In this document: piece after piece, positions 1-48,018 of the stretch | Layout of the letters: each line of letters opens with the position of its first letter | Numbering within the stretch: position 1 is the stretch's first letter | Translations under genes and position numbers: made by a program | Notes under the pieces: generated by a model | Databases searched by the model: none | The model's input: only the letters and a program-made list of their open reading frames with translations | Told to the model about the DNA's origin: nothing | Assembly (NCBI GenBank): GCA_046498285.1 | Contig: JAWOBA010000012.1 | Coordinates: 1-48,018, forward strand | Length of the DNA stretch: 48,018 nt | Direction of reading: 5' to 3' | From: Desulfatiglandales bacterium | GTDB lineage: Bacteria; Desulfobacterota; DSM-4660; Desulfatiglandales; B25-G16

Positions 1-18
1 TCTTGGCGTTCTTGGGGT

Positions 19-358
19 ATATTTCTAAAAATTTATATAAATACAAACTGGTATTTTTTTCTCTATTTTACTTAATTGGTTTTTACTGCTGCCATGTAAT
101 CCCTCAGCCTGAAGGTTAGGGATTGAGGCGGCTCATAAATTATTTCCTTTTATCCCAGATTATGTAGTAGGCATCGTCACGAGGGTTGAAAAACCTCGTG
201 ACGATGCCTACTGCATAATCTAGAATAAAATGAAATAATTTATGAGCCGCCTCAATCCTTAGCCTTCAGGCTGAGGGATTACATGGCAGCAGTAAAAACC
301 CATTAAGTAAAATAGAGAAAAAATACCAGTTTGTATTTATGTAAGTTTTTGGAAATAT
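19..358. repeat. 340-bp near-perfect inverted repeat (arms 19-184 / 194-358, 9-nt loop)
   Basis: Paired by hand: about 165 bp per arm, 10 substitutions and one 1-nt indel; centre GAGG-GTTGAAAAA-CCTC. Confidence 0.97.
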
Positions 359-506
359 GAAACAACTAAGTAATGACAACTAACTGATGAAATTATTATA
401 AAAAAGCACTATGGACAATATAAAAGATCTTTTGTATATAAACAAATGAAACTTTACAATTAAACCCCAAAAATAACATTATAATGGGGAGATAGAAAGA
501 GATAAT

Positions 507-896
507 ATGATAAAATTGGATTTTCAAAAAGGTGGTGGAATCTTGCCTGCTATCGCCCAGGATTTTAAATCAGGAAAGGTTTTAATGCTGGCCTATATGA
601 ATAATGATGCGTGGAAACTCACTCTTCAGACCGGAGAGGCCCATTACTGGAGCCGCACACGTGGAAAGATCTGGCATAAGGGCGAAACTTCGGGAAATAC
701 CCAGATAGTGAAAGAAATTGTTGTGGACTGTGACTATGATACCATCCTCCTTAAGATAGAACAGATAGGGGGAGCTGCGTGCCACCTCGGCTATGAGAGT
801 TGCTTTCATAACAAGGTTAACAATAACGGAGAAAAAACGATCATAGGAAAAAAAATATTTGATCCAGAAAAGGTATATAAAAATGAATTTGCTTAA
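507..896 (+). CDS. hisI: Phosphoribosyl-AMP cyclohydrolase
   Basis: Motifs YWSR, KGETSG, DCDx[11 protein letters not shown]; next to hisG. Confidence 0.95.
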
Positions 897-1755
897 GCTC
901 GGTATACCAAAGGGGAGCCTGCAGGAAGCCACCATCAAATTATTTCGAAAATCAGGGTGGAATATCTCGATAACTGATCGGAATTACTTTCCTAAAATAA
1001 ATGATGAGACTCTCGCATGCTCACTCCTAAGGGCACAAGAAATGCCTATCCATGTAGAAAACGGAACTATAGATGCAGGCCTTACTGGCAGAGATTGGAA
1101 AGAGGAAAATGAATCAGATGTTATTATTGTTGCTGATTTAATTTATTCCAAATTGAGCCAAAACCCTACCAAATGGGTTTTAGCAGTGTCTGCCGACTCT
1201 GATATCAAAGAATTGTCTGATCTTGAGGGTAAAGTCATAGCAACAGAATTAGTTAATTATACAAAAAATTATTTTACCCAAAAAGGCATTGACGTTAAGA
1301 TTGAATTTTCATGGGGCACAACAGAGGCCAAGGTCGCAGCAGGATTAGCAGATGCTATTGTAGAGGTTACCGAGACGGGTAGCACTATCAAAGCTCATGG
1401 ATTGAAGATTATTCACGAACTGATGCAGTCGAACACCATACTTATTGCAAACAAACAAGCCTGGGAGGATTCATGGAAAAGGAGAAAGATAGAAAACATT
1501 GCGTTACTCCTCAAAGGGGCCTTAAGGGCTGAGAATATGGTAGGCCTAAAGATGAATGTTCCAAAGGAACAATTGGATGGTATTGTTTCATTGCTCCCAA
1601 GTATTACATCGCCGACAACAGCAAATCTATTTCAATCTAACTGGGTATCAGTTGAGGTAATGGTTAATCAGGAAAAAGTAAGAGAACTAATCCCTCAATT
1701 AATAAAACAGGGGGCAAAAGGTATCATTGAATATCCTTTGAATAAGGTGATTTAA
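883..1755 (+). CDS. hisG: ATP phosphoribosyltransferase, long form
   Basis: [31 protein letters not shown]-terminal regulatory domain; start moved to ATG 883. Confidence 0.95.
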
Positions 1756-1814
1756 CTATTTGGATTCCACTTGAAAAATTAGGTATTATACTAACCTTTA
1801 AATAATATAAGATT

Positions 1815-2957
1815 ATGAAAATTGCATCAAGGCTCATAGATTTCCGTTCCTTTATTGTCATGGATATTTTGGAGAGGGCAAGTGTCCTCGAAAGCCAAGG
1901 CCAAGATATCATACACCTTGAGATAGGTGAGCCGGATTTCGATACACCACAATGTATAAAAGAAGCCGGAATGAAGGCCATCAAAAAAGGGGAAACCCAC
2001 TATACCCACTCTCAAGGTATACTTGAGTTGAGAAAGGCCATATGCCAGCATTACATGAATAAATATGCCGTGCATGTAAATCCTGACCAGATCATTGTTA
2101 CCTCTGGTACGTCGCCGGCACTGTTATTGATCTTTTCGACTCTCTTAGACCCAGGAGATACAATTATCGTATCTAATCCATATTATCCTTGCTATCCCAA
2201 CGTTATTGAATATGTTGGTGGAAATTGCACATTCATCAATACGAAAGAGGATGAAGGGTTTCAACTCCGCCCAGAAGATATTGCTCAAAACATATCACCT
2301 CAAACCAAGGGCATCCTGATAAATTCTCCCTCAAATCCTGCAGGAAACCTGATTTCATCTGATAGAATGGAGCACATAGCTGATCTTGGACCCTATATCA
2401 TTTCTGATGAGATATATCACGGCCTGGTATATGAAGGGAAAGACCATACAATCTTAGAGTATACGGATAAGGCATTTGTCTTGAACGGCTTTTCCAAACT
2501 CTATGCTATGACCGGTTGGAGGCTCGGATATGTAATCGCACCAAAGGATTTCGTCAGGCCAATACAAAAGATGCAGCAAAACTTTTTTATCTCAGCAAGC
2601 AGTGTATCCCAATGGGCGGGTCTCGCAGCCCTTAATGAAGCAGGGGAAGATAGTGAAAGGATGAGAGCCATATTCGATCAAAGGAGGCAGTATATCATCA
2701 AAAGGCTTAGAGAAGTCGGTTTTGGAATCAGTGTTGATCCAGTTGGAGCATTTTATGTACTCGCTAATGCGAATCATCTCTCCAATAACTCCTACGAGCT
2801 TGCCTTTGAAATCTTAGAGAAAGCAGGAGTAGGTGTTGCACCAGGGATCGATTTTGGAAACAATGCTGAAGGATATCTCAGGTTCTCTTATGCTAACTCG
2901 CTTGAAAAAATTACCGAAGGACTCCTCAGAATAGAACAATTTTTAAAAACGAGATAA
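1815..2957 (+). CDS. PLP-dependent class I/II (AspB-like) aminotransferase
   Basis: IGEPDFDTP, NSPSNPAG, SDEIY, FSKLYAMTGWRLG (PLP Lys). Confidence 0.92.
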   Translation: MKIASRLIDFRSFIVMDILERASVLESQGQDIIHLEIGEPDFDTPQCIKEAGMKAIKKGETHYTHSQGILELRKAICQHYMNKYAVHVNPDQIIVTSGTSPALLLIFSTLLDPGDTIIVSNPYYPCYPNVIEYVGGNCTFINTKEDEGFQLRPEDIAQNISPQTKGILINSPSNPAGNLISSDRMEHIADLGPYIISDEIYHGLVYEGKDHTILEYTDKAFVLNGFSKLYAMTGWRLGYVIAPKDFVRPIQKMQQNFFISASSVSQWAGLAALNEAGEDSERMRAIFDQRRQYIIKRLREVGFGISVDPVGAFYVLANANHLSNNSYELAFEILEKAGVGVAPGIDFGNNAEGYLRFSYANSLEKITEGLLRIEQFLKTR

Positions 2958-3539
2958 ATGCAAACCTCCTTCTTAAAGAGCGCTACCCTTCCTGAACAAT
3001 TCCCCCCCTCAAATAAGCCCGAAATTGCCTTTGCAGGTAGATCTAATGTAGGAAAATCATCCCTGATAAATAGACTAATCAATTCCCGAAATGTAGCCAG
3101 GACAAGTTCGAGACCAGGCAGAACAAGATACATCAACTTCTTTTCGGTTGAAAAAAATCTCTATTTTACAGATCTTCCTGGTTACGGGTATGCTGAGGTT
3201 CCGTTACATGTTAGACAAAGTTGGAAAAAACTTGTTGAAACCTATCTGCAAAAAAGAACCAATCTAAAAGCGGTTGTGGTTATTGTAGATATAAGACGAA
3301 AAGTAAGAGAAGAGGATTTCAATCTCTTAAATTGGCTAACGGCATACCAGATAACGCCAATTATTGTACTCACCAAGGTAGATAAATTATCAAAGAGTCA
3401 GGCACATACACAAATTGATTTGATTTCCAAGGAGCTCATAAAGGAAGGCTTTCATCACCCTATATCTTTTTCCGCCAAAACCGGCCAGGGAATACACGAA
3501 CTCTGGGAAAAAATACATGAAATAGTGAACTTGGTTTAG
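2958..3539 (+). CDS. engB: Ribosome biogenesis GTPase YihA/YsxC
   Basis: GRSNVGKSS, PGRT, DLPGYGYA, TKVDK, SAK motifs. Confidence 0.95.
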   Translation: MQTSFLKSATLPEQFPPSNKPEIAFAGRSNVGKSSLINRLINSRNVARTSSRPGRTRYINFFSVEKNLYFTDLPGYGYAEVPLHVRQSWKKLVETYLQKRTNLKAVVVIVDIRRKVREEDFNLLNWLTAYQITPIIVLTKVDKLSKSQAHTQIDLISKELIKEGFHHPISFSAKTGQGIHELWEKIHEIVNLV

Positions 3540-3574
3540 TAGTTGAGTGATGGATTGGTTAAGCTTCATTTGGC

Positions 3575-3603
3575 TTGACATACAAAGGAAAATTCTCTAT
3601 ACA
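3575..3603 (+). promoter_or_regulatory. Putative sigma70 promoter
   Basis: TTGACA, 17-nt spacer, TATACA; a MITE is inserted directly after the -10 box. Confidence 0.55.
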
Positions 3604-3605
3604 TT

Positions 3606-3796
3606 GAGACCTTTGAAAAACCTGGCGATTTTCACCATCCCCAAAAAGATGATGGACTTTTTTGAACTGACTGATGGAAGGGTACTGAAAAGACCAGCCC
3701 GGGAGCCCCGGCCTCCGGCCCGGAGGGCCTACGCCCCGGAGGGAACTGCAAAAAAGCCCATCGTCTTTAGATCAAGAGGGGTTATACAAAGGTCTC
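3606..3796. mobile_element. MITE, GAGACCTTTG family, copy 1
   Basis: TIR GAGACCTTTG/CAAAGGTCTC; 5-bp TSD ACATT (3601-3605, 3797-3801); homologous to elements at 8173 and 26434. Confidence 0.9.
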
Positions 3797-3948
3797 ACAT
3801 TAATTACGAAAAAGGGTTTCTTATCATTTCATTTAGCCATTCAGAAAAAACCTTGACACCCTATCCTACAGCCAAGATTTTATTCCTCTGTTATCATATG
3901 CACTAGTAGAGTGGCTGACTGTCTGAGGAATTGCCGAGATACTAAGTG

Positions 3949-6900
3949 ATGAAAATTCAAAGAAAAATCCTCCTTGCTCTTCTTATCATTGTCCTTATTT
4001 TCCTGACCTCTCTTTGCGGCATTGGACTTTATTACTATTATCATCCTGCTGTTGCAAAGGAATTCATTGAAAAATCGATTGCCCGGTCCACCCACACTTC
4101 ATTTAGAATCGAAAAACTGTCCTACTCCTTAAATCCCTTGAGGATACAGGCAGAGGGGATTATATTTGAACCCAGTAAGGATCATCGCGGTTTCCATCTG
4201 GAGATTCCCAAACTCACAGCGGATATGACCCTGGAAGGATCATTCGGAAGCAAGAGTCTGATCCTCAAAAAACTCAAGGTTGACGGATTTTCCTTCCGTA
4301 TCTCTCATGACATGATTCTGCCGAAAATTGAGGGAAAATCAAAGCACCCATCATTCTTTAGCCACATACTGAAAAAAGCTTTAGCGTTTTTTCTGTTTGG
4401 GGACATACAATTCGAAGCCGCTGAAATTTCAAAGGGCCATATGGTAGCTAAAACCAGAGCCCAGACAGTTCAAATCACTAATATTAATGCCTACCTAAAT
4501 GAAAACCACCTCGTAGAGATTTCCTGCGGGGCATTATTTTTATGGCCTTCCAGAGAAATTCAGTTCAGAGTCCCGCATCTTCTCATTACTACAGATCGCG
4601 GTGTATCTCTTGCCAATCCAAAAATAAGCTGTCTTCTGACAGCAACTGGTTCTGTGTTTCAAAGCCCTGAGATCAATATAAGAGCAGTAGGATTAATGGC
4701 AAAGACCATCTTCAACCGTAAGAATAATAGCCTCACCATAGAACAAGCTGAACTTAATTGTGAGGATGTCCTTCTAAAGCAGCCTGGGGTGAGCATAAGA
4801 AAAATCGAGTCTAAGCTAACACTCATCTACAACCACAATTATAATAAGCTGATCTTTGGGCCCACGGATTTTTCTACAAAGGGCATCATCTTCGACCGGA
4901 CATCTGACACAGAGTCCCTACCTCTGGATTTCAATCTCAAAACACAAGGGTATTTTGACCTTTCAAAATCCGCATTGATCTTTTCCAGTTTTGATCTCGT
5001 TTTGTCCGATATTGGCGGTTTAAAAGGAAACATAGATGCGAGGTTTGGAATTGAAATGGCGTTAATACTTGAACTTTCAAGTGGAAGCTTTTTTCCTCAA
5101 AAAGTGATGCCGTTTATTCCTTCGAAGCTAAGGGAACACTTGAAGTCTGTTAGGCTATCAGGACCTGTCCTTTTGAACGGCAAGGTAAACGGAATAAAGA
5201 AAAACAATTCATGGGATTTGGATATTGACCTGCGGACGCAACTCAAGGAAAACCGGTTTTCCTATGCGGCTGAGTGGATGAGGATGAACAGTGATATAAC
5301 CGGCTACATTCTTGCTCAAGGTAAGCTGCCAGACATAAAAATTTCGCTTAAAATGAACGCTGATCAAATCTTTTTTTCCGGTAAAGGAATCGCGGTAAAA
5401 CCTTTTCAAATGGGTCTTGCAATCTCCGGTAAATATCCGGTTTTTGAGATTGACGAATTAAAAGCGAATGTTCCTCAGGTACGTGTGAAGACAGGGGAAA
5501 AAGATATCCGGATTGGTGATACTCGTGTGAATATTAAAAAAGGTACCATTGATGCAGACAAGAGATTTATTGATATCCCTGAAATTCTCTTTGAATCCTC
5601 CCTTTTACAAAACCTTCTGCTGGCCTTAAGGATTGATAGAAAACGAGTGGCCATTAACATTAAAGGAAAACAAATCAACATCATGGAGTCGGCCCAAGAC
5701 CTTAACTTGGTACCCTCCGGCTGGCAAATCAGTGGAAAAGATTCAATTCAGTTAAGGGCCGCTCAAGAACAAACCAACATCTGGACATTTACTTCTGAGC
5801 TGGGCTTTCAGGACCTTGCATTTGAAAACAAAGACTCCAGCTGCGTGGGAGAAAAAATTTCTCTGAATGCAAAGATTTCTGGAGAAATTGACCTGAACAA
5901 AACTTCCATAGCTACCACGACCGTTCTTGAAATCAATGAGGGAGAAGTCCTGTATGATCGTTTCTATATGGACCTCAACAGGCACGCATTGTCCTGTTAT
6001 TGTGATGCGGCATATGAGCTACCCAAAAAAGTTTTGCAATTATCCACCCTGAAAATCGGGATGAAAGATGTATTAGAGTGTCATATTCATGGGAACATAC
6101 TCAACAAAACCCGGGATCAACGAACCCATCTTTCACTCAGTATCCTTAAGACGCCCTTGAAACCGGTATTTGACCACTTTGTACTGGAACCGTTTCAGAT
6201 GGAAAAACCGATTCTCGCTGACCTTATGATTGGAGGCACCTTTTCCATGGACCTGAAATTAAAAGGCGCCGGGAAAAACTGGACTGCATTTGGCCACCTT
6301 ATGTGGCATGACGGAAAAGTACTATCCTCTGATAATGATTTCTCGTTTCAAGGAATCAATCTTGATCTTCCTGTGTGTTACCGAAGCCAAGAAAATCTAA
6401 AGGTGGCGGAGACGGCAAGTGGAGATCTTTCTGTAAGCTCCATGAACCTTCCAATGCTTCCCAAACAACCACTGAACATCAAAATAACTGCTGGTCCTAA
6501 CGTGCTATCTATAAAATCCCCAACCGTAATCAAGATTCCTGGTGGAAGCGTCCGGGTTGGCTCCGTCTCAGGCAAAGATATATTCAGTAAGCAAGCATCT
6601 GTCCATACCAGCCTTTCAATAAACATAGTTGATATCCGCCCCCTATTATCCGGGATCTGGCAACAATCGGTAAAGGGAAAAATAGATGGAAAGCTGGATT
6701 CCATTACTTTTAAAGGAGGAAATATGACGACTGATGGAAACATCAAAGCTGATGTCTTTGAGGGACAGATGATTTTTTCAGACCTTGGCTCATCAGGCAT
6801 GTTCAGTTCCTCGCCAATCTTTCGCTTGAGCATCCGGATGAATGCCCTGCGATTGGCCGAAATAACGAGCGGAACCCCATTCGGAAAAATTGAAGGGGTG

Positions 6901-7317
6901 CTCAATGGGTATGTAAAAAATTTGGAAATTGCGTATGGCCAACCACAGAAGTTCGATCTCCTATTAGAAACAATACCTACAAAAGGTATTTCTCAAAGGA
7001 TCAGTGTAAAGGCAGTGGAGAATATCTCCAGGATTGGAGGAGGTCAGAGTCCTTTTGTGGGGCTTGCAGGTGGCTTTGCCAGAATTTTTAAGGAATTCCC
7101 CTACAAGAAAATCGGTGTGCGGGCATCTTTAGAAAACGATTTATTCAGGATTAATGGAACGATTAAGGAAGGAGGAAAAGAATACATAATAAAAAAGGGT
7201 GGCTTTTCAGGCATAGATGTTGTAAATCAGAACCCTGATAATCAAGCCAGCTTTAAGGACATGATAAAGAGGATTAAACGCGTTACTGCGGATAAAGGAA
7301 AGCCGGTCATACGGTAG
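3949..7317 (+). CDS. Large AsmA-like/YdbH-domain envelope protein (putative bridge-like lipid transfer protein)
   Basis: About 1120 aa, one N-terminal TM anchor, long amphipathic beta pattern, followed by a YdbL-like lipoprotein as in ydbH-ynbE-ydbL loci; alternative GTG start at 3946. Confidence 0.65.
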   Translation: MKIQRKILLALLIIVLIFLTSLCGIGLYYYYHPAVAKEFIEKSIARSTHTSFRIEKLSYSLNPLRIQAEGIIFEPSKDHRGFHLEIPKLTADMTLEGSFGSKSLILKKLKVDGFSFRISHDMILPKIEGKSKHPSFFSHILKKALAFFLFGDIQFEAAEISKGHMVAKTRAQTVQITNINAYLNENHLVEISCGALFLWPSREIQFRVPHLLITTDRGVSLANPKISCLLTATGSVFQSPEINIRAVGLMAKTIFNRKNNSLTIEQAELNCEDVLLKQPGVSIRKIESKLTLIYNHNYNKLIFGPTDFSTKGIIFDRTSDTESLPLDFNLKTQGYFDLSKSALIFSSFDLVLSDIGGLKGNIDARFGIEMALILELSSGSFFPQKVMPFIPSKLREHLKSVRLSGPVLLNGKVNGIKKNNSWDLDIDLRTQLKENRFSYAAEWMRMNSDITGYILAQGKLPDIKISLKMNADQIFFSGKGIAVKPFQMGLAISGKYPVFEIDELKANVPQVRVKTGEKDIRIGDTRVNIKKGTIDADKRFIDIPEILFESSLLQNLLLALRIDRKRVAINIKGKQINIMESAQDLNLVPSGWQISGKDSIQLRAAQEQTNIWTFTSELGFQDLAFENKDSSCVGEKISLNAKISGEIDLNKTSIATTTVLEINEGEVLYDRFYMDLNRHALSCYCDAAYELPKKVLQLSTLKIGMKDVLECHIHGNILNKTRDQRTHLSLSILKTPLKPVFDHFVLEPFQMEKPILADLMIGGTFSMDLKLKGAGKNWTAFGHLMWHDGKVLSSDNDFSFQGINLDLPVCYRSQENLKVAETASGDLSVSSMNLPMLPKQPLNIKITAGPNVLSIKSPTVIKIPGGSVRVGSVSGKDIFSKQASVHTSLSINIVDIRPLLSGIWQQSVKGKIDGKLDSITFKGGNMTTDGNIKADVFEGQMIFSDLGSSGMFSSSPIFRLSIRMNALRLAEITSGTPFGKIEGVLNGYVKNLEIAYGQPQKFDLLLETIPTKGISQRISVKAVENISRIGGGQSPFVGLAGGFARIFKEFPYKKIGVRASLENDLFRINGTIKEGGKEYIIKKGGFSGIDVVNQNPDNQASFKDMIKRIKRVTADKGKPVIR

Positions 7318-7376
7318 TTTTCCCTAAGAAAATCCGCAGTAGTCTTCATGCTTAATACTTTTTCTAGGAGGTTAAA

Positions 7377-7925
7377 ATGTTATTCTATCGAAAATCTTTA
7401 GGGATTGCAACTTTGTCTTGTTTATTGTTTATATTTGCGTGTGTTACCGTCAATATCTACTTCCCCGCAGAAAAGGTGGAATCTGTTGCTGGAGAGATTG
7501 TCAAAGACATCAGGGGAAAAGAGGGGGATGATGAAAACAAGACCCTTGAAAACCAGAAAAATTCTCTCTTTCTGCAGGACATTTTGGCTCTTCTTGATCC
7601 TGTTGCCCATGCAGAAGACGTGGTCACCATTTCAAACCCCACGATTCGGGCATTGAAGCAGAAAATGAAGGATCGGTTCAGCCAAATGAAGCCATTTTAT
7701 GGAAAAGATATGCTTAGAGAAGAGGACAACGGATATGTAGCCATTGGAAACACCGATGGATTGGGCCTCAAGGACAAAAGAAAGCTAAAAACCCTTGTGG
7801 AGGCGGAAAACAGCGATAGAAAAAGTCTTTACGCAGAGGTCGCTAAGGCCCTTAAAATCGACCCCAGCCAGATGGATAAAATTGCTGACATTTTTGCAAA
7901 GGAATGGAAAAAGTCAGTAGAATGA
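7377..7925 (+). CDS. YdbL/DUF1318-family lipoprotein
   Basis: AGGAGG RBS; lipobox IFAC followed by VTVNIYFP; C-terminal EEDNGYV...VEAENSDRKSLYAEVA...FAKEW as in DUF1318. Confidence 0.75.
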   Translation: MLFYRKSLGIATLSCLLFIFACVTVNIYFPAEKVESVAGEIVKDIRGKEGDDENKTLENQKNSLFLQDILALLDPVAHAEDVVTISNPTIRALKQKMKDRFSQMKPFYGKDMLREEDNGYVAIGNTDGLGLKDKRKLKTLVEAENSDRKSLYAEVAKALKIDPSQMDKIADIFAKEWKKSVE

Positions 7926-8129
7926 TAATACCATCAAAGGGGAAATCAGAGAAGTCCTCTTTTAGTTCGTGCATATGAAAAGCATACAATATTCGGGCAT
8001 CTCACGTTTTGGGTATTAAGCCGCCGGAATTCTAGGGTGTAAGGGTCGGATAATCACCCAGAGACGATGCACTGCAAAATAAAAACCCCATATCGATTAT
8101 GCTCTGCGGGTTCCTATCCAAAATATCAT

Positions 8130-8343
8130 GAGAGCTTTGCATAACTCATATTTGCTTTACGAGAATAGACTTGAGACCTTTGAAAAACCTGGTGATTTTA
8201 CCCATCCTCAAAAAGACGATGGGCTTTTTTTCAGTTCCGAGGCTCCCGGGTTGGTCTTTTCAGCACCCTTCCACCAGTCACTTCAAAAAAGTTCATCTTC
8301 TTCCTGTACAGAGACAAAAATTGTTAGGTTTTGCAAAGCTCTC
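8130..8343. mobile_element. Composite MITE (outer GAGAGCTTTGCA TIRs; inner GAGACCTTTG-family end at 8173)
   Basis: 12-bp TIR GAGAGCTTTGCA/TGCAAAGCTCTC; 5-bp TSD ATCAT (8125-8129, 8344-8348); core shared with the 3606 and 26434 elements. Confidence 0.85.
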
Positions 8344-8424
8344 ATCATGGGCCTAAATCTGGCTTGATATACAAGGAGAAACCTTTTATACGTCACTCAT
8401 GAAAAAGGAGCTTTTATCATTTAA

Positions 8425-8598
8425 CCCAGATTATGCAGTAGGTATCGTCACGAGGGTTGAAAAACCTCAGCGAAACGAAAAGTTGGAGCGATTTTGTGCC
8501 GAAGGCATATTTGTAAATATGTTGAGAAGCAAAATCGTGAAGCGAGCGTTGCAGCAAGGTTTTTCAGGCCGCAGTAGGTGGCTACTGCATAATCTGGG
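8425..8598. mobile_element. 174-bp MITE with IS1380-like ends
   Basis: Perfect 17-bp TIR CCCAGATTATGCAGTAG; 5-bp TSD TTTAA (8420-8424, 8599-8603); TIR matches the IS relic end at 41794 at 15/17. Confidence 0.9.
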
Positions 8599-8599
8599 T

Positions 8600-9664
8600 T
8601 TAAACCCTTCTACCCTCGCAAAAAATATGGAGCTTAGAGCTTTTGATAACCAGGGAAATGGTTTCACCAGACCTAAAGACGGCCTCTTTTGTCGCCCGGG
8701 CCGTTATAATGGTGGAACCCACCCGGGCATGGATATATTTCTCAGAACCTACATTACTGATCATCTCAACCTCTGCCCTAAGAGCGTTCTGAGATTCATC
8801 AGCAATCTCTATGTCTTCAGGACGGATACCTACTTCCACAATATTACTCTGAAGATTATATGGAATATTTTGGATATTCAATGAGAAATCTTTGCTTTGA
8901 AAGAGTAATTCATTCTTGGCTCGAATTACAGTTCCTTTAAAAATATTCATCGTTGGTGAGCCAATAAAACTGGCAACAAAGGTATCTGCAGGGCGATTAT
9001 AAATCGTTTCAGGCTGGTCAATTTGATGTATTCTCCCCTCTCGCATAATGACCACCTTATCTCCAAGAGTCATTGCTTCCACCTGATCATGAGTTACATA
9101 TAAAATCGTTCCCTGAATCTGTTTATGTAATCTCATGAGTTCCAGGCGAACATTGATCCGCAGCCTGGCATCCAGGTTACTCAATGGCTCATCTAACAAA
9201 AAGAGTTGAGGCCTGCGCACTAAAGCGCGGCCCATGGCTACCCTTTGTCTTTGTCCACCTGACAGTTCTCTTGGCCTTCGTTTTAATAGGTCGTGAATTC
9301 CCAATAGACTCGCTGTCTCAGTAATATTCTCCCTTATAGTATCCTTATCTATGCCACGCATCCGAAGACCGAAGCCAAGATTCTGGGCTACAGTCATATG
9401 AGGATAGAGTGCATAGCTTTGAAAGACCATGGCAACATCCCTATTTCTTGGACTGAGATGGTCAATCGGTTTGTTGTTCACAAAAAGGGAACCCTCATCT
9501 TGCAATGTCAAACCCGCCACAATCTGCAGCAATGTGCTCTTTCCACATCCTGATGGTCCCAGAAGCACACAGAATTCGCCCTCATCTACAGAAAGATTTA
9601 TATTGGAGAGGGCCACCACCTTTCCAAAACGTTTGCTTATTCCCTTGAGAGTTAGTGATGCCAT
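8600..9664 (-). CDS. Carbohydrate ABC transporter ATPase (MalK/UgpC-like)
   Basis: GPSGCGKST, VFQSYALYPH, LSGGQRQR, DEPLSNLD, C-terminal TOBE-like region; start at MASLTL. Confidence 0.93.
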   Translation of the reverse strand: MASLTLKGISKRFGKVVALSNINLSVDEGEFCVLLGPSGCGKSTLLQIVAGLTLQDEGSLFVNNKPIDHLSPRNRDVAMVFQSYALYPHMTVAQNLGFGLRMRGIDKDTIRENITETASLLGIHDLLKRRPRELSGGQRQRVAMGRALVRRPQLFLLDEPLSNLDARLRINVRLELMRLHKQIQGTILYVTHDQVEAMTLGDKVVIMREGRIHQIDQPETIYNRPADTFVASFIGSPTMNIFKGTVIRAKNELLFQSKDFSLNIQNIPYNLQSNIVEVGIRPEDIEIADESQNALRAEVEMISNVGSEKYIHARVGSTIITARATKEAVFRSGETISLVIKSSKLHIFCEGRRV

Positions 9665-9668
9665 TTCC

Positions 9669-10493
9669 TTATCCTTTAATAGCCCCAGCCGATAATCCAG
9701 TAACAATACGCCGTTGAAAAATCAGTACCATAATAATCAAAGGAGCCGTTGTTATAAACGATGCAGCTGCTATTTCTCCCCATGGAATAGTATGCTCTCC
9801 CTGAAACAGGGCAATTCCCACAGGCATTGTCTGCCTGGCAGGATCGGTCATTATCAACAGGGCCAGAAAAAATTCATTCCAGGCATAAATAAAGCTCAGA
9901 ATGGCAGCTGTAAATAGACCTGGAGCCGATAGAGGCACTATCACACGTATTAATGAACCAAGCCTGGTGCAGCCGTCTACCAGGGCTGCCGCCTCCAGCT
10001 CTTCAGGCATTTCTCTGAAAAAAATTGCTAAGATCCAGACAGCCAACGGGAGGGTAAGGGCTACATAGGGCAAAACCAATCCCTGGTAAGTATTCAGCCA
10101 TCCCATAAATCGCAGGAAACGCCAGATAGGTCCTGCAATGGCGATTTGTGGAAACATAGCACATGCAAGAATCCCCATGAGAATAATTTGTGCCCATCGA
10201 CGAGGCAGCCGTGCCAGTGCATACCCTGCTATGGTACCCAGTGATATGGTCACCATGGTAGCAAATCCAGCCACAATAACAGAATTCAATAGGTAATGGA
10301 TGATGTCATACCGTGTAATAGCAGAATAAAAGGAGGTCATGGAAAAAGAAGGTAACCACTGGGGTGGGATAGCAGTTATCTCTGTCTGGTTCTTGAAGGC
10401 CGATAAAACGAACCACAAGAAAGGAGCCAAAGAAAATCCCGCAGCCAGAAAAACACCAACGACAAACAAGATTTTTTTTAAGAATCCTTTCAT
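9669..10493 (-). CDS. Carbohydrate ABC transporter permease (MalG-like)
   Basis: Hydrophobic segments, EAAALVDG loop, WNEF. Confidence 0.92.
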   Translation of the reverse strand: MKGFLKKILFVVGVFLAAGFSLAPFLWFVLSAFKNQTEITAIPPQWLPSFSMTSFYSAITRYDIIHYLLNSVIVAGFATMVTISLGTIAGYALARLPRRWAQIILMGILACAMFPQIAIAGPIWRFLRFMGWLNTYQGLVLPYVALTLPLAVWILAIFFREMPEELEAAALVDGCTRLGSLIRVIVPLSAPGLFTAAILSFIYAWNEFFLALLIMTDPARQTMPVGIALFQGEHTIPWGEIAAASFITTAPLIIMVLIFQRRIVTGLSAGAIKG

Positions 10494-11380
10494 GATACAC
10501 TAGCCTCTAGTAAGCGCCGCCCAACCATGCGCACATATAGAATTGCAAGAACCAGCACAATAATGAAAATACATACAGATATGGCTGACCCATAGCCCAT
10601 CCATCCTTCCACAAACATTTTTTTATAACCGTAAAGCTGGAGGACATTTGTTGCATTTGCTGGTCCTCCTTGAGTCATTACAAAAGCAAGATCGAATACG
10701 CGAAATGCATCAATGGTTCGAAATAGCAGGGCTACAAGGAGCGCAGGTCGGATTAATGGCCATGTAATGTGCAAAAAGCGACGCCAGACTCCCGCACCAT
10801 CCACTCTGGCGGCTTGATAAAGCTCTTCCGGGATAACCTGTAGCCCAGCCAGGATCAGCAAAGCAGCAAAAGATGAGGTCTTCCATATATCTGCAAATAT
10901 AATAGATAAAAATGCAGTTGGGGGCAAGGCAAGCCATGGGATATATTCGGTTGTAGCAGCTCCAAAAATCGCATAATTGATCACGCCGTAGACATCGTTA
11001 AATAAAAACCGCCACATCTGTGCAGAAACTACCGTGGGGATGGCCCATGGGATTAGCACACAGGCCCTTAGCGCACCGCGTCCAGGAAAACGATAGTGGA
11101 TTAGAAGGGCAAGAAAAAGCCCAATCAAAAGTTCAAAAAAGGTAGTGGTACCCACAAAAATGACCGTAATCCAAAAGGAATGCCTCGCAACCGGATCATT
11201 GATGAGTTCCTTATAGTTGTCCAGCCCTATAAAAGGACTTTTGAGTTGTGGAAGCCCAATGATGATCCTATGAAAACTCAGAAAAAATGAATGGACGATA
11301 GGCGCTGCAATGAAAAACAAAAGGACCACTATCACCGGAACAAGCAAAGCCAGGTAAAAGTTTCGGTCCCTTTGAATCAT
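10490..11380 (-). CDS. Carbohydrate ABC transporter permease (MalF-like)
   Basis: FIGLDNY, ELYQAARVDGA, TQGGPANAT. Confidence 0.92.
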   Translation of the reverse strand: MIQRDRNFYLALLVPVIVVLLFFIAAPIVHSFFLSFHRIIIGLPQLKSPFIGLDNYKELINDPVARHSFWITVIFVGTTTFFELLIGLFLALLIHYRFPGRGALRACVLIPWAIPTVVSAQMWRFLFNDVYGVINYAIFGAATTEYIPWLALPPTAFLSIIFADIWKTSSFAALLILAGLQVIPEELYQAARVDGAGVWRRFLHITWPLIRPALLVALLFRTIDAFRVFDLAFVMTQGGPANATNVLQLYGYKKMFVEGWMGYGSAISVCIFIIVLVLAILYVRMVGRRLLEASVS

Positions 11381-12669
11381 TTTTGGGTCATAGCTCCCAG
11401 CTTGAAAAGCTTTTCGACCTTGGTGGATGTCAAAGTAGCCATCTCTGACAGATTAGAGTCTGTTTTTACAATTGCCTGACTAAAGAAACGCTGAAGTTCC
11501 TGGCTGATCATAGGATAAACAGGAGAAAGAGGCCGGGGTCTCGCTTTTTCAAAAGCAGGCAGAAATGCCTTCAAATGTGCTCTCTTTTCTTGTACCTCAT
11601 GGTCTTGGTAAACTGACTTCCTTGTAGGAGCCAGGCTTGCCTGTAATGCAAAAATCTTCTGTGTTTCATGGGAGGTCATAAACTGGATAAAGCGCCATGC
11701 CTCTTCGGGATGTGTGGAATAATGGTTTATGCCAAACTGCCACCCCCCAAGGGTTGAGGCGGAACTATGTCCAGGAAAGGCAGGCAGGTTTCCCACCCCA
11801 ATTTTGCCGGCAACCCTGGATTTTTCAGGGTTGTTAGCCACTGCCCACGCATATGGCCAATTGCGGTGAAAGATGGTCTTGCCTTGAATAAAAAGATCCA
11901 ATGATTCGGGTTCTTCATAATTAATTGCACCTCTGGGTGCAGCCTTGCCGATTATCCTATCACGTACGAATGCAACTGCATCAACAGCAGCAGGTTCATC
12001 CAAAATTGCCTTACCAGTTCCATGGTCGATAACCCCTCCACCATTAGACCATATGAACTCCATCATGTCGCAGACCAACCCCTCATACTGCTTAAACTGG
12101 CCCGAATAAATGTGGAGGCCTGGATCATTTTCGCCTTGCATAATTACCTGCCCCTGGGTGAGCATTTCATCCCATAATGAGGGTGGTTTGAAATTATATT
12201 TTTTTAGGAGATCTTTTCGGTAATAAAAGAGGCCGGCGCTAAGATAGCAGGGCACGCCATATATTCTTTCATTATACGTGTTTGCGGTGATTGGCCCGGG
12301 TAGAAATTTATTTTGTTCTTTGACGGGAAACCTTGACGTGAGGTCTAAAGCCCAGCCAGCATTTGCAAATTCAGGAGGCCATATGACATCCATAAAAAAT
12401 ACATCTACCGATTTATCTCTGTTTTTAAGACGCTGGGCAACAATTGCGTGATATTCGGTGGAAGAATGCGGTCCAACTTGAACCTTGATGTGAATATCCG
12501 GATTTTTCTGGCGGAAATTTTGAATCACTTTATCCCAAACCTCTGGCTGGTTGGGCTTCCATGTCAGAAAAACAACCGTCGTTGGTTCTTCCGCCCATGT
12601 GAATGTAAAGCCGATACAGAGTAAACAACTTATTCCAAAGGCGATAATCATGATCTTTATTGTTTTCAT
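11377..12669 (-). CDS. Carbohydrate ABC substrate-binding protein (trehalose/maltose ThuE-like)
   Basis: Signal peptide; DVIWPPEFA, QYEGL, RNWPYA, LGGW, PRP motifs. Confidence 0.88.
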   Translation of the reverse strand: MKTIKIMIIAFGISCLLCIGFTFTWAEEPTTVVFLTWKPNQPEVWDKVIQNFRQKNPDIHIKVQVGPHSSTEYHAIVAQRLKNRDKSVDVFFMDVIWPPEFANAGWALDLTSRFPVKEQNKFLPGPITANTYNERIYGVPCYLSAGLFYYRKDLLKKYNFKPPSLWDEMLTQGQVIMQGENDPGLHIYSGQFKQYEGLVCDMMEFIWSNGGGVIDHGTGKAILDEPAAVDAVAFVRDRIIGKAAPRGAINYEEPESLDLFIQGKTIFHRNWPYAWAVANNPEKSRVAGKIGVGNLPAFPGHSSASTLGGWQFGINHYSTHPEEAWRFIQFMTSHETQKIFALQASLAPTRKSVYQDHEVQEKRAHLKAFLPAFEKARPRPLSPVYPMISQELQRFFSQAIVKTDSNLSEMATLTSTKVEKLFKLGAMTQK

Positions 12670-12693
12670 CGTAAACCCCCTTTTTAAAAATAC

Positions 12694-13554
12694 TTAGTTT
12701 GCCATTGCAAGCTTGGATTTTATAGTGTCAGATTGTACAGTTATAAGCTCAGATCTGTGCCGATTTACAATTTCTCTATAAAGGATAGGACGTCTGTTTG
12801 GATAAATCGCTTCTTCCGTTCTCCATTTTTGGCTTTCACTGAGATCGATATCAGCCTCGATGATATTCTCTTTAGAACCTGAACTTATTACTATATCCCC
12901 TTGCGGGTTAAAGATGGCACTGTAGCCTGAGAAAAAAGGTCTTGGCCTATTGGCATAAACAACAAAAACCTGGTTATAAATGGCAGCCCCTACGAATCGA
13001 CGCCACATATAATCAACGGGAAAGGAGGCTGGCACAGCCGAGATATTTACGACAACATCCGCACCTTTAAGTGAAAGAACCCTCCATACCTCTGAAAATG
13101 CCGCATCAAAACATATATTTATGCCAATTTTTCCAAATGGAGAATCAAAAACCTTCAGCTCCCTGCCAGGGATAAAATTTTCAGTCCAGTGGACATGCGT
13201 TTTTGTATAACTCTGCGTCAAATCTTTGTCTATGTAAGTTGCGACGTTAAAGTATCGTTCGCCCCACCTTTTTACTTCTCCAATAATTACCCTAGCATCT
13301 AAAGTTCTCACAAATTGATAGAGATCTCTAGATACTGCACTGTACATAACTTTCATTTTTCTGTATAAAAATCCCTCTGGTTTTTCAAGGGAAGGATGAC
13401 CATGCAAGATCAATTCAGGAAAAATGATCAGATCATACGATTTGTAGTTATTGATGATATTTTTTACCCGGTCAATATGTCTCTGGATATTTTCAGAATT
13501 ATAATTTATTTGTGCTATGCATATTTTTCTTATCTTCTTTGTATTTTTTGCCAT
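12694..13554 (-). CDS. Carbon-nitrogen hydrolase (nitrilase superfamily)
   Basis: Glu-Lys-Cys triad in FPEL, YTKTH, NICFD; start at MAKNTKK. Confidence 0.9.
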   Translation of the reverse strand: MAKNTKKIRKICIAQINYNSENIQRHIDRVKNIINNYKSYDLIIFPELILHGHPSLEKPEGFLYRKMKVMYSAVSRDLYQFVRTLDARVIIGEVKRWGERYFNVATYIDKDLTQSYTKTHVHWTENFIPGRELKVFDSPFGKIGINICFDAAFSEVWRVLSLKGADVVVNISAVPASFPVDYMWRRFVGAAIYNQVFVVYANRPRPFFSGYSAIFNPQGDIVISSGSKENIIEADIDLSESQKWRTEEAIYPNRRPILYREIVNRHRSELITVQSDTIKSKLAMAN

Positions 13555-13767
13555 TTTTTTGTAATCCTCGTATACATTGATGCATACAATAAACAAATGA
13601 TAGTATGCTTGAATTATTAGTACAGGAATTTTGGTAGTTATTCAAAATGTTGTGATTTTAGCCCCGCCGTCTGGTAAAATTGATGTTTCTTGAGAGAATT
13701 AGAATCCGGTCAGATACAGATTTTATATATCTATACAAATAGACACAGCTGCCAAAAAAAATCTTAT

Positions 13768-15393
13768 TTAATCGACCAAAAATGGGGGTATATATCTTTT
13801 CTGGATATCTTCTTCTATTCGCTGCACATAAATTCGGGCTGCATCATCGCCATACATTTTCTGGCCATAGCGATATATGCTGCCTTTATCTCTACTGATG
13901 TTTTCATTAACAAGGTCGGGGTCAATATCGCTGATATACTTCTTGGCAATTTTGGCAATAATTTCGTGGATCCCTGAACCAGATTGTGCAGGGCTCTTGG
14001 ATCGGAATGCAATATGAGGAGGAATTCCTAGTTCAACGGCTGCCTGGCGATGAACAGTTTTTCTAAGATCATCGTTTGTATCTTGTATTTTCAGTCTCGG
14101 AGACATCCGCATGGCGGTTTGGATTAAATATTTATCAAGATATGGGGCCCGTAGTTCAATTGAGTGGGCCATAGTAAGCTTGTCTTCCCTTTCAAGGGTA
14201 TCAGTAGAGGAAAGAATCAAATCCTCCCAGAGTCTCTCATGAAGCCCTAAGTAACCAAAATCACTAAGGGTATTTTTATACCATGGGTACCCCGCAAACA
14301 GTTCATCAGCTGCTTGCCCGGTAAACATGACCCTAATATTATCTTCTGCTGCCAATTTGGCTGCCAGATACATGGGAATAGCAACCTCAACCTGCAAAAG
14401 ACCGCCTTCTTCCACATTTTGAATGATCTCAGGCAATATCTGCTCAACCATATCTTCTGTGATGATGGTCGTTTTGAGCTCGAGACCCAGTTCCTCAGCT
14501 ACTGAGTACGCAGCCATAATATCCCCGGACTCTTCAGTCCCAGTGCAGTAGCAAATAATATTTTTCCCCTCGCGCTGTAACAGTTTTGAGATAAAAACAG
14601 AGTCAATACCCCCAGAAAATATAACACCGATCCGGGACATGCTGAGTCCCATTAGTCTTTTTTTGACCGCTTTAATAAGGGCATCCTTGTAAATTTCTAC
14701 AGCCTCACGAAATTCAACAATATCAATCTGGGGAAATTGAAGATGAAATCCTTCGCTCACCTCCAGACCGGAATTATTTATACTGAGGATATCTCCGGGA
14801 TTTAACCTTTTTGGAGTATCCTTACCATTCCATAGGGCCTTTTTTTCTGAAGCAAAATAGGTGATGTTATCATTTATTATGTAATAAAGGGGGGTTTTGC
14901 CTATAGGGTCTCTGGCCACGACAACAGTCTCGCCGTCTGTTACAGCAAGGGAATATGTTCCGTCAAGGAGCCCTATAATCTTTTTTATAGCAGTCAGAAG
15001 ATCACCTTGATAAACCTCCTCCAGTAAATGAATAATTATCTCGCTGTCGCTATTCGTCTTGATTTCATGGTGTTTATACAAAAGGGTTCTTAGTTTTTGA
15101 TAATTATAAATATCTCCGTTATGAATCAACGCCAATTTGTCATCACAAGAAATATAAGGCTGAGTCATTTTTTCACCGCCCATAAGCTTCAGTCTTGAGT
15201 GACCCAATGCGATGTGAGTCTCATTCGAAAGCTCTTCCTTCATTTCATCTATTTCATCAACCTTGACTATCCTTCCATCCAAATATGCGCCATGTGTATC
15301 CGGTCCTCTATGTTCCATTTTTCTTAACATGTCATAGACATCCTTTGACTCGGTCTTACCATTTCGCACAAAGTGTCCGCATATGGTACTCAT
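13768..15393 (-). CDS. Asparagine synthetase B-like ATP-dependent amide ligase with atypical glutaminase domain
   Basis: HRGPD, HNGDIYNY, ARDPIG, PP-loop SGGIDS, GQAADELFAGY, ELRAPYLD; AAGGAG RBS before MSTICGHF. Confidence 0.88.
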   Translation of the reverse strand: MSTICGHFVRNGKTESKDVYDMLRKMEHRGPDTHGAYLDGRIVKVDEIDEMKEELSNETHIALGHSRLKLMGGEKMTQPYISCDDKLALIHNGDIYNYQKLRTLLYKHHEIKTNSDSEIIIHLLEEVYQGDLLTAIKKIIGLLDGTYSLAVTDGETVVVARDPIGKTPLYYIINDNITYFASEKKALWNGKDTPKRLNPGDILSINNSGLEVSEGFHLQFPQIDIVEFREAVEIYKDALIKAVKKRLMGLSMSRIGVIFSGGIDSVFISKLLQREGKNIICYCTGTEESGDIMAAYSVAEELGLELKTTIITEDMVEQILPEIIQNVEEGGLLQVEVAIPMYLAAKLAAEDNIRVMFTGQAADELFAGYPWYKNTLSDFGYLGLHERLWEDLILSSTDTLEREDKLTMAHSIELRAPYLDKYLIQTAMRMSPRLKIQDTNDDLRKTVHRQAAVELGIPPHIAFRSKSPAQSGSGIHEIIAKIAKKYISDIDPDLVNENISRDKGSIYRYGQKMYGDDAARIYVQRIEEDIQKRYIPPFLVD

Positions 15394-15581
15394 AAAAACT
15401 CCTTTCTGTTTAATCCGCCGAAGAGCAAGCCAGCCAAAATACCGGCTGATAAAAGGTTTCATGTGTCTCAGGTGCACTAGCTCCCCGTTGGGATGATTGA
15501 GGATATCCCAATCAATTCCCCATGTTCTATTGGAGAAACATTTATTTTTTTATCCCGGTAAGATCATTTTACTGGTAACCG

Positions 15582-16934
15582 TCAGAGCCCATAGGCCTTG
15601 ATCTTTTTATGAAGATTGCTTCTCTCCACTCCTATAGCTTCTGCAGTTTTAGAAATATTTCCGCCAAATTGGGACAATTTACGAGCGATAAAGTCTTTTT
15701 CAAATGTCTCTCTGGCTTCTTTAAAGCTGTCAGAAGAAAAAAAGGTGTCCAGTTCTCTATGTTCACTCCTTAATCTATTGTATGGGAAAGGTAGATCTTT
15801 TACATCAATTTCGGTGCCGGGATACATAATAGCCATCCTTTCCACCAGATTCTTAAGCTCCCTGATATTGCCTGGCCAGGTATACTTTTTTAGCGATTCC
15901 AAGGCGTTAGGGCTTAAAAATTTTCGTTCTTTTTTAGTATCAAAAGAAAACTCAGTGAAAAACTCATTCACAAGTTCTTGTATATCATCGGTACGCTCCC
16001 TTAAGGGGGGAACCCTTATAGGTATAACGTTGAGGCGAAAATAGAGATCTTCTCTGAATCTTCCCTTAGCAATCTCTTCTTCAAGATTCTTGTTTGTTGC
16101 TGCAATAACCCGTACATCCACCCTAATAGTTCTATTTCCACCTACACGCTCAAATCTCTGCTCTTGTAAAATACGTAGAACCTTAGACTGAGCCTTTAGA
16201 CTCATGTCACCAATCTCATCTAAAAATAACATTCCATTATTAGCTTGATCAAATTTACCCCTCTTCATAGTCGTAGCACCGGTAAATGAGCCTTTTTCAT
16301 GTCCAAAAAGTTCTGACTCGATTAAATCTTCTGGTATAGCAGCGCAATTAACCTCTATGAAGGGTTTGTCCTTTCTTTTACTTAACCTGTGGATTGCATG
16401 GGCCACTAATTCCTTCCCGGTGCCGTTTTCTCCCACAATAAGCACCCATGAATCAGTTGGTGCAACAATCCCTATCTTCTCTTTTAACTCGGAAATGGGT
16501 TGACTATGCCCGGTTATTTGATGTTTTCGCCTATCTTTTTCTTTGAAAATATCAAGTTCTGTTTCCAGCTTATTGTATTTCAATGCGTTATTTACTGATA
16601 AAAGGACCTTCTCCAGAGAGAGGGGCTTCTCAATAAAATCATGGGCACCTAATTTTGTAGCCTTTACTGCAGTTTCGATAGTACCATGGCCTGAGATCAT
16701 TATCACTTGCGCACTTGGGTATAATTCCCTTATCATCTCCAGCGTTTCCATGCCGTCTATATCCGGCATCCAAATATCCAGCAATATAATATCCGGAATG
16801 GTTTCCCGTATTATATCCAGAGCCTTCAGCCCTCCATCTGCAGTCATAACCTCAAACCCTTCATCAGTAAGAATACCGCGTAAGGATTGAATTATACTTG
16901 GCTCGTCATCTACTATGAGTACTGTATCTGACAT
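15582..16934 (-). CDS. Sigma54-type response regulator (NtrX/NtrC family)
   Basis: Receiver LLDIWMP, AAA+ GENGTGKE, GSFTGA, WPGNIREL, Fis-type HTH. Confidence 0.92.
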   Translation of the reverse strand: MSDTVLIVDDEPSIIQSLRGILTDEGFEVMTADGGLKALDIIRETIPDIILLDIWMPDIDGMETLEMIRELYPSAQVIMISGHGTIETAVKATKLGAHDFIEKPLSLEKVLLSVNNALKYNKLETELDIFKEKDRRKHQITGHSQPISELKEKIGIVAPTDSWVLIVGENGTGKELVAHAIHRLSKRKDKPFIEVNCAAIPEDLIESELFGHEKGSFTGATTMKRGKFDQANNGMLFLDEIGDMSLKAQSKVLRILQEQRFERVGGNRTIRVDVRVIAATNKNLEEEIAKGRFREDLYFRLNVIPIRVPPLRERTDDIQELVNEFFTEFSFDTKKERKFLSPNALESLKKYTWPGNIRELKNLVERMAIMYPGTEIDVKDLPFPYNRLRSEHRELDTFFSSDSFKEARETFEKDFIARKLSQFGGNISKTAEAIGVERSNLHKKIKAYGL

Positions 16935-17043
16935 ATATTTTTCCGTGTTCCGTGGTCCGTTGTGATTGTAACTGACAATTCACCGCTGGCAACTGACCGC
17001 TTTGTTTGGCTAGCTTTAGGCCTGCCTATCCTGCTCCGCAGGA

Positions 17044-18201
17044 CTAAGGGGAGCCGTTTAACCCCATCATCTCCCCTGCAATAAAGGCAGTATTTTTGGC
17101 AGTGCCACCCTGACCAAGCTGCTCATGCACCAATTTTAGTTCTCTTTTCATATCCCTTTTTAAGGCATTATTTTTTAGGATGACCAAAGCTTCTTCTGCC
17201 AAACGAAGTGCTGTTGCCTTACCTTGAATCAATTCTGGAACTATGTCTTTACCCGCAACTAAATTTACCAAGCCAATGTTAGATACCTTTATAAGAAATC
17301 GACCTAACACATAACTTAAGAAGGATACCTTATAGGCTATTACCATGGGAGTTTCCATTATTGCTGCCTCTAAGGTAGCAGTCCCTGAGGCAATTAGAGC
17401 TAAATCCGCTATTTTTAATATTTGCTTAGTGTCAAGTCGTTCAACCTTAATATCTATTTTGGCTCTTCTTATATAGGGTGTGACGACATTCTCTTTCACA
17501 GTGGACGCTAAAGGTAAAACACAATACAAATCAGGATAATCGCGTGAAATAATTTCGGCTGCGCCGATCATTGCCGGCAACATTCTCGCAATCTCCTCCG
17601 ACCTGCTTCCAGGTAAAAGCCCAAGTATCGGAGTTCTATTAGGGTTAATATTTAAATTATTCTTAATACTTTTCTTGTCCATTCTCGGCAGCGAGATATC
17701 TAAAAGTGGATGGCCAACATATTCTGTTTCTAGACCGTGCCTCTGGTAAAATTTTTTTTCAAAGGGAAGAATTACTGCTACCTTGTCTACCCTTTTAGCT
17801 ATTTTCTTCACCCTTCCTTCCCGCCATGCCCATACCTGTGGTGGAATATAGTAAAGCACAGGGATACCAAGTGAGTGAGCTTTTTTGGCTAAATGTAAAT
17901 TAAAGCCGGGATAGTCAATAAGTATCAAAAGATCTGGAGGGGTGCTGTGTAATAACTGTTTTAATTCTCGTAATGCCCGAAAAATGTATCTGCTTTTTGG
18001 TATAATTTCGGTCATTCCTACTACGGCCATAGCTGATAATTGATACATAACCCTGACACCAACCGTTTCCATTTCCGGACCACCGAGACCAAAAAATTCT
18101 ATACAAGGGTTTAATTCCCTTATCGCCATGACCAAATGCGCCCCATAAACATCCCCTGAGGCCTCTCCTGCAATAATCATGACTCTTTTGTTATGGTTCA
18201 A
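17044..18201 (-). CDS. lpxB: Lipid-A-disaccharide synthase
   Basis: AGEASGD, IDYPGFN, PQVWAWR, LPGSR, SGTATLE. Confidence 0.96.
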   Translation of the reverse strand: MNHNKRVMIIAGEASGDVYGAHLVMAIRELNPCIEFFGLGGPEMETVGVRVMYQLSAMAVVGMTEIIPKSRYIFRALRELKQLLHSTPPDLLILIDYPGFNLHLAKKAHSLGIPVLYYIPPQVWAWREGRVKKIAKRVDKVAVILPFEKKFYQRHGLETEYVGHPLLDISLPRMDKKSIKNNLNINPNRTPILGLLPGSRSEEIARMLPAMIGAAEIISRDYPDLYCVLPLASTVKENVVTPYIRRAKIDIKVERLDTKQILKIADLALIASGTATLEAAIMETPMVIAYKVSFLSYVLGRFLIKVSNIGLVNLVAGKDIVPELIQGKATALRLAEEALVILKNNALKRDMKRELKLVHEQLGQGGTAKNTAFIAGEMMGLNGSP

Positions 18202-19220
18202 TTCAGAATTATGTCTTGGCTTTTATTTTTTCTTATCTGGTCAATGATAGAAAGGGCTACCTCTAAGGCCTTTTTCCCATCAAGTCCTGTAACTTTTGGC
18301 TCTGTCTTCGTTTTTATAGACTCAACAAAGGATCTAATCTGATCAGCTAAGGGATCACTATCGGGAAATTCATCCTCTTGATAAACTATAGGTGACAAAT
18401 CAGCAGCATATTTCTCATTACCTGTAAACCGGGATACATTGATCTTTCTCCTGCCATAATCGATTGAAATACAGTTATCTGGCTGGATAATCCTTATTAT
18501 TCGAAGTGATTCATTTGAAATCCTACTTGCGTTTAAATTTGCTACCGTACCATTGGAAAACAGTATCCTCACATTCGCAATATCGATTTTACCACTCACA
18601 ACAGGAATCCCAAAGGCATGTATCTCTTGAATTTCGGAATTAACTATGTGCAGGATAATATCTAGATCATGAATCATAAGGTCTAAAATCACATCTACAT
18701 CGGTGCCTCTGTTTGTAAACAAGCCATACCGATGACAATCAATAAAAAGAGGTAGTGAAAGCATTGATTCCATCTTGATTACAGCAGGATTAAAGCGTTC
18801 TACATGTCCTATCTGTAAAATAGCGTTCCTCTTTTTTGCCACCTCTATCAGCCTATCAGCATCACTCAGTTCAAATGTGATAGGCTTCTCAATTAACAGG
18901 TGTATGCCATGATCCAAAATATCATGCCCAATTTCAAAGTGTGCCATTGTTGGAACAGCTAAACTCAGCCCATCTACATGGGTAAGCAGTTGAGTGTGGC
19001 TATCGTAAGCCTTCGTATTATACTTACGTGCCATCTCTTGCGCCCTTTCAAGATTTATATCGGCAATCCCAACAAGATCTATATCTTCCATAGAGGCATA
19101 CTTCTGGACATGAAATTCACCCAAGTACCCTACCCCGACAACGCCTAACTTCAATCTCTGCTCCGTTGCCTTCCCTGTTAAAATTTCTCTTACGGGCAAG
19201 CCTGTTGTCTTTTCTTTCAT
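18198..19220 (-). CDS. Gfo/Idh/MocA oxidoreductase, probable GnnA (UDP-GlcNAc 3-dehydrogenase)
   Basis: GVGYLG, EKP, GHVERFNP, DLMIHDLD; located inside the lpx operon. Confidence 0.75.
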   Translation of the reverse strand: MKEKTTGLPVREILTGKATEQRLKLGVVGVGYLGEFHVQKYASMEDIDLVGIADINLERAQEMARKYNTKAYDSHTQLLTHVDGLSLAVPTMAHFEIGHDILDHGIHLLIEKPITFELSDADRLIEVAKKRNAILQIGHVERFNPAVIKMESMLSLPLFIDCHRYGLFTNRGTDVDVILDLMIHDLDIILHIVNSEIQEIHAFGIPVVSGKIDIANVRILFSNGTVANLNASRISNESLRIIRIIQPDNCISIDYGRRKINVSRFTGNEKYAADLSPIVYQEDEFPDSDPLADQIRSFVESIKTKTEPKVTGLDGKKALEVALSIIDQIRKNKSQDIILN

Positions 19221-19247
19221 ACCGATTGCTCATTATTAGCTATTATT

Positions 19248-20048
19248 TTATCTTGACACTATAGTAATGCCATTACTGTCTGCCAACTGTATCATTTCCG
19301 CTTTATCAAAGACGAGGGTCTTGCTTGCTTCAATTGCCAAAACAGATGCATGAACCTTTGACATAACCTCTACTGTGCTCATACCAACAGCAGGTAAATC
19401 AAATCTAAGATCCTGATTTGGTTTACAAACCTTAATAACAACCCCACCTTCTTTAGCCAATGTTCCTCCTCTTAATATCGTCTTATCAGTCCCATCTATA
19501 GCTTCTACCGCTAAGACTGTCTTTCTGCTGACCACAACACAATGCCCTATATCAAGGCGACCCAATTCTTTAGCTATCATCCAGCCGAATTCTATATCTT
19601 TCATCTCCTTTTTACTCGGTTTTCTCTTGGTGAGACAACCAGAAGGTGCTAAAATTTCTGGGAGATAATCAGTTGAACTGACAACAGCTATTCCTTCCTT
19701 TTCAAGCTCCCTAGCCACAGCTCTTAAGATATCATCATCGTGGAAAATTAATAATTTCCCCATGACTTCTAGCCCTTTTAGATCTGGTTTTACATTGGAA
19801 AACATCTTAGCCTTAGTAACTGCCCCTGCCATCAAAACATGACGTACTTCCCTTGATTTGAAAACCTTGAGTAAATGGCCAAACTGTCCAAGTTCTATCC
19901 AGGTAATTTCATCAACTTTCTCAGCCAAATCTGGCATGGTTTCTCCTTTATGTGCCACGGCAATTACCTTTAAACCTCTTCTCTTGGCTGATTCAGCTAT
20001 CAAAAAAGGGAACTTACCGCTCCCCGCTATAAGGCCTATCTTTTCCAT
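19248..20048 (-). CDS. lpxI: UDP-2,3-diacylglucosamine diphosphatase LpxI
   Basis: GLIAGSGKFP, LDIG, AVEAIDGTD, KPNQDLRFDLP; after lpxA. Confidence 0.9.
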   Translation of the reverse strand: MEKIGLIAGSGKFPFLIAESAKRRGLKVIAVAHKGETMPDLAEKVDEITWIELGQFGHLLKVFKSREVRHVLMAGAVTKAKMFSNVKPDLKGLEVMGKLLIFHDDDILRAVARELEKEGIAVVSSTDYLPEILAPSGCLTKRKPSKKEMKDIEFGWMIAKELGRLDIGHCVVVSRKTVLAVEAIDGTDKTILRGGTLAKEGGVVIKVCKPNQDLRFDLPAVGMSTVEVMSKVHASVLAIEASKTLVFDKAEMIQLADSNGITIVSR

Positions 20049-20086
20049 TTTCAATTAATGATTAGCAATTATCAAATGCTCATTGT

Positions 20087-20866
20087 CTACCGGACAACTC
20101 CCCTTTTTGAGCTAGCTAAAAAATCAAGCAACATCTGCAATTCCTTAAAATTCGGTATCTCTCTTCGAACCCTTTCCAATGCTTCATTCAATAAATGATG
20201 ATCGCGCCATATAATCTTATAGGCCCTTTTGAGGTCATTGATTACTTCGTTAGAAAATCCTTCTCTTTTAAGGCCCATATGATTTAATCCATATAACTTG
20301 ACTCTGTCTCCTGAGGCTATCATGAAAGGGGGGATATCTTTGACTGTTGCTGATTTCCCTCCAATAAAAGCGTATGGACCTATCCTGACAAATTGATGTA
20401 TGGCTACAAGACCGCCAATAATGGCATGGTCGCCGATTTCTATATGGCCACCAAGCGTTGCAGCATTTGACATGATAATGGAATTTCCTAGCGTGCAATC
20501 ATGGGCTATGTGGGCATAGGCCATGAGGTAATTATTGTTGCCAATTTTTGTAACTCTATCCTGTTTAGTGGTAGCCCGATTAATGGTTACAAACTCCCTA
20601 ATTATATTTTCATCACCAATAATAACCCTGGTATCCTCCCCCTGATACCCGATATCTTGAGGAGGTAAACCAACAGATACAAAGGGATAAATTCTATTTT
20701 TCTCCCCTATAGTAGTATTTCCATCTATTACTACATGAGAACCAATCACAGTATCCCTGCCTACTTCTACCTGTCCGCCTATAATTGAAAAGGGTCCGAC
20801 TGTAACCCCATCAGCTATTTTTGCCTTTGGTGATACTACTGCAGATGCATGGATATCTATTCCCAT
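20087..20866 (-). CDS. lpxA: UDP-GlcNAc O-acyltransferase
   Basis: Hexapeptide repeats, PQD, IREFVTI, HIAHDC, HQFVRIG. Confidence 0.96.
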   Translation of the reverse strand: MGIDIHASAVVSPKAKIADGVTVGPFSIIGGQVEVGRDTVIGSHVVIDGNTTIGEKNRIYPFVSVGLPPQDIGYQGEDTRVIIGDENIIREFVTINRATTKQDRVTKIGNNNYLMAYAHIAHDCTLGNSIIMSNAATLGGHIEIGDHAIIGGLVAIHQFVRIGPYAFIGGKSATVKDIPPFMIASGDRVKLYGLNHMGLKREGFSNEVINDLKRAYKIIWRDHHLLNEALERVRREIPNFKELQMLLDFLASSKRGVVR

Positions 20867-20870
20867 TTCT

Positions 20871-21317
20871 TTACCTTAACGCAGCTACTAACTCAGCTTG
20901 TGCCGCTATTTCCTTATGTACCATTGCCGTGCCTTTCATTTTCCATATCCTGCTTCCTTTTCTCATGGCAGTCAGTTCAAAAATAATCTGATCGCCTGGA
21001 AAAATCGGCCTTCGAAATCTTACCTTGTCAATAGCCACAAAATATATTGCATCATCCCCTTTCTTTGACATGCTTTCCGGTTCCGATAATCTGGCAAGAA
21101 TTCCTCCTACTTGAGCCATGGCCTCTATCACCAAAACGCCAGGCATAATGGGTTTTTCTGGAAAATGGCCCGTGAAAAAATATTCATTAATAGTTACATT
21201 CTTGATCCCAACTACCCTCTCACCAATCTCGAGTTCTGTTATTATATCCACAAATAGAAATGGGGGACGGTGCGGAAGTATTTTTATAATATCCTTGTAA
21301 GTAAGAGGTAAATCCAT
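20871..21317 (-). CDS. fabZ: 3-hydroxyacyl-ACP dehydratase
   Basis: LPHRPPFLFVD, GHFPEKPIMPGVL. Confidence 0.96.
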   Translation of the reverse strand: MDLPLTYKDIIKILPHRPPFLFVDIITELEIGERVVGIKNVTINEYFFTGHFPEKPIMPGVLVIEAMAQVGGILARLSEPESMSKKGDDAIYFVAIDKVRFRRPIFPGDQIIFELTAMRKGSRIWKMKGTAMVHKEIAAQAELVAALR

Positions 21318-21324
21318 TTTCCAC

Positions 21325-22359
21325 CTATCTTTCCTTTAATTGTTCTTTTAACTCCTTAAGTTCTTTTTCTAATTCTTTCAACCTTTCAGAATATTCAGGG
21401 AGTTTCTTGATATGGTTTCTTGTCCTTAGCCAAAGATGATGAGGCATTGTCGGGATACCAGAAACCACTTGACCTGCAGGAATAGATTTGGATACACCAG
21501 ATTTTGAACCAATCATTACTCGATCGCCAATCTCAATATGGTCCGTAAACCCAACCTGCCCCCCGATAATTACATTATTTCCTATTTTAGTGCTTCCTGC
21601 TATGCCAACCTGAGCAACAACAATGGTATTCTCACCAATAGCTACATTATGCCCAATCTGAACAAGATTATCGATCTTTACTCCTTTCCCTATTTTTGTC
21701 TTTCCAAGGGCAGCCCTATCAATGGCATTCTGTGCCCCAATTTCAACCTCATCCTCTATTTGCACAATTCCTGTTTGTGGAATTTTTATGTTTATATCAC
21801 CATCCTTAGCAAAACCGAAACCATCACTTCCTATGACAGTCCCTGCGTGGATTATTACATTCTTTCCTATTATACAGTCAGACATTATTGTTACATTTGG
21901 ATAGAGAACGCTTTCCTTTCCTACTGTGACCCTGTCACCAATATAAACACCTGGAAAAAGAGTGACTTCATTCCCTATTATGGACTCCTTGCCAACATAA
22001 ACAAAGGGATAGATAGACACATCTTTTCCTATATGAACTCCTTCTGCAATAATGGATTTTTCACTTATTCCTGGAAAACGAGGAGTCTGGGAAGCAAATA
22101 TGGTTGCAACCTTAGCGTAAGCAAGGGTGGGATCAGCAACTACCAATTGTGGACCTTGATACAGACTGATGGGCTCCTTAACAATAACAGCAGACGCCTT
22201 TGTTGTCTTGACCTGATCCTTTAATCGTGGGTCTGACAAAAAAGATATCTCACCTTTCTCGGCCAAAGCAAGGGAATTGATCCCTCTTATTAAAACCTGA
22301 GCATCGCCTTCTATAGTGCCAGATACTGATTCAGCTATGTGCCTAAGGGTTACTTCCAA
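21325..22359 (-). CDS. lpxD: UDP-3-O-acylglucosamine N-acyltransferase
   Basis: Hexapeptide repeats, [22 protein letters not shown]; TTG start. Confidence 0.95.
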
Positions 22360-22502
22360 TGGTAAACACTACCTCATGTGTGCTATAGCCCACCCATCGC
22401 CTTCCAAGACCGGAAAATCGAAAGACGCAGTGAATCAAAGTTTTTAAGGCTATCATGCTCTGTCTGTTCCGAACAACTTATTAAAACCATCCGCTCTTTA
22501 TT

Positions 22503-23027
22503 TTATTCCTTCACCTGGTCGTAGGCCTTGATAACCTGGTCAGTAATATCGATTGCCTTAGAAAAATACAGAACTCCTCCTGCCCGTTTTTCTATGATCA
22601 AGGTATACTTTTCCTGAGAGCCAATCTTTTCAACAACCTTTTCTAACTCTGTGAATATACGCTTTTTTTCTTTTTCCTGTGCCTTTGCCATCTCTTCATT
22701 TAAATCCTTGTAAAGATATTGCAGCTCTCTGCCTTTTCTTTCAATTGTCTTCTCTTTATCTTCCTGGGCATCCATACTCAACATCATAGTCTGCTTATCT
22801 AATTCCTTTTGTAATTCCACAATTTCTTTCTGCCTTGTATCAAGCTCCTGCTGTAGATCATCTTTTTTCTTCTTGAGCATTTCCAAGACCTTAAGCCCCT
22901 CCTTAGATTCCTGCAGGCATCTTTGAAGATCAATTAAACCAATCCTTGCAACATCCTCCGCTAAAACTACATTATAAGCTAACAGGATTATAATAATAAT
23001 AGGAGAAAATAATATACCCTTTTTCAT
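22503..23027 (-). CDS. skp: Periplasmic chaperone Skp/OmpH
   Basis: Signal peptide, IGLIDLQ, coiled coil, DITDQVI; upstream of lpxD; start at MKKGIL with GGAG RBS. Confidence 0.9.
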   Translation of the reverse strand: MKKGILFSPIIIIILLAYNVVLAEDVARIGLIDLQRCLQESKEGLKVLEMLKKKKDDLQQELDTRQKEIVELQKELDKQTMMLSMDAQEDKEKTIERKGRELQYLYKDLNEEMAKAQEKEKKRIFTELEKVVEKIGSQEKYTLIIEKRAGGVLYFSKAIDITDQVIKAYDQVKE

Positions 23028-23630
23028 ACATAACTCCATCCTTGATATGATTGTTATTAGGTAAAAATAAAGGAATAAAAACCTCACTTTTAATATTACA
23101 TTATTCTCCTCATAGGAGTCAACCACGTTAAAATCATAAATATATTGAATCTACTAAAGTTATCAGTGGCAGGTTTATGGTTTTATGATGAAATCGGCAT
23201 TGCTTGCCGTATCTTCATCATACTAGTCTTCGCCTGCCATTTAATATGCAGGCATACTCTTCTATTCCGACTTGAAATACTGATGATGATATGAATTATT
23301 TTTTTACTCCATTCATCATTGTTCAAGGTATTGAACGAACTGAGACCTATTTTCTTTTCCAATCTCTTTATACAACTGAAGATCCCATGCCATAGCCTTG
23401 GCTGCTTCTTGATCCAGAAATCTCCATGATTCTATATCAGATAGCATGTAATTATAGAAAAATTTCTTCACGTTTTTTTCTTGTTCCTCCCAACCTTATC
23501 ACCTCCACCGCTGAGGAAAAAGCCCTTCAACGTTCTTAACTTCTTTTTTTCAATTATAGGCATAACATTTCTCATCATTAGGCAACAAAATTACGCTTAA
23601 ACCCAGATGTTGTAAGAGCAAAATCCGGGT

Positions 23631-24863
23631 TTAAGTCAAAGATATTATATCTTGTGGCTGATGATCAAGGGCCAAAAGCAAGAGCAAATAACGTTTCAGG
23701 CTTTTCGTGATTAAAAATTCATCTTTTACCCGTTGGTGGCCATTTTCCCCAAGTGTTCTTGCCAGTTCTGGTTGGCTAAGAAGCTTTCGGATCTGCAGGC
23801 TGGCTCCTTCCACCGAATGGACCAGCATCCCGGTGAAACCATGGATGATTTGGGCGGGAATACCGCCTACCGACCCCCCGATCACTGGGCGATATTTCCA
23901 AAGGGCCTCCGAGACAGTCAATGCAAAACCTTCACGTATGGATTTTTGCACAACGATATCTGAGGCACGTTGAAAGGCATTTATCTCTGTGGCAATGGAC
24001 TGAGTTAGAAAGATTATATGGATATCCGGGTTATCTCCGGACTCCTCTTTGACTTTTGTGAGAATAGTCTCCGACTCAGGATCATCAGCAGCCTTGTCTC
24101 CAACAAGGAGAAGCCGGCAATCTACATTTTTTCGAGCCATTTTAAAAGCCTGAATCACCCCCACGGGATCTTTCCATGGATCGTAACGAGAAATCTGAGA
24201 AATGATAGGTTTATCTCTGGGTATTTTATATTTTTCCAGAGTGCTGTTGATATAAGCGACATCCAAATCTTTATTTTTATCAGCCAATGGGTCGATTGCC
24301 GGATAAAATCGATATTGAGGGATAGATAACTCGGGAGAAAAAAGGGGTGAGGAAAAGATAGCTGCATCATATTGCTCTATATATGGCCTCAAAAATTCCC
24401 AAACCTGTCTGTTAGGATTAGACATATCGATGTGGCAGCGCCATACCCATTTATTTTTCCAGTGGGGAGACCGTTGGATTAAGGCAGCAGGTTGAGGATC
24501 GTGAATCACAATGAGGTCTTCATCGAAATTCATTTCACTGCTATTCATCTCGTTATAGGCCAGGTAGGCATTAAAGGCTTTTTCCGGTAAAATTTCTTCA
24601 TTCCCCTGTAAGGCATTGTGGAAGGCCTTGGTGATATCAAAGAAATCAGAACCACCCTTAATCACTTCCCATTTGGTTTCTACGCCAAGCTCATTGAGAA
24701 GTGGAACAATACAGTGGAGCATTTCAGCTACCCCACCTCCCGTGGCTGTGGAGTTCACCATCTTGATGGATCGTTTTCCTACATGCGAGGCAAGGATGTA
24801 AAGCTCTTCAATAATATCTTTACCCACGACTGATTCATAATCAGACAATGTAGAAATATTCAT
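23631..24863 (-). CDS. treT: Trehalose glycosyltransferring synthase TreT-like GT4
   Basis: NSTATGGGVAE, IHDPQP, WRCHID, SRYDPWKDP, EGFALTVSEA. Confidence 0.85.
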   Translation of the reverse strand: MNISTLSDYESVVGKDIIEELYILASHVGKRSIKMVNSTATGGGVAEMLHCIVPLLNELGVETKWEVIKGGSDFFDITKAFHNALQGNEEILPEKAFNAYLAYNEMNSSEMNFDEDLIVIHDPQPAALIQRSPHWKNKWVWRCHIDMSNPNRQVWEFLRPYIEQYDAAIFSSPLFSPELSIPQYRFYPAIDPLADKNKDLDVAYINSTLEKYKIPRDKPIISQISRYDPWKDPVGVIQAFKMARKNVDCRLLLVGDKAADDPESETILTKVKEESGDNPDIHIIFLTQSIATEINAFQRASDIVVQKSIREGFALTVSEALWKYRPVIGGSVGGIPAQIIHGFTGMLVHSVEGASLQIRKLLSQPELARTLGENGHQRVKDEFLITKSLKRYLLLLLALDHQPQDIISLT

Positions 24864-25223
24864 TTATCGCCTTCGAACTTTTTTTCTTACCTTAAGATTG
24901 TCTAACTCATAAAAGCTAATTTATCCCACAAGCAGCATCCTATGAACAACGAACTCGATGAAGTGAAGAAAAGTAAAAATAATCACTGATATCAATAATA
25001 ATACAAACACAACATGCAGATAAAACGATTTCGCTGGAAATCTCACTAAGTTGTAATTTCAAGCAGACCGAGAAATATTATCTTTATAACATACTGAAAA
25101 AACGTGGTTTCTCCCTACAGTCGAAATAACGAATCCAATGAATACGACTTGTATAAGCTTATCATATTTGAACGCCTCAAACGACTGCATTCAAGGCTCT
25201 GTTTTACTTGATTACACAGTGGG

Positions 25224-25886
25224 CTATGTATTGATTTTGTATAGATGTTGGTCGATCAATTTCTCTATCTTTGTCCTTATTGTGTTTAAGGTATAAACCA
25301 TAATGTCGATATCTCTTATGTCTTGTGCTAATTGTTTAAGACCGAGACTCTGCTCTATCCACGTAGAGATATCATCTAAATGAAGTTGATTATACAATCT
25401 AGATTCAATAAAATGAAAATATAGTGAGTCAATACTGATGCTATCAAGCACCTCCCGAAATGATTTCAAATTGTATGCAAATTTATCTGTTAAATAAACG
25501 ATCCTCGTTACATCACAGAGATAAAAAGGCTCATCCGCGTTTTTTTCAAATGCTGATGGATTCTGATTTCTGAAAGCCTTAATAATTTCAACTATGCGCA
25601 ACTTTAAGCTCTCTATGGTATTATATTCAGTCAAATTAATATTCCCCAATTGTTCTGACAGGGCCTCCTCATGAAGATTTCTGGAGATCCAAGCAGCAAA
25701 ATCATTGGTATAAGGAACGTGAATTTCCCGAAACTTTCGTAAGGCAGAAAAGGTATGATAGAAAATTGACGAAAGAGTACAGGAATCAATAAGTTTAAGC
25801 AACGCATCAAGATTACATGCCTTTTTCCCGCTTAGTCTTTCCAAATAAGCACTGGAAGAAAATTGAAATACATACCTTTCAGCCAT
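25224..25886 (-). CDS. DUF5752-like protein (usually adjacent to TreT)
   Basis: Internal duplication SIFYH..NDFAAW / SLYFH..DDISTW; upstream of treT. Confidence 0.7.
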   Translation of the reverse strand: MAERYVFQFSSSAYLERLSGKKACNLDALLKLIDSCTLSSIFYHTFSALRKFREIHVPYTNDFAAWISRNLHEEALSEQLGNINLTEYNTIESLKLRIVEIIKAFRNQNPSAFEKNADEPFYLCDVTRIVYLTDKFAYNLKSFREVLDSISIDSLYFHFIESRLYNQLHLDDISTWIEQSLGLKQLAQDIRDIDIMVYTLNTIRTKIEKLIDQHLYKINT

Positions 25887-26433
25887 TTGCCTCACCTAGC
25901 TATACATATTGTTCTTCAAAAAAAACTATCTTGTATTTAGTTTTTCATGTTGAAACAAGAAAATTACCTTACATAAGGTAGAATATTTTAAAATACAGAT
26001 TATTAATCAAAACTTCAAGCCTTCTTCCCTCTCTCTATTCCTCATATCTTTACCGCCACCTTTTAATACCCTACCCAGAAGGGGATATAAAGGCAAATAC
26101 TGCCAATATTTTGGTGTTTTGTAGCATCCTATTCTTTAATGAATCGTCCCGCTTGGGCGGGAGTAAACATTGTTCCTGCGGGCATTGCCTTCCAATATAT
26201 TTAATTCTTAAAGCGATACATACTCCAAATGCTTATAAATCCCACGTGCATATATCACACACTCTTCCTATCTCAGATATCTATAGGTTTTTCTTTTCTT
26301 TGTTTATAAAATGATATTCAAAAACCCTATCTAAAGAAAAATACTTTTTTTCTCTTTTTTAGACTTTACACAAAATAACATACATTACCATTGCCAAAAT
26401 AATCTACGAAGTGTATGAAGTGCGTGAGTGATT

Positions 26434-26731
26434 GAGACCTTTGCATAACCCCTATTGATCTAAAGACGATGGGCTTTTTTGAAGTGACCGGTGGCTTCCG
26501 GCTCGTAGAGCCTCCCGCTCGGAGAGAAGGGTGCTGTCTTTTCGTAACGTATCAGTGGGGGAACCCGCAGGCCCCGATTTATCCGGGCAATGCGGAGAGG
26601 CCAAAATTTATCTCTGGCGGGCTCCCCCATGGATACGTTGCTGAAAAGACCAGCCCGAGAGCCTCGGAACTGAAAAAAAGTCCATCGTCTTTTTGAGGAT
26701 GATGAAAATCGCCAGCTTTTTCAAAGGTCTC
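26434..26731. mobile_element. MITE, GAGACCTTTG family, with nested insertions
   Basis: TIR GAGACCTTTG/CAAAGGTCTC; 5-bp TSD TGATT (26429-26433, 26732-26736); ends reversed relative to the 3606 copy. Confidence 0.9.
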
Positions 26732-26908
26732 TGATTATAGGGAACTATGACGCAATAGGTTCCTTCTGTTTAAGCCAAAGATATTGACCTTCCGCTCATC
26801 AGTTCAGAAAAGATCGTATTGCACGAATATTAGGTTGTACGTTATAGCCTTGTGACTACTTATGTGGTATTTATTTAATGATTTTCTCTAATTGAAAGGA
26901 ACTTTCAT

Positions 26909-28987
26909 ATGAAAGATACTATTAAATGGGTAAAAACCCATTGTGCAAGAATGGATCATGGAGGTTGTGCACTATTAGTAGGTGTGAAAGATAACAAAAT
27001 CGTTAGTGTGAAAGGAGATCCGAATGGCTTTTTAAACAAGGGGTATGTGTGCGCAAAAGGAATTGCATCACCTGATCGTCTTACCCATCCTGATCGCCTC
27101 AAACATCCTTTGAAAAGAGCAGGAAAGCGAGGTGAAGGAAAATGGCAACAAATATCCTGGCAAGATGCATTAACTGATATTGTTGAAAATTTAACTAACA
27201 TAAAAGAAAAGTATGGTGCAAAAGGAGTTGCCTTCGGAGTTGGCATGCCCAAAGGCTTGGAGCACTTTGTTTTAATCAGGTTAGCCAATATCTTTGGGTC
27301 TCCTAATGTTATCGCATCTCAGGATGTATGCCATGCCCCTCGAGAGATAACCGGTGTTCATACATGCGGATTTTATCCTGTTGCTAATCTGCATCACAAA
27401 AGCAAGCTCGCTATGTTGTGGGCAAGCAATATCAACTCCACAAATGAGGAGGGAGAAATCTGCAGCATGCTCTTAGATCAGTTAAGACATGGTACCGAAC
27501 TGATCGTTGTTGACCCGAGAAAGATCGATTTGGTGAAAAAAGCTAAGAAGTGGATACAGCTGAGACCCGGAACAGACCACGCACTTGCACTGGGATTTCT
27601 AAATGTCATTATCGAAGAATCTTTATATGATAAGGATTTTGTTGAAAAATGGACCTATGGTTTTGCTAATCTGGCAAATCATGTTAAACAATATACCCCT
27701 GAAAAAGTGGCTGAGATCACCTGGGTTTCCCCTGATCTCATTCGAGATACAGCACGATTATATGCCACATCAAAACCTGCTGTTATTCAATGGGGAAACC
27801 CGATTGAGCATAATATACATACCTTTGACACAACACGGGCACTCATTTGCTTGATGGCAATATGTGGCAATCTTGATGTCCCCGGCGGTAATGTACATGC
27901 AAAAGATCCGAAGATCATGGGCTTAGGGCAATTTGTCCGTGCTGATCTTATTCCAAACAAGAGAAAGGAAATGATCAGCACCTATCATAATATTATACCT
28001 AGATTGATGACCATTCCACCATCTTTCTTTAAAAAGGCAATCCTTGAGGGCATACCTTACCCCATTAAGGGATTCTATGCTATGTGTGCAAATCCCATGT
28101 TATCCTATGCAGATAGCAGACAGACATTTGAGGCATTTATGAATCTTGATTTTATAGCAGTAGCTGATTTATTCATGACGCCTACAGCAGCTATGGCAGA
28201 TATAGTGCTCCCTGTCGCTAGCCAATTCGAGATGGATGATATCGGCCATTACGGACTTGGCCACGGCTTTATTCTATCCCGGCCCAAAGTAGTTGATCCA
28301 CCCGAGGAGTGTTGGCCTGATATAAAAATTATGAATGAACTGGGGAAACGTATTTCTCCTCAAGAATACTGGTATGATGACTATAACCAATTCCTGGAAG
28401 ATGTAGTCAAGCCAAGTGGTCTCACATATCACCAGTTTGTTGAAAAAGGTTATCTAAAAGGTCCTGACAGATTTAAGCTACATGAAGAAAAAGGCTTCCG
28501 AACCCCCACAGGGAAGGTTGAACTTACATTGAGCACAGCAGAAAAATTCAATCTACCGCCACTCCCGACATTTAAAGGACTACCAGAAGAAGAAAATCTT
28601 GAATATCCTTTGGTGCTAACTAATTCCAAAAGCCAGTATTACCTTCATTCATCCTATAGGTGGATTAAAAGGCTTAGAGAAAAAAGACCTGGTCCCAAGG
28701 CTGAAATACACCCCGATACTGCGATAAAGTATGGCATAAAAAATGGCGATGAGTTTATTATTGAAACAAGGTGTGGCAAGATAACACAAATTGCCCATTG
28801 CACCGATATTGTTGATCCACGAGTAATCAATGCCTCACATGGGTGGTGGTATCCGGAGGCAGACGCTGCATCTCTGTATGAATGGGAAAAATCCAATTTT
28901 AATATCCTTACCTCAACTGAAACATTGGGAAAAGAATTTGGAACACCCAACTTAAAGGCAATAGGATGTAGAATACGGAAAAAATAA
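26909..28987 (+). CDS. Cytoplasmic Mo/W-bisPGD oxidoreductase (DMSO reductase superfamily, acetylene hydratase-like)
   Basis: N-terminal Fe-S region C..DHGGC...CAKG, HPDRLKHPLKR, VVDPR, TAAMADIVLP, C-terminal cofactor-binding domain; no Tat signal. Confidence 0.88.
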   Translation: MKDTIKWVKTHCARMDHGGCALLVGVKDNKIVSVKGDPNGFLNKGYVCAKGIASPDRLTHPDRLKHPLKRAGKRGEGKWQQISWQDALTDIVENLTNIKEKYGAKGVAFGVGMPKGLEHFVLIRLANIFGSPNVIASQDVCHAPREITGVHTCGFYPVANLHHKSKLAMLWASNINSTNEEGEICSMLLDQLRHGTELIVVDPRKIDLVKKAKKWIQLRPGTDHALALGFLNVIIEESLYDKDFVEKWTYGFANLANHVKQYTPEKVAEITWVSPDLIRDTARLYATSKPAVIQWGNPIEHNIHTFDTTRALICLMAICGNLDVPGGNVHAKDPKIMGLGQFVRADLIPNKRKEMISTYHNIIPRLMTIPPSFFKKAILEGIPYPIKGFYAMCANPMLSYADSRQTFEAFMNLDFIAVADLFMTPTAAMADIVLPVASQFEMDDIGHYGLGHGFILSRPKVVDPPEECWPDIKIMNELGKRISPQEYWYDDYNQFLEDVVKPSGLTYHQFVEKGYLKGPDRFKLHEEKGFRTPTGKVELTLSTAEKFNLPPLPTFKGLPEEENLEYPLVLTNSKSQYYLHSSYRWIKRLREKRPGPKAEIHPDTAIKYGIKNGDEFIIETRCGKITQIAHCTDIVDPRVINASHGWWYPEADAASLYEWEKSNFNILTSTETLGKEFGTPNLKAIGCRIRKK

Positions 28988-29251
28988 ACACCTATTAAGT
29001 CCCCGAGAGCCTGACTCTCTTTCAGTCCCGTGATTGACCATGGCGGGCAGGCACAAAGGATATGAAATGGTCGAGAAAACATTGGAATTTATATAACCAT
29101 AGTGCCCGCCCTGACATCATTCTCATTAAATAACCTGTTTACGCTGTAAGGTACTTCACACAGATTCCGTAGATCAAAGCCTCCTCAAAGCAGGTCTGGA
29201 ACGGCAACTTCGTGTTTTGGCAGCAAAATATTCCAAACAGGGGATAGGATT

Positions 29252-29611
29252 TTGAATACACAAATTTTTTATACCATTGATGAGGTTTCAAAGATAACCA
29301 AGCTCCCTCAAAATCTAATTCGTCATTACATACGTGTGCTAAAAATAACAATAGCACCTGAACATTATCCTGATATTCATCCAAGACAGGTCAAAGGTGA
29401 ATTTCTTTTTTCCCGAAAAGATATAGATGAAATACTGAGATTTATTGACAAAAGAAAGGACGAATCCTGGGAGAAATGGCAACTCAGAATAATAAAAGAG
29501 ACAATGGCTGAAAGAAAATCAAAGCAAGATACCCATACTCGTAAACGAGCAAATCTAAGGCTCATACAAGGGAAAAAGAAAGACCATAACAATCAGGAAA
29601 ATAAAAAATGA
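29252..29611 (+). CDS. Small MerR-like helix-turn-helix protein
   Basis: YTIDEVSKIT..LIRHY and FSRKDI patterns; AGGA RBS before TTG. Confidence 0.55.
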   Translation: MNTQIFYTIDEVSKITKLPQNLIRHYIRVLKITIAPEHYPDIHPRQVKGEFLFSRKDIDEILRFIDKRKDESWEKWQLRIIKETMAERKSKQDTHTRKRANLRLIQGKKKDHNNQENKK

Positions 29612-29614
29612 GTG

Positions 29615-30307
29615 CTATTGCAAGGAAAACGCAACTGCTGCTTTTGAGTGAATGGTTGTCGTATCAAATATGGGTATCTCTACATCCTCCTGGCGAATCA
29701 AAAGCGGAATTTCCGTGCACCCTAAAATCAGTCCATCTGCACCATTTGCAACAAGCTTCCTGATAATTGCTTTGAATTTCTCCTTTGAAGACTGCATTAA
29801 TATTCCCAAACACAATTCATTATAAATAATACTATCTATGATTGCTCTATCAGTCTTCGAAGGTATTATAACATCAAGATGGTGTTTTACTTTTAATCTT
29901 TGTTTATAAAAATCCTCTTCCATGGTAAACTTTGTTCCCAGCAAACCGGGTTTTCTTAATCCCTGCTCTTTAATCTTTTCAGCCGCCGCATCAGCTATAT
30001 GCAGGAGGGGAATCTTTATACTGTCTTGCACTTCCTGGGCCATTTTATGCATAGTATTAGTACAAATTACAATACAATCAGCACCGGCACCTTCTACTTT
30101 CCGAGCAAAACTGATCATCAATTTTGTAAGCTTTTCCCACTCTCCTTGATGCTGTAAGCTTGCTATTAACTCAAAATCAACAGAGTACAAAATACATTTT
30201 GCCGAGTGGAGCTTACCAAGTCGTTCTTTTACAGTTTCATTGATAATCTTATAATATTCAGATGTTGATTCCCAGCTCATACCTCCAATGAGGCCAATTA
30301 TTTTCAT
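29615..30307 (-). CDS. Aspartate/glutamate racemase family (YgeA/RacX-like)
   Basis: IGLIGGMSWEST, catalytic CTNT and GCTE. Confidence 0.93.
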   Translation of the reverse strand: MKIIGLIGGMSWESTSEYYKIINETVKERLGKLHSAKCILYSVDFELIASLQHQGEWEKLTKLMISFARKVEGAGADCIVICTNTMHKMAQEVQDSIKIPLLHIADAAAEKIKEQGLRKPGLLGTKFTMEEDFYKQRLKVKHHLDVIIPSKTDRAIIDSIIYNELCLGILMQSSKEKFKAIIRKLVANGADGLILGCTEIPLLIRQEDVEIPIFDTTTIHSKAAVAFSLQ

Positions 30308-30751
30308 ATCACCCCTCTATTTTGTTTCAATGTAAACCGGCAAAAGATAATAGTGCTTTCTCCTTCATTACATCCTCAATACATCAAATGATGGACAAAT
30401 TGACCAGGAGAGTAATTGAAAAGAAAAGACTGCAAATATCCTTTCAAGTTCATTACTACATCAGGACTATGTTAGGTTCAAGCAAATTTACTGATAAAAA
30501 AAGAAAAATTTTCTTGACAGAAAATAGCACATCCAGTATGCACAATAATGTAACTATCCTTAATTTTGAACCCTTCATGGATATTATAAAAATTATACGA
30601 AAAAAATTTCCCTCAGATAAGAAAAAAATAAACATTTCAGAAATTCAAATTTTCCATCCCAAACTACTATTTTGTGGCTTTACAAAAAGAACCTTGCACC
30701 ACTTTTGAAAAACCCGAAAATGGCGCATCTAATAAATGCAAGGAAGATACT

Positions 30752-32332
30752 ATGAAAGTTCTTATAAGTGACACCTTATCAGAGGTTGGTGTAAAGACCT
30801 TTCATAAAACCCCTGATATTGAGGTTGATGTAAAGACCGATCTGGCCCCTGCAAAACTAAAAGAAATTATTGGAGACTATCATGCTCTTGTCATACGTAG
30901 TGCAACTAAAGTTACCGCTGAAATTATTGAGGCGGCCAGTAATTTGAAGGTTATCGGCCGAGCTGGGATAGGTCTGGACAACGTGAACATACCTGCTGCA
31001 AGCAAAAAAGGAATTGTTGTTATGAATACACCGGAGGGTAACACTATAACTGCGGCAGAACATACTATGGCAATGATTATGGCCCTTTCGCGTAATATTC
31101 CCCAGGCAAGCGCATCACTTAAAGAAGGAAAATGGGAGAAGAAAAGATTTCAGGGCAAGGAGATTTTCAATAAAACCCTTGGCGTTATTGGGATTGGGCG
31201 TATAGGACGGCTTGTTGCCGAGAAGGCGAAGGCAATGAACATGAAAATCATAGTCTATGACCCTTATATAAAGCCAGACCTTATTGAGAGAATGGATATG
31301 GAACCTGTTTCCTTTGATGAACTTCTTCAAAGATCCGATTATATTACCATTCATACACCTGCTACTGACGAAACTATCAACATGATAAACAAAGACACCA
31401 TTGCCAAAATGAAAAAAGAGGCAATGCTGATCAATTGCGCACGCGGGGGTATAGTCAATGAAGATGATCTCTGCGAGGCCTTAACATCTGGTCATCTATC
31501 AGGTGCAGCCTTAGATGTCTTTAATAAAGAGCCTCCTGGCAAGACAAAACTGATATGCCTGCCTAACCTGATATGCACACCCCACCTTGGTGCATCAACC
31601 AAAGAAGCACAAGACAAAGTGGCTAAAGATGTGGCTGAGCAAATCATAGCATATCTTTTTTACGGCTCAGTAAAAAATGCGGTGAATGTCCCAAGCATCA
31701 GTCCAGAGTTGATATCCACTTTACGGCCATATGCCACGTTAGCTGAAAAGATGGGAGCTCTTCAGAGCCAGATAACTGATAACGCTATTCTGGAAGCTCA
31801 AATAAATTACTCAGGAAAGGTAACCGATTATGATGTAACACCTCTCACTGCTGCGATGCTCAAAGGGCTTCTCACACCTCTTCTTAAAGACCAAGTGAAC
31901 TTTGTAAATGCCCCCGTTATTGCTGCTGAGCGAGGTATAAAGGTGGTTGAATCCAAGACAAAGGCTCCTAAGGATTTCTCCAGCCTTATTAAGCTTACTA
32001 TTAAGACCCAGAAGAGTAAAAATATCATCTCAGGTACTATCTTCGGCAATAATTTACTCAGGATCTTACGCATTAATAACTTTCATCTTGAGGCTATTCC
32101 CGAAGGCCATAACCTGTTAATTAACAACCTGGACAAACCTGGTGTCATCGGTAAAATCACCAGCACCCTTGGGAGATATAAGGTTAACATCAGCCGCATG
32201 CAAGTAGGTGAAGAAAGAGTAAACAAACAAAATGTGATTTTTTTGGCTACAAATATTTCAGTAAACGACGAAATCCTTAAAAAATTGCGCGGCATGGAAG
32301 ATCTTTTATTAGTAAGAAGGATAGAGTTGTAA
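30752..32332 (+). CDS. serA: D-3-phosphoglycerate dehydrogenase
   Basis: RSATKVT, GRAGIGLDN, GIGRIG, TPHLGAST, ASB and ACT domains; start at MKVLISD. Confidence 0.93.
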   Translation: MKVLISDTLSEVGVKTFHKTPDIEVDVKTDLAPAKLKEIIGDYHALVIRSATKVTAEIIEAASNLKVIGRAGIGLDNVNIPAASKKGIVVMNTPEGNTITAAEHTMAMIMALSRNIPQASASLKEGKWEKKRFQGKEIFNKTLGVIGIGRIGRLVAEKAKAMNMKIIVYDPYIKPDLIERMDMEPVSFDELLQRSDYITIHTPATDETINMINKDTIAKMKKEAMLINCARGGIVNEDDLCEALTSGHLSGAALDVFNKEPPGKTKLICLPNLICTPHLGASTKEAQDKVAKDVAEQIIAYLFYGSVKNAVNVPSISPELISTLRPYATLAEKMGALQSQITDNAILEAQINYSGKVTDYDVTPLTAAMLKGLLTPLLKDQVNFVNAPVIAAERGIKVVESKTKAPKDFSSLIKLTIKTQKSKNIISGTIFGNNLLRILRINNFHLEAIPEGHNLLINNLDKPGVIGKITSTLGRYKVNISRMQVGEERVNKQNVIFLATNISVNDEILKKLRGMEDLLLVRRIEL

Positions 32333-32434
32333 CTCCTTTAAAAAAATCGATGGATTATAAAACTGGGTGAGGCTGCCCGCAACAGAAATTGGTGCAGGCT
32401 GACAGACAATAACAATCAAAAAAAGGGGGGTACT

Positions 32435-33799
32435 ATGAAAAGATCAATGTTTTTCCTTGACCAAAAGGATATGCCAACTCATTGGTATAATATCCAGGCA
32501 GATTTACCAGAACCACTTCCACCCGTTTTGCATCCAGGAACAGGAAAGCCGGTAACACCGGATGACCTAGCTCCTCTATTTCCCATGGAGCTTATCAAAC
32601 AAGAAGTAAGTACTGAGCGCTGGATTGAAATACCTGAGGAGCTACAGGATATTTATCGGACGTGGAGGCCAACAGTGTTGCACCGGGCATATCGCCTTGA
32701 GAAGGCTTTAGACACCCCGGCCAAGATCTTCTTTAAATACGAAGGAACAAACCAGGCTGGTAGCCATAAACCTAATACTGCTGTGGCTCAGTGCTATTAT
32801 AATATGAAGGAGGGCATAAAACGTATCACTACAGAAACCGGTGCGGGCCAGTGGGGGAGTGCGCTGAGTATGGCTGGGGCATTCTTTGATGTGGAAATCA
32901 AGGTCTATATGGTCAGAATAAGTTATGACCAAAAGCCATACCGCCGCATAGCAATGGAAGTCTGGGGTGGAACGTGTATCCCCAGCCCCAGCACCGAAAC
33001 TAAGGCGGGACGAGACATGCTGGAAAAATGGCCCGATTGCCCTGGCAGCCTAGGACTTGCTATCAGTGAGGCAGTCGAGGAGGCTGTAAGTCGTGATGAT
33101 ACTCATTATTCTTTGGGCAGCGTGCTCAATCATGTCCTGCTTCACCAGACCGTACAAGGGGAAGAGTGCAGGAAACAAATGGAAATGGCAGATGCCTACC
33201 CTGATATTATTGTAGGTAACATTGGGGGCGGCTCCAACTATGGTGGCCAGTTCCTGCCATGGATCAGGGATAAAATCAGCGGAGAAAAGCCTGATATGCG
33301 GATTATCTGTGTTGAACCTGAAAGTTGTCCCACTGTCACCAAAGGATTATATGCCTATGATTTTGGTGATGTAGTTGGTCTGACTCCCCTGCTCAAGATG
33401 CATACTTTGGGCCATGGTTTTATTCCACCTCCGGTACATGCAGGAGGCCTTCGCTATCATGGAATGGCTCCAATCATATGTCACCTCTATGAGCTGGGTT
33501 TGGTTGAAGCCGTAGCTGTTCACCAGACTGCCACCTTCGCAGCCGGCGTACAGTTTGCTCGCACGGAAGGCATTATCAGTGGACCTGAGCCATGCCATAA
33601 TATCAAGGTTGCTATCGATGAGGCACTTAAGTGTAAAGAATCAGGAGAATCAAAAACAATATTAATAGCCCACAGTGGTCACGGACACTTCGACCTTGCT
33701 GCCTATGATTCCTACCTGTCAGGTAAACTTACAGATTACGCATATCCTGAGGAGGAGGTTAAGAAAGCACAGGCTGAACTTCCCAAGGTTGCCTCTTAG
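32435..33799 (+). CDS. trpB2: Tryptophan synthase beta-like TrpB2
   Basis: WYNIQAD, GSHKPNT (PLP Lys), [22 protein letters not shown]. Confidence 0.92.
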
Positions 33800-33873
33800 C
33801 AAAATAGAAGCAACAGAATGTCTCACATTACTAATGTAAAGTAATCAACGCGAGACAGGCTGGTTCTTTAACT

Positions 33874-33921
33874 GTATACTCACAGGTCCTATACATTCAG
33901 ACCTGTGAGTATACTTCTTTA
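33874..33921 (+). terminator. Intrinsic terminator-like hairpin after trpB2
   Basis: Perfect 15-bp stem GTATACTCACAGGTC/GACCTGTGAGTATAC followed by TTCTTTT. Confidence 0.65.
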
Positions 33922-33939
33922 CCATGGGAGGTAAACAAG

Positions 33940-34206
33940 TTGATCGAACAATATGATCATAAAACGCTTCGATGCCCGAGGGTGGGCGGGGAGGTCAATT
34001 TTAGGTACTGCCGTCTCGAAAATAACATGCTTCCGTGCAGATGGATAGTTGGATGTTGGAAGAACTATATAGATATTAATACCTTTCTGGAAAATCATTA
34101 CTCCAAGGAAGAATTGGACCGAGTGTTTGAGCCACCGAAGCCAAAGCTTCAGAGCTTAGTGGGTCTGATAGAAAAGGCGAAAGAGGATAAGATAAAAAAT
34201 GATTAA
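33940..34206 (+). CDS. Small Cys-rich hypothetical protein
   Basis: GGAGGT RBS, TTG start, 4 Cys (CPRVGG..YCR..PC..CW), overlaps the iorA start. Confidence 0.7.
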   Translation: MIEQYDHKTLRCPRVGGEVNFRYCRLENNMLPCRWIVGCWKNYIDINTFLENHYSKEELDRVFEPPKPKLQSLVGLIEKAKEDKIKND

Positions 34207-36058
34207 ACATGAAATCTTTCTCGGAAATGGAGCCATAGCCTTAGGCCTTTTAGAGTCTGGCTGTCAGGTGCTTACCTCCTATCCCGGTACTCCCAGCTCG
34301 GAGATCCTGCCGGAAGTTGTCCGCCTTATGAAATCAGAAAAACTTGACACTTATGTGGAATGGTCAACCAACGAAAAGGTAGCACTGGATACGGCCTTTG
34401 CTGCCTCTATCACAGGAAAGAGGGCTGCCTGCTGCATGAAACAGGTGGGGTTGAATGTGGCAGCTGATTCCTTGATGAGTGCAGCATATCTCGGTACTGT
34501 GGGGGGGCTCGTTATTATTTCCTGTGATGACCCTGGACCCCATTCCTCTCAGACTGAGCAAGATACCCGCCTTATGGCCAGGCTCGCTAAGGTGCCTGTT
34601 TTAGACCCCTCCAATCCCCAGGAGGCCAGAGAGATGGTTGGCCTTGCCATGGATATCTCAGAGGAATTCAGGATTCCGGTGATCCTGCGTCCGGCCATTC
34701 GAGTATCCCACGCACAACAAAATATCTCATTTGGTCCCATCAAAAATAATGATCAAAAGGCCTCTTTTGAGAAAAATCCCCAAAGGTGGGCAGCCACTCC
34801 ACGTTTCCGCCTTACTCTCCATGGAGAGCTCAACGCAAAATTGAAGAAAATTGGAAAGAAATTTGAGAATCTCTCCCGGTACAACTTCCATAATCTTAAA
34901 CCCGGGAAGCAATATCCTCTCGGTATCATTGCAGGAGGCATACCCTACTCTGTTATTCACGATTTTCTGTCTGAAGAGAAGCGGACTGATATCCCTGTCC
35001 TAAAGCTTGGTGCCCCTTATCCCTTTCCCGAAAGATTGGTCATAGATTTTATGTCAGCCTGTAAAAAAGTGCTTGTCATAGAGGAAACAGATACCCTCAT
35101 CGAGTACCTTTTAAGAGATAGAGATAAAGTTATGGGCCGGCTATCTGGTCATATCCCAGCTGAAGGAGAGCTCGTTCCCGAGGTAATCCACAAATTGATA
35201 AACAAAATACTTAAAGAACTGAATTTAGAGCCTTTTCAGGCAGATGATGATTATGAAGCAATGCAATTAGTAAAAGACCTTCAGCTACCGGTGCGAAGGC
35301 CAACCCTCTGCCCCGGTTGCCCCGAGAGAGCAGCTTTTTTTGCTATAAGAAAAACTAGCCCAAAGGCGATATTTACCTCGGACATTGGCTGTTATACCTT
35401 AGGACTTAACCTAGGTGCAGTGGATACTGTTCTGGATATGGGGGCTGCAATAACAATGGCATCGGGCTTCTATCATTCTTTTGATCAAGATTCAGTAGAG
35501 CAGCCTATTGTAGCTACCATTGGAGATTCAACCTTTTTCCATTCTGGCGCAGCAGGATTATTGAATGCTGTTTATAACGACGCAAGGTTCATCCTGGTGA
35601 TACTTGATAATCTAACAACAGCCATGACTGGAATGCAGCCAACTCCTGCCTTGGGGATAAGGGCAAATGGGAGCAAGGGAAAGGCTATTCCTCTGGAACG
35701 AATAGTAGCCGGTTGCGGTGTTGATTTCATTGAGGTAGTTGACCCATATGATATTAAAAAAACGATGAGTTTGCTCAAGAAGGCGGTTAAATACGTAAAG
35801 GATCCGAAAGGGGGAATAGCAGTAATTATCGCTCGTCATCCCTGTGTTATTGCCTATCCAGATAAGGCTATCCCTCAAAAGAAAAAGGTAACCATAACGG
35901 ATGACTGTGTAGAATGCAATTTTTGCCTTGAGCGCTTTGAATGCCCAGCCCTCTACCATGACAAGAACCTGGGGAGGGTAAATATTAACAGGGAACTATG
36001 CGTCGATTGTGGTGTATGTATTCAGGTGTGCCCTAAAGGTGCTATTATTGAGGTTTAA
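34199..36058 (+). CDS. iorA: Indolepyruvate:ferredoxin oxidoreductase alpha subunit
   Basis: YPGTPSSE, MKQVGLNVAAD, DIGCY, GDSTFFHSG, C-terminal ferredoxin domain. Confidence 0.93.
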   Translation: MIKHEIFLGNGAIALGLLESGCQVLTSYPGTPSSEILPEVVRLMKSEKLDTYVEWSTNEKVALDTAFAASITGKRAACCMKQVGLNVAADSLMSAAYLGTVGGLVIISCDDPGPHSSQTEQDTRLMARLAKVPVLDPSNPQEAREMVGLAMDISEEFRIPVILRPAIRVSHAQQNISFGPIKNNDQKASFEKNPQRWAATPRFRLTLHGELNAKLKKIGKKFENLSRYNFHNLKPGKQYPLGIIAGGIPYSVIHDFLSEEKRTDIPVLKLGAPYPFPERLVIDFMSACKKVLVIEETDTLIEYLLRDRDKVMGRLSGHIPAEGELVPEVIHKLINKILKELNLEPFQADDDYEAMQLVKDLQLPVRRPTLCPGCPERAAFFAIRKTSPKAIFTSDIGCYTLGLNLGAVDTVLDMGAAITMASGFYHSFDQDSVEQPIVATIGDSTFFHSGAAGLLNAVYNDARFILVILDNLTTAMTGMQPTPALGIRANGSKGKAIPLERIVAGCGVDFIEVVDPYDIKKTMSLLKKAVKYVKDPKGGIAVIIARHPCVIAYPDKAIPQKKKVTITDDCVECNFCLERFECPALYHDKNLGRVNINRELCVDCGVCIQVCPKGAIIEV

Positions 36059-36150
36059 TGGATGCAGTGCGATGTAGTGCCTCTGAACAAACTGCTTTCC
36101 TGATATCAGGGATCCGATTATGGAAAATACCTATCTTATAATGAGAAATA

Positions 36151-36726
36151 ATGAATTCTAAAATGGATACCGTTAACATTATATTATGTGGAACAGGTGG
36201 ACAAGGGATTTTGTTTATGGCCAGAGTCCTGGCACAAGCTGCTCTGAATAAGGGATTCAATGTTATGGGAGCCGAGACCCATGGTATGGCCCAGCGGGGT
36301 GGATCAGTAATTTCACACCTCAGAGTTGGAGACGTGAAAAGTTCTTTAGTGAGAACCGGTACAGCACATTTTTTGCTGTCTTTGGAAGAAAATGAGGCAT
36401 ACCGAAACCTTCCATTTTTATCCCGAGGAGCAAGGATGTATGTCAACACAAATTCAAAGCAATTTCCGAGAGAAGAGGCAAAAAACCTTTTGGACAAAAG
36501 AAAAATTATCTACCGCTCAATTCCTGCTGGAGTCCTAGCTCAGGAGCTAGGCACTCCAAGGGCTTCCAACTTGATCCTGTTAGGTTATTTTTCAGCCTTT
36601 TATGAGGGACCAATTCAATATAAAGATATAAAAATGACTATTGATGCTATCAGCCCAAAAAGATTCAAAGATATAAACAGTAAAGCCTTTATAGCCGGCT
36701 ATGAAAAGGGAATCGTTTTTGATTGA
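36151..36726 (+). CDS. iorB: Indolepyruvate:ferredoxin oxidoreductase beta subunit
   Basis: GTGGQG, ETHGMAQRGGSV. Confidence 0.92.
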   Translation: MNSKMDTVNIILCGTGGQGILFMARVLAQAALNKGFNVMGAETHGMAQRGGSVISHLRVGDVKSSLVRTGTAHFLLSLEENEAYRNLPFLSRGARMYVNTNSKQFPREEAKNLLDKRKIIYRSIPAGVLAQELGTPRASNLILLGYFSAFYEGPIQYKDIKMTIDAISPKRFKDINSKAFIAGYEKGIVFD

Positions 36727-36873
36727 CAAATGACTGTTAATTATGTTTTTACTGTCCATTATAAGGATATTTTTATTTTCTATCTTTCAGGAAAGGAGGT
36801 GATTGTAAAGGAAGCTTGTAAAAATCAGTGATGTTTTAAATCGATTTATATTAATTTCTAAAGGAGGGAAATA

Positions 36874-37893
36874 ATGAAAAAGAAAGGTCTTCTAAGTGTA
36901 ATATTTATTGTATGCTTTTTATTCTCCCTAGCTATGGTTCCATCTACTAAGGCAGAAACCATCAATCTTACTTATAGCAACTTCTTCCCACCTACCCATG
37001 GCCATGCAATTGCTGGTCAAAATATGATAAAAGAAATTGAGAAAAGGACTAATGGCCGGGTTAAAATCTCTTACTTTCCTGGAGGGACGTTAACCAAACC
37101 AGCGGTTTGCTATGATGGGGTTGTTAAAGGCATCTCAGACATTGGTCAGTCATGTTTTGCATATACCAGAGGTAAATTCCCCTTCATGGAGGGAGTTGAC
37201 CTTCCATTCGGCTACAAAGACGGCAAGGTTGCTACCAGAGTTGCATATGAATTTTACAAAAAAATGAATCCTGAAGAACTCCAGGATGTAAAGGTGCTTG
37301 TTGTTCATGCACATGGTCCTGGAATACTCGCTTCCAAAAAGGATGTAAACTCTTTAAGTGATTTAAAGGGAATGAAAATTAGAACCACTGGCCTAGCCGC
37401 AAAGCTTGCCAAATACCTGGGAGCCGCAGCCGTTGCTATGCCTCAAAATGAGGCCTATGAGGCATTACAGAAAGGGGTAGTTGAGGGAACATTCTGTCCT
37501 ATTGAAACTCTCAAGGGATGGAAACAGGGTGAGGTCATTGATTATGTAATCGAGTCCCAGGCCCTTGGCTACACAACAGCAATGTTTGTGGTTATGAATA
37601 AGCAAAAATATGAATCCCTTCCACCGGATATTCAAAAGGTTTTTGATGAAGTGGGAGAGGAATGGGTTGATGTGCATGGAGATGTATGGAACACTGCTGA
37701 TGAAGAAGGCTATAAATTTGTGACTGACCTCGGCAAGGAGATCCATGGCCTCTCGGCTTCTGAGGAGGAAAAATGGATACAGTCTATTACTCCAATCATC
37801 CTTGAATATCAAACAAATATGGAGGAAAAGGGACTTCCTGGAAAAAAGGCTGTGGAGGTTATTCGAGAACTGGTTGCAGAATATAATAAATAG
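36874..37893 (+). CDS. TRAP transporter substrate-binding protein DctP
   Basis: Signal peptide, DLKGMKIR, YEALQKGVVEG, LPPDIQK. Confidence 0.92.
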   Translation: MKKKGLLSVIFIVCFLFSLAMVPSTKAETINLTYSNFFPPTHGHAIAGQNMIKEIEKRTNGRVKISYFPGGTLTKPAVCYDGVVKGISDIGQSCFAYTRGKFPFMEGVDLPFGYKDGKVATRVAYEFYKKMNPEELQDVKVLVVHAHGPGILASKKDVNSLSDLKGMKIRTTGLAAKLAKYLGAAAVAMPQNEAYEALQKGVVEGTFCPIETLKGWKQGEVIDYVIESQALGYTTAMFVVMNKQKYESLPPDIQKVFDEVGEEWVDVHGDVWNTADEEGYKFVTDLGKEIHGLSASEEEKWIQSITPIILEYQTNMEEKGLPGKKAVEVIRELVAEYNK

Positions 37894-37933
37894 GTAAGAG
37901 TTAAAAAAAGAGTAACAGTGTAATCATCATAAT

Positions 37934-37968
37934 AAAGGGGTGCTGGAATTTCTGGTATCCCTTTTTTT
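37934..37968 (+). terminator. Terminator between convergent dctP and dctM
   Basis: AAAGGGGTGCTGG/CTGGTATCCCTTT stem with G.U pairs, then T7. Confidence 0.6.
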
Positions 37969-37980
37969 ACTTTATTACTA

Positions 37981-39279
37981 TCAGAGTAGACCAGGTAAAA
38001 AGAGGACAATTTGGGGAAAAGTTAAGAGGATTACAACGCATACCAAAAGAGCAAGAACGAAAGGGGCAACTCCCTTAAAGATAGTCTCAAGAGGAACATC
38101 CTTGGCAATACCGTGAACCACGTATACATTTACACCCACAGGCGGGGTAATTACACCCATTTCTGTTACAAGAACAATGGCCACCCCAAACCATATAGGG
38201 TCAAACCCAAGAGTGGTAGCCACAGGATAAAAAATAGGAATAGTGAGCATAATCATAGCAAGTGCATCCATGAAACATCCGCCAAAGAGATACACCAAAA
38301 CTATTATTCCCATAACAGCATAATTTGGAAGAGGGAGCGTACTCACCCAATTTGCTAAAAGAAAGGGAATTCTGGTAATAGCCATAAAATGGCCAAAGAC
38401 AACTGCGCCAGTCACTATAACCATGACCATACAACTGATCCTTGTTGTATCCTTGAGGGATGTCAAAAATCCCTCCCATGTCAATTGCCTCCTTAAAAGG
38501 GCAACAAGCAATGTAAGAAATGCGCCCACAGCCGCTGCCTCAGTCGGGGTAAATATCCCGAAAAAAAGACCTCCCATTACAAAGGCAAAAATAATAAGTG
38601 CCTCTAATACCCCCACAAACGACCGTGCCTTCTCTTTAAAACCTGTCTTTGGTCCTGGAGGCGCAAGTTCAGGATTAATTTTAACCCGAATATAGATGGT
38701 AAAAATAAAAAGAAATGCCAGCAGTATGCCCGGTAAAATACCAGCGGCAAAGAGCTTCCCAATGGATTGTTCCGTCATTATTCCATAAACGATGAATATA
38801 ACACTTGGAGGTATCAGTATACCCAGGCTTCCCCCTGCGGCAACCGTACCAGTAGCCAGACTCATATCGTATTTATACCGTCTCATCTCAGGCAAGGTAA
38901 CCGTTGCCATAGTAGCAGCGGTTGCATTGGTTGATCCTGATATAGCGGAAAACCCTGCACATGCACCAATAGTTGCTATCGCAAGACCGCCTCTGTAGTT
39001 TCCCATAAATACATAGACGGAATCATATAGCCTTCTGCTTATCCCAGAATGAAAGGCAATCTGGCCCATAAATACAAAAAGAGGGATTACCGTTAAACTA
39101 TAGGAGGAAAAGGTATCAAAAACATCCCTGGATAATAAAGAAAGGCCGGCATGGAGGTTAACTACATAGCTAAAACCAAGGAAACCAAGAAAGGCCATTA
39201 CAAATCCAACAGGCATCTTGGAGAAAAGAAAAATTACCAGGATAACTAAACCAATTATACCGATTGTTGTCAGGCTCAT
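37981..39279 (-). CDS. TRAP transporter large permease DctM
   Basis: IPLF, GILIPPS, TPTEAA, ITPPVGVN. Confidence 0.93.
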   Translation of the reverse strand: MSLTTIGIIGLVILVIFLFSKMPVGFVMAFLGFLGFSYVVNLHAGLSLLSRDVFDTFSSYSLTVIPLFVFMGQIAFHSGISRRLYDSVYVFMGNYRGGLAIATIGACAGFSAISGSTNATAATMATVTLPEMRRYKYDMSLATGTVAAGGSLGILIPPSVIFIVYGIMTEQSIGKLFAAGILPGILLAFLFIFTIYIRVKINPELAPPGPKTGFKEKARSFVGVLEALIIFAFVMGGLFFGIFTPTEAAAVGAFLTLLVALLRRQLTWEGFLTSLKDTTRISCMVMVIVTGAVVFGHFMAITRIPFLLANWVSTLPLPNYAVMGIIVLVYLFGGCFMDALAMIMLTIPIFYPVATTLGFDPIWFGVAIVLVTEMGVITPPVGVNVYVVHGIAKDVPLETIFKGVAPFVLALLVCVVILLTFPQIVLFLPGLL

Positions 39280-39761
39280 TTGTATTTCACTTTGGCTATA
39301 GCATTTACTAAATCCACTATAAGGATTATACAGACAACCGCTGCACTTAAGGCAATGCCATATATTACGGGATAAAATGGTAGCTGCAGGGTAACAGAAA
39401 CCTCTCCTGACCTTTGGGTGTCTAGAGCATATAAAACACTCTGCCGGGCAATAAGGCCAAATAGCATGATCCCAAACACTGATATAAAAATCTCAATTAC
39501 ACCCTGCAACCTTCTGGGTAAAAGCTGTACAACAAGGGTGACTGCAACATGACCTTTCTTTGCTGATGTATGGGCCATGGCAAAGGATACAGCAACCGCA
39601 CCTAAAAAAGAGACAAGCTCATAGGTTCCAGGGATGGGCATACGAAACATACGCAATATAACATCTGCAACGGTAAGGGCCATCATGATAAAAATAGCCA
39701 ACGCCGCTATCATATCTAATCTTTGTGCCAACAAAAGAGAATGTTTCTGAAAAGAAAACAT
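39276..39761 (-). CDS. TRAP transporter small permease DctQ
   Basis: 4 TM segments, DVILR, GHVAV; overlaps the dctM start. Confidence 0.9.
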   Translation of the reverse strand: MFSFQKHSLLLAQRLDMIAALAIFIMMALTVADVILRMFRMPIPGTYELVSFLGAVAVSFAMAHTSAKKGHVAVTLVVQLLPRRLQGVIEIFISVFGIMLFGLIARQSVLYALDTQRSGEVSVTLQLPFYPVIYGIALSAAVVCIILIVDLVNAIAKVKYK

Positions 39762-39879
39762 ATTTCAACCAATTTGTAGAATAAGGAAAAAAGGAAATCT
39801 TTTAGTAGCTACAATGTAACTATGCTATACTACTTATTTACAAAAAGTCAATGTAAAAAGCCATCTTCTATTTTTATAA

Positions 39880-39908
39880 TTGACTCATAAACATTCTTAT
39901 CCTATACT
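39880..39908 (+). promoter_or_regulatory. Putative sigma70 promoter for dodecin (divergent TTGACT box on minus strand at 39846-39851 for dctQM)
   Basis: TTGACT, 17-nt spacer, TATACT. Confidence 0.6.
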
Positions 39909-40175
39909 TTAAGAAAAATCTGAGAATCTTGAATTTAGGTACGTAGCCTCAACACTCAATTATTCCATGCGGCATCCAGAAATTCAGGGCCTTTAAAGAT
40001 GATGTGATTTTTCCGCTTACAGCAGGATAGAAATTCCGAGATATCCAGATGAGGCAGTTAATACTGCTTAATATTTGGCAAAATCCTATAAATCACTATT
40101 TGTAATAAATCTGAAGGGAGGTGAAGCTACAAGAAAGGAAAATTATTTCTAACCTTAATACAATAGGAGGTAGCT

Positions 40176-40385
40176 ATGGAAACGAGTACTTATAAGATCA
40201 TTGAGCTTGTTGGAACCAGCCCCAATTCATGGGAAGAGGCTGCAAAAAATGCCGTCGACACAGCCTCAAAAAGTCTTAAGGACTTACGAATCGCAGAAAT
40301 TACCAAATTGGATCTCACCATTGAGGATGGTAAGGTCACAGGCTTCAGAACAAGGATTAACGTCTCATTTAAATATCATGATTAA
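40176..40385 (+). CDS. Dodecin family protein
   Basis: YKIIELVGTS..SWEEAA..AV, ISF-like C-terminus (VSF); AGGAGGT RBS. Confidence 0.92.
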   Translation: METSTYKIIELVGTSPNSWEEAAKNAVDTASKSLKDLRIAEITKLDLTIEDGKVTGFRTRINVSFKYHD

Positions 40386-40387
40386 CC

Positions 40388-40462
40388 TTTTACCTTACAA
40401 GATGGCCTACTAATTTTACCTTACAAGATGGCCTACTAAAATGATTCGCAGGCCATCTTGTA
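40388..40462. repeat. 26-bp exact tandem duplication plus inverted arm (terminator-like)
   Basis: TTTTACCTTACAAGATGGCCTACTAA at 40388-40413 and 40414-40439; AGGCCATCTTGTA at 40450-40462. Confidence 0.9.
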
Positions 40463-40479
40463 CCATATTTATATAGGTT

Positions 40480-41556
40480 TTATCTTCCTGGGGATAACAC
40501 TCTTGCTCCAACGGAATCCACAGTACATGCAAGTACCCTTCCCTTTCTTGTATCTTTCAATATGTGAGTCCATATTTCTCGTAATCTCTGTATAGCATCA
40601 ATCTCTCCAAGAGCCCAGACAGTCCCGCCACCCCCTGCACCTGCAAACCTGGCGCCACATCCAACATTTTCAGACTCCCTAATAAGCTTTGTAATTGCTG
40701 GAGTGAATGCCTCAGGTGTTATTTTCTTTCGTATCTCAATCTCACTGATTAGCTCTTCCGCTGCCTTGTTCCAGCTTCTCTCTTTTATATGTGAGGCAAA
40801 CCGGGTGACAATCCTATTCACTTCAATCCATCCGGATCTGGTCTCTCCTTGTAAAAATTTCTCTATCCACATTCTGTTTATCCTGATGGATAGATGTCTC
40901 CTGCCACTATACGCAACCAGGATTCTTTTTGAAATTTCTATTTGCCCATTTTTATCAAGAAGAGACTCTCTATTGAATGGTTTTTTTCTCTGAGAGTAAT
41001 TCCAAGACCACTTATTCACACCACCAAAAACTGCTGCCCCCTGATCCTGCAGCCCACACATCCCGCCATTTACTGCATCCTCCAAATGATATGCCAAGTG
41101 GAGAATTTCTCCATTGTTAATCTCATGTTCGTTCAACAAACTTCTAACCACAGAAAATGCCTTCAAGGTTGCCACAGCAGCAGTACTCGATCCCCCGAGA
41201 CCGGCATTAACAGGAGAAGTTGATTGTATTTTCATATGCAATCCGTGAAACCGAAAAAAAGATGCGATGGAAAAAAAGAGGCCAAATTGTGAATTAAATG
41301 GGGCACTATCAAGCGGATATGCCTCCTCTGTATCAAAATTATCTGAAGATATCTTGACCCATCCTGATTTGTAAGGCAGAAGAGATACATACGTTCTTAG
41401 GTTTATAGCCAGATTTACTGTGACAGGGTCAATCCACTCCAAAGGAAGAGCCAGCGCCTTTATATCCCAAGTCCCACCAGTGTCAATCCTGCACGGGGCT
41501 GAAGTTGTTATTGGTTTTTCCAAGCTCTTTAGTAATGATTCCAAAGACTTAGGCAT
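40480..41556 (-). CDS. GHMP kinase, HddA-like sugar-phosphate kinase
   Basis: APCRIDTGGTWD, PVNAGLGGSS, GLQDQ, GAGGGG. Confidence 0.8.
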   Translation of the reverse strand: MPKSLESLLKSLEKPITTSAPCRIDTGGTWDIKALALPLEWIDPVTVNLAINLRTYVSLLPYKSGWVKISSDNFDTEEAYPLDSAPFNSQFGLFFSIASFFRFHGLHMKIQSTSPVNAGLGGSSTAAVATLKAFSVVRSLLNEHEINNGEILHLAYHLEDAVNGGMCGLQDQGAAVFGGVNKWSWNYSQRKKPFNRESLLDKNGQIEISKRILVAYSGRRHLSIRINRMWIEKFLQGETRSGWIEVNRIVTRFASHIKERSWNKAAEELISEIEIRKKITPEAFTPAITKLIRESENVGCGARFAGAGGGGTVWALGEIDAIQRLREIWTHILKDTRKGRVLACTVDSVGARVLSPGR

Positions 41557-41793
41557 GACTCATTACTCCTCCCGTAGTCTCTATCTCAGCATTATGAGAT
41601 GCTACCCATGATTAAACGACTTTTATACCTAAAAAAATAAAAAGGTATAAAGATTGATAAGCAACCTCCAGCGAATATGTCACCATATGGAATATCTTCA
41701 AGCTAAACTATTCTCCTGGTAAGTTGAGACAATAATGAACCAAGTGATAAATCAAAAAGGCTGCTTGATGTATATTTCCTTTCCTGCCTTAAA

Positions 41794-42221
41794 CCCACAT
41801 TATGCAGTTGAATAAAGGAAAGTATTGACAAAAGGTGTGTACGTTATTGATTGTGCTCCTTTCATGCAGTCAGCAAACCACCATAGAAAGGAGCACAAAA
41901 ACGTGAAACAAACTGATGGAAAAAATAACAAAACCTTAAGAGTCAATCAAGTAAAAATCCTATTTACCAATAAGCCTATAACTGCATGAGGAGGCTTGGC
42001 TACCATAGGGGCAAAATTCCTAGAAGCCTTAGAGTTTCGCTCATGTGTAGAATCTACGATTCCCATTAAGGAAAAAGTAATAATGCCAAAGGGGCTTACG
42101 GGAAAGTGCCGACCACTTTTCTGACTGTGCTCTCTGAAGGAGAGCGTTTTACCCACCTCTCCTGGTGGAATCATGGTATTGAAGCCATTAAAAAGGCCTT
42201 TGATATACAATGGCTCCCCAG
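41794..42221 (+). mobile_element. IS1380-family relic: left IR plus 5' transposase pseudogene
   Basis: IR CCCACATTATGCAGTTG; RBS inside a hairpin; GTG 41903 gives FTNKPITA*GGL (TGA 41987), then a frameshift; truncated by IS21 fragment. Confidence 0.7.
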
Positions 42222-42684
42222 GTCCTGCTCGTTGCAGCCTCTGCCCTTTAGGTCGCCCTGTCTCTTGTATTTTTATCAGCTATTATGCTGAGTATGTAAC
42301 AATGCACTGAAGAAAGCTACCCGGTATAGTCTATCCTCTCAAGTTCATTACATATCCTGGTTCCTATGTAACCCTTAGCGAGCATATCACTTATCTTGTC
42401 TTCATAATCATCCAGCATCTTCTCGTAGGTGCGTCTCTTAAAGACAGGTGGCAGTGAATTTCTCAGATACTTCCTCACCTTGTTCTTCGATAGATTCAAC
42501 TGTCTGGCTATCCCCTTGATCGATTCCCCCTTCGTCCTCAATACCTTTACCTGTTGCCACTTATACATGCTTATCACCCTCCTGTTTACTCCTCCTTTCC
42601 TTTTTGGGAGGAGATTATATACCTTTCTTTAGTGGTGTCAGTTTTAAATGACGATGGGGGGTCAATTGTATTTTAGGATTTACA
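42222..42684 (-). mobile_element. istA: IS21-family relic: left end plus istA 5' pseudogene (from 42577)
   Basis: TGT terminus at 42684, tandem sites AATTGACCCCCC/AACTGACACCAC; HTH SIKGIARQLNLSKNKVRKYL; reading frame continues GxSLSSVH..RAT through two stops. Confidence 0.85.
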
Positions 42685-42729
42685 AAAACCATGGAATGAT
42701 TCCATGTGGGATTACTGCCAGGGAATAGG

Positions 42730-42766
42730 AAGGGATTAGCCAATAATGGCTAATCCCTTTTGTTTT
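42730..42766 (+). terminator. Intrinsic terminator-like hairpin
   Basis: 13-bp stem AAGGGATTAGCCA/TGGCTAATCCCTT, 4-nt loop, TTGTTTT. Confidence 0.65.
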
Positions 42767-43090
42767 AGGTAGTATAATTCATAAAACAACCTTGATCCTA
42801 GACAATGGAAACTGCATTGCCTATCTCCACAACAATGAGTGTAGTTTCTACACATGTAAAAGTCTTAGTATTTTAGCTTATTGTTTCAGGCACCGATAAA
42901 ACGATAGGGAGACAAAAGACAGTGAAGAATTTTATAGAACCATATGACAAATCGATAAAACATGATATTATTCAAGTTCAATACGGCAAACAAATCAATT
43001 GCCATTAAATCCAAAATCAAGTAGAAAAATCATAAAAGCAGCAAATTAAAATAATACAACGCAAAGAAAAACAAAAATGGAGCTATAAAT

Positions 43091-44788
43091 ATGATGACCT
43101 CCAACTCAATACCTGCATCTAACTTTATTCGCAACATGATCGCTAAAGACCGCAAGGCAAACAAAAATGATGGCCGGGTTCATACCAGATTTCCACCAGA
43201 ACCCAACGGCTACCTGCACATTGGACACGCCAAGTCCATTTGCCTCAATTTTGGCCTCGCCAAAGAGTTTGGAGGTCTCTGCAACTTGCGATTTGATGAT
43301 ACTGATCCCAGCAAAGAGGAACGTAAATATGTTGAATCTATCAAAAAAGATATAAGCTGGCTTGGGTTTGATTGGGAGGATAGAGAGTATTATGCATCTG
43401 ACTACTTTGAGCAACTCTTTAAATATGCTATTCAGCTCATCAAAGATGAGAAGGCATACGTATGTGACCTAACTGCAAATGAGATAAGAGAACACCGCGG
43501 CACCCTGAAGGAACCCGGGAAAAATAGTCCATATAGAAATCGTTCGGTTGAAGAAAACCTGGACTTGTTTGAACGTATGCGGTTAGGAGAATTTCCGAAC
43601 GGCTCCCGCGTACTTCGAGCAAAGATCGATATGGCTTCTCCAAATTTGAATATGCGGGATCCGGTTATCTATCGTATTCTTCAGGCAAAACATCACAGGA
43701 CAGGAAACAGGTGGTGCATCTATCCCATGTATGATTTTACTCACGGCCAGTGCGATTCTATCGAAAGGATCACCCATTCCCTTTGTACCCTGGAATTTGA
43801 AGATCATCGCCCTTTGTATGACTGGTTCCTTGATGCATTGAACATCTTTCATCCGCAGCAAATTGAGTTCGCCAGACTCAATCTTAGCTATACGGTAATG
43901 AGCAAACGAATGCTCTTAGAATTGATAGAACATGGGCATGTTACCGGATGGGACGATCCACGGATACCTACAATATCAGGGTTGCGGAGACGAGGCTACA
44001 CACCAGAGGCAATTAGAAATTTCTGCGAGCGTATCGGAGTAGCCAAGAAGGATAGCATCGTCGATATTGCACTGCTCGAGCATAATATCCGCGAAGATTT
44101 AAATAAACGTGCACCCCGTGTTATGGCTGTATTGCGGCCACTACGAGTGGTTATAGATAACTATCCAGAAAACAAGATAGAAGAGTTGGAGGCAGTGAAC
44201 AATCCGGAAGATCCCAGTATGGGCACACGGAAGGTTCCTTTTTCACGAGTGCTCTACATCGAACAAGATGATTTTCGCGAGGACCCTCCAAAAAAGTTCT
44301 TCCGTTTGGCCCCTGATCGTGAAGTACGGCTCCGATACGCATATTTTATCAAATGCGTTGATGTCATTAAGGATAAGCAAACCGGGGAAATCCTTGAGCT
44401 ACACTGTACTTATGATCCAAAGACACGAGGAGGGGATGCCCCTGATGGGCGCAAGGTTAAGGCAACGTTGCACTGGGTTTCAAGGGCCCGTTGCCTCAAA
44501 GCAGAAGTGCGCTTATACGATCATCTTTTTCTAAAAGCAAATCCAGCCAATGAAAGAGATGATGCTGATTTCAAAGCCTCTGTAAATCCAAACTCATTAG
44601 AAACATTGACCTCCTGCTGTGTTGAACCAAGTTTAGCGGGTGCAGCATCTGGAAGTCATTACCAATTTGAGAGACTGGGATATTTCTGCATAGATTCTAT
44701 TGACTCGACAAATGAAAAGTTAGTATTTAATCGCACGGTAACTTTACGAGACACATGGGCCAAGATTGAGAAAGCACAGAAAGAATAA
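43091..44788 (+). CDS. glnS: Glutamine--tRNA ligase
   Basis: [34 protein letters not shown]. Confidence 0.97.
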
Positions 44789-44854
44789 AGAGAATCGGCC
44801 TTCATCTTCATGAGAGTATCCCTTACCTCTTGTTCTCAGTCTTTATTGACTTTG

Positions 44855-46030
44855 CTAGTACAAAAACATTGGTTTACCACCAACATGACGGATTTTAGGT
44901 CTATACTCTTCAATATCGTAGAGTTCTCTTACATCCACACGTTTCTGGCCTGTGGTAATAGTGCTGAGGGGGATATCTGTATAGATTCCGCGGCTGAGAG
45001 CTACAAGACGTCCAAAGACACCTTTTAAAAAAAGATCGATAGCCGTATTTGCATAGTTAACAGCCACCATCTGATCTAAAGAATCAGGTGTGCCGCTTCT
45101 CATAAGATAGGAGAGCCGCTGATTCAAAACATCCTCTCCGGTAAGTTCCTTGAGAATAACTCCAGTTTCCTCTCCAATTCCTCCCAATTTTTTATGACCA
45201 TAGGCGTCTGACTCTCCAGATAAGAACATCTCGCCCCCTGTCAATTTGGCCCCTTCTGAAATAGTAATCATGGCATAATTTTGAGGATTGGCTTTTTTAT
45301 CTTTTGTGATAAGCATTGCTAGGCTTTTCGGATCAAATGGGACCTCTGAAATAATGGCACGATCTACCCCTGCCAAATAAGCTGCTATCAAAGATGTCTC
45401 ACCACAATATCTGCCAAATAACTCAATAACCGCTATACGTTCATGAGAGCCAGCTGAGGTTCTTAATGCATGGATAAAAGTTACACTCCTTGTAACAGCT
45501 GTAGAAAAACCAATACAATAATCAGTCCCAAAAACGTCATTATCCATCGTTTTAGGTATAGCAATGACAGGGAATCCTTCACGGTGCAATCTTTCAGCAA
45601 AACTAAGGGTATCATCTCCTCCTATAGGAATAATGGCATCTATTTTCAAATATTCCAGGTTCTTTATGACACGGGATGTGAAATCCTTTACCTTCTCATT
45701 TTTCCCAAACGCTTTTTTAAGAAAATCAGGAGCTTCCTTTTTCTTTACAGCACTTGGATTAGTCCGAGACGTATGCAGATATGTGCCTCCTGAACGATCA
45801 ATAGTCCTAACGTCTGAGGAAATCAATTTCTGAACATACCTCTCACTGGCATGAGAATCATTTGAATTATACTCTAAAAGCCCGGCCCAACCTCGGCGTA
45901 TTCCCATGATATTTATTCCTTCGCTCTCTGCCCTGTAAACAAGAGTCTTAATGCATGAATTGAGACCTGGGACATCCCCGCCACCAGTAAGTATAGCTAT
46001 TGTTGATTTACCATTACTTTTTGTTTTCAT
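44855..46030 (-). CDS. pfkA: PfkA-family 6-phosphofructokinase, probably PPi-dependent
   Basis: [30 protein letters not shown]. Confidence 0.9.
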
Positions 46031-46070
46031 TTAAAACCTCTCTTTAGAATAATTAAGGTTTCCGAAAATT

Positions 46071-46270
46071 AACGGCTTCCTGAAAAGCCCACTGTTGCGT
46101 TATGCTTCATTCCCGCTCCCCTAAATTCTCCCTTTGCGAGATGGCGGAGCCGATTTAACAGGGTGAATCATTGCAGCATACCGGTAAGTACGCTTTATTC
46201 ATCAAGATTCGCAAGCCTTGCATTTGAAGCACTTTACTTTGGCGTCCCAATTTAGACTTCCAGCGAGTTC
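46071..46270. repeat. Degenerate MITE-like repeat remnant
   Basis: Decayed ends resembling the (C)GTAAAAAG.../...CTTTTTACGAG ends of the 46601 element; boundaries approximate. Confidence 0.4.
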
Positions 46271-46399
46271 GGTTTATCCGTATGTTGTAGTCGGATTATT
46301 AGCTATTGATATAATTCATTATTTTTAACTGTTTAGCCACGAAGGCACAAGGCCACAAAAAAGAGATACATATATATTGAATCACGGAGCTTTTTCATG

Positions 46400-46448
46400 A
46401 ATGAGCCTAAGGCTCATTACTTTCAATCCCGATTTATCGGGATTGAAA
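46400..46448. repeat. Two adjacent REP-like hairpins
   Basis: AATGAGCC-TAA-GGCTCATT and TTTCAATCCCGAT-TT-ATCGGGATTGAAA; related CCCGATTTATCCGGG lies inside the 26434 element. Confidence 0.7.
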
Positions 46449-46600
46449 AGACTATAATGAAGAACAATTCTATAGTTGTCGTGCCTAGGCGGCAAGGTAT
46501 CTGAATACATACCATTATTTTTACTTTTTTACATGTGATTGGGTTCGTTGCTCAAAGGATGCCGCCTGCGGCATAAATTAGATTTTACGAGTTCAAAGTT

Positions 46601-46791
46601 TGATGATTTCGTAAAAAGTCATTTTACTCGCTCATGATGCCCATTTTGGGATTCATCAAATGCTTCGCTAAATTCCAAAAACTCGGCCTAAAGGCCTCAA
46701 ACAATTTGGAATTTTTAACGCTCAGCATTTCCTGAATCTATTTCCAAAAGTGGCCAAAATCGCTCGCAAAAGACTTTTTACGAGTTTGTCA
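46601..46791. mobile_element. MITE with imperfect 20-bp TIRs
   Basis: TGATGATTTCGTAAAAAGTC ... GACTTTTTACGAGTTTGTCA; internal hairpin; no clean TSD. Confidence 0.7.
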
Positions 46792-46798
46792 CTATTTA

Positions 46799-47380
46799 CT
46801 ACGAAAAACCCTTCCGGAAAAGGATATACTCAACTAATTCACAGATTAGATGGCCCGCCAAAATATGGGTTTCCTGAACACGAGGAGTCTCATTGCTTTC
46901 AACCACCAATGGTAAATCTACTAATGCGAGCATTTTTCCACCATCTCCTCCTATAAGTCCAATGGTATATAAACCCTTCGCTTTTGCAGTCCTTATGGCA
47001 GAGAGAATATTGTTCGAGTTCCCACTCGTTGAAATAGCAAGTAATATATCCCCTTCAACACCAAGGGCCTGAATTTGTTTAGAGAAAACTTCTTCATAGC
47101 TGTAATCGTTGGCAATACTTGTAATAATAGAGGTATCAGTGGTAAGTGCAATTGCTGCTAAGGGATGGCGTTCTATTAGAAACCTGTTAACAAATTCTGC
47201 AGCAATATGCTGTGCATCAGCTGCACTTCCTCCATTACCACAGAGCATAAGCTTTCTATTAATGCTCAAGGCTTTTGATATATAATCAGCACATTTCATC
47301 AATTGAGAGGAATTTTCTTTAATAAAGCTCCCGGTAATTCTTCGGTTTTCGTTGAATACCCTTCTAACTATCTCTTCCAT
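46799..47380 (-). CDS. gmhA: Phosphoheptose isomerase
   Basis: CGNGGSAADAQH, ANDY, STSGNS, QETH. Confidence 0.95.
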   Translation of the reverse strand: MEEIVRRVFNENRRITGSFIKENSSQLMKCADYISKALSINRKLMLCGNGGSAADAQHIAAEFVNRFLIERHPLAAIALTTDTSIITSIANDYSYEEVFSKQIQALGVEGDILLAISTSGNSNNILSAIRTAKAKGLYTIGLIGGDGGKMLALVDLPLVVESNETPRVQETHILAGHLICELVEYILFRKGFS

Positions 47381-47461
47381 TCTTTTATCTCACCATCGTG
47401 TAGCTATACATTTCATGTTGCGCAGAATATTTTTAAAACTATAATCTCAAAACAAATTTGT

Positions 47462-47515
47462 CAATGCTGGATTTACTGCAACCCTTTAATGCCCAACCAT
47501 AGACAGTGGGATATC
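47462..47515 (-). pseudogene. Possible fragment of a HAD-IB hydrolase
   Basis: Translates DIPLSMVGH*RVAVNPAL, resembling the DLP..VGHPVAVNP motif. Confidence 0.3.
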
Positions 47516-47783
47516 CCCCGTTCACGAATTATTTTCTTTTTCAATCCTCTCCTTGAAGGGTTGGGCCGCTGGTTTTAGCGGTTTAATCCATTGAAGGCAT
47601 ATAAATTCCTCGCCCCTGGGAGCGACTATGATATTCTTATGGATATTCTGACTACCCTGCTGCTCTGCTCTAGGATAGTCTATTTCTTAAATGACATTAC
47701 AAATTTTTTTATTGAAAATCATATTTTAATATGCTAAGGGGTTCACATACTCTTGATTATTTGCATTTTAGCACCGTATTTAT

Positions 47784-48018
47784 GAAGACCCAGAACTTGA
47801 ATACCCCGTTTTGTAAACGGGGATGAAAAGTTCTTCTGCCGAAGTCAGGGATACGTATGATATGCTTTCCGCATGGAACTGAAGAGAACGAGCCATGCAG
47901 TCTATGATACAAAATACCACCTGGTGTGGGCCCCGAAGTACCGAAAATGGATCTTGCGGGGAGATGTCAGAGTTCGAACGAAAGAGATCTTTGAGGAGAT
48001 TGCAATACATCACGACTT
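47784..48018 (+). mobile_element. IS200/IS605-family element, left end (runs off window)
   Basis: Subterminal hairpin CCCCGTTT-TGT-AAACGGGG (47804-47822) 20 nt after TTAT; tnpA follows. Confidence 0.85.
47873..48018 (+). CDS. tnpA: IS200-family Y1 transposase, partial
   Basis: MELKRTSHAVYDTKYHLVWAPKYRKWIL; missing from the ORF track because truncated. Confidence 0.92.
   Translation, partial: MELKRTSHAVYDTKYHLVWAPKYRKWILRGDVRVRTKEIFEEIAIHHD

Follow-up and report, generated by a model that had tools for sequence, protein, structure and literature searches.

An AsnB-like amidotransferase, its nitrilase-superfamily partner and a sugar importer: a candidate amide-solute module in a Desulfatiglandales bacterium

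Six genes of a Desulfatiglandales bacterium bring together an AsnB-like amidotransferase (AsnBL), a C-N hydrolase (CNhyd) and a complete sugar ABC importer, raising the question of what the ligase amidates and why a hydrolase follows it so closely. The window, the whole 48,018-nucleotide stretch of contig JAWOBA010000012.1 analysed here, carries these as co-oriented minus-strand open reading frames at 8600-15393, as the first-pass annotation had described, in the order AsnBL, CNhyd, binding protein, two permeases and ATPase (Table 1), with 24 nt between the CNhyd stop and the binding-protein start. Translation of CNhyd probably begins at the ATG at 13554, preceded by GAGGA, rather than at the TTG at 13596, and that of the ATPase at the ATG at 9664 rather than at the TTG at 9706 chosen by the ORF finder. 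The treT gene noted earlier at a distance of 8 kb is present as a TreT homologue scoring 391 bits against NF041139, below the cut-off of 775, and an lpxB cluster lies upstream within the window. No sigma-54 promoter-like site was found between the response regulator and AsnBL, and matches to such sites across the window are at chance level (24 found versus 22 expected). Compared loci are labelled L plus a number.

Table 1. Features of the six-gene unit and its context in the window.
Feature	Coordinates	Strand	Matches
AsnBL, AsnB-fold ATP-dependent amidotransferase, 541 aa	13768..15393	-	PF00733, PF13537, PF13522
CNhyd, nitrilase-superfamily C-N hydrolase, 286 aa from ATG at 13554	12694..13554	-	PF00795
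Solute-binding protein, periplasmic, CUT1 sugar ABC importer	11377..12669	-	PF01547, 156 bits
ABC permease 1, UgpA/MalF-like	10490..11380	-	PF00528; NF007852 UgpA 131 bits
ABC permease 2, MalG/UgpE-like	9669..10493	-	PF00528; NF008231 MalG 115 bits
ABC ATPase, UgpC/MalK type with TOBE domain	8600..9664	-	PF00005, PF08402, PF17912; NF008653
TreT-like trehalose glycosyltransferring synthase (context, outside the operon, same solute theme)	23631..24863	-	NF041139
DUF5752-like gene adjoining TreT (context)	25224..25895	-	28% identity to the PF19027 protein of L033
NtrX/NtrC-type sigma-54 response regulator, directly upstream of AsnBL (context)	15582..16934	-	PF00158, PF00072

CNhyd is by profile match a member of the nitrilase superfamily (PF00795, 102 bits, cut-off 23), and the full Glu-Lys-Cys triad claimed for it is borne out, E47, K118 and C148 being invariant in 13/13 orthologues together with a second Glu, E125. 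Among solved structures it is closest, with scores of about 69 bits, to PH0642 (1j31) and the nitrilase of P. abyssi (3ivz), and no subfamily model matches at its cut-off: N-carbamoylputrescine amidase (AguB), the best NCBIfam match, reaches 84 bits against 410, the archaeal nitrilase model 62 against 500, and NadE (NF010588) is a weak match at 61 bits. The gene lies directly 3' of AsnBL in all 14 genome loci, in a Ca. Scalinduaceae MAG (57% identity), and next to AsnBL in 28 of the 30 metagenome loci whose sequence extends 1 kb or more downstream. The exceptions are L158, a Ser2 form with an amino-acid-type binding-protein gene downstream instead of the hydrolase, and L187, whose available sequence does not include the N-terminus. 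Each gene occurs in 17 of the 151 genomes of the order, with 16 genomes common to both, and the two genomes with one gene only are both cases at contig edges. AsnBL and CNhyd are an obligate, strictly co-inherited two-gene pair.

The importer is a frequent third part of the module, a trehalose/maltose-type ABC system following the pair in 8/14 genome loci and 13/20 metagenome loci. The window has a CUT1 set: the binding protein belongs to SBP_bac_1, both permeases belong to BPD_transp_1, and the ATPase, of UgpC/MalK type, carries a TOBE domain and matches NF008653 (UgpC) from residue 15 onwards (449 bits, cut-off 432). The best solved relatives of the binding protein are T. maritima MalE3 (6dtq, 278 bits) and the T. 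litoralis trehalose/maltose-binding protein (1eu8, 272 bits), and it scores 231 bits against SmoF, the sulfoquinovosyl-glycerol binder (7nbz); these closest solved relatives bind trehalose/maltose and a glycosyl-glycerol. The T. litoralis and T. maritima systems have the same four-gene CUT1 layout, but the window transporter, unlike theirs, is co-oriented with and closely behind an amidotransferase/amidohydrolase pair. In L033 TreT directly adjoins the transporter and in the window it lies 8 kb off, which may be compared with T. litoralis, where treT presumably lies inside the trehalose/maltose transporter cluster. Given that the binding protein most resembles trehalose/maltose binders, and with a TreT gene in the vicinity, the importer may serve trehalose uptake alone, unrelated to the substrate of the ligase.

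Genes for glycosyl-glycerate and trehalose metabolism recur around the pair and its relatives. One such gene, GpgS-like by a below-cut-off match to NF040724 (E 1e-61 to 1e-64), belongs to the operon in two different gene orders, one in L030 and the other in L038 and L039; L033 holds a decayed GpgS-like remnant, and the gene is also found in L159 and L189. The pair-linked protein is far under the NCBIfam equivalog cut-off and thus a candidate glycosyl-glycerate synthase only. The neighbours of a widespread GpgS-like paralogue include genes for an MPGP-family phosphatase (246 bits, cut-off 165) and another glycosyltransferase, and one resembling glycerate 2-kinase (240 bits, cut-off 550). True GpgS adjoins the module in L192, L199 and L231, and true GpgS and/or TreT in these three as well as L033 and L175; in L033 a TreT homologue immediately follows the ABC genes in the same orientation, with a PF19027 protein beside it much as the DUF5752-like gene is in the window, and in L175 and L192 one lies upstream of the AsnBL-CNhyd pair. 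AsnBL relatives at 41-43% identity follow MpgS in two Nitrososphaera loci (L081 and L082; TIGR02460, 550 bits, cut-off 351), and relatives at 36-42% identity adjoin an MpgS homologue in six metagenome loci. AsnBL in a clade at 44-50% identity is followed by a gene for an isochorismatase-family hydrolase (PF00857 confirmed on three; homologues found by BLAST at nine loci, plus one at 40% identity, L226), and a sodium:solute symporter homologue then follows in seven sister-clade loci. The nitrilase-fold partner is, to judge from these matches, replaced in sister clades by a non-homologous isochorismatase-fold amidohydrolase, and a hydrolase partner likewise accompanies the ligase in sister clades whose MCGI start is intact. 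An identity of 43-50% to MpgS-linked enzymes does not guarantee a shared substrate; MpgS is absent from the genome of the window, whose only separate GpgS-type gene is on another contig (373 bits, cut-off 700).

The best reading of the unit, a tentative one that stops just short of being probable, is a module that makes, breaks and imports an amidated glycosyl-glycerate solute, all functional assignments being drawn from gene neighbourhood. The unit would be an accessory, horizontally spread compatible-solute module in which AsnBL would activate a solute of glycosyl-glycerate type, glucosyl- or mannosyl-glycerate, by adenylating the carboxylate, which it would then amidate with ammonia channelled through a tunnel from the enzyme's own Ntn domain, the glutaminase, yielding a neutral glycosyl-glyceramide. 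CNhyd would turn the amide back into acid and ammonia, either switching between charged and neutral solute or recovering nitrogen, and the importer would take up an external alpha-glycoside, be it trehalose and/or glycosyl-glycerate or its amide. A synthetase and a hydrolase for one amide in one operon would form a futile cycle unless regulated post-translationally. Of the amidated-solute module suggested by the first-pass annotation, the GpgS-like, MpgS, MPGP and TreT neighbours and the swap of hydrolase partners give real support by comparison, while the chemistry remains predicted.

Known systems offer partial parallels. In AsnO-Ngg, an AsnB-family amidotransferase yields a neutral amide osmolyte, N-acetylglutaminylglutamine amide; its model TIGR03104 matches AsnBL weakly (167 bits, cut-off 570), and AsnBL, unlike AsnO, has no Ngg-type GNAT/ATP-grasp partner, its partner genes being different ones. 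AsnBL relatives are directly beside the MpgS, GpgS-type synthases and MPGP-family phosphatases of the MpgS-MpgP and GpgS-GpgP pathways. The shift from mannosylglycerate to mannosylglyceramide needs an ATP-dependent carboxylate amidation. In Rhodothermus marinus, salt shifts the anionic mannosylglycerate towards neutral mannosylglyceramide, according to the available text of PMC1224877; unlike that system, the genome of the window lacks MpgS and the glyceramide is predicted only. No gene for such an amidation was found in the available text of the literature on mannosylglyceramide, glyceramide and mannosylglycerate together with asparagine synthetases.

It is unlikely that the pair acts instead on another carboxylate or amide, such as a cell-envelope precursor or another amide or ureido solute, with the sugar genes as mere island neighbours. 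The pair occurs with neither a transporter nor a glycosyl-glycerate gene nearby in 6/14 genome loci and 6/20 metagenome loci, and the upstream neighbours at transporter-less loci are cell-envelope genes, namely LysM-Amidase_3 (L037, L189), SLT-LysM (L040) and LpxR (L038), to which the lpxB cluster of the window may be added. AsnB-family enzymes amidate peptidoglycan diaminopimelate, both the nitrilase and the isochorismatase fold include ureido-hydrolases, and the best NCBIfam match of CNhyd, far below cut-off as it is, is N-carbamoylputrescine amidase. However, the envelope neighbours vary by locus and none is as tightly recurrent as the solute genes: the GpgS-like linkage is found in two independent gene orders, and three clades of the ligase family repeatedly show MpgS, MPGP, GpgS, TreT and solute transporters.

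A second alternative concerns the N-terminus of AsnBL, where the first-pass annotation had placed a Ser at the Ntn nucleophile position. The protein, which matches Asn_synthase and GATase_6/7 in Pfam, begins MSTICGHF, with AAAGGAG, a strong ribosome-binding site, 5 nt ahead of the ATG; owing to this spacing and to the same GGAG-spaced start at 14/14 related loci, the start is taken as correct, and no alternative in-frame start would expose a Cys, as had been considered. In the AlphaFold model (pLDDT mostly 70-94 in the N-domain, 68 overall), which matches GlmS 1xff with Z 24.3, residue 2 aligns, by aligned ranges and not per residue, to residue 1 of GlmS (1xff), PurF (1ecb, 1ao0), E. coli AsnB (1ct9) and human ASNS (6gq3), and the model therefore puts Ser2 in the Cys1 position of solved Ntn amidotransferases. 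Ser2 is not conserved, however: among 119 AsnBL relatives, residue 2 is Cys in 66, Ser in 52 and Gly in one, with Cys2 in 10/14 genome loci and 27/32 metagenome loci. A Fitch reconstruction, with Cys at the root and four changes, makes Cys2 ancestral in the family and has Ser2 arising at least four times; the codons at the lost Cys2 are AGT and TCT for Ser, besides the one Gly. The earlier annotation had also envisaged homologues mostly retaining Cys2 or unlinked to the hydrolase and ABC genes, of which the former was found and the latter, as regards the hydrolase, was not.

The rest of the glutaminase site is retained. [quoted passage not shown] Among the 119 relatives, R67 is conserved in 118 and N92, G93 and D116 in all, Ser2 forms included. 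Both altered motifs reported earlier, GHSRLKLMG and NGDIYN, are present in AsnBL, but the latter is no family trait: position 94 is Glu in 117 relatives and Asp in two, one of them the window protein, so that NGDIYN is private to the window lineage and other relatives have NGEIYN. The ratio of N-domain to C-domain divergence is 1.08 in Ser2 forms and 1.37 in Cys2 forms, which points to no relaxation of the N-domain in the former. Ser2 would be a derived, recurrent substitute for Cys, either a weaker working Ntn nucleophile or the mark of an enzyme turned ammonia-dependent.

These findings bear on the idea of a two-subunit amidotransferase, in which the hydrolase, of nitrilase fold here and isochorismatase fold in sister clades, would free ammonia from glutamine or an imported amide for the PP-loop synthetase and render the Ntn nucleophile dispensable, as modelled on the nitrilase domain of NadE. 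The strict co-occurrence and adjacency of the two genes would suit such a complex, as would the gap of about 16 nt in L038, L040 and L041, the overlapping stop and start in L079, the repeated loss of Cys2 in a hydrolase-linked clade, the additional NGE to NGD change in the window lineage, and the nitrilase-type glutaminase known from NadE (PMC3376133, available text). NadE resembles AsnBL and CNhyd in joining an ATP-dependent amidating enzyme of the PP-loop kind to a hydrolase of the nitrilase superfamily; AsnBL, however, keeps its own conserved Ntn glutaminase domain, and its partner is a separate protein that is exchanged in sister clades. The idea is rendered quite doubtful, a shade more so than that of another substrate, by the ancestral and widely retained Cys2, the conserved pocket and unrelaxed N-domain of Ser2 forms, the Ser2 locus L158 without a downstream hydrolase, the hydrolase partners of MCGI-start clades, and, as weak evidence, the failure to find any fused AsnBL-hydrolase protein. 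The nitrilase replacing a dead glutaminase, offered by the first-pass annotation as the reason for the pairing, is unsupported because Cys2 is ancestral, the pocket of Ser2 forms is conserved and the hydrolase follows Cys2 forms too, wherever downstream sequence is present. Nor does the family look like one of synthetases without a functional glutaminase domain that depend on the hydrolase, the Ntn domain being conserved and Cys2 the majority state.

The synthetase site sets AsnBL apart from asparagine synthetases. E. coli AsnB (1CT9; Z 18.7, 113 bits) and human ASNS (6GQ3; Z 17.3, 107 bits) have the same two-domain fold of Ntn class II glutaminase and PP-loop synthetase, and share with AsnBL the SGGxDS loop and the pocket Arg, Asn-Gly-Glu/Asp and Asp. 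The PP-loop, described earlier as intact, reads SGGIDS and is invariant among AsnBL relatives (S260-G-G-I-D-S265), and D363 and E364, equivalent to the aspartate amino-group binders D367 and E368 of ASNS, are retained. Unlike AsnB and ASNS, AsnBL has LQVE in place of the Asp-site segment TTIR of E. coli AsnB (TTVR in human ASNS), besides the Ser at the Cys1 position, and its gene is accessory and hydrolase-paired. The 6gq3 segment SGEGSDE aligns with TGQAADE, which puts Gln360, present in 119/119 close and 15/15 distant relatives, at the position of the essential human Glu-364, which we take to correspond to E348 of E. coli AsnB. The E364Q variant of human ASNS is inactive (PMC6748925, available text), and AsnBL is unlikely to make asparagine because Gln is universal among the 119 relatives at this very position. 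An ordinary glutamine-dependent asparagine synthetase that neighbours the hydrolase and sugar transporter by chance is very improbable: the public annotation of relatives as "asparagine synthase (glutamine-hydrolysing)" and the TIGR01536 score of 316 bits against a cut-off of 267 favour it, but that alignment is confined to profile positions 4-379 of 517, and the Gln, the replaced TTIR, the patchy distribution (0/6 congeners searched) and the hydrolase co-occurring in 16 shared genomes all oppose it. NF006949 AsnB gives 275 bits (cut-off 499), and a canonical MCGI AsnB is present elsewhere in the same genome.

AsnBL is thus probably not an asparagine synthetase and should not be catalogued as one. 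The AsnBL/CNhyd pair of this sulfate-reducer-type bacterium stands as a promising candidate for the synthesis and recycling of a protective solute of the amide type.

In the window, the operon consists of six open reading frames on one strand (-), arranged head to tail, in which the transporter genes overlap or almost abut and the stop codon of the nitrilase-superfamily C-N hydrolase (CNhyd) lies 24 nt ahead of the binding-protein start, the spacing that the first-pass annotation had given. A gap of 213 nt separates CNhyd from the gene of the AsnB-fold ligase (AsnBL), which starts at an ATG 5 nt past AAAGGAG and encodes the motifs MSTICGHF, GHSRLKLMG and NGDIYN as originally described, along with SGGIDS. 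Matches to the sigma-54 consensus numbered 24 against 22 expected, with none upstream of AsnBL or CNhyd, scans for sigma-70 promoters and terminators stayed at or below shuffle level, and neither Rfam families nor tRNAs were found in the window. At the thresholds applied, neither Pfam nor NCBIfam matches a further reading frame of 1123 aa (window 3946-7317, +).

Genes of the operon, with window positions
Gene	Position	Strand	Remarks
AsnBL	13768-15393	-	AsnB-like protein
CNhyd	12694-13596 (ORF)	-	likely start ATG at 13554, GAGGA ahead
Binding protein	11377-12669	-	SBP_bac_1
Permease 1	10490-11380	-	BPD_transp_1
Permease 2	9669-10493	-	BPD_transp_1
ATPase	8600-9664	-	UgpC/MalK type, TOBE domain

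The conserved unit within this layout is the pair of AsnBL and CNhyd. In all 14 genome loci retrieved from the order, CNhyd lies directly 3' of AsnBL, and the same gene order, with stop and start bases shared, recurs in a Ca. Scalinduaceae MAG (AsnBL 57% and CNhyd 40% identical). Among metagenome loci of the clade with at least 1 kb of downstream sequence, CNhyd follows AsnBL in 28 of 30, the exceptions being L158 and L187, and an alignment-based scan of genome contigs with a single pattern gave at least two pair-clade loci. A CNhyd search of 151 genomes sampled from the order (E <=1e-40) retrieved 17 genomes, 16 of them AsnBL genomes; the two discordant cases both involve contig edges, one being an AsnBL truncated where its contig ends and the other a CNhyd with which a contig begins. 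Residues E47, K118, E125 and C148 of CNhyd are kept in 13 of 13 sequences. A search of longer protein lengths found no fused hydrolase-ligase proteins, returning one unrelated CN_hydrolase-GNAT protein, and complex prediction for AsnBL and CNhyd from matched 13-row alignments (two runs, without controls) scored 0.00, a result that carries no weight either way. In L158, where the ligase has Ser2 and is without the hydrolase, an SBP_bac_3 amino-acid-type binding-protein gene (2087-2995) follows the ligase.

The serine initially noticed at the Ntn nucleophile position of AsnBL is borne out by the conserved start, the family motif and the alignment of the AlphaFold model. The RBS-spaced ATG is kept in 14 of 14 related loci, the wider family begins M-C-[GST]-I-x-G, and residue 2 of the model, whose N-domain is confident, aligns with residue 1 of the GlmS glutaminase domain (Z 24.3), of PurF from both E. 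coli and B. subtilis, of E. coli AsnB and of human ASNS, as taken from the reported range ends. An alternative start or propeptide exposing Cys5, in the style of B. subtilis PurF, is rejected because the RBS-spaced ATG is conserved, position 5 is variable (C, M, V or A in the wider family) and the model aligns from residue 2. Judged by these comparisons, Cys5 is a family-specific residue and no hidden nucleophile, and the TIGR01134 PurF match that begins at AsnBL residue 5 is a local coincidence. Across the 13-sequence alignment of the hydrolase-linked clade Cys5 and His7 do not vary, though they do in more distant relatives, and Cys5 is present in 119 of 119 relatives as well; the C281-Y-C283 motif of the synthetase domain is likewise invariant, and these residues may mark a metal or redox site.

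Ser2 is a derived and recurrent state with no sign of decay. The 119 full-length relatives (63-99% identical) comprise 66 with Cys, 52 with Ser and one with Gly at residue 2, and parsimony on a FastTree phylogeny rooted on the most distant member returns Cys as the root state with four changes. Two kinds of Ser2 codon occur, AGT and TCT, and a 65%-identical lineage beginning MSAICGHF (L042, L206) has Ser2 as well, probably acquired independently. The glutamine-pocket residues, as listed for human ASNS in the available text of PMC6748925, persist among the 119 (Arg in 118, Asn-Gly in 119, Asp in 119, Glu in 117), the NGD variant being restricted to the window protein and its near-twin. N-domain divergence relative to C-domain divergence comes to 1.08 among Ser2 forms and 1.37 among Cys2 forms, which, as sequence pairs are non-independent, we read simply as no sign of N-domain relaxation.

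AsnBL is unlikely to be an asparagine synthetase. When aligned by HMMER to 1CT9 and 6GQ3, it shows TGQAADE where AsnB/ASNS have SGEGSDE, and a segment that we take to be part of the aspartate site, TTIR in E. coli AsnB and TTVR in human ASNS, reads LQVE in AsnBL. All 119 close and all 15 distant relatives have Gln at the catalytic-Glu position. The corresponding human ASNS variant E364Q, as well as E364A, is inactive with aspartate, ATP and ammonium according to the available text of PMC6748925. An apparent replacement of Asp-384 (HMMER, 1ct9) was dropped, the alignment to human ASNS showing an invariant Asp (D398) there. The gene was found in only 17 of the 151 genomes sampled from the order and in 0 of 6 other genomes of the genus. 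AsnBL scores above the cut-off of TIGR01536 (316 versus 267 bits, with partial coverage), which explains the public name "asparagine synthase"; given the invariant Glu-to-Gln change, this pipeline name is probably wrong across a large clade. The source genome also encodes a canonical AsnB-type protein (MCGIIGF, about 640 aa, full-length PF00733 match) on contig C177 (L001, 4503-6452, -), within a cluster whose genes look by sequence like an NAD-dependent sugar epimerase and glycosyltransferases, and this protein looks more like a polysaccharide amidotransferase of the WbpS kind than a housekeeping AsnB. On contig C181 (L002/L005, 1505-3016, -) lies a further Cys-less AsnB-like paralogue, beginning MAGIAGI, with Ala in the nucleophile's place; its open frame spans about 493 aa, its Asn_synthase match is split as in AsnBL, and a 258-aa ORF of unknown role lies beside it.

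The role of the partner hydrolase is illuminated by a sister clade 44-50% identical to the window AsnBL (N-terminus MCGICGF), in which the CN-hydrolase is absent and an isochorismatase-family hydrolase stands directly after the ligase (PF00857 in 3 of 3 tested, E 1e-41 to 1e-43). By BLAST, an isochorismatase homologue follows the ligase in 9 loci and in one locus at 40% identity, with one more copy of the family upstream in a Nitrososphaera locus, and in 7 sister-clade loci a sodium:solute symporter homologue then follows. Both the nitrilase and the isochorismatase hydrolase families are Cys-dependent amidohydrolases that yield ammonia from small amides or ureido groups. The Ser at the nucleophile position had suggested that the nitrilase replaces a dead glutaminase, a proposal made less likely by the finding that ligases with their own Cys nucleophile carry a partner hydrolase too; the partner more likely hydrolyses an amide of the pathway. 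In two sister-clade loci (L199:3803-5909 and L231:9691-11802), two GFO/IDH/MocA oxidoreductases follow the ligase, L231 having a symporter homologue too, and a convergent HAD-type gene and a GpgS gene come next (Pfam checked in L231), a layout suggestive of an oxidative branch of glycoside catabolism.

The transporter is a frequent companion of the pair. Of 14 genome loci, 8 have the four ABC genes after it (9 of 15 counting the window), as do 13 of the 20 metagenome loci long enough to show them; a sodium:solute symporter homologue takes their place in metagenome locus L167 and the Scalinduaceae MAG, and no transporter homologue was found in 6 of the 20 metagenome loci. Among solved structures the binding protein scores highest against T. 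maritima MalE3 (278 bits), with 272 bits for the trehalose/maltose-binding protein of T. litoralis and 231 bits for SmoF, which binds sulfoquinovosyl-glycerol.

Genes related to compatible solutes recur beside the pair. One is a GpgS-like gene (452-458 aa, without a Pfam family), whose hits to NCBIfam GpgS_Meth (glucosyl-3-phosphoglycerate synthase), with E 1e-61 to 1e-64, stay under the equivalog cut-off. It immediately precedes AsnBL in L030 and comes right after CNhyd in L038 and L039, appears again in metagenome loci L159 and L189, and is represented upstream of AsnBL in L033 by an 83-residue remnant. Among the 151 genomes this pair-linked version is restricted to three AsnBL carriers, whereas a paralogue 50-55% identical to it is near-universal in the order. 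In a complete genome, an MPGP-family phosphatase (246 bits, cut-off 165) and a second GpgS-like glycosyltransferase come after the paralogue, and next stands a gene resembling glycerate 2-kinase (240 bits, cut-off 550) in convergent orientation, which is the layout of a glycosyl-glycerate pathway. True GpgS and/or TreT adjoin the module in L033, L175, L192, L199 and L231, the GpgS being 57-59% identical to the copy on contig C83 of the source genome (itself 373 bits, cut-off 700). Two Nitrososphaera loci carry MpgS (550 bits, cut-off 351) and a HAD phosphatase, then a 43%-identical AsnBL relative, and an MpgS homologue adjoins the ligase in six metagenome loci (clades at 36-42% identity); no MpgS was found in the source genome. 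The treT gene previously reported about 8 kb from the operon is present, with a DUF5752-like neighbour. TreT and a DUF5752 (PF19027) gene occur together both there (window 23631-25895, -; 28% identity) and in L033:905-2823, and the DUF5752 protein may be a conserved, uncharacterised companion of TreT. In the Scalinduaceae MAG (L079:14056-16803) a second AsnB-like paralogue (34% identity) precedes a Methyltransf_25 protein, and an ANME-1 locus (L080:4498-6771) has a similar methyltransferase and an OsmF-like glycine-betaine-type binding protein upstream of the ligase, neighbours that may constitute another osmolyte link.

The best-supported reading, derived in all its functional parts from gene neighbourhoods, is a module of a putative AsnB-fold amidotransferase, a reversing amidase and a solute importer for a glycosyl-glycerate-type solute. 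AsnBL would convert the solute to a neutral amide, the partner amidase would reverse this amidation, and the importer would take up an alpha-glycoside solute. The weaknesses of this reading are real: some loci are neighboured by envelope genes alone, synthesis together with hydrolysis of the amide would be a futile cycle, and the binding protein is trehalose-like. In R. marinus, mannosylglycerate shifts to mannosylglyceramide with salt, according to the available text of PMC1224877. R. marinus is the sole organism to which the review consulted ascribes mannosylglyceramide. The accessible portions of the literature searched gave no assignment of a gene for this amidation, and those of a paper on disaccharides in alkane-oxidising consortia (PMC13597711) contain nothing on the module. 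It is a tentative proposal, and on balance a doubtful one, that this is the first gene set for amide-type glycoside osmolytes, comprising a glycosyl-glycerate amidotransferase, a dedicated glyceramide amidase and an importer, with Ser tolerated or used for Cys1. The ligase of this proposal would be a mannosyl- or glucosyl-glyceramide synthase, and the amidase would have arisen by independent recruitment of two folds unrelated to each other, those of nitrilase and isochorismatase.

If the proposal holds, cells would toggle a solute between anionic and neutral forms, and a natural Ser would be a tolerated or even functional stand-in for the canonical Cys1 of class II (Ntn) amidotransferases. With the Ntn nucleophile changing repeatedly from Cys to Ser while constraint continues, nature itself offers an experiment on class II amidotransferase chemistry. 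The AsnBL family, with its obligate amidohydrolase partner and importers, is a concrete and testable candidate for the mannosylglyceramide-forming enzyme, and its distribution suggests that amide solutes extend well beyond Rhodothermus, to sulfate reducers, anammox bacteria, ANME-1 and soil Thaumarchaeota.
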